NCBI GenBank assembly: GCA_951406725.2
Contig: OX597826.1
Span: 12,338,001-12,402,000 of the forward strand
Direction of reading: 5' to 3'
Source: Octopus vulgaris
Lineage: Eukaryota
DNA length: 64,000 bases
The first letter of the stretch is position 1. Each line of letters begins with the position of its first letter. Shown here piece after piece: positions 1 to 64,000 of this stretch. A model generated the notes under the pieces. That model did no database searches. It saw only the letters and a program-made list of their open reading frames with translations, and was not told where the DNA came from. Position numbers and translations under genes: made by a program.

Positions 1-61
1 TTTGCATTAGGAGAGAAACTGGAAACTAAAATAGAATTAAAAAATTCAAAACAAAACAGAT

Positions 62-225
62 AGGCGCAGGAGTGGCTGTGTGGTTAGTAGCTTGTTTACC
101 AACCACATGGTTCCGGGTTCAGTCCCACTGCGTGGCATCTTGGGCAAGTGTCTTCTGCTGTAGCCTCGGGCCGACCAAAGACTTGTGAGTGAACTTGGTA
201 GACGGAAACTGAAAGAAGCCTGTCG

Positions 226-274
<49 letters not shown>

Positions 275-476
275 GTGTGTGTGTTTGTCCCCCTAGCATT
301 GCTTGACAACCGATGCTGGTGTGTTTACGTCCCCATCACTTAGCGGTTCGGCAAAAAGAGACCGATAGAATAAGTACTGGGCTTACAAAGAATAAGTTCC
401 GGGGTCGATTTGCTCGACTAAAGGCGGTGCTCCAGCATGTCCGCAGTCAAATGACTGAAACAAGCAAAAGAGTAAA

Positions 477-480
<4 letters not shown>
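62..480 (+). mobile_element. tRNA-derived SINE family A (octopus-type SINE), full copy with internal (TA)/(TG) microsatellite
   Basis: A box TGGCTGTGTGG, B-box-like GGTTCAGTCCC, tail GGCGGTGCTCCAGCATG...GAAACAAG and (GTAAAAGA)n end; near-identical copies at 10116, 59056 and 61834. Confidence 0.85.
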
Positions 481-537
<57 letters not shown>

Positions 538-845
538 AATAATTATCTGGAAAAAATTCAGACAAGGTTTTCAAGGAAATGAGTACAACAAAATTATACT
601 GAAATATCGTTTGCATTAGGAGAGAAACTGGAGACTAAAATAGAATTAAAAAATCCAAAACAAAACAAAACAGATAAAGAAACAAAAACAAGGATTATAC
701 CGAACTGATTCGTTAAAAGAAACTTTGGAATCAGATAGATAACTCAACTTTGTGGGTATCTAGAATGCCAGTAGGGAAATACAACGACAATTTCAGATTT
801 CTAATTTCAGCATGAAATTCCGATCACTGTTCATGCTGAAAAACA

Positions 846-1127
846 TTGAAATATGTTCAGATTAGACGAAGGAAATGGAGATGGGTCGGACACACACTGC
901 GGAAAGAACCCTCAAATGTGACACGACAAGCACTTGACTGGAACCCGCAGGGGAAAAGGAAGCGAGGACGCCCGAAGAAGACATGGAAGCGGAGCATTTT
1001 GGACGAGCTCAGGAGCACCGGCCTGACATGGGAAGCAGCCAAGAAACATGCCAATGACCGCAAAAAGTGGAAAACAACTGTTGGGGTCCTAAGCTCCACA
1101 AGGGGCAAAAAGGATTAAGAAGAAGAA
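846..1127 (+). mobile_element. 3' fragment of RTE-clade LINE (ORF2 C-terminus)
   Basis: RRRKWRWVGHTLRK...ALDWNPQGKRKRGRPKKTW is the typical RTE C-terminal motif; stop codon followed by a (GAA)n tail. Confidence 0.85.
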
Positions 1128-1210
1128 CTATTGTACTCCAGTGGTAACAGAAAGAGTGATAAATACATAGGAAGTCCTTTCGGATTTGAGCTGACAATGA
1201 GAATTAGTAT

Positions 1211-1419
1211 TAAATTTTGGCACAAGGCCAGCAATTTCGCGGTGGTGGGTAAGTTAATTGCAGCGATCCCAGTACTCAAAATGTACTTCTTTGGCCAACT
1301 CCTAAAAGATGAAAGGCAAAATCGACTTCGGTGGAATTTGAACTCAGAATGTAGGGACGGACGAAATGCTGTAAAGCATATTACCCGGCATCTTAACGAT
1401 TCTGCCACTTCGCTGTCTT
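1211..1419 (-). mobile_element. tRNA-derived SINE family B, diverged copy (B3 tail)
   Basis: Reverse complement matches the GAGTTCAAATTCC...GCCTTTCATC core and the CTGGCCTTGTGCCAAAATTT tail of other copies. Confidence 0.75.
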
Positions 1420-1779
1420 TCTGACAATGAATGTTAACACTACACTTCAGGAGACAATAACTCGTACTGAATACCAGAAATGAATATGACGTGGATGCAG
1501 CGAAGCCGATTGTGAGTATCAAAAATATGAGTGACGAAAAACATATCCCCACAGAACGTTCTATATCAGAAATACCAGTCGTGCAGGAACTCGCACATGT
1601 AATGTAGAGAGGATAGTATGTTGAAATACTGCAAACAACTGAGATTATCCAAGTAATTAATCCATACATATAATTATACATACGTATGTATTCATCAACA
1701 TATATACATACGTTAAATTCAAATTACGATGAACGTAAACAAACGAAGTTTGCTTTAGAAGCATTAAGGTGTGTTAGAA

Positions 1780-1916
1780 AGTTAAAGAAGTGATTTTAAA
1801 TTCTCAAACGGAGGATAATGCTAATAATATAGCCTGAAATAGGGGTAGCTTATCCTGTTCAGGCTATATTATTAGCATTATCCTGCGTTTGAGAATTTAA
1901 AATCACTTCTTTAACT
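1780..1916. repeat. Near-perfect inverted repeat (~60-bp arms)
   Basis: 1780-1838 is the reverse complement of 1858-1916 with about 2 mismatches. Confidence 0.9.
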
Positions 1917-2011
1917 ATATATACATACATTTGAATTCATAAATATTTAAATATATTTTATTGTGTGTGTATGGATATAAGTATGTATACATACATGTAC
2001 ATTCATATGCA

Positions 2012-2012
2012 G

Positions 2013-2093
<81 letters not shown>

Positions 2094-2107
2094 TATAGAT
2101 AGATAAT

Positions 2108-2178
<71 letters not shown>
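2012..2178. repeat. (GATA)n microsatellite
   Basis: Direct reading. Confidence 0.95.
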
Positions 2179-2179
<1 letters not shown>

Positions 2180-2411
2180 CAGACAGAGAGACACTGTTAA
2201 GAATTCTCGATCGGCATTTTTTAGACGATCCGGTTCTCTGTTTTCATTCATGTCACGATTATAGTTCTGCTTTTTTAATGAAACATTGCAACTTGCTCTT
2301 TATATTAATTTTATGTACACACGTTAACGAATCGCTAAATCACCCATTAATTAGGATGACGTAAACATATATACTAATAGAAAAGCAAACCGAACAAGGC
2401 CGAGATCGAAC

Positions 2412-2465
2412 GGACTTAACTGATGAGGCAACGGAAATTACCGAAACTGACGTGGGGATTAAGGA
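2412..2465 (+). ncRNA. Degenerate hammerhead ribozyme motif (Penelope pLTR-like)
   Basis: CTGATGA-GGCAA-cggaaa-TTACC-GAAAC at 2420-2447; the cleavage triplet and stem I are degraded. Confidence 0.5.
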
Positions 2466-2661
2466 TTCTCGTTCGGCATTTTTCGGATGATTCAGGTCCC
2501 TGTTACTGTATATGTTTTCATTCATGCGTGTTAACTACAGCATTAAAGCATTTTAGCTATTATTTCTAGCAATGTAGGTGTTTCTTAATACCCCAAGCAT
2601 ATTTAGTAACAATTGTAATTCTCCTTTTTGGTGAAGCATTGCAAGTTGCTGTTTATATTAA

Positions 2662-2695
<34 letters not shown>

Positions 2696-3049
2696 TTTAG
2701 GGCATAGGACTCGCGGTCGTAGGATCACAGTTTCGATTCCCAGATCGGGCGTTGTGAATGTTTATTGAGCGAAAACACCTAAAGCTCCACGAGGCTCCGG
2801 CAGGGGGTGGGGGTGGCGATCCCTGCCGTACTCTTTCACCACAATTTTCTCTCACTCTTCCTGTTTCTGTTGTATTTGCATTTCAAAGCGCCAGCCTTGT
2901 TACACTCTGTGTCACGCTGAATCTCGCCAAGAGCTACGTTAAGGGCACACGTGTCTGTGGAGTACTCAGCCACTTGCACGTTAATTTCACGAGCAGGCTG
3001 TTCCGTTGGTCGGATCAATGGAACCCTCATCTTCGTAACCGACAGAGTT
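2696..3049 (+). mobile_element. tRNA-derived SINE family C, tail type 1 (5' slightly truncated)
   Basis: GGACTCGCGGTCGTAGGATC...GTTTCGATTCCC head; same body at 24296 and 46992. Confidence 0.85.
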
Positions 3050-3074
3050 CTACGATATATATATATATATATAA

Positions 3075-3125
<51 letters not shown>

Positions 3126-3701
3126 AAGAGAGAGATTGAGAAAGTGTGATAGACAGATAGATAGATAGGGGCAACGTAGAAACGTTGCTCATGAATGTCG
3201 ACTGTATATCTAAGAAGAATAAAAAGCAAGGAAATATTTTGCATTCAAAATAAAATAACATAGAGACCCATAATTGTAACAAGTAATTTTTGCCTTTGCA
3301 TCGTGGCACTGAAGACGAGTTCTAAGGCAAGTACAAAGCAGTTACTTTCATTAATTGGCCAATACTAGGTCTCTGTATTGCTTCCATTCTCTATAGTGTG
3401 CGAAATAAAGATGACGAATTGTTTAGTCTGATGGATAATTTTTATCATCTGCGATTACGTAAGTTCTCTATATGAGTATTTCAAATCTAAAAATAAGAAA
3501 AAAAATAGACAACTTTAATATTATCCGTTCATCAAAATCTTGTATCCATATAATAGCAGTTTCACGTGGATTTTGTACATAATCCAATTCATAAGAACAC
3601 CGACTATTTTGAGGCATTGTTAAGCCAATTCATCCAGGCATTTTCTATTCGGTTACAATGACTAGATGCGATCAATATATATGTGTCTATTTATGTATGT
3701 A

Positions 3702-3737
<36 letters not shown>

Positions 3738-3989
3738 TGTATGTATGTATGTATGTATGTATGTATGTATGTATATATATATGTATGTATGTATGTGTGT
3801 GTGTATGTGTACGTGTGTGTGGAATATGAAGGCTTTCGTTCACTGGTGATCTAAACGAATAGGTACGCTGTGTAAGTGCTATTAAAGGTCATCCGTTAGG
3901 TTCCAAATTCACAGCTGCAGCGGGAGCTAAGGATCCGTAGTAGGCCTTTGAATTAGCTGGTATATATTAGAGGGAAAAGGACAACAAAA

Positions 3990-4712
3990 ACCAAGGCAGG
4001 ACGAGTATCTCAAGTCATTTAGAATATTTAATTAAAGGTAAATTTGAGGTAATTAATTAATTAGTTAACTAGTCAATTAATCATTGCATGTCTTACAGCT
4101 GTTTCTGTGACATCCCATGTGATAGGCTAGCATCTCCATACACTGGGCATTCCATCATCGGAGACAAGGTGAGTATGTATGAATGTTCTAGACAAGGAAT
4201 TCACAGTTTATAAAAGATTAAAATATAGTAGATAGAAGAATAAAGAGTAAAACAGTAAATAGAAGAATAAATCCATAGATTATCGTCTCCCATGGGATAT
4301 GGAGTTTGGTAGGTACTTTCGTGAAGATATAGGCTCTAAATTATAATCCCAAGTAAATCAATGCTATATTTTGGCAATATTTTGAAAGTTGCATTCATGT
4401 TGAAGGAAAACGTGAACGCAACATTCAAAATACTGCCGAGGTTTACCTGGAATTATACTTAAGGACCTATAACTTCACGGGAGTATGGACCAATCTCCAT
4501 ATCCTCTGGAAGAAGATAGGCTGGGAACTTTATTCTACAGCCTGTATTCTTCTATCTACTGTTTTGCTCTCTATCCTTCTATCTACCATTTTATTCCTTT
4601 ATAAACTGTGAGTTCCTTGTCTAGAACTCATACTCATCTTGTCTCCGATGACGGAATATCCAGTGTATGGAGATGCTAGCCTATCTATCACTTGGGATAT
4701 CCCAGAAACATG
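3990..4712. mobile_element. Penelope-like element 3' end in inverted (fold-back) arrangement
   Basis: ~300-bp diverged inverted arms (about 4098-4401 vs 4408-4712), each carrying a hammerhead motif; the right arm shows a degraded GIY-YIG C-terminus-like stretch. Confidence 0.65.
4089..4166 (-). ncRNA. Minimal type I hammerhead ribozyme motif
   Basis: Minus strand reads TGTCT-CCGATGA-[stem II]-GAAAC-AGCT-GTA-AGACA: 5-bp stem I, palindromic AGCT loop III, GUA cleavage triplet; core has CCGA instead of CUGA. Confidence 0.65.
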
Positions 4713-4759
4713 TTTGTTGGTATGTACATATGAATGCATATATGTATATATGTGTGTGT

Positions 4760-4821
<62 letters not shown>

Positions 4822-5089
4822 TATATATATATATATATATATCATTGAATAACAAGGGGATAGAAATTAAGTAATCAACACCATTATCTTATAAATGATT
4901 TTTTCCGTATGATGTTGCACAATCAATCAGACGTGAGGGCGCTATTTCTTGTTGCAGAAACAGTTTATTACGTTAATCCGGTTCCTTTGTCATTCAATAA
5001 TAAATATTACTCTCTGTGCTCGCCTAACGCTTTATCCTGAAGCAAATGTATATTAGTATCGCGATGCCTAACCTAAATACCAAAATCTT

Positions 5090-5344
<255 letters not shown>

Positions 5345-5756
5345 GTGTGTGAGTGTGTGTGTGTGAAGCATAATCCGGCAAAACCCGCCAAAGGCAGGTA
5401 TTTCGGCTAGTTTAGAAATGCAGATTGGAGACGATCTTGTTTTTATTTCTGACTGATTAGGAGCAGCGACCTACCACTCTTATTAGATGACGTGTCAGCG
5501 AAATATATTCTTCTTTAGTGACAAGAACCGTTTTGATCAATACAGTAATAATACAGTGAGACTGGTTATAGACATGGACAATATCGTTGATGACAAAATA
5601 CCTCAGGTGAGTATTCTACATAGCAAATTCAAATAAGGTGAGGTGAAAATCTTCGATTTACAGATAATTTTGTCTACAGAATTTCCTCTAGGCGTGTTTG
5701 AAATTTAAAAATAACAAACGAAGATGATTCCGATGGAATCTTTTGATCGAAAATTT

Positions 5757-6000
5757 GGAACACACCAACGCCAGTGGTCAAGCGGTGATAGGGGTCAAAC
5801 ACAAATGCTAAGACACACACACACTCACACACACACACACACACACAGATATATACATGATGGGCTTCTTTTAGTTTCCATCTTCCAGATCACTCACAAG
5901 GCTTTGGTTGGCCCAAGGCTATATTAGAATACTCTCTCCCATGATGCCACGTAGTGGGAATGTGGTTGGGAAGCAAGCTTCTACCCACAGACACCCCTGT
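5757..6000 (-). mobile_element. SINE-A partial, diverged
   Basis: GGGCTTCTTTTAGTTTCC...CACTCACAAGGCTTTGGTTGGCCC matches the reverse complement of SINE-A. Confidence 0.7.
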
Positions 6001-6669
6001 GTCTATGCATGCGTGTGTATACAAAGAGAGAGAGGGAGAGAGAGAGAGAGAGAATTGTGAAATAAACAAATAAAGACGCTTGGGTTTGTTATACCTACAA
6101 ATATACAGGTAAATATATATTAGGGGATACAGAGAGAGAGAGAGAGAGAGACAGAGAGACAGAGAGACAGAGAGAGAGAGACAAGCAAAAACTGAAAATA
6201 TTCAGATGAACAGTCATGTATAAACATATTGATATTGTTATATATTTACGGAGCAGATTTACATGGAGCACAAAAGATGCTAAAAAACCTAAGGGGAGAG
6301 GGCATGGCACGTCAAACCCGACAGCTGCTTCTGGGGTTTGGATTTACGTAATATTTGTAATGTTGGCTGGTTCTGTGAGCAAATATCCAAGAATATGGAA
6401 ACAGCAGTGTATGCATATAATCATTACCGTAAATCAAGCCTCCGTTGTCAGGGTGGAGGGTCTGCCACCATACAGGCACCCCCTCCCCGTGCGCGCACAC
6501 ATACACACACACGTGATTGCCAATATTATTGATTATGGGGAACAGCTTAGAGCAGTGTTCTTAACACTAAATGCAAATACTAAATAATAAGGTTTCTCAT
6601 GTATAATAAGTTGATTTAAAGAATTTCGATCAAGTTAGATTATTTGAGAAATCAGAAGACAAAAGATTA

Positions 6670-6681
6670 ATCTATCTATCA

Positions 6682-6753
<72 letters not shown>

Positions 6754-6878
6754 GTCTGGCTGTCTGTCTGGCTGTCTGTCTATCTATCTAACTATGTAAC
6801 TATCTATCTATCTATCTATCTATCTATCTGTCTGTCTGACTGTTTGTCTATCTATCTATCTATCTGTCTGTCTGTTTG

Positions 6879-6912
<34 letters not shown>

Positions 6913-7018
6913 CATCTATCTATCTATCTCTCTATATTTATATATATATATATCTATCTATGTATCTATCTATCTATCCATATATATATCTATCTATCTA
7001 TGTATCTATCTATCTATG

Positions 7019-7087
<69 letters not shown>

Positions 7088-7113
7088 GGCTGTTTGTCTG
7101 TCTGTCTGCCTTT

Positions 7114-7147
<34 letters not shown>

Positions 7148-7198
7148 ATCTATCTAACTATGTAACTATCTATCTATCTATCTATCTATCAATCTATC
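6670..7198. repeat. Compound (TCTA)/(TCTG)n microsatellite
   Basis: Direct reading. Confidence 0.95.
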
Positions 7199-7199
7199 T

Positions 7200-8929
7200 G
7201 CCACCAAGCTCATCGTCCAAACTCCATGTACGTCACCATCAATTTTCTCTCCCAAATCCATAACCCTAACAACCCTCGTTGCTTCACTGATTTTGCCTGT
7301 AACTGCCCCACTGAACTTATTTCTGAATACCTGAACCTAATCCTTTCCACCGCAGTAGCTTCTCTCCCGTTTTACGTCCACGACACTACTCATCTCTTTG
7401 CCTTTTCAATTCCTTTCTCTTCCCTCGTGGCTCCTCCCGATCCTCTTTATCACGGACATCAAATCCCTCTTCACGGTCATCCGCGATATGTCGGTCTCCT
7501 GGCTATTCAAAACTTGCTCAACCATCGCACTGTCCGCAAACAAACTCAATCCATCTACACTTCTCCGCCTGAACTCGTTATCCCTCTCAACTGCTTCACT
7601 TTGAGGATTAGGTTTACCAGCATGTATCTGTGATCACCCTGGGAACGAGAATCCGCTCCAACTTAGCCAACTTGGATGGTTCTGTCGAGGTCTAAATCTT
7701 CTTTCAGTTTACCTAGCCGACTCAGAGCTATAGAGTCGGTACATCCTCTCACTCCCATTAACAACTCAGTCATTTCAACTCTTTCGTCTCCACCTATTAT
7801 CCCTGTCTTGAGATTATTTCTATAATCTTCGACACCTCTGGCAACCTTCTAGATCTCTCTCTCTCTCTCTCTCTCTCTGGATGCACCCGATCACTCTGTC
7901 AACATTTCCACCTTTCCAACCTATCGACTCATACCTCAGCCTCGTTTCGCCTCTTCCCACGCCAAGTGGGCTCTTCTCTACTCACAGTTTCTCCATATCC
8001 AACCTCTGTCCAGCTGTGATCAGAGTTTTGAGACTCGGTCTCAATACGTAACCAGTCTGTTCACTCATCGTGGATACCCCTCCACCCTTTGTCCCTGATG
8101 CCTTTGCCCATGCTTACCGAATTGATCGCATCTACAACCTATCTCCTTACCACCTCTCCCAAACGCCACTCCTTTCCTCTCCTTTTTTTCCACCCCTCTA
8201 CTATATTCCTTCGACGGAAAATTCTACGAGGCATCCGACTTCACCAATCCGATCCTATCATCCACTTTGTTTTCAACAACCCACCAGTCCGCTCTTTCAA
8301 ACGCGTCCGAAACCTATACGACCTACTGTACTGTAGCACTCTACTATCATCTATCCTGGATCCTTCCCTTGCTCCAGACCTCGGTGCCACACCTGACCGT
8401 TCACCAACCAACACAACATCCTTTATTGCAACTAACCAAAACACCGTTCATTTTGTGAATCTTTCTCATGTATCTCCTCTAATATCATTTATTGTCTTAA
8501 ATTTACCTTTTGGCGGTCTTTATATGTTGGACAGTCTGTCCGCCATTTAACCGACATATTTATTAAGAATTTAGGAAACATCCGTCTCCAGAGGGAAACT
8601 CTTCTTGCCAGAAACTTCTGCTCGATGAACCGCTCCACTCGCCACTTCGCCGTCTTCGGCCTGGCCTTTCACCATGGGTCTACCACAACCAAAATCCGTA
8701 CGAAGTAACAGTGCTTCTCGTTACGAGATGGATTCAAAACCCCATCTTATAACAGCCACCTTCTTGTAGCGACTCCTTTATTGTAATAGTTTCCAACTTC
8801 CATTTCTCTCACCAATTTCGTTTTCATTTCCTCTTCTTTCTCCCTCCTTTCTGTCTTCACTTATCTTCCACACGCTTACATATATAATTTACACCTCACC
8901 ACACACACAACATATATATCTACTGCGCG

Positions 8930-8960
<31 letters not shown>

Positions 8961-9250
8961 ACACTCACACACACACACGTATACATATTGTAAGCTCGTC
9001 TAAAACTCAAAAAATTCTCACTCCCAAACATTCATACGCGCACGCACATACGTACATATAACGATACGCATGCTTTTCAATGGAATATCCGCTTGTTTCG
9101 TCTTCTCTAGAATTTTTCCTCCATCCGACGAAGAGTCATGCTTGAAATTTCATTCCTACTTCTATATTTGTTAACTAAAATCGTCAGATTTTCAATCTAA
9201 TGTATTCATTGTGTACGAACAACTGACTTTTATTTCTTCCTGTGTTTTTT
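7200..9250 (+). mobile_element. Degenerate Penelope-like retroelement (RT + GIY-YIG pseudogene)
   Basis: [34 protein letters not shown] and LFITDIKSLFTVI match PLE RT motifs (LPKIHKP..PGRP, MDIKSLYT); GGLYVGQ near 8512; degenerate hammerhead CCGACGAAGAGTCATGCTTGAAA near 9125. Confidence 0.8.
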
Positions 9251-9300
9251 TTTTTGCCAATGTATACATACATGCATACATACATAGATACATACATACA

Positions 9301-9374
<74 letters not shown>

Positions 9375-9375
9375 A

Positions 9376-9675
9376 GGAGGCGCAATGGCCCAGTGGTTAG
9401 GGCAGCGGACTCGCGGTTTCGATTCCCAGATCAGGCGTTGTGAGTGTTTATTGAGCGAAGACACCTAAAAGCTCCACGAGGCTCCGGCAGGAGGGTGGTG
9501 GCGATCCCTGATGTACTCTTTCGCCACAACTTTCTCTCACTCTTTCTTCTGTTGGCCTGCTTGCTTAGCCAGCGGGGTGGCGTCATTTGAAGGCTAAAAC
9601 AATGTGAAGCGCATTGTAACCAGCGATGTGTAGCAACATCTGATGGACTGGTCGGTCACGGTGATCACGGTGATA
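9376..9675 (+). mobile_element. SINE-C, tail type 2
   Basis: Same tRNA head as 2696 but a different 3' half ending (TCACGGTGA)n; second copy at 54808. Confidence 0.85.
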
Positions 9676-10115
9676 TACACACACAAACACATTTACAAAG
9701 TTTGGGGAAAGAGAGAATATAATGCGTACAGCGAAAATCAACCCATTAACAATAGAACTGTTGGTAAAGACTATATAAGGAATATAATGAGTTAGAATAC
9801 TCCGATAAAATTTGATAATCTGAGCACATTGTCGACAAAAGCAGCTCTCTGTGTTTTCAATATTTAAAAAAATATGGGAGATATTTCCAATATGAACAAT
9901 TGATCGAAAATCGACAAATAACGCCATGTAGACGTTTTCCAAGTCTAAATATAGCCAGCGTGGAAGATGTTTCTAATCTGGTCTGGGGATCGAAATTTTG
10001 TCGAACAAAATCGATAATGCAGAGCGTGAATGTATTTTCTGAAGCCGAGTCATAAAAGCAACGGCCACAAGCTGGAACTTCCTTTTGGAGTGAACAAGGA
10101 TTGATTAATATACAT

Positions 10116-10527
10116 AGGCGCAGTGTGGTAAGTAGCTTGCTAACCAACCACATGGTTCAGGGTTCAGTCCCACTGCGTGGCACCTTGGGCAAGTGTCTTC
10201 TACTATAGCCCCGGGCCGACCAATGCCTTGTGAGTGGACTTGGTAGACGGAAACTGAAAGAAGCCTGTCGTATATATGTATATATATATATGTATGTGTG
10301 TGTGTGTCTGTGTTTGTCCTCCTAGCATTGCTTGACAACCGATGCTGGTGTGTTTACGTCCCCGTAACTTAGCGGTTCGGCAAAAAGAAACCGATAGAAT
10401 AAGTACTGGGCTTACAAAAAGAATAAGTCCTGGGGGTCGATTTACTCGACTAAAGGCGGTGCTCCAGCATGGCCGCAGTCAAATGACTGAAACAAGTAAA
10501 AAGAATAAAAAAAAAGTAAAAAAAAGA
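10116..10527 (+). mobile_element. SINE-A full copy
   Basis: High similarity to 62-480. Confidence 0.85.
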
Positions 10528-10639
10528 ATACCGATAGACATAAATTAGTTCCGTGTCCTATGAGTATCACTAATGGGACAGACACCTAGAATAAAGTATC
10601 TTCATAAAGAAATTAAAATACGGTATATATATATATCTT

Positions 10640-10832
10640 TACGAGGCGGTGCTGAAAAGGTCTTGGGTTTAAGGGTTCCGGGAAAGGCCTGGCTGGAGGC
10701 TCTATCTTCCGAGATCCATTTACAGAGCTTAGAATATCTGTATTATGTGAATCTGAGAGGGGAATATATTGGATAAAATCATAATTAACTGATTATATTT
10801 TGCCGAAGCCAGAAACCTTTCAGCACGCCCCC

Positions 10833-10835
<3 letters not shown>
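10640..10835. mobile_element. Mariner-like MITE
   Basis: Imperfect TIRs TACGAGGCGGTGCTGAAAAGG / CCTTTCAGCACGCCCCCGTA with TA at both ends. Confidence 0.6.
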
Positions 10836-10866
<31 letters not shown>

Positions 10867-10989
10867 TAGAGAAAAAACACTATTATGTAAGTCAAACAAT
10901 GATAGACATAAATCATATCATATAGAAAAAATGAAATATATTATAAAACATATAACTAGATCACAAAAAGTACAAAAAATGAATAAACA

Positions 10990-11052
<63 letters not shown>

Positions 11053-11217
11053 TACTACATATGTAGGAAATTCTAAAAGAAGCAGCACGTATGGTAGGAC
11101 ACAACAACCTCCTAAGCAGACGGAGTGCAGATCTGAATGGCATATGGTAACCAGTATTAAGGAAGGACATGAGAATATTAGATTTATAAGCCCTAAAATT
11201 CACTCCATAATTACCAA

Positions 11218-11490
11218 CGGGCATATGGCGTTGTGGGTAAGAGCGCGGCTAATAACCCCAAGATTCTGAAATCGATTCCAGGCAGTGACCTGAATAATAA
11301 CTATAATAATAATAACATCGAAAAATACCTTAGGAATGAGAACCCAGGTTCGAAATTTCCCCAAGACATCTGATGAAGGCTGGAGGGTATATCAGCCGGA
11401 ACGTGTTAACAACAAACAAGATGAAGACAAATATCCGTCAAATGTAAAAAAATTAAATAATGCACATAATTCCTCATCTATTAAATATAG
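11218..11490 (+). mobile_element. tRNA-headed short element containing a hammerhead-like core
   Basis: A-box-like TGGCGTTGTGG, B-box-like ATCGATTCC, (AAT) linker, then CTGATGA-aGGCTG...CAGCC-GGAAC (11370-11402). Confidence 0.55.
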
Positions 11491-12072
11491 ATGTTAGATA
11501 TATGTTAGAGTTATTTTCCCAATTTATCCAGTACCAACCTTAAACAAGTAAATAGTATTTTCCTAAACAATAGATTCACATACATTGCCCAGTGACTTAT
11601 TCACGAATATACCAACACTAGCGCCTCTGAGGTTAATATTCCCTGGAAACGCACATAAGCCCTTTTCAGAGTTATTTACTTTGAATTGTTATTATCTCAC
11701 ATTTGATTAGACTGCTATTACGTAACATGCTTCACGATTTTAGTATACATACCTTATTTCCTCCTAAGTTCTATATACTCTGGGAATGCATTAAAGCCAT
11801 TTTAAGGGCTACTTTATTTGAATTCTTACTATCAGGTAACTAATTTCATGTTATTACATAACTGACTTCACAATTTGGGTATTCATAACTTGTTGGAAAT
11901 TTCTAAAAACAAGATACTGTGCAAGACAGTTCCGTGTTCTCTGTAAATGCAGAAAAACCGTTTTAAGGGCTACATACTTTGTATTGTTGTTATTGGATTA
12001 GCGAAACATTTATGAGAACGGAAACGAGTGATAAGACCCGCTTTTCTGGGAATTACTGGGTACGTCAGCTAG

Positions 12073-12132
<60 letters not shown>

Positions 12133-12719
12133 AGTGTGTGTGTGTGTGTGTGTGTGTGTATACGTATGTATGTGTGCCTATATGTATTTGTGCATAAATC
12201 ACACCCCTACTTCAGAGTTAAATCTTGGGGTAGAACATTTTCCCATCATAGTTTCAGCTTTTTCCGTATATTAGTTGCATTCCAGATTTTTCCGTTAAAG
12301 TCAAGTATGAAAGAGTTCAGCTTATAAACAAATAAGTACAGTGACAATTAATTGTTTAGATAATGTAATTTAATCGCTGTTCCTGAAGTCACTGCATTAC
12401 GTGTTGTTTTTCTTTTTGTATTTAGTATGCGGTCAGAATTTCTCTCATATATTTTCTGTCAGGAATGTGTTAGAATGTACAAACTTCATTATGCACAGAT
12501 ACACAAATACACACCGAAGCAAAAGTACAGATGGAAAAAATGAACACTAATTTATTGCACAAACGCAGAGATCACATCATCTTACAAACTGTTTTAAAAA
12601 CTTAGGAGAAAGCATATGTCAATGATAGATTTAGAGCCAATAATATATATGCGTAAAGAAACAAATCATTTATAAATATAAGCAGTTATACGTTGATGAA
12701 TGCATATATACTGCCACAC

Positions 12720-12970
<251 letters not shown>

Positions 12971-13285
12971 CAGATATAAGAATACATGTAGGTTTGTATC
13001 TATTTAGAGAACCATGCAAATATAAGCAAAAAACATTTAAAAATGTTATTTTGGAAAACGTACTGCATATACAAACACCATAATTGCTGATTCCGAACTC
13101 CAGATGCACTCGGCAGAGAAAACAGGAACACATTCTGCTCTATATTATAAACAGACATGCACATATCTCCACGCATTATATTAGTGAGTAGGTAGAAGTT
13201 CATTCAAATAGATAAGGGAAAAGCGAGTCCACGTATCTTATAGAAAAGTAAATATTTTACCTAATGAAAAACTGAGAATATTGAG

Positions 13286-13323
<38 letters not shown>

Positions 13324-13514
13324 TTGTGTGTGTGTATATATATTTATATGCTATATTATGATCGTAATTTTTGCGTTAGGTAGGGAGGGCAGAATTTATA
13401 AACGGTGTCAAAGAAACTGAGGAGAAAGAAAAGGAAACATAAGTTGAACACCACAAGACATAAATCGTTTTTTCATATTACATACAGTCACTGACATGCA
13501 CATAACATGTCGGT

Positions 13515-13625
13515 CGCCTGACCATCCAATTCTTCTTCATCCGGTGCACCGTCCTCAAACAAACCCAGCTAATCTACACTTCACCTCGCTGAAGTCGTCC
13601 CTCTCAACTACTTCACCCCTCTCCT
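13515..13625 (+). mobile_element. Small Penelope RT fragment related to 7520-7600
   Basis: GCACCGTCCTCAAACAAACCCAG...TCCCTCTCAACTACTTCAC aligns with 7527-7599. Confidence 0.5.
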
Positions 13626-15608
13626 AATCACAATTGCAACCGTTACTCAAAGTTTGTGACTCATTCTCAATACTTAGCCCGTCTGCCCCACAACGTGGCA
13701 CCTTCTTTCGCATTTACACACTTGCGGCATGAAACCATACCAAGATGCCCTACACCACATACAGAGTGGGGATTTTTGTTCGAAAGAGCATAGTATGCTT
13801 TTTTTTTTACAGAAAAGTATACCGTAATTTGATGAAACACATCCACGCAGACAGCTGCACCCCTGTAACTGGAACAGAAAAATTAAAACGTGACAAGTAG
13901 GACACGAGCGATGTTGGTGATCTGTGGCCTTGTATACCAATCTGGTTAGATTTTCATGCAATAACACCCAGATTAGAAGGTATAATCTGAAATATTTCTA
14001 TTTACTCTCATTATATGGTGTTTGAATTGTCTAGTATTTTACAACTACTTTATTTTTTAAAACTTTAAATCTGTCTTGCATCTCGTCGTCAACCCTTTTG
14101 CAATTTTTATGTAATTTATTTGTACACACCACTTTTGTTAACTTTTGTTGTAGTATATTGTTGAGCCGTTTTGTGACTAAGCAACAACAAAAAAAAGCAA
14201 TACAACCGCAACATCAACATCAATGATAATAAGTATTTTGCTTAACATAAGTGTGACGGTTGAAAAGTCAAATAAAGGAAACGTTAAAACTTTAAATAGG
14301 TCTCTCTCTCTCTCTATCTCTATCTCTCTCTCTCTTTCTCTGGATCAATCTGCAAGTGTAAAAATACTGAAACACTGAAGGTCATTGGCCGTATTATACT
14401 TCCAAGGAAGATAACAAACTAAAAACATGTTTCAGCATTTGCCCAGAGACTCTCTGAAGAACTTCCGTTTATTGCGTAGTGTTCACGGCGAGATGCTCTC
14501 AGCAGCATTGCTGGCATGCTGCAACATTGTACAGTAATATAGCTTTTTCTACTCTGAGTACCACTTTCTGGTACTCAGAATAATGCTGCAGCTTAGTACT
14601 CCACTCCTGATGCAGTTTTATTAAGTCAGCTACGTTACCTGGGACAATTCTACTCGCTTTCTTGAAGTTATTAAACAAAGAATTAAGTAGAGCAATCCAA
14701 GGCCCATTCACCAGAGAGCCGACAATTTACGAGTCATTTACATGTGTACAAATATTTCTGTACGTACATTTTTAACGACTTGTGTTGATGCAGTAATTTT
14801 GTAATTTAGATCTTCGATGGACATAGATATTTTCCTTCATAGAATTTTGTACTTCTCTTTCTTGTGTTTATTCCTTCTTTTATCTGATATCGTGTAGACT
14901 TGCTAAATCTGTTATCAGAGATTTCTAACGATTTGTCTCTTATCAATTTTATCACAGTCTCAGAATAATTTTTAACTCAAAATTATCTATTTAGTATATT
15001 GTTCAAGTATTTTGAGATGTCTGAAGACAAAAAAAAAAGGGGTAAAAACAAACATGGATATATAACATATTGATGAACCGATAAAATAGAAAAATGTAAT
15101 ATATATTGATGAATAGATAAGCTAAAAGAATTTAAAATATATATATTTAAAAATTAGAAATTGCTTAATTACAACTTACCCTGAGCGAAAATTATTTAAT
15201 CAATTTATTCATCAATACTTCATCATTCTTTGAGAAAATGAGAGCCTATGCCATAATAAGAATCAATTTGAGTGTTCTAAATATAAACTGCAAATAATTC
15301 GTGGCATATAAAGTCTGGTATGTAGTAAGCATTGTATATCGTCTGGAGTGGTACCATTTTCATCTAAATTCTTGTTATTTATCGATGTACAGCCAGACAT
15401 AGCTTTTGAATTATTGTATCTGATGAGGTATCGTCATAGGCTTCTATATAAGACACGACTGAATTCTTAATTGTAAGGAAATGTTCCTGTCAAAGTTATA
15501 TCTGCAAACAAAATCCCAAAATTAAAATTACAAGTAAAAGTAATAGCAAAAATGCATATATGTGTCTGTGTGTCTGTATGTGATTCAGTATCCGTGCGTG
15601 CATATATA

Positions 15609-15639
<31 letters not shown>

Positions 15640-15778
15640 ATGTGTGTGTTTGTGTGAGTGTGTATGTATATATATGTATATAATAACATAACCAACTTTG
15701 ATCTCTATACATATCTTAATTCACGATTACGTATCCATCACTGTACATATTTCTCCCCACTACTCTAGTTCTCGAATT

Positions 15779-15823
<45 letters not shown>

Positions 15824-16442
15824 ATATATATATACATATGTATTTCCTCTCCCACACCGAGAGATGAACAATTATCTCCCCTGTCCATAATAATAACGAT
15901 AGTCAATTACCTCTCCTGAGTTTTTCTACTTGTTGAATCATTTATTCATAAACTCCCCACACAACATGGACAAAAAATTTTTCTTAAGAAAATACGTATT
16001 TAAATAAATTTTAATGTCATGATTAGAGAGAGCGAAACCAGTCGACAAACACAATATAAGATATATTAAAAATTATATTAAAACTATGTAAACTGTGTTC
16101 ATTTTCCTTCTTTAATTTCTTTTATGTATGTATGTATTTATGTATATATATATATATATATATCAATAATACAGTGATTGTTTCTTATCAGGAACAAAAT
16201 GTTTAATAGGGCTGTTATAGAAGTGCTCAATTAAATGAGACAAATATATTAAACTATGGTTGCAGAACAAACAAATACAAGGTCATCCACGTAACATTTC
16301 ATATCTCGAACATTTAATCACATAATGCTTTTTCTTTCACTTAGAATGTACATGTATAACATCACGGAAGATGAAACATAACTCATCAGTACAAGTAAAT
16401 ATAAGAAAATGCAAGAAAAATGTGTGAATACAGTTCATCACG

Positions 16443-16570
16443 GTTGTCTGTCCTTGTTTGTCCTCTCTGTGTTTAGCCGCTTGTAGGTAGTAAAGAAATA
16501 GGTATGTCGTCTGCCGTTACGTTCTGAGTTCAAATTCCGCCGAGATCGACTTTGTTTTTCATCCTTTCGA
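16443..16570 (+). mobile_element. SINE-B fragment (B1 tail fused to an internal head position)
   Basis: ...GTAAAGAAATA|GGTATGTCGTCTGCCGTTACGTTCTGAGTTCAAATTCC. Confidence 0.75.
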
Positions 16571-16903
16571 GCACTTGTTTCAACTCTAGTTACAGTAATT
16601 ATGATAAACTAATGTGATTCACGAACAGAAAAGAAGTGATAAGCGAAGCGATTTCATTTTTCACCCAAATGCAATTGCAATGTCTGATACCAATGAAACA
16701 ATCAAACTTCTGCAAAATGCATAAAATTATCTACGTTTAATTTATTTATCCTTTGAAACTTCCGTCAGAGTGTAAATTGAGATTATTGCATTATATCTGA
16801 CCTATCATTCACATATATAATATTCTTCAGTAAGTTGGCTGAAGGTCAGCAGTTAAATAGGTCAAATATCTACTGACTGAGATTTCATTTCTTAATAAAA
16901 TTA

Positions 16904-16987
<84 letters not shown>

Positions 16988-17193
16988 ACGTATTCCTAAA
17001 TGCAAAGTCAGAAATCCGGGATCTAGAATTATCCAGTAATTTTTTACTAGTTTCATTTTGTCTCTTTGTTTTCTCTCCGTGTTGATATATGGACAATTAA
17101 GGTAGTTTTAGAGTCAGATCATGGCTGATATTTTCAGCATGGTGGTATCTCGTAGATACCCTAATTTATAATTTTATATATATATATATATTG

Positions 17194-17700
17194 TATAGAG
17201 ACATTCAGGAAGTAAATAGACACACTTAATTTTCAAAATTTCTTATCTAAGCGTCTTAATGTTTCAATGGTGTAGAATTTACAATGTAATTACTCTTTTT
17301 CATTCCAGGTGCTATTATATTAAACATTTGCGAAGGGCAACCATGCCGCGCACAAAAAATTCAGCAGAACTGACAGATTTTCAAAGAGGTCGTATTGTTG
17401 AGCAATCTGAGGCTGGTCTTAGCCAGCGAAAAATTGCCGAAAGTCTTCAAATTCCTCTTATAATTGTTAATAGAATTATAGTGCAATTCAAAAGCCAAAG
17501 ACAAGAATCAACAGATTCTCATCCCTGCCGATCAGGGCCCTCGGAAAGGAAGCTTCGCTGTTTGAAGAGAATTGTAGAAAACGAACACAGCTAGAAGTTA
17601 AGTCCAAGAATGCGGGATACATATCTTTATAAGCTTGGGTATTATGGACGAGCAGCTAGAAGAAAGCTTTTCCTTCAACCAATTAATATCATTAAAAGAA
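17194..17700 (+). mobile_element. Tc1-like transposon 5' fragment (paired-like HTH of the transposase), pseudogene
   Basis: MPRTKNSAELTDFQRGRIVEQSEAGLSQRKIAESL..; a downstream GRAARRKLF-like stretch follows a stop; no DDE domain present. Confidence 0.75.
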
Positions 17701-18242
17701 AGTAGAGTCAATTGGGCACCATCTGTGAGAAACACAGCACCATGACGCTATCCACTCTACCAGATACATACATGCATGTATGTATGTATGTATGTATGTA
17801 TGTATACGCGTATACATATATATTGTTTGTTTTTATGCTCAATTATCATTAAAACAATTTTAAAGTAATCTGCCAGTTTGCTCTATACATTTGTAGATTA
17901 CAAATTTATCATTCTTAGACAAGAATGTCGTTTACAGTGACGTCGAAGTTTCGTCCAAATAAGTTATCGCATATGCATGTATGTATGCATGCATGTATGT
18001 AATAAATATATTTATACATATATATGTGTGTGTGTGTGTGTGTGTAGATATGTATATACATGTAGGTGTGTATAAATATGTATATATATATATATATTAA
18101 ACTATGGTTGCAGAACAAGCAAATACAAGGTCATCCACGTAACATATTTATATATTTTTTTATATATCTATATATTTATATATTACTTTATATTTTTACG
18201 TATTTATTATTCTAGGTGTTGTAATGTTTTTAAAAAAATATA

Positions 18243-18400
18243 TCGACCCCAGTGCGTAACTGGTTCTTAATTTATCGATCCCGAAAGAATGAAAGGCAAA
18301 GTCGACCACGGCGGAATTTGAACTCATAACGTAACGGCAAACGAAATACCGCTAAGCATTTCGCCCGGCGTGCTAACGTTTCTGTCAGCTCGCCGCCTTT
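18243..18400 (-). mobile_element. SINE-B copy lacking tail
   Basis: Reverse complement of AAGGCGGCGAGCTG...CTGGGGTCGAT. Confidence 0.8.
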
Positions 18401-20215
18401 ACTCAAGCAAATATCACTAACGCTCAGTAAATAAAATACTTTTTCATTAAGAGAAGCCCACACACCATTGATAATATAGCCTTATTGATGCTCTACGTGA
18501 CATTTGCCTTTATTTATACTCGTTATATTCATTTTGTTGGAGCAGATTATAAATAACGAATATTTTTGTTAAATAGAATAAACAAAAAGCATTATAACTT
18601 TCTTGAAATTGACTTTCAATTTCAAATCCCCAACTTGTGTATCTTGTCGAGGTATATTTTTTTTTATTTCTTGGAGAATCTCTTTCATTTTCTTATATTA
18701 TTCTGTAAATTCGTAAATAAAAATATGCAGCGTATTTGCTATTGTAATTTTCGTTTATAATTCTCACGTGAAGCAAGCCGTTAAAAGGTCAAACGTGTTT
18801 CGCACCAACTGAAGCATGTTGTGTGAATGGATTTCTGTGTGTGGCTATATGGAATGGAATGTGAATTGTGAGGAAATGTACGGCGCTAGACTGATTCAAA
18901 GAATCAGACGATATTTGTAAATAAAATCAAGTTGTTTACTGTTCAGCAAAATCAATACTTTCAGGCACTAAGTAAGCGCAGATACTCGAGTGAATTACGG
19001 TATCAGCTTTGAATCACTGTTCGTATGTTCAGAAGTACCATTTGCAAACCATTTATCTCTACTTTGATTCGATGTAAGAGAATCTAAGGATACCCAGATT
19101 TTAAAATATCCAGGAGCTTCTTTAAAATGTCTTCCATATAAATTTATGTTCTGTTATTGTACAAATCAAAAGATTTTAAGCTGTTTGTCTAGTAATCTTA
19201 TATATTTCAATTTCTGGTAGCATAACGGAGAAAACTATTAGTCAACATGGAGGGAGCAGAGACAGAAATACATTAACTATTCCGATATTGCTTAATGTAT
19301 AGCAGGAATTGTATCACTGAAGTCTTAATTCCTTAAAGCAACTCGGCGGCTTCCATTTTATTATTTCGAAAGACTATTTGAATGCCGAAATAACTACATG
19401 TTAAGAGGAAATGGTATGGGCGTATGCGAATAATTTTGTGCAAGACCTGTGCTAAGATCCGTATACCCAACAAACCACGGTTTCGGTTCTCTTTGCACTA
19501 CTTTGTCGCGGGTTGTATTCTGATGGTCTTGGATAGGTACGAGTCAATTATTTCTCTCTTTTAAAGTAATTGTATCTTTAATGGTCTCTTTCTATCTGTC
19601 TGCCTGTCTATCAGTCTCTCACGTTTTCTCTTTCACGTTTTCTCTCTCTGTCTTTATCTCCGCCTATCTGTCTCTCCCCCCTCTCTCCCCCCCCTTATTC
19701 CATCTCGTAGGCAAAGTTTAAGAGACATGTACTGTTTTTTTAGTGGTGCATTCAGTCAAGGAACGCAAGCCATTTTCTCTCAGTTGTTTGATCAGTTTTA
19801 AGACTTCCTCGATGAGCGCAGTTTTTGTATAACAAATAGAATCCTACAGCTTGTCAAATAACACTTTAGTTATTCTTAAATATTCGTGGTTCAATGAAAT
19901 TTGAATGCATTCTTTGCAATGTTGTTCAACCTCACTTCTTTAATAGCTTACAGTTGCAGAGGAAGCCAAGTTGTTTGGTGAATATTTATAGGAATGAACC
20001 CATTTTAACCCAGGTTTTTAACTTTTCGATTTCTGTCAAAATTTTGAGGATAGTTATATAAATAGAGATAACAAACATATTGAAGCGTCCGGTTAAACTT
20101 TATTGCAGTAAATAAACCAAATACAACGGGCCTCAAATGAGGACACTGGGTTAATATAATACCAATCGCTAGTTAATGAAAGATGATTACTAATAGCAAA
20201 AATAAAGTTCATCTA

Positions 20216-21290
20216 TTGGGATGGCAACTAAGTTCCCGCGTTCTTTTTTAAATTTTGGAATTTATTGCGTTTTTAAATTTTGGAGTCATTTTTTTTTCGA
20301 GAATTCTATTTTTGAATCATTTTGGAATCTATTTCTTTTTCTAGTTAATTGAGTTAATTTTTGTTTATTTTCAGATCATTATAATGGAATGTCAAGTTGA
20401 GAAAAACGAGTATTTTCGACACCTTCTTTTTGCTTTAATCAAGGTTCTAAGGCCGCAAAAGCTGCTCGCAACATTTCTGCTGTGTATGGAGAGGGTGCCA
20501 TAGCTGAAAGAACCGCTCAAAGACGTACCTCGTTCTGGCTGTCCAGTTGAGTTCGATGAAGAGCGATTAAACCAACTATTACACGAAAATTCTCGTTAAA
20601 CGACAAGGGAACTGGCAAAGAAAATGGAATGCTCCCACACTGCTATAGAGAAGCATCTTCACTCAATGGGAAAGGTTCAGAAGTAAGGAATGGCGTAGCC
20701 CGATTAACAAGCGACACCGCGCGTGAAACAAGATCTTCATCCGCGTAAAATGATGTTTGTGCGTATGGTGGGACTGGGAAAGGATTATCCATCATGAATT
20801 GCTTGAACGGAACCAAACGGTCAATGCGGAACTCTATGTAGAACAGATGGAACGACTCAACACGTCTATTCAAGAGAAAGGACCTAATCGGCTTCATGGA
20901 GTTTTTCTGCTGCACGCAAACGCCCGCCCTCACATCGCTAATATGACCAAGGAAGCCATTCAAACGCATAGCTGAGAAGTGCTGCCACACCTGACGAACT
21001 CTCCTGATTTGGCACCTACGGATTTCCACCTCTTTCGATCTCTTTCAAATGCTATGCGCAGAGTTTCGTTCAATACTGATGCAGAGTTGAGAGCTTAGAT
21101 GGATCAATTTTTCGAGTCGAAATCGAGTGATTTCTACCGACGAGGTACTGAAAATTTTGTTGAACGTTGGGAAGAACTTGCAAATGACAAGGGTGAATAC
21201 ATTATTGATTAATTAGTTGTTATTTTTTTTATTAAACCTTTTAAAAAATTAAAATTTTAAAAAACGGCGGAAACTTAATTGCCAACCTAA
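20216..21290 (+). mobile_element. Mariner transposon, internally deleted, with transposase pseudogene
   Basis: TIRs TTGGGATGGCAACTAAGTTCCCGC / GCGGAAACTTAATTGCCAACCTAA flanked by TA; remnants CVWWDWERIIHHELL, LLHANARPH and SPDLAPTDFHLF. Confidence 0.9.
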
Positions 21291-21384
21291 TACTTCTATT
21301 TATCAATAAAGTTTACTCCTTTTTCAAAACAATCGTAAGATAAGTTTATTTATATTATAATTTACTTATTGCTTACAATGATAA

Positions 21385-23240
21385 GGGATAAAGCAATCAA
21401 TACATAAAGTCACGGTGAATTTCTTGCAGTAGGTTCTTGGTTTTGCAGTACATGGACTTCATAGTGAGTGTAGATGAATTGAAGACCTTCATTGGTACTT
21501 TGTTATTTTCTCCGTAGTTGTTCATGCTTCTGTAAGAAGTGTTCCTTACGGTCGAATCTCACATCTTTTGGAATTTTCGAAGGAGCTTGAATCTTCTTTC
21601 TTCTAGTTGAGACTTTGTGGACTGCTTCTTTTAGACTCATGTACTTTTTGTCGCTGTCATGGACAAATCTATGGACAACCCAAGCGTTTATCATAGTCAT
21701 ATGTAATATGCGAATGAATAAAGGCTAATACCATTGTTTACCTCTGGTGGCAACTGAATATCTCCCAGCCGACCAGTCATGTTTAACAACCTCTCCCATG
21801 TTTTCGTTATATCCATGTAGAATATTTGGCTGAGGGATATTTCCTTTAGATTTTTTTGGTCTCGCCGCCAACGCTGTACCTTTCTGATGGGTTCAACGGT
21901 AACGCATTTGTTATCCGTCCATTTCACGATGAGAATTTCCTCGGCACAATCGAAACTGTAATCGTATATCTCACTTTTTTCTTTTTCCATTAGCTTTGAT
22001 TCCTTCAAAGGACGTTTCTTCAGCCCATTTTTCCTCATTGTCCCTGTAGCTTGGAATCCTAACTTTCGTAGGTACACTAGCGAAGGATAGTCATTGAATA
22101 AAATTATTTAAAAAATACAGTATGGAAGCATGGACTCTCTACTACTGCAGGCATTTAAAATACTATTTTAGAGCCAAGTAATAAATCATTATTTTCTTCG
22201 CTATCAGACGATTTACTGCAATATAAATTAAAGTTGTAGCAATATCCTGACACTCCACATAATACCCAAAGTTTATAACCAGATCGAATCGGTTTCCACG
22301 TATAAACAGTTTCAGAGAATTATGTCCATAATAACGCACAATAATTTCACCAACAGCCAAATTTTCCTCAAATATTCCAAATTTTCTAAAAGATTTTTGA
22401 AACGTGGTAACAAGTGGCCTGATTTTGAAACCTCTGTCATGCTTATTGTTTTCTGCCGCTGCTTTATCAATAAAATGTTTACAATTTTTCAGCATTTGAA
22501 AACGATTTCTATACATCGTATTCTTTACTATTGATGTTCCTAAATCATCTTCATTTGACCAATAATGTCTTTCTGGGGGTAATTTATAGTAACTAGAAAA
22601 TAACAAAATACAAATGAATGTCTTCAATTCATCTACACTCATTATGAAGTCCATAATATTCTTACATGTTGCTGCATATCTTACTCTTTCCTTTACAATG
22701 TGATCATACAAAGGCGGTGCTCCAGCATGGCCGCAGTCAAATGACTGAAACAAGTAAAAGTAAAAGTAAAAGTAAAGTATACATTTCTGGGGTGATCATT
22801 TCCTAAAAAATTACAACAGAAGTCGAAAATTCTAAAGATTCTTTCATTTCTTTTAAGTAAGAATGAACACAATCTCTTTCTTTTACTTTAGTATACTTTA
22901 GTGTTCAACATATCTCCACTTAGGAATAGACTCGCATAATTTTCGCTTCTTCTCTCGGCAAACCTTAGCCGGTCTTTGAAGATCCGCATCAGCCAAGTTC
23001 TTGTCTTCTAACAGTTCTTCGTTTTGACGATCAGTTTCAGTGTGGAGAACCGGGGACATCTTGAACCATAACTTCGCCAGTTTCTTTCTCATCTCCAACA
23101 GCTTCTTCATCCGTCAATGTGTCAACATCTGGAGGCTCTATGATTATATCACGAAAGTTATCATTGTCATTATCACTTTCATTATGTTCTTCAAGCAATT
23201 CCAATCTTTCATCCATTGTTACGACTTGCAACGTTCACAT
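21385..23240 (-). mobile_element. piggyBac transposase pseudogene (PGBD3-like), fragmented
   Basis: Acidic N-terminus (IIIEPPDVDTLTDEE), RNRFQML, FKIRPLV, YYGHNSLKLFIRG, ATGTMRKN, WTDNKCVT, MINAWVVH, and a C-terminal Cys-rich CTAKPRTYCKK..TLCIDCF; multiple frameshifts; TIRs not identified. Confidence 0.85.
22711..22778 (+). mobile_element. SINE-A 3' tail only, nested in the piggyBac fossil
   Basis: AAGGCGGTGCTCCAGCATGGCCGCAGTCAAATGACTGAAACAAG(TAAAAG)n flanked by ATACA on both sides. Confidence 0.85.
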
Positions 23241-23505
23241 ACACAAAGTTATGCTACACATAAGTAAGTATGTGTATGTATGCATGGATCATGGTTATAA
23301 TTTTTTTCTATATAATTAACAATACTTTGCTTTTAGCTAAACTGTTGACATGTGGTGTTTTGATTAAGAAAGTGCACTTTTTAATTCGTTAAAACTATCC
23401 ACATTGACATAACGACGAAATTTCACACTGCATCTTGAAATTAGTTGTCATAATTTACAATTTCCAAAGGCGCGAAATCGCTTTCATTGACGTGGCTGAG
23501 GCGCA

Positions 23506-23580
23506 TGTATGTATATATGTGCGAGTGTGTGTGTGCGTGCGTGTGTGTGTGTATGTGTGTGTGTGCGCGCGCGCGTGTGC

Positions 23581-23647
<67 letters not shown>

Positions 23648-23660
23648 CGTGTGTGTTTGT
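23506..23660. repeat. (TG)/(CG) compound microsatellite
   Basis: Direct reading. Confidence 0.9.
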
Positions 23661-24295
23661 AAAGGAGATCAAAGATTCAGAGATGGAGAGTAGATTAACT
23701 ATTGGAAGGACAAATATTAAAGCGGTTAATGTCAATTTTCACCAAATTCAAACAACCTTCTTAGTTGAGCTGAGATCAAAAATAAGACATCCATCCCTAT
23801 GTGCGCATCATCTATCGTTTCGTGTCCAATTAACTGATATAACATTCATTTAAATCAAGATGATCTAAGATTAATATTACACGCTACCTCAGAGCTTGAC
23901 TTGTGTGCACTCGTTCGTCGCCACCAAGAGAGTAGAGACCTCTATGGCGAGCCTTTCATTATTTTACGATGCCTTTTATCATAAGGATTTAATTCTAGTT
24001 CATATCATGCAACCTGTCTGTTATGAGAAAAAGATTCTAGATTTATTTTCATTAATATCATTATTACTTTGATCATTTTGTTTGATGACAGATTTATGGA
24101 TAAGGGATTAGATATTCAATACTATGCTGTTATAGATGATTTAATGTGTATGAAAACTTATTGACATCTAACAAACTCGTATATCGTTACACAAGCACGC
24201 ACGACTGCATACATATGCGTGTATATACATGCAGGCACGCATACACACACACAGAAGTATATTAGAAGGAAGACAATGCTTATAAAAGTATGGAT

Positions 24296-24668
24296 GGAAG
24301 CACTCCGTTGGTTACGACGATGAGGGTTCCGGTTGATCCGATCAACAGAACAGCCTCCTCGTGAAATTAACGTGTAAGTGGCTGAGCACTCCACAGACAC
24401 GTGTACTCTTAACGTAGGGGATATTCAGCGTGACACAGAGAATGACAAGGCCGGCCCTTTGAAATACAGGTACAAGAGAAACAGGAAGTAAGAGTGAGAG
24501 AAAGTTGTGTGAAAGAGTTCAGCAGGGATCACCACCATCCCTGCCGGAGACTCGTGGAGCTTTAGGTGTTTTCGCTCAATAAACACTCACAACGCCCGGT
24601 CTGGGGATCGAAACCGCGATCCTACGACCGCGAGTCCGCTGCCCTAACCACTGGGCCATTGCGCCTCC
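24296..24668 (-). mobile_element. SINE-C tail type 1, full copy
   Basis: Reverse complement begins GGAGGCGCAATGGCCCAGTGGTTAGGGCAGCGG; flanked by a ~30-bp imperfect duplication AAGTATATTAGAAGG..ACAATG.TTATAAAA. Confidence 0.9.
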
Positions 24669-25662
24669 TTATAAAAGTATATTAGAAGGAAGACAATGTT
24701 TATAAAAATCTTCCCAACTCGTAGTTCAGAGTCCAAACATTTTGATACTTTTACACAATCCATAGAAATCCTTTTACTCAAAAACTAGCTCATTCTACAT
24801 TAAAATCTATTGTTATTCCTTGAGTGAAAGATCTTCGTAACCCTTCATTAAGTTAACGCTATCTCATACACACAAACACATATACTCACCCACACAGATA
24901 CACATACGCACAAACACATGCACGCACAGACTGGATATTTCTTGCTATAAACTTTAAAATGCGACACAACTTGGCAATGAATCTGCAGCATTATATCTCA
25001 TCAATAACGTGTAGTCTGCTTCGATTCCTCTGATTTCGGTACTGCCGTTGTATTAGAGCACACAGACACCTTTTCTTGCTCAGAGCCAGAAATTACTTCA
25101 CTACTAAGCTGCTAATAAACTTATGCAACGCTCTGATGAGATACACGATGAATTACCGCTCTTATATCCCGTGCAGTGCTGCAAATGCAAAACAAGTTAT
25201 GTCGTAGAATGCTTCCAACGAAACGTCACTCGACTGACTGGGATAAAGTTACTCTTAAATACGCTGTAAATTATGGCTTTTGTGCTTTCTATCGGTACTG
25301 CATTCATCTAATGAATAATGATTAACCTCATACTGCATTAATCTGGTCACTTTAAACTTGCTCATCTCAGCAATCCTATTTTGTTCACCAGTCCAAGATG
25401 TATATCAAGTATTATATATCGTCATTACTCTTCTAAAACTAACTATAAACTAACTGCTGAAAAAGAATATTAATCACATCGATCTCACTAGTATCGTGAT
25501 TTCTGCGATTGCAAGTGGAATAGCTTCCCATTCAAGACAAAATCCGATAGGTACTTTTTTTGTTTTGTTTTACCTCATGTGGTTTCATCGTGATAACCCA
25601 ATTCTTCTTGATGAGTCATTAAGTTCATGAAATACCCGCTTTACTCAATATTTTTATTTGAC

Positions 25663-26492
25663 AAGGCGGTGAGCTGGCAGAAACGTTAGCACGCAGGACA
25701 AAGTGCTTAGCGGTATTTCGTCTGCCGTTACGTTCTGAGTTCAAATTCTGCCGAGGTCGACTTTGCCTTTCATCCTTTCGGGGGTCGAAAAATAAGTACC
25801 AGTTACGCACTAGGGTCGATATAATCGACTTAATTCGTCTGTCTGTTCTTGTTTGCCTCCTCTGTGTTTAGCCCCTTGTGGGAAGTAAAGAAATAGGTGT
25901 TTCGTCTTCTGTTACGTTCTGAGTTCAAATTCCGCCGAGGTCGACTTTGCCTTTCATCCTTTCGGGGTCGATTAAATAAGTACCAGTTACGCACTGGGTT
26001 CGATGTAAATGATTTAATCCGTTTGTCTGCCCTTGTTTGTCCCCTCTGTGTTTAGCTCCTTGTGGGCAATGAAGAAATAAGGAGCCAGGCGAAATGCTTA
26101 GCAGTATTTCGTCTGTTTTTACATCCTCAGTTCAAATTCGCCTTTCATCCTTTCGGGGTCGATTAAACAAGTACCAGTTACGCATTGGGGTCGATCTAAT
26201 CGACTTTGTCCTTTTGTCTGTCCTTGTTTGTTCCTTGTATGTTTAGCCACCTGTGGGCAATAAAGCAATGAATATTTTAAGGCAGCGAGCTGGCAGAAAC
26301 GTTAGCACGCCGGGCGAAATCCTTAGCAGTGTTTCGTCTGTCTTTACGTACTCAGTTCAAATTCCGTCGAGGTCTTCTTTGCCTTTCATCCTTTCGGGGT
26401 TGATAAATTAAGTATCAGTTGCGTACTGGGGTCGATCTAATCGACTGTCCCCCTCTCCAAAAATTTCGGGCCTTGTGCCTAGAATAGAAAAG
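25663..26492 (+). mobile_element. Head-to-tail array of four SINE-B units
   Basis: Four repeats of the GTTCAAATT..CCTTTCATCCTTTCGGGGTCG core; whole array bounded by the direct repeat AATATTTTTATTTG (25647-25660, 26493-26506). Confidence 0.85.
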
Positions 26493-27090
26493 AATATTTT
26501 TATTTGTCGGAATACGTTAATAAAATTTTAGCCCACACTCATTACATCTTTCATAGACATTTTTTGGTTTTATTAACTTCAGTCGCCAGTTCTTTACATA
26601 TTCAGTTGAAATCAGACCACGATCAATTTAACTTTTATACTTCTAGAGTCGATAAAATAAACACCCAATCACAATCTAATTTCAATGGCATCGATTTAAC
26701 CCTCCCTTAAAAATTACAGGTTTTATGCACGAATCAGAAACAATGATATTTCACGTTCCATTGATATTTCCGTCTACCATATTCCTCCAAATAGGTATTA
26801 GCCAATCAGAAGCGAGAAAAGAAAAATACTACGGGATGAGCTTTATCCCGAAAACACGAAATTTTAGAATGACTTCTTAACCGCAGTGTTATTTCTTGTA
26901 CCTAGACATTATGCCTCCAATATTTATTTACTGCTATTTACAGTTTCCCTGTTAAATTAAACCGGAAATCTTGACATATTTGCCATTCACTTTTCCGAAT
27001 GGGTCACCAGCGTGCGAAAGAAAGTGAGAGTGAAAAAACGGAATAATTTGCACGAAAGATACGCAGAACAATTGACATTGGTATATCTCA

Positions 27091-27430
27091 AAAGGCGGCG
27101 AGCTGGCAGAAACGTTAGCACACTGGTATTTCGTCTGTCTTTATGTTCTGAGTTCAAAGTTCGCCGAGGTCAACTTTGCCTTTCATCTTTTTAAAGGCGG
27201 CGAGCTGGCAGAAACGTTAGCACGCCGGGCGAAATGCGTAGCCGTATTTCGTTTGCCGTTACGTTCTGTGTTCAAATTCCACCGAGGTCCACTTTGCCTT
27301 TCATCCTTTCGGAGTAGAATAAATTAAGTACCAGTTACGCACTGGGGTCGACGTAATCGACTTAATCCGTCTGTCTGTCCTTGTTTGTCCCTTTTGTGCT
27401 TAGCCCCTTGTGGGTAGTAAAGAAATAGGT
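27091..27430 (+). mobile_element. SINE-B partial copy followed by a full B1 copy
   Basis: Two AAGGCGGCGAGCTGGCAGAAACG heads; flanking direct repeat GGTATATCTCAAAAG. Confidence 0.85.
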
Positions 27431-28107
27431 ATATCTCAAAAGACATATTTTACTTTCAGGAGTTAAGTCTACTAACTTTGATTACATCTTTTCTGATTCT
27501 TGTACTGTAATCAGAATAACAATTTACCCGAAATTGCGAACGCCTGATGTAAATTATACTTATTTTGGCTTCGAATAGTCTAATTGATTCAGCTTACAAC
27601 TATTGAGTACAATTAAAACATGATTTTATGGCTTTTAAGACGAGTATCGACTCAAATGTCTCATCGAAGAGGAGCGTTAATCAGGCTCTCGGTGGGGAGG
27701 CACTTTGATGGCGTAAAAAAAGTACCACGTTTAATAAAAGTAACTGTTTATAATTGCCCAACAGAATTTTGTGGAGAAAAAAAAAACAAATCTTATGTGT
27801 GTAAACTATATTTTGTCTCTACCATAACAACGGGGAGCAAGGGCAAAGGTTTTTACTAATATTTTGGCCAGGAAGATCCAACACGTTTCAACGTGACAAC
27901 CACTTTCAAAACGTGTGACGAAAACATGTAAAATAGCTTTTCACTCAAAATGTATATGCTGTAAATCATATAATCTAGTAATTTACCATTTGCGCAGCAA
28001 TTTTATTGAGTTGCTTTTGTCTATTAAATAGGTACCATCATTCTAGGGGACAAAATTAATGTCCACTTACGGATTATTTGAACTTACAAGACAATGGAGC
28101 AACATTA

Positions 28108-28188
28108 AATTATTACAGTTCCGTAAAAATTATTATAGTTTTGTAAAATTTATTACAGTTTCGTAAAAATTATTAGTTTCGTAAAAAC
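28108..28188. repeat. ~21-bp minisatellite, about 4 units
   Basis: Units resembling AATTATTACAGTTTCGTAAAA. Confidence 0.7.
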
Positions 28189-28986
28189 CACTGTATATAG
28201 TAGTTAAGGTTAGTGATTAGGTTCACATTGGATTGTGGGTTGGATTACCGGGCTAGGAGACACGGTGTGTCCTTGGGCAAAAGTATTTTATTTCACATTT
28301 CTCTAGTCCATTGAACTGGCGAAAACGTATTAAGAGCAATAAGGCACTCAGTCAATGTCAAATTAGCGTTGCAGCGGCCATTCATTCAATCTCATACTGA
28401 TACAGAAGAAAATTTTCAGCCGTTAAGGCATAATTTCTGAAGAAGCCCTGATGCAGCCTACTTTTAGCCATTACTTTCCACAAATGTTTTCTTCATCTCT
28501 ATCTCGACAGGATTTGAACCCCGCAGCAAAGAGAACTAAAACAAATTGCACAAGGCATCCAATAAATTTCCACATTCTTCTCCTCCCCTATAGCAATAAT
28601 AATACTAGTGACAAAAAGGTTTAGAAATGGGAAGAAGAAAAGATATGATATGCATAAATCATGAGACAATGTATTTTTATTTCTTGACGTTCTCAGTATC
28701 GGGTTGTTTGTAAAAAAAAAACCCGGTGAAAATATTTGTAAGAACTATTGGCAATAGTAATGTCTGTGTGTCGTCTGTGTACAAAGAAGTTTCAAGAAAT
28801 AAATGAATGCATTGCGAAATACTAAGAACATTGAAGAATGTAACGAGGTAAAGGGAAAAGAAATGACAACGAGGAATAGAAAGAAAAGGGAAGAGATTTA
28901 AGGAAGAAAAAGTTCAAGAGAAATATAGTGGCAAGTGCAGAGAATGGGGGTGGATAAGAGAGGAATATAATAATATAGTGAGATAC

Positions 28987-29033
<47 letters not shown>

Positions 29034-29666
29034 GAGAGAAGGAAAGAAAGAAAGAAAGAGATGGGAGATTAAGAGAACGGAATAAATTGATAGAAAATTA
29101 GACAGAACAGGAAGAAATTTAAAATATGGGAAGATTGTTGAATTAAAGAGAAAAATAGAGGGGGGATGGGAAAGACAAAAAATAATACAAGAGAAACAGA
29201 AATACAGAAAAGGAATAAATTTGGAAGCAAGAAAAAAACATAATACTCAAAATAGAAAAAAATATAATAAGGAAAATAACGAAAAATATAACAGATGCTA
29301 AAACCAGATGAAATTTTCAAATTTATAGAAAAATTTCCATCGTGGCAAAACAGTCGCCATTCAATAAATTATAAATTTTTTGAACAAAATTTATATCTTT
29401 TTATTCCAAATGTCTCATTTTCCGATCATTTATGTCTTTATTTTTTTTTATCTAAAGTGACAAACAGAAAGAGAAAGTGGGAAGAATTCGGCCTAAATAT
29501 TGGGATAATGATTCTAGTTGTCTCAGTTCTTATAAAGCTGTTTCTGCTGATGACGGTGATGTTGTCTGGAACCTATATTTTCCCTATACGCACACACTCG
29601 CTCCGACTAATCGTTGAGAGGACATTGGTGTTGCCTTGGCGGAGGTTTGCGCTCTCTGAGTGCTCC

Positions 29667-29708
<42 letters not shown>

Positions 29709-29855
29709 CAGTGATATGGCTAAAAAATTGATAGTAACAACAATAATAAAATTAGTGGCAGCAATCGATATTAGCATTAAACAGCTATAATTATATTCGA
29801 GGGTGCTTGAAACGCCATCTTGCTAGAAAGTGGAAGTAAAAACCACAGATTTGCC

Positions 29856-29920
<65 letters not shown>

Positions 29921-29922
<2 letters not shown>

Positions 29923-30472
29923 GCCCTGATGGAGTACCAGGCAATGGTTCGCGTGGCTTCTGATCTTAACTGATTGGAAGTGTTATCATGTACATTGTTT
30001 TGTCTTGGTATAAAAGATGGGCTACAGCAAATATTCTGCTCAATACCACAGATTTGCTTGTCAGGTTTTTGACCTTAACCAGTAGAACATGTCCCTTAGT
30101 GGCTGACGATATGTGCATCTCTGATCACGAGCAGACGTAGTAGGGGAGCATCATAGCCATGTGTTGAGAGGGATTCTTTGGGGTTTGAATAATTCCCCTC
30201 TGGAAACATGGGTGTTTCGTTCAACATGCTTAAACAATCCTTATTCAGCGACCTTTTGAGCAGGATGGTTTTCTCGACCAGAAGAAAATTCTAACTGGGC
30301 CCCACCTGCAAGGTCATGTGCTGTTTATCTTGATATGAGATCACCATGTCGCGCACATATGGTTGTGATGCATGTGCCTAGCGTACCCTTATCAGACGGG
30401 TAGTGATGATGGGTATACTAGGCTTCGTATATTATACCCCAGTGTCACTTTAATGGCATGCACTGCTCTCTC
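29921..30472 (+). mobile_element. ~550-bp interspersed element bounded by (AAT)n, copy 1
   Basis: Highly similar to 30521-31068; partial diverged copy at 62450-62600; orientation inferred from the ..CTCTC(AAT)n end. Confidence 0.75.
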
Positions 30473-30520
<48 letters not shown>

Positions 30521-30521
<1 letters not shown>

Positions 30522-31068
30522 TGCAGTACCAGGCAGTGGCTCTCATGGCTTCTGATCTTAACTGATTGGAAGTGCTATCATGTACATTGTTTTGTCTTGG
30601 TATAAAAGATGGGCTACAGAAAATATTCTGCTCAATACCACAGATTTGCTTGTCAGTTGTTTGACCTTAACCAGTTGAGCATGTCCCTTAGTGGCTGACG
30701 ATATGTGCATCTCTGATCACGAGCAGAAGTAGTGGGGGAGCATCATAGCCATGTGTTGAGAGGGATTCTTTGGGGTTTGAATAATTCACCTCTGGAAACA
30801 TGGGTGGTTCTTTCAACATCCTTAAACAACCCTTATTCAGGGACCTTTTGAGCGGGATGGGCTACTCAAGCTGAAGAAAATTCTAACTGGGCCCCACCTG
30901 CAAGGTCATGTGCTGTTTATCTTGATATGAGATCACCATGTCGCGCACATATGGTTGTGATGCATGTGCCTGGTGTACCTTTATCAGACGGGTAGTCATG
31001 ATGGGTATATTGGGCTTCGTATATTTTACCCCAGTGTCACTTTGATGGCATGCACTGCTCTCTCACTC
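30521..31068 (+). mobile_element. ~550-bp (AAT)n-bounded element, copy 2 (tandem)
   Basis: As for copy 1; lacks the first few bases. Confidence 0.75.
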
Positions 31069-31689
31069 AATAATAATAATAATAATAATAAGAGCACTTA
31101 AAGAGCGTAAACCTCCGCCAAGGGAAAATCAACGCCCTGATTTTGATCACGCACAAGGAGCCAAACATAGATGGAATATTACAAAACAATACAGTTCACA
31201 TAATCGGAGAAATAAAAATACAGAAAGAAATCGAATGAAGGAAAAAAAACGAATGAAAATATGAAAATGATAAAACGAGACGCAATGCCCACTCTAACCC
31301 GAAGTCGAGTGGTTACATTTAGACATTATTTTGAACAGTTTCCTCCTTTTTATTTAAAGTTCACATCTTCATGATATTTTAATGATCATATTTTAAAAGT
31401 TTTTAAATTTTTCAGCTCTTTATGCTGAATTATAGATGGCAGGGCATCAAACCACATCGGCCCGCAAAGTGAAATTAAGTACATTCTATGTTTTTATAAA
31501 CGTGTCGTATCTATCCTCATCCAATAGTAAACACTTTTTTTCTTCCTTGAAATACTCCCTGGGTAGTTTCACCCTTATTAATCCTCTTTTCCACATCTAC
31601 ATTCTTTTCGTAGTACACTATGAATGCCTTATTTTTAAAACCGTGCTGTTGGATTTGCAAACCTTCTGCATTCGAAGGTGTGCACAGAC

Positions 31690-32290
31690 ATATAGGCAGA
31701 ATAGTCGGTGGATGTTTGTTTTCCATGCGTTCGCAGATGAGATTTGAGGCCAGTGAAAAAAGAAGGAATTTTCTATCACAGCCTGAGCACACAAAAAGGT
31801 CATTTTCATTCACCTTCTCGATCGTTACATTCTTCCTTTTGAATCTTGTGTGATTCTAGCCTCTTCAAATGCTTTCACTCCACTCCACACTTTTGTTCGC
31901 CATCCAACTCGATCCGCAGCAAGGGTTTCTATATCTTCTGGACCCATTCGCAGTGACCTCATAGTAGTCCATATGCCGTCCTTAAAACTTTTTTTAGGTT
32001 TACACCGATAGCGTTTCTCCTCTGCAAGCTCATCATAAAACCTCTGTTTTGGCATGCATTCATCTGCCATTCGAACAATATGGCCACACCATCTCAATTG
32101 GTGCCTCAGAATCATAGCTTTAATTGAGGTGATGCCTGCAGATACAAGGACATCTGTGTTTGGAGTAAAAGAACTCCATTAAATTTTAAAATGCGATGAA
32201 GGCATTTTTGGTGGAATTGTTCTAAAAATTTGAAATGCCTTTTATAACAAGTCCAAGTTTCACAGAAGTACAACAGTAAAACTATTAAAC
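31690..32290 (-). mobile_element. RTE (BovB-like) LINE 3' fragment, degenerate
   Basis: QLRWCGHIVRMADECMPKQ..ETLAADRVGWR, followed by a Cys/His remnant FVCSGCDRK. Confidence 0.8.
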
Positions 32291-32317
32291 TGTTATCTCA
32301 TATTACATATACATATG

Positions 32318-32371
<54 letters not shown>

Positions 32372-32479
32372 GTGTGTATATATATGTGTGTAGGCATATA
32401 TAAATATATATATATATATGCACATCAATATATATATATATACACACTAAAAATGTAACATGAAAACCAGGGCAAAGTA

Positions 32480-33100
32480 CGATTGTCATGTTGTATGTAA
32501 CAGAGGTGTTTGCTAATTTCCATAACCTTTCAACTATACCTAACTCCTGCTCATTTCTGCATAACATTGGTACCCATGAACTATCATCAATTATGTGGGT
32601 CCCCCTTGGTGTTCTGAATCTCACGAGACCCCGAGCCACTTATCCAGGCTGTCGGCCCAGCTTTCCACGACGCATAGGTCTGCTTCTTTGATAAAATTTG
32701 GTTCTCTCAACAACTTGTATTATCTTATGAAAGTTCTATCCTCCTCGACTATTATGATGTCTGACCCCACCCTTGTGCCCCAGTCTACCATATATCTATA
32801 TGTGTCTGTTGCGTTCCAGTTCGAGCGAGCTGAAACGAGCGTGTGATTCGAAACGTTTCCGATTTGAATACATTCACTCAGATTATTAATGATAACCATC
32901 CTCTGAAAATGAAATCGAACTTGCTGCATTGAAGATAGCGTCTAAGTGTCGATAGATTGAACCAAATTCATCTGAGCTATGTGGAAAAGGTAAGAACACC
33001 ATAGACAATACAAAAACAATTCGATGCTAGTAGATATAGTAATTATAACATCCACACTTCCTGGAGTATATGTAAAAAATACCACCCGCCTCTCACGTGC
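32480..33100 (-). mobile_element. Degenerate Penelope-like GIY-YIG endonuclease fragment
   Basis: IYSRKCGCYN (VYxIPC-like) and MVDWG..IIIVEEDRTFIR..LRE..FIK resemble PLE endonuclease motifs. Confidence 0.45.
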
Positions 33101-33689
33101 ATGTTAGAAAATAGACACTTAATTTTCCTATTGTAACAATGTGCCATATTAGCTTTTTGAGATAATTGGAGGCACAATAACGTAGCGAAGCTTTTCTGCA
33201 CATGCTTACCCAACAGATATTAGTTTCTCAAAGAGAAAAACGAAAAAGAATTCAAAAACAAAACTCAGCGATAAACAAGTATATTTCAATTGTCTTCGAA
33301 AATGAGACTGAAAATATGTAACGTTGCGTAATGAGTGACCATCAACTATATAATAAGCGAGTCTACATTCTCTGCAAGAAAATTGAAAGTTACGTGTTAA
33401 TTACCTAGATAGCAATACAAAATGTCTGTTCGTGTTGGACACAAGACATCTGAATATTTAAAGTATTACACAGGTAAATTTAAAACCTTGTCATTAAAAG
33501 CTTATCACAGTTAAGATTTATGTCCCTTGTCCCATTATTAAATGGTACCACTCTAATGATACATAACGACATTTAGCCAATACTGATCACGATACATATA
33601 GACAAATTCACCATGAAGCTGTTCATACTAATGTCTGTAAATATTTTCACATCTGAAGTTCTGCATCCCAGTCTTCTTTTTCTAACAAA

Positions 33690-34110
<421 letters not shown>

Positions 34111-34112
34111 TT

Positions 34113-34315
34113 AGGATAGCTGGCAGAATCGTTAGCAACGCCGGACAAAATTCTTAGCGGCATTTCGTCCGTCTTAACGTTCTGATTTCAAATTCTACCG
34201 AAATCAATTTTGCCTTTCATCCCTTCGGATGTGTGCCATTGCCCAATGGGATCGATTTAATCAACTTACTCTTCGACCCCGAAATAGCTGGCCTTGTAAC
34301 AAAATTTGAAACCTT
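34113..34315 (+). mobile_element. SINE-B diverged copy (B3 tail)
   Basis: AGCTGGCAGAATCGTTAGC head, GCCTTTCATCC core, GCTGGCCTTGTAACAAAATTTG tail. Confidence 0.75.
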
Positions 34316-35516
34316 TATTATAGGAAAGTCTCGGTGAACTGATACCGTTAATTTCCGTATTTAGTAACATTTTTTTACGTTCTGAGAAATTCCCACTAGG
34401 TTTTTTTTATGCCTTTTATTCTTTCCCTAAGGAAATAAGTGCCACCGAGCTCTGATGTCCATTGACTCGACTCGATGACATTTACCTAAATTTGGTAGCC
34501 TCGGGAGAAACTTGAAGAATTGTTGTTTTTCCGTTATTTTGTTCTGAGGTCCTTCTTCGGTCAAAATAATTTTCCCCATTCTGAAACAATAGAAATTAAT
34601 TTCAGCTCAGTAATTGAGGCAATTGAATTCATTATTTCAACATCTGAAAATTGTGACCTTGCACCGCAGCTAGGACAGTGAGGAATCAATATTAATCAAC
34701 GCAAATGAATAGTAATTCTGCCAGTGTTAGTTAATAACTGAACAGTAGTTGGATTTTTCATGTTACTGTTATTGCAATTAAATACATTTTAGGAATTATT
34801 CAATTTATATTTGAAATTCTTATTATTATTAAATGTGAAAAAAGATATTTTGCTGTGTTCATCTAAAGGATTTTACACAAGCATTTACTTGTGATCCTCA
34901 GTCAATTGCACATTAGAGCAATAAAAGCTATGTAAATATCCATTATGCCTATGTTTTGGATACAACCAATCAACTTTACAACAGATTTACACATATTACC
35001 GTTTCCATAGAGATGACCTTAAAAGGTGCTTCAGCTTCAAGATGAATAATCTTCTCATTTGCGATGAAAGATTTTGTCTAAGACTTGTAATTAGACAGGC
35101 AATAGTAAAATAAGTTATTTCTTTAGACATTGAGGTGAGAGTTCAGACGGTCTGTAACACTTTTATGCCTCCTGATTCAAGTGAAATTTGTTTAAAATAC
35201 GTCACCAAATTTTAAAGATAGATTTATCCCAATACTCGCTAATTTATATAATTTGCGTTTAAGTGATACGCTAATTGTTCATTATTTATTAAGATGACTG
35301 ATTGGTTCTATATTAAGAAGACATAAGATAAATTGAAGTAAAGGCAGTTTTGTGCTGAATGAATGCGTACAATAGACAGATTTCTATATCGATATCAATG
35401 TCTACGGAATGTCTATTTACTTTAAATCTAATATAAGAAATAACAATGGTGTGTTACTTTCTATCTTTTATCGTATATGAACATACACATATGTAAATAT
35501 GTATATCCACTTAATG

Positions 35517-35564
<48 letters not shown>

Positions 35565-35700
35565 TGTATAAATATATAAATATATGAATATATATAAATA
35601 TATAAATATATGAACATATATAAATATATATAAATATATGAATATATATAAATATATAAATATATGAATATATATAAATATATAAATATATGAATATATA

Positions 35701-36829
35701 TGTTTCCTGACAGACAGATCTCAACATGTTGTAGTTGAAGGGGTAAAATCAAGCCCAGCCAAAGTCAGTAGTGGCGTTCCGCAAGGCACTGTGCTGGGCC
35801 CACTTATTTTCATCATTTACATTAATGACATTAATGACATCATCAAGCACAGCAACATAAAAATTTTTGCAGATGATTCCAAGCTACAGAAGGTCACAAA
35901 TGAGGCGAGTGACCGGACATGCCTTCAGTCAGATCTACTGGCTGTTATCCAATGGGCAGAAAAAAACAATATGCTGCTGAACGAGGATAAATTTGAGTTA
36001 ATCCACTTTGGAAATGAGGATGCCCTGAAACTCCCATACTCCCTTCCTTCAGGTGAAACTCTCGCGGAGTCCAACAACATCAGAGACTTGGGAGTAATTA
36101 TGGACAACAACATAAGCTGGGCCACTCATATAAACACCAAAGTTGACATGGCCCGCAGAATGTGTTCCTGGATTCTCAGAACTTTCCAGTCGAGAGATAT
36201 CCACACCATTATCCTTCTCTTCTCCACTTTTGCCCGACCCCACATTGAATACTGTTGTCCACTGTGGTCTCCCCACACAATACAAGGTATCGTAAAAGTT
36301 GAAGCACCTCAAAGGGCAATCACAAAAAAGATAGATGGCATGACAGGCCTCGACTATTGGGGTCGACTAGAAAAGCTAAAACTTTATTCTCTCCAACGTC
36401 GTCGTGAGCGCTACATCATCTGCATGATGTGGAAAATATTCCATCAGCATTGCCCAAATGATGTTGGCATCACCTTTAAGGTACATCCAAGGCTTGGGCC
36501 CCGTGCCATCCACCCAAAACTCTCATCTCATAACAACAATACGGCACAATTATTTCACCTCAATTGGCTCTCTTTAACATTACAGCAAAACACATTAAAA
36601 CAGAAACTGACCCTATAGGGTTCAAGAGGTCTTTGGACAGATTCCTTCAAGAAATCCCGGATAAACCCCCTACACATGGATATGTCTCTGTAAACAATAA
36701 CTCTCTACTTGAGTGGGCCATAGTGCCCAAATTCTGACTTGAAAGACTTCACCAGGTGGTGCTATTAAGTTGGGCATGGCCTGGGCCAATAATGGCCGAA
36801 ACCTATCAAAGTATCAAAGTATCAAAGTA
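35701..36829 (+). mobile_element. CR1-clade LINE, 5'-truncated copy 1 (RT C-terminal half, frameshifted near 36520)
   Basis: [41 protein letters not shown]; short 3'UTR and (TATCAAAG)3 tail. Confidence 0.95.
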
Positions 36830-37250
<421 letters not shown>

Positions 37251-39328
37251 CTCTCATAAGGAAAATTAAAAGAATCAACAAAAAGATCAACATGCTGAAA
37301 TACTGTCGACAGCAACACACCAACCTGACTGCCATCTCGTCGCTAGAGATTAAAAAACATAAACTCCAAAACAACATGATGTCTATCATCAATAGTCAGC
37401 GAAGAGCTGAAGAGGCCTGGGCCATTGAGAAGATCAAACTCAATCCCAAAGTGTTCTTTTCATTTGCAAAAAAACACAGAGTCACTGGTTCTACTGTTGG
37501 TCCTCTGATTGATGAAAATGGTACTCTTCAAGACAATGCCAAAACCATGGGAGAGATATTGCAGAAACAATATTGCTCTGTTTTCAGCAATCCTGATATG
37601 ACTGATCTGGGCTGTATCAGTGATGTTACTCCCCAATACACTTTATCGGACATAACATTTGGCGCTCCTGATGTCTTAGCAGCAATAAAGGAAATGAAGC
37701 ATAATTCAGCAGTAGGTGCCGATAGGTTCCCTGCTTGTGTCTTGAAGATGTGTCAAAACCAACTTGCACCCCCTCTAGCCAATCTGTGGCGGAACTCACT
37801 GGATGCTGGATATATACCAGAAGACCTTCTATCCCAGTCTGTTGTCCCAGTTTTCAAAAAAGGAAACAAATCGCTTGCCGTGAATTACCGTCCAATCTCA
37901 CTCACCTCTCATATCATCAAGGTATTTGAGAGGGTGCTGAGATCGCGTATGACTCACTTCCTTGAGAGTCATAATATGCTGAACCCCAACCAGCATGGAT
38001 TCCGTAATGGGAGAGATTGCCTGACGCAGCTACTGCATCATTTTGATGACATTTTGAGAGCCTTAGGAGAAGGTTCCAACACTGATGTCATCTACCTTGA
38101 TTTCAGCAAGGCCTTTGACAGGGTTGATCATAAGATCCTTCTGAGAAAGCTGTCCAATATTGGTGTCACTGGAAAGCTGCTGCAGTGGATCAAGCGCTTC
38201 CTGTCTAACAGAACCCAACATGTTGTAGTCGAAGGAGTCAAATCCGGCCCAGCCAAAGTCAGCAGTGGTGTCCCACAAGGCACTGTGTTGGGCCCACTTC
38301 TCTTCATCATCTACATAAATGATATTACTGACGCCATCAAACACAGTAACATCAGAACCTTCGCTGATGATTCCAAGCTCCAGAAGGTCATCAATGGCGT
38401 GGATGACCGAATAAACCTTCAGTCAGACCTACTGGCTGTTGTCCAATGGGCGGAAAAGAATAACATGTTGCTAAATGAAGACAAATTTGAACTGATCCAC
38501 TTTGGAAGGGAGGACGCTCTGAAACTCCCATACTCTCTTCCTTCTGGAGAAATTCTCATGGCATCCAACAACATCAGAGACCTGGGAGTAACAGTGGACA
38601 ACAACATAAGCTGGGCTACACATATAAGCAGCAAAGTTGACATGGCCCGCAGAATGTGTTCCTGGATTCTCAGAACCTTCCAGTCGAGAGATTCCCACGC
38701 TATTATCCTTCTCTTCTCCACTTTTGCCCGACCCCACCTTGAATACTGCTGTCCAATGTGGTCTCCCTACACAAAACAAAATATTATGAGAATTGAAGCT
38801 CCCCAAAGGTCAATCACAAAAAAGATAGATGGCATGTCAGACCTTGACTACTGGAGTAGACTAGAGAAGCTGAAATTGTATTCACTCCAACGACGCCGTG
38901 AACGCTACATTATCTGTATGATGTGGAAAATATTCCATCAGCACTGTCCGAATGATGTTGGCATCACCTTCAAAATGCATCCAAGGCTTGGACCACGTGC
39001 CATCCGTCCACAACAAAAATCTAAATCGCATCACATGACGACAATACGGCACTACTATTTCACCTCAATTGGACCTGCTCTCTTCAACATTACACCAGGA
39101 CACGTCAAAAAAGAAACTGACCACACAAAATTCAAGAAGTCTTTGGACAAATTCCTTCAAACAGTACCGGACAAAACACCCGGATATGTCTCCGCAAACA
39201 ATAACTCTCTGCTCGAATGGGCCTTGTTGCGCAAATCCTGAACTGAAAGACTTCGCCAGGTGGTGCTATTAAGTTAGACATGGCCTGGGCCAATACTGGC
39301 CAAAACCTTTCTAAGTTATTCTAAGTTA
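37251..39328 (+). mobile_element. CR1-clade LINE, 5'-truncated copy 2 (different subfamily)
   Basis: Uninterrupted ORF2 segment; 3'UTR homologous to copy 1; tail TTCTAAGTTA x2. Confidence 0.95.
37292..39241 (+). CDS. LINE ORF2 reverse transcriptase, 649 aa open; lacks the APE endonuclease because of 5' truncation
   Basis: [49 protein letters not shown]. Confidence 0.9.
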
Positions 39329-39920
<592 letters not shown>

Positions 39921-40165
39921 ATAATTCTCTAATACATACAATTAAGTTCACTTATATTTTATTATTGTGTAATATTATTGAATTTTATCGTGTAATCGAA
40001 TCTTTCGTCGTATATCTATGCCCTGATCACTGATAGTCTATTTGACTATGTACTGCCAATTGTTTTCCTCTTCTAATAGGCAATATCGTGAATTTGCGTT
40101 TTATTTTTCTAGTTTCACATTTGTTTTCTTCCAGTCTCTAATCTTATCTGTCTTCTCCTTTCTTT

Positions 40166-40220
<55 letters not shown>

Positions 40221-40739
40221 CATCGCTCTCGCTCAATTCCTATTTTTACCCCTTGTTGATATTTTGTCAAACCAAATATTAGGATATAGATTCATCCTGT
40301 CAGTCATTCTTGCCCTCTGTCAGTCCACTACAATATCATATTTCCCCATATAGCAATGTCTACAGTTCAACAAATGGATTATGCTATTATTGGACGTTGT
40401 GTTGGTGGAAGAAGGACAGGAAGAAGATATTTTAAACTTTATTTTCTACATTTCTTTTCTGTCTTCTCTTCTGTGCATTTCATTACTGCTAAATCATTGC
40501 CTTACTGGAAGCCATAACCAGAACCTCTACTACACCCAATGAATAAACAATTGATGTTAGAGAGTAAGGAACTGTTGAAATTAAGTTCGGGATTAATTTT
40601 CAATATATACACGTGGATCTTGGAGATCTAAACTTCACGTGAAATCTCAATAGATTCCCGTTAAAATAATGGAATCTTCTCTGAGCTTCGAAAAAATACT
40701 TTTAAGACGATGTAGTTTGAAATTTTTGCTGCAACAATC

Positions 40740-40985
40740 AGGCGCGTGACTTAGTGGTTAGGGTATCAGCATCATGATCGTAAGATTGTGGTTTCGACTC
40801 CTGGAGCGGGCGACGCGTTGTGTTTTTGAGCAAAACACATGATTTTACGTTGCTCCAGACCACTCAGCTCGCAAAAATGAGTAACGCTGCGATGGACTGG
40901 CGTTCCGTCCAGCTGGGGAACACATACGCCATAGAAACCAGGAAACCAGGCCCATAAGCCTGGCTAGGCTTTAAAAGGGCGCATT
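40740..40985 (+). mobile_element. tRNA-derived SINE family D with a V-domain-like segment
   Basis: TGACTTAGTGG A box, GTTTCGACTCC B box; CTGCGATGGACTGGCGTTCCGTCCAG resembles the V-SINE domain; older relative near 28195-28330. Confidence 0.65.
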
Positions 40986-42764
40986 TATTATGTATTTTAA
41001 AAACTCTCTCAAATCACTTAGAACAAATTTTACTGTGGTAGATACCATGAGAAAAACTCTCAGATTGATATTTGATGCAGAATGCACTCTTGTTTATATC
41101 GCTAGTGGGGGGTGATAAATCCTCGCCACCTTCAGCACCCAGACCGCCAGAACACGTGATTTCGACCTTCCTTGGCCTTATCAATGATGGACGCTTGATC
41201 GCTAGAGATAGATGGAAGTGGCGAGGATTAATCGCAACGCTAGCGAATATAAAAAAGGAGTGCGTTTTGCACCAAAAGCTAACATGAAAGTTGTTCTCAT
41301 AGTAACTACCGCAATAAAGTTTGCTCTAACAGTACATTATCGTTTAAGTGGGGATAAATATTACCTCTCTTTATTTGTTTTGTCACGATCTGTATATTCC
41401 TTCCTTCTTTCCTTCCGTCCTTCCTTCCTTCCTTATTCTAATAGCTTTCTGAAACTTGGTGACAGTGGATACCGTCCATCTTCACATTTATTTAAATATT
41501 CACGATTATATAGGATACCGTTCTAATTATGCTGGAGGCCTGCTTAATACGGTCTATACTAGATATATAATTAAATAGGTATTTGAGTTTAAAAAGTGAG
41601 TTTTATTTTCGAATGGGAACATATTAGTACTGAGTGAGTAGACCTATGGTAAAAAAACATTCTAATCATGATGTGTACCATATTTGTCTTGGATAGTGTT
41701 ATTGAGTACATCCTTGTCCAAGCAAAATTGGGAAGATTGCACTTTGAGACAGATTTGGCTGCTATGTTTAGTAGATGGATTTACATAGAAGCTCTCATAT
41801 TTACTTACTCTTCCGTTGTATACTTAGTGTATAATATTCTTTTTTTTTTTGTGTTAATATAATAGCGAGTTGTTTAGATGCACTCAAAATGCTAAACATA
41901 AGTATATAAATATATTCTAATTTGAAAAGATGAAAGTAAACAAATATATACATAAACTATTACATTAAAAGGTTACATTACTTATGTATAGTATTGTGTT
42001 GCAATGTCATTAGAAATGTTTTAGTGACACATTTGAATTATCTTTAATTTAAAATAAAAATAATAATAAAAAAGTTAAAAGAAACGTATTCATACATTAT
42101 CGAAGAGTATTTTCGATTAAACATTGAAAAAATTTCGATAACGAAAAATATTACTTTAGTTTACATTGTCTTTCATTTGCTTTTCTCATTCATAATTTAT
42201 ACATATTTTAGGTTCACACTTTACTGATTGTCAGTCAATGAGTATGTCCAATAAAATTGTCGGAGCTAATTGACAGCTGCATTTGTGATGTACATTCATA
42301 AAATCAATGGCACCTCCTTCAACAAGTCACCACAACAGAACAACTGAAAATACTTCTATTATCTTTTAAGCTTCCTAATTATAAGTCTGACAAAGTGTAG
42401 CCTCTTAGTTTCAATTGAGAAGATATTTCTGATTTTCTGAGCCTCGGGTGGCTTTGTTTCATAATTTTCTATAATCGATAATCCAAGTTCAGTGTGCAGT
42501 GCTGCAGGAGATATTAGCAAATATCGTCAAAGTATAAGAGAAAAAAAACAAGCGTTATCACACAACTACAATAGATAAAGTGTCAGCTTAAATTTAGTTA
42601 ACTTAAATACAAAATATTATTCAAATTAGAATTTCTTTCTTTTTAATGGTAGCTAAACTTAGAAATGAACGGTGAATACATTGTCAACTGTGAACAGAGG
42701 GTTCCATTCAGTCATACAAGGCCAACGATTAAACGAATAAAAATGTCATGCATTACTAAATATC

Positions 42765-42970
42765 GGTTTTAAATTTGGTACAAGGCCAGCAATTTTGGAG
42801 AAGTGGGTAAGTCAATTATATCAACCCCAGTGCTCAACTGGTAGATATTTTATCAGTCCCGAAAGGAGGAAAGGCAAGCTCGACCTCGGCGGAATTTGAA
42901 CTCAGCACGTGGAGACGGGCGAAGTACTGCTAAGCATTTTGCCTGTTGTGCTAACGATTCTGCAAGCTCG
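42765..42970 (-). mobile_element. SINE-B body (B3 tail); its head is split off to 45091-45116 by a nested insertion
   Basis: Minus strand starts at CGAGCTTGCAGAATCGTTAGC and lacks the AAGGCGG start. Confidence 0.75.
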
Positions 42971-43111
42971 ATTTCTTGTATTTAGGCACATGGCCTTTAT
43001 AAAGAGGGGACACCACAAGGACAGATCAAACAAGACATTGGGGTACATATAAAAGGCATATCGAATAGACTATGACTATGATAAATATAATGAGGATGAA
43101 ATGGCTTACTC

Positions 43112-43528
43112 GGATCTGTTCGGTTTGAACGGCAGTTTTTTCTAGCGTTGTCATATGAAATTGTCACCCATAATTATAACCCTAGTATCGATCTATTGCA
43201 TTTCAATCTGTTTTAGGGTTAGGGTTAGGGGTGGGGGGAAGGGTATCTTTTTTTTCTTCACAAATGTAAATAAACCCAATCTGTTTCTTAAACGAGGGAC
43301 ATATTCATACGGCACAGAATGTTTTTTTTACCTCAATAGACGTATTTGATTGGTTGAAATTGCAGAAATTGAAGAAAAACAACAAATATCTTACAAACTA
43401 TAGAATTTTCTCAATAAAGCCAAAAGAAAAAGCTGTTTTATAAACACATTCTACCAGTATACGGAGTTTAAAAATTTTTAGTCACCTAGAAATTATGTTA
43501 AAAACTGCCGTTCAAAACGAAAAGATCC
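43112..43528 (+). mobile_element. MITE with ~29-bp TIRs and 8-bp TSD (Merlin-like), copy 1
   Basis: TIR GGATCTGTTCGGTTTGAACGGCAGTTTTT; TSD GCTTACTC (43104-43111, 43529-43536); internal TTAGGG repeats. Confidence 0.9.
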
Positions 43529-43627
43529 GCTTACTCGCCTTCCAAAGCAAGCAGATTCATTCTACTGTTCTTTTAAAGTACAGTTCAATTTACAGTCATG
43601 TATCTTTCTTTTTTCCGTCTTCTTTTC

Positions 43628-45075
43628 TTAAACACAATTACAATATTGCATAAGATCGTCGAAAATTACAACAGGCGGCAACTCGTCGTATCTAAACTGA
43701 AGTGGTGATAGTTCAACTCTTGTTTTTCCAAACAGTTCTACTAATCTCTCCCCTATTTCTCTCTCCAATAGCACGCCCTTCTTACCTTCCGAGTTAGCCA
43801 ATTTCACTCTGATAACATTTTTCAACTTAGTAAACCTCTTTTCGATTTCAAAACTTTTTCCGTATTCTACGAGGTTTCGTAAATTTCTCCCTGTAGGTCT
43901 CAGTCTCTTCGTCCGACACAATTTCCTGTGTCTCAAATTCGCTGTCTCTTTCGTTTTCATTTTTCTGCCATGCTCTTTCTTCCTTACTAGTTGAAGGCAA
44001 CGGTTCCTGAGTTCACATTCCACTTGATTTTTTACTTGATTTTCCATTTTCTTCTTTTCTTTCTTGTTCTCTTCCTCGATGGTTTTTCTTTTTCTCTCCT
44101 TGGGGCTTTTAGGAGGTGATTCTAAATTCTTTTTTCTTTTCACCACCGTAAATTGCTCGTCCATTTTCTCCTCTCTTACAGCTGTACTCTCTTCTTGAAT
44201 TTCTGTTTCTATGATTTCCTCCACGTGTTTCTGGGGACACTTGGACTTCATGTATCTCCCTACTCTACACCCAAAATATATTGGAGGTATACCTTCCACA
44301 ACAATCCTTAATCTGGTCTATTCTGGCAACACCAGCTCTTCCACAATTTATGGAGGTCTGGTAGACTTATATGGACTATTATTTCTAGTCCATATCCCCA
44401 TGAGTTCACCTCCGTAGTCTTTGACATTTTTAAACCTTCTGCTTCTTCCTCTGTATGATAGAGGATGGATGCCACCAGCCACGCCTCGTCAATTTCAGGG
44501 GGCACTCTACATATCCTTACTCTGGCCGCACGTTTGCCACAGTAAGTAGGCAGTAGTGCCCACTCCGCTGATTTCAAGGGTACTGTGGAGTACTTCTTTG
44601 CTTCATTTTCGTTTACGCAGCGCACCTCCAACGTGCCGAACTTCTGTTCTCTGGTGTAGAATGTAGTCGACTCTTTCACTTCTTTCAAACATTCCTCTAC
44701 CGCTTCTACGGCGGCTATCCCTACTTTCTTCGACGCTGTGTTTAGCGTTCTATAGGTGATATCTCTGTTTTCCATATTCTCAATAACTTCCTTGGGAGTC
44801 GTTAGTCTGAGACTGTCTCCCTCCTTTCTCAACAAGTCCTTGTTTTTGACTTCTATTTCACGGACTTGCAGTAACTCTGCTGACAGGCTGTTGCCAGTCA
44901 TCGCAGCATAACTGCCTGTTTGCACTTGTCTAGTCTCCATAATAATGTTCTTCACAACTTCGTCCATAAATGGGAAAACAAATAAAAATTCCAACAAATT
45001 CAAGTAATAACAACAATTCAGAAATATAACAGGTTTACAGGAAGAGGACTCACATGGAGCGTACGCACTTTCCAC
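43628..45075 (-). pseudogene. L1/Tx1-type ORF1 (nucleic-acid-binding, degenerate zinc knuckle, Lys/Glu-rich tail)
   Basis: SYAA motif, RVRICRVPPEIDEAWL (RRM-like) and RIVVEGIPPIYFGCRVGRYMKSKCP (degenerate CX2CX4HX4C), joined across a frameshift near 44345. Confidence 0.7.
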
Positions 45076-45248
45076 TCAAAAACAACGACAAACGTTTTTG
45101 CCAGCTCACCGCCTTTAACGTTCTAATATTTTCTATTAACAAAACGATGCAGTGTCTACATTCGCTCAATTCTTGAATATTGTTACTTAGTATAATAGTT
45201 TAGCAATTAGAGACAAGAACAGTATATGGATACCATACATAATATCTG

Positions 45249-45490
45249 TTTCTTTATTACCCACAAGGAGCTAAACATAGAGGGGACAGACAAGGACAGA
45301 CAAGGACAGACAAACGGATTAGGTCGATTACATCGACTCCAGTGCGTAACTGGTACTTAATTTATGGACCCCGAAAGGATGAAAGGCAAAGTCGACCTCG
45401 GCGGAATTTGAACTCAGAACGTAACGGCAGACGAAATATGGCTACGCATTTCGCCTGCTGTGCTAACGTTTCTGCCAGCTCGCCGCCTTT
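45249..45490 (-). mobile_element. SINE-B full copy (B1 tail)
   Basis: Complete head, core and tail on the minus strand. Confidence 0.9.
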
Positions 45491-45788
45491 AATGCTCTAT
45501 TAATTTCTATTAACAAAACTATGCAATTCTTGAATATTGTTACTTAATATAATAGTTTAGCAATTAGAAACAAGAACATTATATGGATGCCATACATAAT
45601 ATCCTTCAGGATGATAGTGAAATCAAGAAAAATAGAAAAAGACTGACGTCCTCCCATACCTATCCAGAAGAACATAGCTCGCTTATCTTAGAAAAGTCTT
45701 GAAAGACAAACACCCTGAAAACCCCTACAATGCAAAGCATTTGCTTCCTGCAAACTTGAAAAGGATGACAATATTGGTTTAAAATTTT

Positions 45789-46191
45789 AGGCGGCGAGCT
45801 GGCAACAGTATTTCGTCTGTCTTTACGTCTTCAGTTCAAATTCCGCCGAGGTCGACTTTGCCTTTCATCCTTTCGGTGTCGATAAATTAAGTACCAGTTA
45901 CGTACTGGGGTCGATCTAATCGACTGGCTCTCCCCTAAAATTTCGGGCCTTGTGCCTAGAGTTGAATAGAATATTGGTTTTAAATTTTGACACAAGGTCA
46001 GCATTTTGGGGTGTTGGAGTAAGTCGTTTACATTGACCCCAGTATTCAACTGGTACTTATTTTATTGACCACGAAATGACGAAAGACAAAGTTGACCTCG
46101 GTGAAATTTGAACTCAGACGGCAAAGACAGGCGAAAATGCCGCTAAACATTTTTGCCCAACGAGCTAACCATTCTGCAAGTTCAATGCCTT
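45789..46191. mobile_element. Two SINE-B copies tail-to-tail (+ 45789-45972 with B2 tail; - 45975-46191 with B3 tail)
   Basis: Core motifs present on both strands. Confidence 0.8.
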
Positions 46192-46249
46192 AATGGATAA
46201 CAATTTTAGCATGAAGTGTAACGACTATCGGTAACCATTGCATTTGCCA

Positions 46250-46745
46250 TCCAAATTTAGGAGATGTTGATTGCTACGAAACATCTCATGAACAAATTGG
46301 ACGGCGAAGCTCATAAAATCATGTGATATAACCCCAAACGTCGATTATGACACCCTCCTTTGAAGGACGTAACACAGGTAATCAGAAGCTGCCCATAAAT
46401 TTCAAAGAGGTAACAACTCTTACTGCAATGATGTTGCTTCCAAACAATATAGAATGCCGCCGGTTGAAAAGATTAGTCTAGTTTAAATACGGACAACACT
46501 CTGCTATCGAAGTCATACATACATATCAGTACGAAGGACATTAGTACATATGCAAACGCTGACATAGAAAACTCAGGTACAGTCATTGACGTTCGCTGCC
46601 CTACAGATGTGAACATCTTTTCCAAAATCATTGAGAAGTAGTGCGTCTATGGACAACTGCATTAAAACTGGCAGCTTCTTACTCAGAATATAAATTTACT
46701 TCTATGCCAACAGTCATTGATGCACTTGGTTATGTTCGTGAATTA
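46250..46745 (+). mobile_element. Degenerate RLE-type (R2/R4-like) non-LTR retrotransposon C-terminus
   Basis: VTQVIRSCP (HIxSxCP-like) and VIDVRCPTDVNI..IEK..Y..L..YKFTSMPTVIDALGYV resemble the RLE endonuclease end. Confidence 0.6.
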
Positions 46746-46784
46746 CTAAGCGACACTCCGGAAAGTTACGAGTTTCAATAAAAT

Positions 46785-46815
<31 letters not shown>

Positions 46816-46991
46816 AGAGAGAGAGAGAAAAAGAAAGAACGAGAGAGGTCAACTAGCACAAACAATAGAAATATAACATGTAAGTGGAATAGAATACATA
46901 GAATTCGATTGACGTAATTATTCTCGTGACAGGGCTTTTGTTTCTTCGTCAGAAACCAGCTTTCCCCTTCCAAGTAATATACTAATATCCT

Positions 46992-47346
46992 GGCACTCCA
47001 TCGGTTTCAATGACAAGTGTTCCAGTTGATCCGATCAACGGAACAGCCTGCTTCCGAAATTAACGTGCAAGTGGCTGAGCACTCTACAGTTACGTGTACC
47101 CTTAACGTAGTTCTCGGCGAGATTCAGCGTGACACAGAGTGTGACAAGGCTGGCCCTTTGAAATACAGGTACAACAGAAAGGGGAAGAAAAGCGAGAAAA
47201 AGTTGTGGTGAAAGAGTACTGCCGGAGCCTCGTGGAGTTTTAGGTGTTTTCGTTGAATAAACATTCACAACGGCCGGTCTGGGAATCGAAACCGCGATCC
47301 TACGACTTCGAGTCGGCTGCCCCTAACCACTGGGTCATTGCACCTC
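46992..47346 (-). mobile_element. SINE-C tail type 1
   Basis: Homologous to 24296-24668. Confidence 0.85.
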
Positions 47347-47596
47347 TACGGCATACTAATATACAAAGAGAAAATCAAAGCATTCATGCATATGCATGTA
47401 CATATATACATACATACATGCATACAGGCATGCATTTATGTTTATATTTTTCTAAACGCGATCATGCTGTTTACATATAAAAATATAATTGATATGAACA
47501 TGAATAAAACGCTGAAAAGAGGGCTAGCTGAAATCGAACCTGAGTTACCTTTGTTTTAAGCCTGATGGATATATATACTTTTACATTAATACTTTC

Positions 47597-48028
47597 GGAT
47601 CTTTTCGGTTGAACGGCAGTTTTTTCTAGCAGTGTCATATGAAATTGTCACCCATAATTATGACCCTAGTATCGATCTATTGCATTTCAATCTGTTTTAG
47701 AGTTAGGGTTAGTTAGGGTTAGGGTTAGGGGTGGGGGGAAGGGTATCTTTTTTTTTTCTTCACAAATGTAAATAAACCCAATCTGTTTCTTAAACGAGGG
47801 ACATTCATACGGCACAGAATGTTTTCACCTCAAAAGACGTCATTGATTGGTTGAAATTGCAGAAATTAAAGAAAAAAACTACAAATATCTTACAAACTAT
47901 AGAATTTTCTCAATAAAACCAAGAGAAAAAGATGTTTTATAAACACATTCTACCAGTATACGAAGTTTAAAAGTGTTTAGTAACCTAGAAATTATTTTTA
48001 AAAACTGCCGTTCAAACCGAAAAGATCC
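47597..48028 (+). mobile_element. Merlin-like MITE copy 2
   Basis: Same TIRs; 8-bp TSD ATACTTTC (47589-47596, 48029-48036). Confidence 0.9.
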
Positions 48029-48695
48029 ATACTTTCATCTCGTATAATATTTTCCCATTACTAAAAAGAAATCTAATGGAAATTCAATTGTTGATACTAT
48101 GGAGTATACAGGCAGCTCTCCGAATATTTGATTATTACTTTCTGACAGCTTAGGTGAAATGAAGTACAGAGATTTAATATGTATGTTCAGATGTAAATAA
48201 ATGAATCGCGTGCTAGATCAAGGGGGAGATTAAAGCTGTTACTACTTTAAGATTCGTTGCATGGAGAGTATCCACATACATATCTAAAGTTTGCTTAGTT
48301 CCTATATTCGTCTATTGTATGTAAGTCAATTTTTAGGCAATTTTCCAATCATTTTCCTGTCAGAGCAATTGATGTAATATGTATTGTATGACAATTTGCA
48401 AGAATATGGGTCATAATTAAATTATGCTCTCCGAATTTCTCTTGGGGGACAGTTAAGAAATACTAATGCAATTATTTGGCAAGAGAAGCCAAGAAGTATA
48501 ATGTTACTTGGAATTTCCCTCTGGAAAAGTGTATTGTTCTTCTTCAACAACAGCTTTGCAGATAGAGAACCACACGAACGAGGATATTTAAATTCCATTG
48601 TAGCTTGGGGGGTAAAGACTGTGTTTAAGCGATGCTTTCGAAGAAGTCGGAATAGTTGGCAGTCCGTTTCCTTAGCTTTATACCTAACACATTTT

Positions 48696-49115
48696 GGATC
48701 TTTTCGGTTTGAACGGCAGTTTTTAACATAATTTCTAGGTAACTAAAAAAGTTTAAACTTTGTATACTGGTAGAATGTCTTTATAAAACATCTTTTTCTC
48801 TTGGCTTTATTGAGACAATTCTATAGTTTGTAAGATATTTGTTGTTGTTTTTTCTTCAATTTCTGCTATTTCAACCAATCACTGACGTCTATTGAGCTAA
48901 AAAACATTATGTGCCGTAAGAATATGTCCCTCGTTTAAGAAACACATAGGGTTTATTTACATTTCTGAAGAAAAAAAGATACCCTTCCCCCAACCCTAAC
49001 TAACCCTAACCCTAAAAGAGATTGAAATGCTATAGATCGATTCTAGGGTCATAATTATGGGTGACAATTTCATATGACACCGCTAGAAAAACTGCCGTTC
49101 AAACCGAAAAGATCC
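48696..49115 (-). mobile_element. Merlin-like MITE copy 3
   Basis: Same TIRs, internal CCCTAA repeats; flanked by a 30-38-bp duplication. Confidence 0.9.
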
Positions 49116-49749
49116 GGCAGTCCGTTTCCTTAGCTTTATACCTAAAATATATTTTTGTTTAAAATTACCTGTCCTCTATGTATATCCCACTCATTCCATT
49201 GCTCACACTCTCGCAAAACTTTACTGACCGCTCCTTTCATTTATCTAAGTAACCATCTATCAAGCTGTTTATCTAACTATCAATCTGATATGTATGCGTG
49301 ACGCATATTCGTACGCATGTAGATGCGTATGTGTATCTGTTTCTCATATACTTTTCACAGATCTAGTAAGGCGATAATTTCTTTCTTCTCTTACTATTTA
49401 TATTTTATTCTTCTTCTAGTAATTTCAACCACAAAATTAAGCTTCAACTTTAATAATGGACCGGTGCAACTTCTGATTAAACATAGCGCGTGTGTGTGTC
49501 AGTGTGTGTGTGTATGTGTGTGTGTGTATTGTGTGTGTGGGTTAGAATTCTTGAAGGGCTAATGACACTCCATATTCTATGGCAAAGGAACCCTATGTCA
49601 CGATCCTTAGCGCGACGCACGAACTTGGGCGTGATTGTTTATTAAGGCATTTAATGCACTCTTCTGGAGGCGTACGGGAGAAAAACTGCTCTTCCTTGTT
49701 AATATTTACACTGAAGTAAAAAATAGGATATTTTCGAAGTATAGTTGAA

Positions 49750-50400
49750 TGTGGTATTCGCAAGGCAGCTACGAATGACATGAAAATAATTATTGTTAAC
49801 TCTGATCATTACTACTCTGAACATTGCTACTAAGAACTTCTTCAGCTACTGTTTCATGTCCTTCTCAGGTTTAACTATCGCGATAATTTTCTAAACGTCC
49901 GACTCATGCTCCACGTTCTACGTTTAGGTGTGAGGAAAGTCAGTTGCAAAATGACAATGGAATTTAGACTTAATTATATTTCGTCAATATCAGGTTGTTC
50001 CATGCAAACACCAGTTTTTATAGAGAATAGACTGTGCTGACAAGATCCATAGTAAGACGGGATACTCAATCTTTTTGTGTCGATTTTAGCGTACAACATG
50101 CTAGGATTGTCAACGTTGCTTAAGCAGAAATGATTTGCCGACAGGTCATAAGTGCATCACCTACCAGGCCAGCTTACACAGTTGGTGGCATATAGGTGTC
50201 TGTAGCATCGCTTTGCAAATATATGAGTTGTATTCTGTCTGCGGTTTGGATCCTTGACAACAATATCCAGGGCCTCGTGATGCAGGTGATAGTAACCTCT
50301 AGAAAACGTCTGCACAGAATCCTTCAGATCAAATGCATTTATTTCTAAACTGATGTCTTCGTGTACAAAAAGCTCTGTATACAGCCTCCTCTTTAGCTAT
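49750..50400 (-). mobile_element. Possible ancient LINE APE-endonuclease remnant
   Basis: Scattered motif-like stretches (TYMPPT, KLVFAWNNLILT, RRTWS) in different frames; weak. Confidence 0.3.
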
Positions 50401-50549
50401 GACACGTAGCTGAGTTACAGTCATCATATTAATCCCTTATAGAACATACATATTCTCCGCATCCCGATCATTCTAGAAGTTATTTGCTGTGGGTGTATAC
50501 CTGAAACTGAATACTTAGAACGATATCCAAACTACAGTGGAAAAGGTTA

Positions 50550-50565
50550 TATATACATACATATA

Positions 50566-50608
<43 letters not shown>

Positions 50609-50610
50609 GT

Positions 50611-50643
<33 letters not shown>

Positions 50644-50644
50644 C

Positions 50645-50675
<31 letters not shown>

Positions 50676-50782
50676 TATACATATGTATATATATATATAC
50701 ATATATATATACACATATATATATATATATATATATACATATATACATACATATATATACATATATATATATATATACATAT

Positions 50783-50837
<55 letters not shown>
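50550..50837. repeat. (TA)n-rich tract
   Basis: Direct reading. Confidence 0.95.
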
Positions 50838-50840
<3 letters not shown>

Positions 50841-52062
50841 TTTGATACTTTGATAGGTTTCGGCCATTATTGGCCCAGGCCATGTCTAACTTAATAGCAC
50901 CACCTGGTGAAGTCTTTCAAGTCAGAATTTGGGCACTATGGCCCACTCAAGTAGAGAGTTATTGTTTACAGAGACATATCCGGGTGTAGGGGGTTTATCC
51001 GGGATTTCTTGAAGGAATCTGTCCAAAGACTTCTTGAGCCCTATAGGGTCAGTTTCTTTTTTAATGTGTTTTGGTGTAATGTTAAAGAGAGCGGGGCCAA
51101 TTGAGGTGAAATAATTGTGCCGTATTGTTGTTATGCGATGAGAGTGCGATTTTTGTTTTGGGCGGATGGCACGGGGCCCAAGCCTTGGATGTACCTTAAA
51201 GGTGATGCCAACATCATTTGGGCAATGCTGATGGAATATTTTCCACATCATGCAGATGATGTAGCGCTCACGACGACGTTGGAGAGAATAGAGTTTTAGC
51301 TTTTCTAGTCGACCCCAATAGTCGAGGCCTGTCATGCCATCTATCTTTTTTGTGATTGCCCTTTGAGGTGCTTCAACTTTTATGATACCTTGTATTGTGT
51401 GGGGAGACCACAGTGGACAACAGTATTCAAGGTGGGGTCGGGCAAAAGTGGAGAAGAGAAGGATAATGGTGTGGATATCTCTCGACTGGAAAGTTCTGAG
51501 CATCCAGGAACACATTCTGCGGGCCATGTCAACTTTGGTGTTTATATGAGTGGCCCAGCTTATGTTGTTGTTCACAATTACTCCCAAGTCTCTGATGTTG
51601 TTAGACGTCATGAGAGTTTCACCTGAAGGAAGGGAGTATGGGAGTTTCAGGGCATCCTCATTTCCAAAGTGGATTAATTCAAATTTATCCTCGTTCAGCA
51701 GCATATTGTTTTTTTCTGCCCATTGGATAACAGCCAGTAGATCTGACTGAAGGCATGTCCGGTCACTCGCCTCATTTATGACCTTCTGCAGCTTGGAATC
51801 ATCTGCAAAGATTTTTATGTTGCTGTGCTTGATGATGTCATTAATGTCATTAATGTAAATGATGAAAAGAAGTGGGCCCAGCACAGTGCCTTGCGGAACG
51901 CCACTACTGACTTTGGCTGGGCTTGATTTTACCCCTTCAACTACAACATGTTGAGATCTGTCTGTCAGGAAACACTTGATCCATTTCAGTAACTTTCCAG
52001 AGACACCAATGTTGGATAGTTTTTTCAATAGGATCTTGTGATCGACCCTGTCGAAGGCCTTA

Positions 52063-52065
<3 letters not shown>
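50838..52065 (-). mobile_element. CR1-clade LINE, 5'-truncated copy 3 (same subfamily as copy 1; ORF 52028-50922 open)
   Basis: [17 protein letters not shown]; nearly identical to 35701-36829; (TATCAAAG)2 tail. Confidence 0.95.
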
Positions 52066-52154
<89 letters not shown>

Positions 52155-52279
52155 TAATAATCAAGGGGCAGAAATGGTGTATTCCGAATGAACAAGATAA
52201 TGTAATCCGATGGTAGAAAGAATTCCACGAATTAGCTACTCCAAAGTCAGTCGGAAGTACGGGGGTCCGTGTGAGCGTG

Positions 52280-52480
52280 CGGTAAATAGTTAATAACTAA
52301 ACATGGAAAAAAACAACAGCAAAAAACAACAACCGGGGGATGTGGTACATGTAATGTATTAATAAGACGCTGAAGAAAGGAAAGAAAGGGTGATTTATGT
52401 TTCGTGCGAAAGCTCTTCTTGGGAAGCAAGATACAGGGGAAAGTTTAAAAGAAAAGGAAGATGGAGGAAAAAAATCTCCA
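52280..52480 (-). mobile_element. Penelope pLTR-like remnant with a degenerate hammerhead
   Basis: Minus strand CCAAGAAGAGCTTTCGCACGAAAC resembles the motif near 9125. Confidence 0.4.
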
Positions 52481-52543
52481 ACAACCCATATATTAATGCC
52501 TTACTTACAATAAAAATTGTGGGTACTGGTAAAGTTATTCACG

Positions 52544-52946
52544 CGGCGGCGAGCTGGCAGATCTGTTACAGCGTCCGAAATAATACATTGCTGTAGTTTT
52601 TACGATTTATTACGTTCTTAATTCAAATTTTGAAGAGGTTAACCTTTTCCTTCATCCTTTCTAAATCGATAAAATATGCCGTCGGTGGTATCGACAAAAA
52701 CGTTGCCCCAAATTTCAGCATGTTCATATATTGGTTTCAGATTTTGGCACAAGGCTAACAACGTAGGCGATAGGGGAATTTCGATTACATCGATCCCAGT
52801 ACTCGATTGGTTCATATTTTACCCACCCCGAAAGGGTGAAAGGTAAAATCGATCTAGGCGGAATGTGAACTCAGAATGTAAAGTCGGACGAAATGTCGCC
52901 AAGCATTTTGCCGGACATGTTTACGACCACGTCAGCTCACCGTCTT
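52544..52946. mobile_element. Two old SINE-B copies (+ then -)
   Basis: GGCGGCGAGCTGGCAG head, then a reverse-strand core. Confidence 0.7.
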
Positions 52947-52970
52947 AGGCCATGTGTCTATATTGAAAAT

Positions 52971-53386
52971 AGGCGGCGAGCTGGCAGAAACGTTAGCACG
53001 CTGGGCGAAATCCTTAGCGGTATTTCGTCTGTCGTTACGTTCTGAGTTCAAATTCCGCCGAGGTCGACTTTGCCTTTCATCCTTTCGGGGTCGATTAAAT
53101 AAGAACCAGTTTACGCACTGGGATCGATGCAATCGATTTAATCCGTTTGTCTGTCCTTGTTTGTCTCCTCTGTGTTTAGCCCCTTGTGGGTAGTAAAGAA
53201 ATAGGTATTTCGTTTGTTGTTACGTTCTGAGTTCAAATTCCACCGAGGTCGACTTTGCCTTTCATCCTTTCGGGGTGATAAATAAAGTACCAGTTTCGCA
53301 CTGGGGTTGATGCAATCGACTTAATCCCTTTGTCTATCCTTGTTTGTCCACTCTATGTTTAGCCCCTTGTGGGTAGTAAAGAAATA
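52971..53386 (+). mobile_element. SINE-B1 dimer
   Basis: Full unit plus a headless unit joined at AAAGAAATA|GGTATTTCG; flanking direct repeat TATATTGAAAA. Confidence 0.9.
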
Positions 53387-53699
53387 TATATTGAAAAAAC
53401 ATTATTAATAATGTGGGATTTGTATGATAAACGGTGAAAAAAATACAGGCGTGTGCCCTTGAATGTGTCTGCTTCTGTATGTACTTCTACACTCACTTGG
53501 ATTATTAATATTATGTTTTTTCTACATTCATTACTCTCTATATAGAATGTTAATCCTTTGTGCAACGACGTTTTAATACCATGAAACAGGAAAGCCATTG
53601 TTGATGCGAAGATTTATTGTGTTAGAAAATAAAATTATTTAAAAGTAACTTATATATTACCTGTATAATGGTGCAGGTTACACTTCCAAATATTTCAAT

Positions 53700-54500
53700 A
53701 GATGTTTCTTTCTGAATTGAAGTCCACAATGAAAAAGGTTTCCTTCATTTAGATTTGAAAATAATTAACAATCCCTTGCCTGTTCCAGTGCGAAGGGGAT
53801 TGTTGAAGCACACGCATGCCTGACTGGCTGTTCCAACAGGTAATAAGTCTCTTTTTATTATGTTATCAAAAAAACCTGTTGCTCCGATGATATCTGGTCT
53901 AACTTCCACTTTTGCTGCCGGGTATATCCACTTTCATCACATTTACTCTTTTAATTCAGTATATTTCAAAATTTTTTTTCAATTCTTTGTCTCTAATGTT
54001 TTTGCCTGAAGGAATTGTAATGTCTATTATTATAAGTATTTCTCTTTTTATATAACGTATAATAATACATCTTCGGTATTCAGTTGTTCTGTCTGTCTGA
54101 GTATCGAAATATATAGAATTTTTGGTTTATCCAGTTTGTTTAGAGCCTTTTCTGGTATATGATTGCACAACCTTTTTCAAGTATTGAATCTATATTTTTT
54201 TTTGCAATGTGATTCGCATGAAGACAAAATGTATCATGATTTCGTTTATTTTCTTTCTGAGCTAATACCTTTTAGCCTGCTGCATACGATCAATATCTTT
54301 TCCTTGGTGAGTATATAGGCAGCACTTGTTTGTCGAAGCAGTTGAATAAATACACCTATTTATTAGATTATTATTTTTGAGCTTGATATTCGACAACCGC
54401 CAGTAAACTCACCGTTTCTCTGTAACTCGTTCTAGATTAATGTTTTGTCACATTCTTGGTGCCTCTGCCATATGATACAGTCCATATAACTTCAATCCTT
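53700..54500 (-). mobile_element. Possible degenerate RLE-type non-LTR retrotransposon
   Basis: YILSSCESH (HILSxC-like) near 54230 and VRPDII near 53900 on the minus strand. Confidence 0.35.
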
Positions 54501-54645
54501 TTAGATCTTTATTTCTTTCAAAACTTATCCTGATTTGATGCGCTTTCTTCTCTACCATTTCAATACTAGCAAGTTCCTGTTGATTCTGACTAATAACTCA
54601 TGGAGTGACACGAGTTTCTCTTGCACAGGTCAGCTATAGTAGAAA

Positions 54646-54789
54646 TCACTTGTCCAAGGTGTCATGCAGAGACTGAAGCTGAAACCATGTGATAGGAAAG
54701 CAAGCTTCTTTAGCACAGCCATTTATTCTTTTCCTTGTTTCAGTCATTTGACTGCGGCCATGCCAGAGCACCGCCTTTAGTTGAGCAAA
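54646..54789 (-). mobile_element. SINE-A fragments (one head piece and one tail piece)
   Basis: GTTTCAGTCATTTGACTGCGGCCATG..CACCGCC is the reverse-complement tail. Confidence 0.7.
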
Positions 54790-54807
54790 ACAAATTCGTC
54801 ATATATA

Positions 54808-55094
54808 TGGTTAGGGCAGCGGACTCGCGGTCGTAGGATCGCGGTTTCGATTCCCAGACCGGGCGTTGTGGGTTTTTATTGAGCGAAAACACCTAAAAGC
54901 TCCACGATGCTCCGGCAGGAGGTGGTGATACCTGCTGTACTCTTTCAACACTCTTTCTCTCACTCTTTCTTCTGTTGGCCTGCTCGCTTACCAGCGGGGT
55001 GGCGTCATTCGAAGGCTAAAACAATGCAAACGCATTGTGACCAGCGATGTGTAACTACATCCGATAGACTGGTCAGTCACGTGATCATGTGATA
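54808..55094 (+). mobile_element. SINE-C tail type 2
   Basis: Homologous to 9376-9675. Confidence 0.85.
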
Positions 55095-55340
55095 TATGTG
55101 TATATGTATGTATGTGTGAATGTATGTATGCATGTATATATGCATGTATGTATATATATGTATGTGTATGTATGTATATATATATATGAGTATTTATATG
55201 TATATATGTATATACATGTATATATATGTATATGTATATATATATGTATGTATATATATACACATACATATATATATACATATATATATGTATGTATATA
55301 TATGTGTGTAGGTGTGTGTATCTGGACATGTATGTATATA

Positions 55341-55397
<57 letters not shown>

Positions 55398-55414
55398 ATA
55401 TATAGATATATTTG

Positions 55415-55447
<33 letters not shown>

Positions 55448-55464
55448 GTGTGGGTGTATGTGTT

Positions 55465-55514
<50 letters not shown>

Positions 55515-55960
55515 CATGTGTAATGTTGCCCGATTCAGCTTAAACTATATCATTATCATATTATCGTATTAAGCAATGTTTAACACCTTCAATTATAACT
55601 GGCGGTGATAAGACAAATGCTGCAATAGAAGTCCCGGGAGAAAATTCTTCATTTAGACTTGTGTAAACACTCCATTATTTTCGACTGTGTCTGACGTCAT
55701 TAACTCATAGAACGCATGTATTCCTTCGTCGTTCTGCTTCGATTGCTACGAAACTTGAGAATATGCCAATGGTAACATATTGTTCCGTCTCTCTTGGACG
55801 AGTAGGAAACACATCTGAAAGCTTATGCCTTGCCAATCCAATATCAGGGATTAACAAAATATGTATATTTAAGAAAATAGATAACGAAGCGCAGACATCA
55901 CAGATATCTGTGGAAGACGTTAAAACGTAAGATCAGTAGCAGGTGTTTCCGCTAAATTAC

Positions 55961-56244
<284 letters not shown>

Positions 56245-56267
56245 TATATATATATATATATATATAT

Positions 56268-56439
56268 CTGTCGAGAGTCACAGATGAACCTACCTCACGG
56301 CAAGAGGTGCAAATGAGGGTAGCTATATCAAACTCCATTCTTCATCAAGTACCACATATTAGAGGAGGCTCCTAGTAATAACAGTGTAGCGCAAAATGGC
56401 GGTGCATCAGCATGGCCGCAGCTCCGAGGTGGATCTAAA

Positions 56440-56440
<1 letters not shown>
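56268..56440 (+). mobile_element. Extreme 3' end of another CR1-clade LINE
   Basis: [27 protein letters not shown] resembles FLQEIPDKP..NNSLLEW; 3'UTR GGCGGTGCATCAGCATGGCCGCAGCTC. Confidence 0.6.
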
Positions 56441-56495
<55 letters not shown>

Positions 56496-56543
56496 TTTAT
56501 ATACGTGTATACTTGTTAATGTACACACATACATACGCACGCA

Positions 56544-56592
<49 letters not shown>

Positions 56593-57173
56593 GTATATAT
56601 ATATATACACGTGTACATACTCAATTTTAATGTTGTATAAATTCAATTATCCAAATACAAGGGAGTACCATTGGCTTATTTCAATCAATCTCAAGCAAAT
56701 GCGAATACATCCAACGTAATATATTCGACGGAGGAAACAAACATTTACGCATCGTTGTGGAAGACTGCAGGCAGCGGATGTGAATACTTTATTCAACATC
56801 TGCCAACAAGACAAACTTTATGGACAGCTGCTGTGAAACATATAAAAGTCCTACAAACATTATAAATTTTCGTTTTATGTATCATCTTTGGCAGACTTTG
56901 ATATGCCAATATTTTAAGTAATAATGGCTAAACTAGACCTTTTAGAAAAACAAATAGAGAAATATACATGTGATCGTTTCCTGAATTCCATCATGTTATG
57001 CTACTGCTAATACTTTTCACATGTGTGCATATATATATATGTATATATACATATATACACAACTTATAAACAAGGGCAATTTTAACCTTTAAAGGTATTT
57101 TAATATGCAGCCACTATTTTGATGAAATTTTTTTCTGTAAAAAAACTTCATCCTATATTAGTAGTATACATAT

Positions 57174-57230
<57 letters not shown>

Positions 57231-57371
57231 TACATATATACATACATATATATATATATAGATATATATATACATATATATATTTATATATATATATATA
57301 TATACATACATACATACATATATATATATATAGATATATATATACATATATATATTTATATATATACATAT

Positions 57372-57406
<35 letters not shown>

Positions 57407-57414
<8 letters not shown>

Positions 57415-57660
57415 GAAATGAAGTACTCAGAAAATTGGATGGTTTATATTTACAGATATTTATTTGAATATTACATTTTTTTTATATATATATCATATCA
57501 TTTAGATCATTAGCGCTTTCTCGTTTTCAAAACCCCACTTGAATGGGAGAAAGCGCTAATGATGAAAGTGACATGATATATATATAAAAAATGTAATATA
57601 CAAATAAATATCTGTAAATATAAACCATCCAATTTTCTGAGTACCTCAATTCTTCTAATA
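57407..57660. repeat. Inverted repeat with ~115-bp arms
   Basis: 57407-57522 vs 57547-57660. Confidence 0.9.
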
Positions 57661-57690
57661 TATAATGCCTGTACATCATTTCCAAACCTT

Positions 57691-57768
<78 letters not shown>

Positions 57769-57787
57769 GTTTGTAATATATAATTTT

Positions 57788-58118
57788 CACTTCTTTCAGT
57801 CATTGGCCGGTGTCCATGCTGGAGCACCAGATTTAGTCGAACAAATCGAACCCAGGACTTATTCTTTGTAAGCCTAGTACTTATTCTATCGGACATAAAC
57901 ATACCAGCATCGATTATCAAGTGATGTTGGGGAGACAAACACAGACAGACACACATATACACACACATACATATATATATATACATATATAAGACGGGCT
58001 TCTTTCAGTTTCCGTCTAACAAATCCACCCACAATTGCCCAAGGTGCCACGCAGTGGGACTGAACCCGGAACCCTGTGGTTCGTAAGCAAGCTACTTACC
58101 ACACAGCCATTCCTACGC
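57788..58118 (-). mobile_element. SINE-A with internal deletions
   Basis: Reverse complement of head and tail motifs. Confidence 0.8.
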
Positions 58119-58206
58119 ATATACATATAAATATATACATATACATATATATACACATATAAATGTATGTGTGTGTATGTGTATATATTATATATACATA
58201 GGTATA

Positions 58207-58271
<65 letters not shown>

Positions 58272-58273
58272 GT

Positions 58274-58339
<66 letters not shown>

Positions 58340-59055
58340 TGTGTGTGTGTACATAAATATACAGATATACATATATGGTGATATTGCTATACATTCATTA
58401 GCATACCCATTGTCCCCGTTTAAAAATATTATACCTAATGATTAAACGTAAATGGTTTCCACTTAATTACTTTTCAAACCATTTATTTATAAAAAGAATT
58501 TTCAAAGCCCGAATATTTTAATTAGTGTAATGCTTTTGATGACAATATTAATAACACCGCAAAACTGAAGGTCACTTAATTTGAGAGAATTTTAGAGAAC
58601 TTATTTAAAACTTTATATTCGATATCGTACTTATTTAGTCAAGTGGAACTATGAAATCTAGTTGAGTATCTGTTATGTTGGGCAAGTGGAAAAGAATGTT
58701 CAGAGAACCGATCCAACTTTAGATTCTGTAATGGACTTATTTAAGTCTCAACGGTTTACGCTAGATATTCAGTGAACTTCGTCACTGCTGCAGTGAAGTT
58801 CGTCTATGAAACTGGTGTTCTAACCGCCATTGAGCCATTGATTAAGCTGGATGTGGAAATTTACTGAAAGACAGAACCGACCGATGCATTTACTGTTTCT
58901 TGATGGCGAACAGAAACTGAACGCCGTTGTCCTTTTGGTGGATGTTTATAGAAATATCATATGGAGATTGGCGTTACAAGCATAAAATTTCGAGTAAATT
59001 ATCTGACTCGTGTGTCGCAAAAATAGCGTTCATTTTCCTTAAAATCCTATGAAAC

Positions 59056-59220
59056 AGGTGCAGGAGTGGCTGTGTGGTAAGTAGCTTGCTTACCAACCAC
59101 ATTGTTCCGAGTTCAGTCCCACTGCGTGACACCTTGGGCAAGTGTTTTCTACTACAGCCTCGGGCCGACCAAAGCCTTGTGAGTGGATTTGGTAGACAGA
59201 AAATGAAAGAAGCGTGTCAC

Positions 59221-59276
<56 letters not shown>

Positions 59277-59507
59277 GTGTGTATGTATATTTTTGTCTGT
59301 GTTTTTCCCCCCAAAATCGCTTGACAACCGATGCTGGTGTGTTTACGTTCCCGTAACCTAGCGGTTCGGCAAATAGGGACCGATAGAATATGTACTGGGC
59401 TTACAAAGAATAAGTCCAGGGTCGATTTGTTCGACTAAAGGCGGTGCTCCAGCATGGCTGCAGTCAAATGGCTGAAACAAGTAAAAGAGTAAAAAAAGTA
59501 AAAGAGT
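59056..59507 (+). mobile_element. SINE-A full copy
   Basis: High similarity to 62-480. Confidence 0.85.
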
Positions 59508-60180
59508 GTAACAGCATTTAATTCCCTAAGAATTACGGCCACTTGTCGGAGGAGGATTGGTGGAAATTAAGTTTATTTGAGAAGGGGGAAATACCAGTTA
59601 TAGTTCATCAGCTGATACGCCAGGTGGCGACAATGTCATGGTATGAGCACGCATTTCTTGAAAATGAGTTGGTCTCTTTGAACAGCACAGATCTTAGAAA
59701 TATGAATATATTTCCATTCATCAAGACTCATCTGAGCTGCTCTGAGATTTTACGACCCAAACTATAGCACAGAGATAACCAAGTAATTCATCAAAGCATG
59801 GAAGCACATTTGCTACATTATAATCAGATAGAAAACTTATCGAAATGAGTCGACATGGTTATACAACAATGAAATCCAGAAAATTGAGTGAATTGTATGA
59901 CTAGATAGCCAATAAAATAGGAATAGATTCCAGGTAGATTTTGCAGGGAGCTTAGATTCAAAAATTCATAGACAAGAATCCGTTTTGAGATATTTCCAAT
60001 GAGAGAGCAAGTTTTAGTAGTATTTGATATTATCCTTATATTGTTTTTGCAAACAGTTATATTAAATACTCTTAAATTAAATGGCGTTAATTTGTGTGAT
60101 ATTTCTGAGTCAGTCAATAACTGCTCTAGGATAATTATATTATATTTTTATTTAAACTTAAATTATATTAAATCTAAAAA

Positions 60181-60240
<60 letters not shown>

Positions 60241-60296
60241 CGGAGATGTACTCGCATAGCAAGTAATTTGATCTGAGATCGTGTGCTGAAACGAAA

Positions 60297-60479
60297 ACAA
60301 TTGCCGCGTGGAAGGTGTTTATAAGCCATTTAAGAAACACACAAAAGCCGTTCAATTTTTGTCAGTGAACAGGTCGCGGATTTTAGCGACGAAAATATTT
60401 TGACAAATTAAACTTAAATGTTGAAGTGCTTTTGTGTGTTTCTTAAATGACTTATAAACACCTTCCACGCTGCAATTGT
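60297..60479. repeat. Inverted repeat with 52-bp arms (possible MITE remnant)
   Basis: 60297-60348 vs 60428-60479, about 2 mismatches. Confidence 0.85.
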
Positions 60480-60498
60480 ATATATATATTATATTTTA

Positions 60499-60545
60499 TC
60501 TAGTTTCAGCTCACGAGCTGTGGCCATGCTGGGGCACCGCCATTC
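60499..60545 (-). mobile_element. Isolated CR1/SINE-A-type 3' tail
   Basis: Minus strand GGCGGTGCCCCAGCATGGCCACAGCTCGTGAGCTGAAACTAGA. Confidence 0.7.
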
Positions 60546-61833
60546 AAATATATATAACATTTCCTTTCTTGTCACATACAGCATGAGTCCTGAAAGGCTA
60601 AATAGATATTTTTTTAATATCAGGATTATGACCTAGTCTTAAATTTGATGACACACCTATTCCCCACTTCTTCCTTCTCTCTCTCTCTCTCTTACTCTCT
60701 CTTTCTTTCTTTCTCCCCCCCCTCTCTCTCTCTCTGCCTACGCGCAAACACGCCCGTGCGTATGGGCATTTAAGACATTAATAAAATTGAGACTTTTACG
60801 ACCGATTCCTACAGTGAGGTCACAGACACACCAACGTTTAGATTTCAGATTTTGGTACATACCCCATATTAAAAGGAATATCCCATTTAATATGGCAAGA
60901 TGTATATGTTTAACAGTTACGGGCTCAAGCAGAACTTTTAAAAGCAAAAATATCTACAACACTTAAAAAATCATGCTATAACAAAGGCGAAAAAGATAAT
61001 CTGTAGAGCTTTTACAGAGATGATCAGTAGATTATCTGTACAGATGATACGCAGCTTATAGAGAAACCATTACAATGAGCAGGAAGAGAAAGGCGGTCCC
61101 TATATAAACATTTTTCTGTTTTTTAGGAGCAAGAGCTCATAACGTCATACATTTGGTCAAATGATATTTTCAAATTGCACCAATTTTACTCCAATCAGTA
61201 ATTAAAGAATCACAAATTAACAGCCGAAGACACTCACTGAATATTAAAAGACTCTTAAACGAAAGCGGTATTCACATGAGAAGATTAAATATTCAGGTAA
61301 AAAAAAAATGCTGTAATCTTCGTTGTGAGATGTGTGAATTAACTGAATAAAGTATAACCAAAAGAGAAATTGAAGGTTAATGAAAATATGAATTGAGAAG
61401 CAACAAATGTCATTTACTGTTACACCACATACCCACAATGCAATGAGAATTATATCAGGCAAATGGGATCAAAATTAATACATCAGGATAAGGTACATGT
61501 GCAAGAATACAGAGGTTTATTCTTAGTAATGTTCCATGTAGGGAAAATCTGAACATTCGTGCTTACAGAAAATTCAAAATATTACATTTTTCAAAACAAA
61601 GGCAGAAAATGATCTGCTACGAAAGGCAAAAGAGAAATACTAAGTCTTGAATTCTAAATCTAAATGCGAATCGAAACCAGATATGTTCAACGTTGCTCCT
61701 CCACACCCGCCATCACACAAAAAGAAAGAACTACCTTTATACGGATTACCTCATAACGTGCTTTTAGCACTTAACGCAAAATATACCGAAAGGTTTGTGT
61801 CATTCTGGTTTTTAAGATTTTTATAAAATATAA

Positions 61834-62268
61834 CAGGCGCAGGAGTGGCTGTGTGGTAAGTAGCTTGCTAGCCAACCACATGGTTCCGGGTTCAGTCCCA
61901 CTGCGTGGCATCTTGGGCAAGTGTCTTCTGCTATAGCCCCGGGCCGACCAATGCCTTGTGAGTGGATTTGTTAGACGGAAACTGAAAGAAGCCTGTCGTA
62001 TATATGTATATTTATATATATGTGTGTGTATGTGTTTGTGTGTATGTGTTTGTGTGTCTGTGTTTGTCTCCCTAGCATTGCTTGACAACCGATGCTGGTG
62101 TGTTTACGTCCCCGTCACTTAGCGGTTCGGCAAAAGAGACCGATAGAATAAGTACTGAGCTTACAAAGAATAAGTCCCGGGGTCGATTTGCTCGACTAAA
62201 AGGCGGTGCTCCAGCATGGCCGCAGTCAAATGACTGAAACAAGTAAAAGAGAGTAAAAGAGAGAGTGA
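61834..62268 (+). mobile_element. SINE-A full copy
   Basis: High similarity to 62-480. Confidence 0.85.
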
Positions 62269-62449
62269 GTAACATTTTATTTTTGTTCTTTGTCTTTGGC
62301 CAGTAAGTATCGTTTCCTATTTGCTTCTATCAAGAAATCAAAGGAAATGACAATTATTTTGTAACATGGACACTCAATGTTTTGAAACTGATCTATTTTC
62401 CATTACTTTAGTGACAGATTCGGATCTGAGTTGCTGAGGCAAAAATATT

Positions 62450-62600
62450 GTTGTAGCAAATATTCTGCTCAATATCACTGATTTGCTTGTCAGTTGCTTG
62501 GCTTTAACCACTTCAACATATCCCTTGGTGGCTCACAATATGTGCATATCTGATCATGAGCAGGCGTAATGGGGAAGCATCATAGCCTTGTGCTAGGAGC
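62450..62600 (+). mobile_element. Diverged fragment of the (AAT)n-bounded element
   Basis: AGCAAATATTCTGCTCAATA..GATTTGCTTGTCAGTTG..GCATCATAGCC matches 30026-30158. Confidence 0.75.
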
Positions 62601-63741
62601 ATATTTAAAGAAATGTCACAGAAGCAAGTTTTGAAGAAAATATTAGCAATTTTCATACTTTCTTGGGGAAAGCGAATAGGAAATAACATTTGCTACCTAA
62701 GGACAAAAATCGTGTTACACACCGTAATTAATAATTCGTTTATGTATTTGGTTTGCTGAATTCTTGGTGTGAAAGTGTGAGTTGAAACAAATCTTTTTGT
62801 GTTTAGGGAGGGTCATTTTACCAACAAAATTAAAGTAAACACACGCACTGCTTCAATACCACTTCTTCCTTTTTACCAACTAAGTATTCAATGGTTTGTT
62901 TCCTGTGTTGATTGAATAAGTAATCGGTTGTTGGTTTTCTCTGTCAGACCCCATTCGTTACTATTCGCCACCTGGTTTGAGTCTGTCTGAGAACAATTCT
63001 TATGCTTATGTGTGTATGTGTGTGTATGTGTGTGTGTGTATGTATGCGTATGTAGATGTTTGAGGGTTTACTTATGCGTGTGTGTGTGGTATAGTCTGTT
63101 GCTTTTGAATAGGAAAGCGCCTGTGTACAAGCGTGTGCGTATTCTTGTCTCCAATGGACTACAGCACACTCAACAAACACATACACACACACACAATAAT
63201 ACATACGCGCAAACATCACCATACGCACAAACGTACCTACCAGGCTAACTAGCTACCTACCTACATACCTACCTATCTACCTACGTACCTACCTGCCTAC
63301 ATACATACATACATACATACATACATACATACATACATACATACATACATACATACATACATACATACATACATGCATGCATGCATGCATACATAAATAG
63401 GCATAGTACTAGTTCACAGTAGACCTTTAAGAGAGTGGACATGTCGGTCAAGATGCGGTCACAGATGGTGGCGAAAGGATTCTGACAGAGAAACCTACCA
63501 GGCGATTCATTGTTCGATCAACACATGAAACACACAGTTCGATAGTTAGTAAAACAGAGAAGTGATAATGAACCAGTGCGTGTCTTTATTTAAATTTTTA
63601 TTGGCATGATGACCCTCCTTCGACACAACATAATTTATAACTTTTAATTAAATCAAATGTTGTGACACTAATTTTTCTAAAACCTTTTTTAAATACTAAC
63701 CCACAAACATGCATACAAATATACACACCTGCATACATACA

Positions 63742-63775
<34 letters not shown>

Positions 63776-63777
63776 AA

Positions 63778-64000
63778 TAGGAATAGCTATGTGGTAAGGA
63801 GCTTGATTCCCAATCACATGGTTCCAGGTTCAGTCCCACCGTGTGACACCTTGGGAAAGTGTCTTCTACTATAGCCTTGTGAGTGGACTCGGTAGACAGA
63901 AACTGTCTGTGCTTGTGTGTGCGTGTGTGTGGTGTGTGGTGTGTGTGTGTGTGTATCTGTGTGCTTGCTTGTTCCCCTATCGTCACTTGAAAACCGATGT
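63778..64000 (+). mobile_element. SINE-A diverged copy running off the window end
   Basis: CACATGGTTCCAGGTTCAGTCCCAC..CCTTGTGAGTGG. Confidence 0.75.

Follow-up and report, generated by a model that had tools for sequence, protein, structure and literature searches.

A broken copy of an ORF1-only non-LTR element in Octopus vulgaris, from a family with preferred insertion sites in a SINE head and an LTR

The window analyzed here, a stretch of 64,000 nucleotides of the Octopus vulgaris genome, contains a broken copy of a family of ORF1-only non-LTR elements that likely borrows the enzymes of L1/Tx1-type LINEs by means of a hairpin tail and that prefers position 11 of a SINE and position 86 of an LTR for insertion. 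By the lack of ORF2, by the ends and target duplications shared among its copies and by the homology of its ORF1 and 3' end with those of an autonomous LINE, the family belongs with the ORF1-present non-autonomous LINEs, which in the available text of Kojima (2018; PMC5786205) are listed from the Jockey, L1 and CR1 groups only. Both ORF1-only LINEs and Tx1 LINEs that target transposons are known; their combination was not found in the literature searched, nor was any published ORF1-only or SINE-targeting L1/Tx1 element in octopus, and Repbase, subscription papers or the supplements of PMC13282606 could hold one.

The element occupies positions 42971..45090 of the window on the minus strand, limits given by the family copies, the alignments of which begin at query position 1 and run to 42971. 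It is interrupted by a nested MITE of 417 bp (43112..43528) with terminal inverted repeats of about 29 bp and an 8-bp duplication (43104-43111 and 43529-43536), three copies of which, 90% alike, are present within the 64-kb window. Without the MITE and one of the two 8-bp duplicates, 1,695 bp are left, in agreement with the minus-strand unit of about 1.7 kb described in an earlier reading of this DNA made from the letters only. The unit comprises a 5' untranslated region (44968..45090, minus strand) with a shared 5' end, 14 distinct 5' junctions falling at or near base 45090; a broken ORF1 of about 446 codons (43628..44967, minus strand) with the frameshift (near 44345) and the stop (44318-44320) that had already been recognized; and a 3' tail (42971..43055, minus strand) containing a pyrimidine-rich motif, a 4-bp hairpin (42984-42996), a hexamer resembling a polyadenylation signal and a fixed end without poly(A). 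No match to RT or endonuclease was found in the 1,695-bp unit, as had also been stated. Neither of the two ORF1 pieces of the window gave a significant match in Pfam, and a homologous-protein search, itself a weak one, returned no longer relatives of the N-terminal piece. MITEs of the same family were observed as independent insertions in the 3' UTR of four element copies (window 43112-43528, L039, L041 and L053), at points 120-190 bases from the element end.

The element lies within a SINE on the minus strand, the head of which (45091..45116) and the body (42759..42970) are located on either side of it. The target duplication corresponds to SINE positions 11-28 and includes a stretch that looks A-box-like by eye; its 3' copy (42953..42970, minus strand) and its 5' copy (45091..45107, minus strand) agree at 14 of 17 bases, which bears out the claim that both flanks represent the same 17 nt of a SINE head. 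Since base 42970 can be assigned either to the element or to the target, the duplication measures 17 or 18 bp. The idea of one interrupted SINE holds as far as head and body are concerned, but the body ends in a second tail type and not in the B1 tail, and the history of the 5' flank must be more complex than was first stated, as 45091-45246 itself duplicates 45465-45603. A separate SINE-B1 copy (45241..45490, minus strand) shows a long duplication on either side (45117-45246 vs 45491-45603) and may represent a later insertion with a long duplication; this duplication, of 113-130 bp plus the SINE head, far exceeds the usual target duplication. ARAGORN and Rfam gave no match in the window region, and the tRNA origin of the interrupted SINE is presumed from A- and B-box-like motifs recognized by eye.

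In the host genome, of 2.8 Gb, DNA searches with the element body and with its 3' end yielded 422 and 137 candidates, respectively, 40 being scored in each case. The family copies showed 67-91% identity to the window copy, a common 5' start, the same end base and no poly(A); since they share a fixed 3' end, the tail belongs to the element itself. Copies with both ends are flanked by target duplications of 11-18 bp, those at other targets lie between flanks that match each other and are not SINE sequence, and in most of the 5'-truncated copies a duplication was looked for and not found. The mean pairwise identity among the SINE-site copies is 88%, indicating that this subfamily is old.

Using the N-terminal half of ORF1 as query, 12,385 candidates were obtained (autonomous copies included), of which 150 were scored. 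The presence of ORF2 was surveyed in the 77 ORF1 rows of loci L001-L202, 58 of them with at least 40% identity (one locus counted twice). An ORF2 start was found downstream of none of these 58 rows, within the 1.45 kb or more available. All nine ORF2-bearing rows showed identities of 28-38.6%, and in them ORF2 begins 604-920 bases past the anchor, a distance covered by the sequence available for each of the 58. Together with the ends shared by the copies, this result upholds the suggestion of a coding, non-autonomous ORF1-only family.

A tree of 62 ORF1 rows (midpoint root, without a formal clade test) placed the window copy and 45 of the 47 ORF1-only rows in one clade (100/99), leaving outside 13 autonomous ORF1s, two other ORF1-only rows, placed amid the autonomous ones, and one unlabelled row. 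The dN/dS values between subfamilies, calculated on ORFs selected by length, were 0.08-0.46 and mostly near 0.2, with dS often saturated. The separate clade and the low dN/dS suggest a lineage that has long been spreading while keeping a working ORF1; judged from these alignments, ORF1 is under purifying selection and has diverged from the autonomous ORF1s. The ten best protein relatives that were checked come without exception from the annotations of Octopus bimaculoides, O. sinensis or O. vulgaris, where most are labelled uncharacterized or CCHC proteins.

The ORF1 product is predicted to be an RNA-binding protein. In an intact relative of 453 aa (L093), the predicted fold (mean pLDDT 82) presents two RRMs and a CCHC knuckle and then, past a disordered linker, a long helix followed by an alpha/beta domain. 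Residues 50-217 of this model resemble proteins with tandem RRMs (best Foldseek E 3e-5; by VIA, Z up to 8.8, rmsd 2.4, 75 aligned), and the CCHC knuckle was detected with a Pfam E of 0.0085, under the cut-off. The fold searches for capsid likeness, which the C-terminal domain entered only within the whole model, were filled by RRM-type matches (residues 50-217); on the predicted structure, ORF1 appears to be of the non-LTR type and the term gag-like, used previously, fits only loosely. Searched against the autonomous loci, a profile built from the C-terminal domain of the ORF1-only elements gave nothing at E<1, although a similar pattern can be seen by eye.

Autonomous LINEs that possess a homologous ORF1 and a tail of this design do exist, as had been anticipated. 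A search with zf-RVT detected many ORF2s of 1,125-1,148 aa and, among 20 that were fetched, most have a homologous ORF1 upstream; the identity between the ORF1 of the element and those of its autonomous relatives is 25-39%. Their ORF2 contains APE endonuclease, RT and zf-RVT domains and, among solved structures, is nearest to human L1 ORF2p (E 4e-66, vs 4e-26 for R2). On the basis of these comparisons the autonomous relatives are L1/Tx1-type LINEs; the close matches to their RT included no named Tx1 reference RT, and the element itself is without RT.

The tail design common to LINEs, SINE-B1 and ORF1-only elements consists of a pyrimidine motif, a short hairpin, a polyadenylation-signal hexamer and a fixed end. 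In 17 of 23 tails the hexamer has a hairpin of at least 4 bp in front of it, vs 4.2 expected from shuffles, and the stem sequences differ. The likeness of the element tail to that of SINE-B1, on which the earlier reading relied, is above chance (score 57 for the last 85 bases, z 8.7 against shuffles), but the same bases score higher with the LINE tails of L399, L417 and L409 (76, 68, and 67), which indicates that the tail is LINE-like and shared by descent. A composite element with a tail or head derived from SINE-B was rejected, as the tail is nearer to LINE tails and non-SINE flanks match elsewhere.

With regard to the insertion sites, 41 distinct 3' junctions (identity of at least 77.5%, end reached) were obtained from 73 loci found with element DNA only. 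Twelve of them are at SINE position 11, scored in the SINE's own orientation only, eight are in a 215-bp LTR and 21 at neither. The SINE-site share of 29% (11/40 without the window copy) is above the 20% criterion of target specificity (Kojima, 2015; PMC4494074), and the excess at position 11 has a binomial p of about 5e-33 on a background of 13 SINE heads in the 64-kb window and of 4e-27 with 40 heads, so that insertion at the SINE head is not random, as had been supposed.

The second target repeat, the 215-bp LTR, has TG..CA ends and occurs in pairs 4-5 kb apart, with integrase domains between one pair. The main site of the element in it, at 86, is 28 bases past the TATA box (at 58), the transcription start being predicted from TATA spacing only. 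This LTR family is low-copy (151 candidates), and the 30 loci sampled (L341-L370) were classified by script as 15 empty, four with the element's subfamily, nine with other tails and two unclear; inspection by eye moved one of the "other" loci to the element's subfamily, one unclear locus to empty and the remaining one to LINE fragment. LINE-tailed inserts from several families are present at LTR positions 75-89 in 14/30 loci (counting the query locus and two loci that are probably duplicates). A core of six bases (window 45102-45107, minus strand) is common to the SINE and LTR sites; because it is duplicated on both sides in full-length copies, it is target DNA there.

The 3' ends of SINE-B1 follow another distribution, with 15 of 50 junctions (window and loci up to L182) at SINE position 52 and none at position 11, and a tRNA was called by ARAGORN in two of the 73 loci, which represent one genomic place away from any junction. 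Insertion of SINE-B1 at position 52 builds tandem SINE arrays. A third recurring target repeat was observed in L056, L060, L077 and L265, all of them basal copies, whose duplication measures about 17-23 bp.

The relation between the two main sites was examined in a tree of 34 copies with at least 330 aligned bases, taken from all loci, two of them found by pattern. A clade of 22 rows (100/99) contains all 12 SINE-site copies, three LTR-site copies and seven others, while the 12 rows outside include six LTR-site copies and no SINE-site copy. Fisher's test gave p 0.0018 for this confinement, a value that overstates it because the copies are not independent; the SINE label changes seven times on the tree vs 10.1 in shuffles, 13 of 500 shuffles being as low. 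With three LTR-site copies inside the SINE clade and seven changes, the shift is partial. The first junction base tracks the lineage (inside the SINE clade it is C, LTR sites included, and outside mostly A) and differs from the native base of the LTR. In its simplest reading, this pattern suggests an LTR-using ancestor with a descendant branch that added the SINE site.

The search for an ORF2-bearing LINE at the exact site of the subfamily, by junction patterns and lists of LINE tails, detected none. One junction pattern had a single match, in the element's own family, and a second had 21, corresponding to five members of the own family, 16 SINE heads without the element and no LINE; for two further patterns, 30/155 and 30/65 matches were fetched and showed no LINE tail at the junction; all 28 matches of a fifth pattern were fetched, none of them a LINE, and nine further sites gave none. 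The 16 SINE heads that resemble the element end were discarded as evidence, since they were selected by the pattern and mutation among very many SINEs could produce as many, by an estimate rather than a computation. In sister families, the ends of ORF1-only L092 and LINE L134 coincide at one site to within one or two bases, and those of ORF1-only L098 and LINE L160 to within a few. A LINE 3' fragment is located at LTR position 77, nine bases upstream of the element's LTR site, where other ORF1-only subfamilies also insert. L425, which precedes a LINE tail whose downstream sequence starts in a similar way, was considered as a link and rejected, its ORF1 being nearer to the autonomous set.

Altogether, the reading favoured here is that the element RNA is packaged in cis by its own ORF1 product and that the ORF2 of an L1/Tx1-type partner LINE binds the hairpin tail and inserts the element by target-primed reverse transcription. 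Among the targeting models, about even chances are given to the one in which a loose and short sequence motif, lying at a transcription start or immediately past it, determines the site. Landing behind the TATA box of the LTR would provide read-through transcription of the element, and the lineage may have begun on the LTR, a later branch gaining the far more abundant SINE site with the same core.

The main rival, which we regard as possible yet improbable, is that the element's own RNA sets the target, in that read-through past the 3' end into the old target would pair with the nicked new site; if so, each lineage would inherit its landing site. This agrees with junctions free of poly(A), with first downstream bases proper to each ORF1-only and LINE subfamily, with a first junction base that follows the lineage, unlike the native base of the LTR, with several non-repeat junctions that start with the core and have no upstream duplicate, and with the failure to find a LINE at the site. 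It is at odds with the core being target DNA, duplicated on both sides of full-length copies, with the lack of a complementary motif changing with the target class in the last 330 nt, and with the mixture of SINE- and LTR-site copies within the derived clade. A rather doubtful, broader proposal is that octopus half-LINEs are promoter parasites that take their landing site along, inserted in sense at the transcription starts of other mobile elements; read-through into the duplicated target would give an RNA end that chooses the next site, and a lineage could then exchange the start of an LTR for that of a SINE via a six-base match with the enzyme unchanged.

Choice by a loose motif has also been weighed against steering of the particle by the element's own ORF1, as HeT-A Gag does for telomeres (PMC5537684, as far as its accessible text goes). 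This precedent and an ORF1 that is selected and diverged from those of the autonomous LINEs lend the model some plausibility; it is nevertheless quite unlikely, as sister ORF1-only families share sites with LINEs of only about 25-30% ORF1 identity and the non-coding SINE-B1 also has a preferred site. There is equally little chance that one LINE moves both the element and SINE-B1 and prefers tRNA-like targets, which was the three-part system envisaged in the sequence-only reading. The two share tail motifs and hairpin and both insert into SINE heads, but at different positions (11 vs 52), several LINEs have tails at least as near to that of the element as SINE-B1 has, the element's site yielded no LINE, the second target is an LTR and no junction has a tRNA gene; neither the single system nor the tRNA-like preference is supported by these data. 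That the copies arose from a LINE by ORF2 deletions independent of one another, or that the tail is a separate SINE fragment, is hardly credible and was refuted in the sample examined: even if only 150 of 12,385 ORF1 candidates were scored and internally deleted LINEs occur (L425), dozens of copies have an identical ORF1-to-tail junction and end, ORF2 is missing from all 58 rows and selection is maintained among subfamilies that diverged deeply.

Strictly, the name HAL1 denotes an element derived from a mammalian-type L1 and provided with a poly(A) tail; in this sense the octopus element is not a HAL1, its junctions being without poly(A) and its ORF1 model consisting of tandem RRMs and a CCHC knuckle. 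In the available text of the sources that define HAL1 (PMC5753468) and the ORF1-present elements (PMC5786205), HAL1 (L1 clade), HeT-A (Jockey) and Ag-Sponge (CR1) share with it the possession of ORF1 only, LINE-type ends and the dependence on ORF2, which for the octopus element is likewise presumed. Unlike them, it comes from an L1/Tx1-type LINE group outside those three, presents two RRMs with a CCHC knuckle and a hairpin tail without poly(A), has fixed insertion sites within other transposons and comprises many diverged subfamilies. Drosophila HeT-A is also ORF1-only, targeted and found in head-to-tail arrays with autonomous partners; however, it goes to chromosome ends, whereas the octopus element is internal, with duplications and no evident host role (PMC5537684, accessible text).

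Tx1 LINEs that target transposons, LTR elements included, are described in the consulted part of Kojima (2015; PMC4494074), with examples such as Tx1 in Tx1D, Tx1-Mar in Mariner-N4, Tx1-8_Crp and Tx1-4_AMi in LTR elements, and SINEU passengers. The octopus element resembles them in a preference above 20%, tandem stacking, non-autonomous passengers that share the target and target duplications of about 16 bp, and differs in that the passenger codes for protein, one target is a SINE head and a single lineage inserts into an LTR as well as a SINE, by way of a core common to both. As in the stringent LINE/SINE tail pairs of PMC3747384 (in the text available), a short 3' hairpin of varying stem is common to the LINE and its passengers, but in octopus it is shared three ways, by a LINE, a SINE and a coding half-LINE. 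Regarding octopus repeats, OR1 is listed as a CORE-SINE in the accessible text of PMC4824008 and 13 recently active L1-Tx1 families were counted in O. vulgaris in that of PMC13282606, in which the terms "ORF1", "non-autonomous" and "target" are absent; L1-Tx1 is mentioned only as a class in the corresponding text of PMC8967140.

These results extend ORF1-only LINEs to a fourth group, in which the ORF1-only habit is combined with site-specific insertion into other transposons. With 12,385 first-look ORF1 candidates, autonomous ones included, the ORF1-only clade is large; it is also old (relatives in three Octopus species), and its selected ORF1 bears on why a passenger pays for an ORF1. The many lineages and targets, together with one apparent LTR-to-SINE shift, constitute a natural series in which the endonuclease, the RNA end or the promoter position can be compared as determinants of the site.

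Some additional features were observed. Hammerhead-like motifs, detected with our own descriptor, are located about 20-35 bases downstream of the ends of sister ORF1-only families and LINEs in L092, L093, L096, L098, L103, L134 and L160; an Rfam hammerhead search in four sister loci gave no match. The first bases past the 3' end vary by subfamily in one LINE lineage (L283-L312), a member of which (L296) appears by eye to be inside a SINE head in opposite orientation. In L395 and L396, two adjacent units of about 675 bp contain only a C-terminal fragment of ORF2 and the tail. Head-to-tail stacks of ORF1-only elements at one site, some with an autonomous LINE, were seen in L093, L102, L105, L110, L141, L145 and L150. 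The near-identical, internally deleted copies L162/L202 and L233-L235, at C1 21-22 Mb, are probably segmental duplicates of one insertion.
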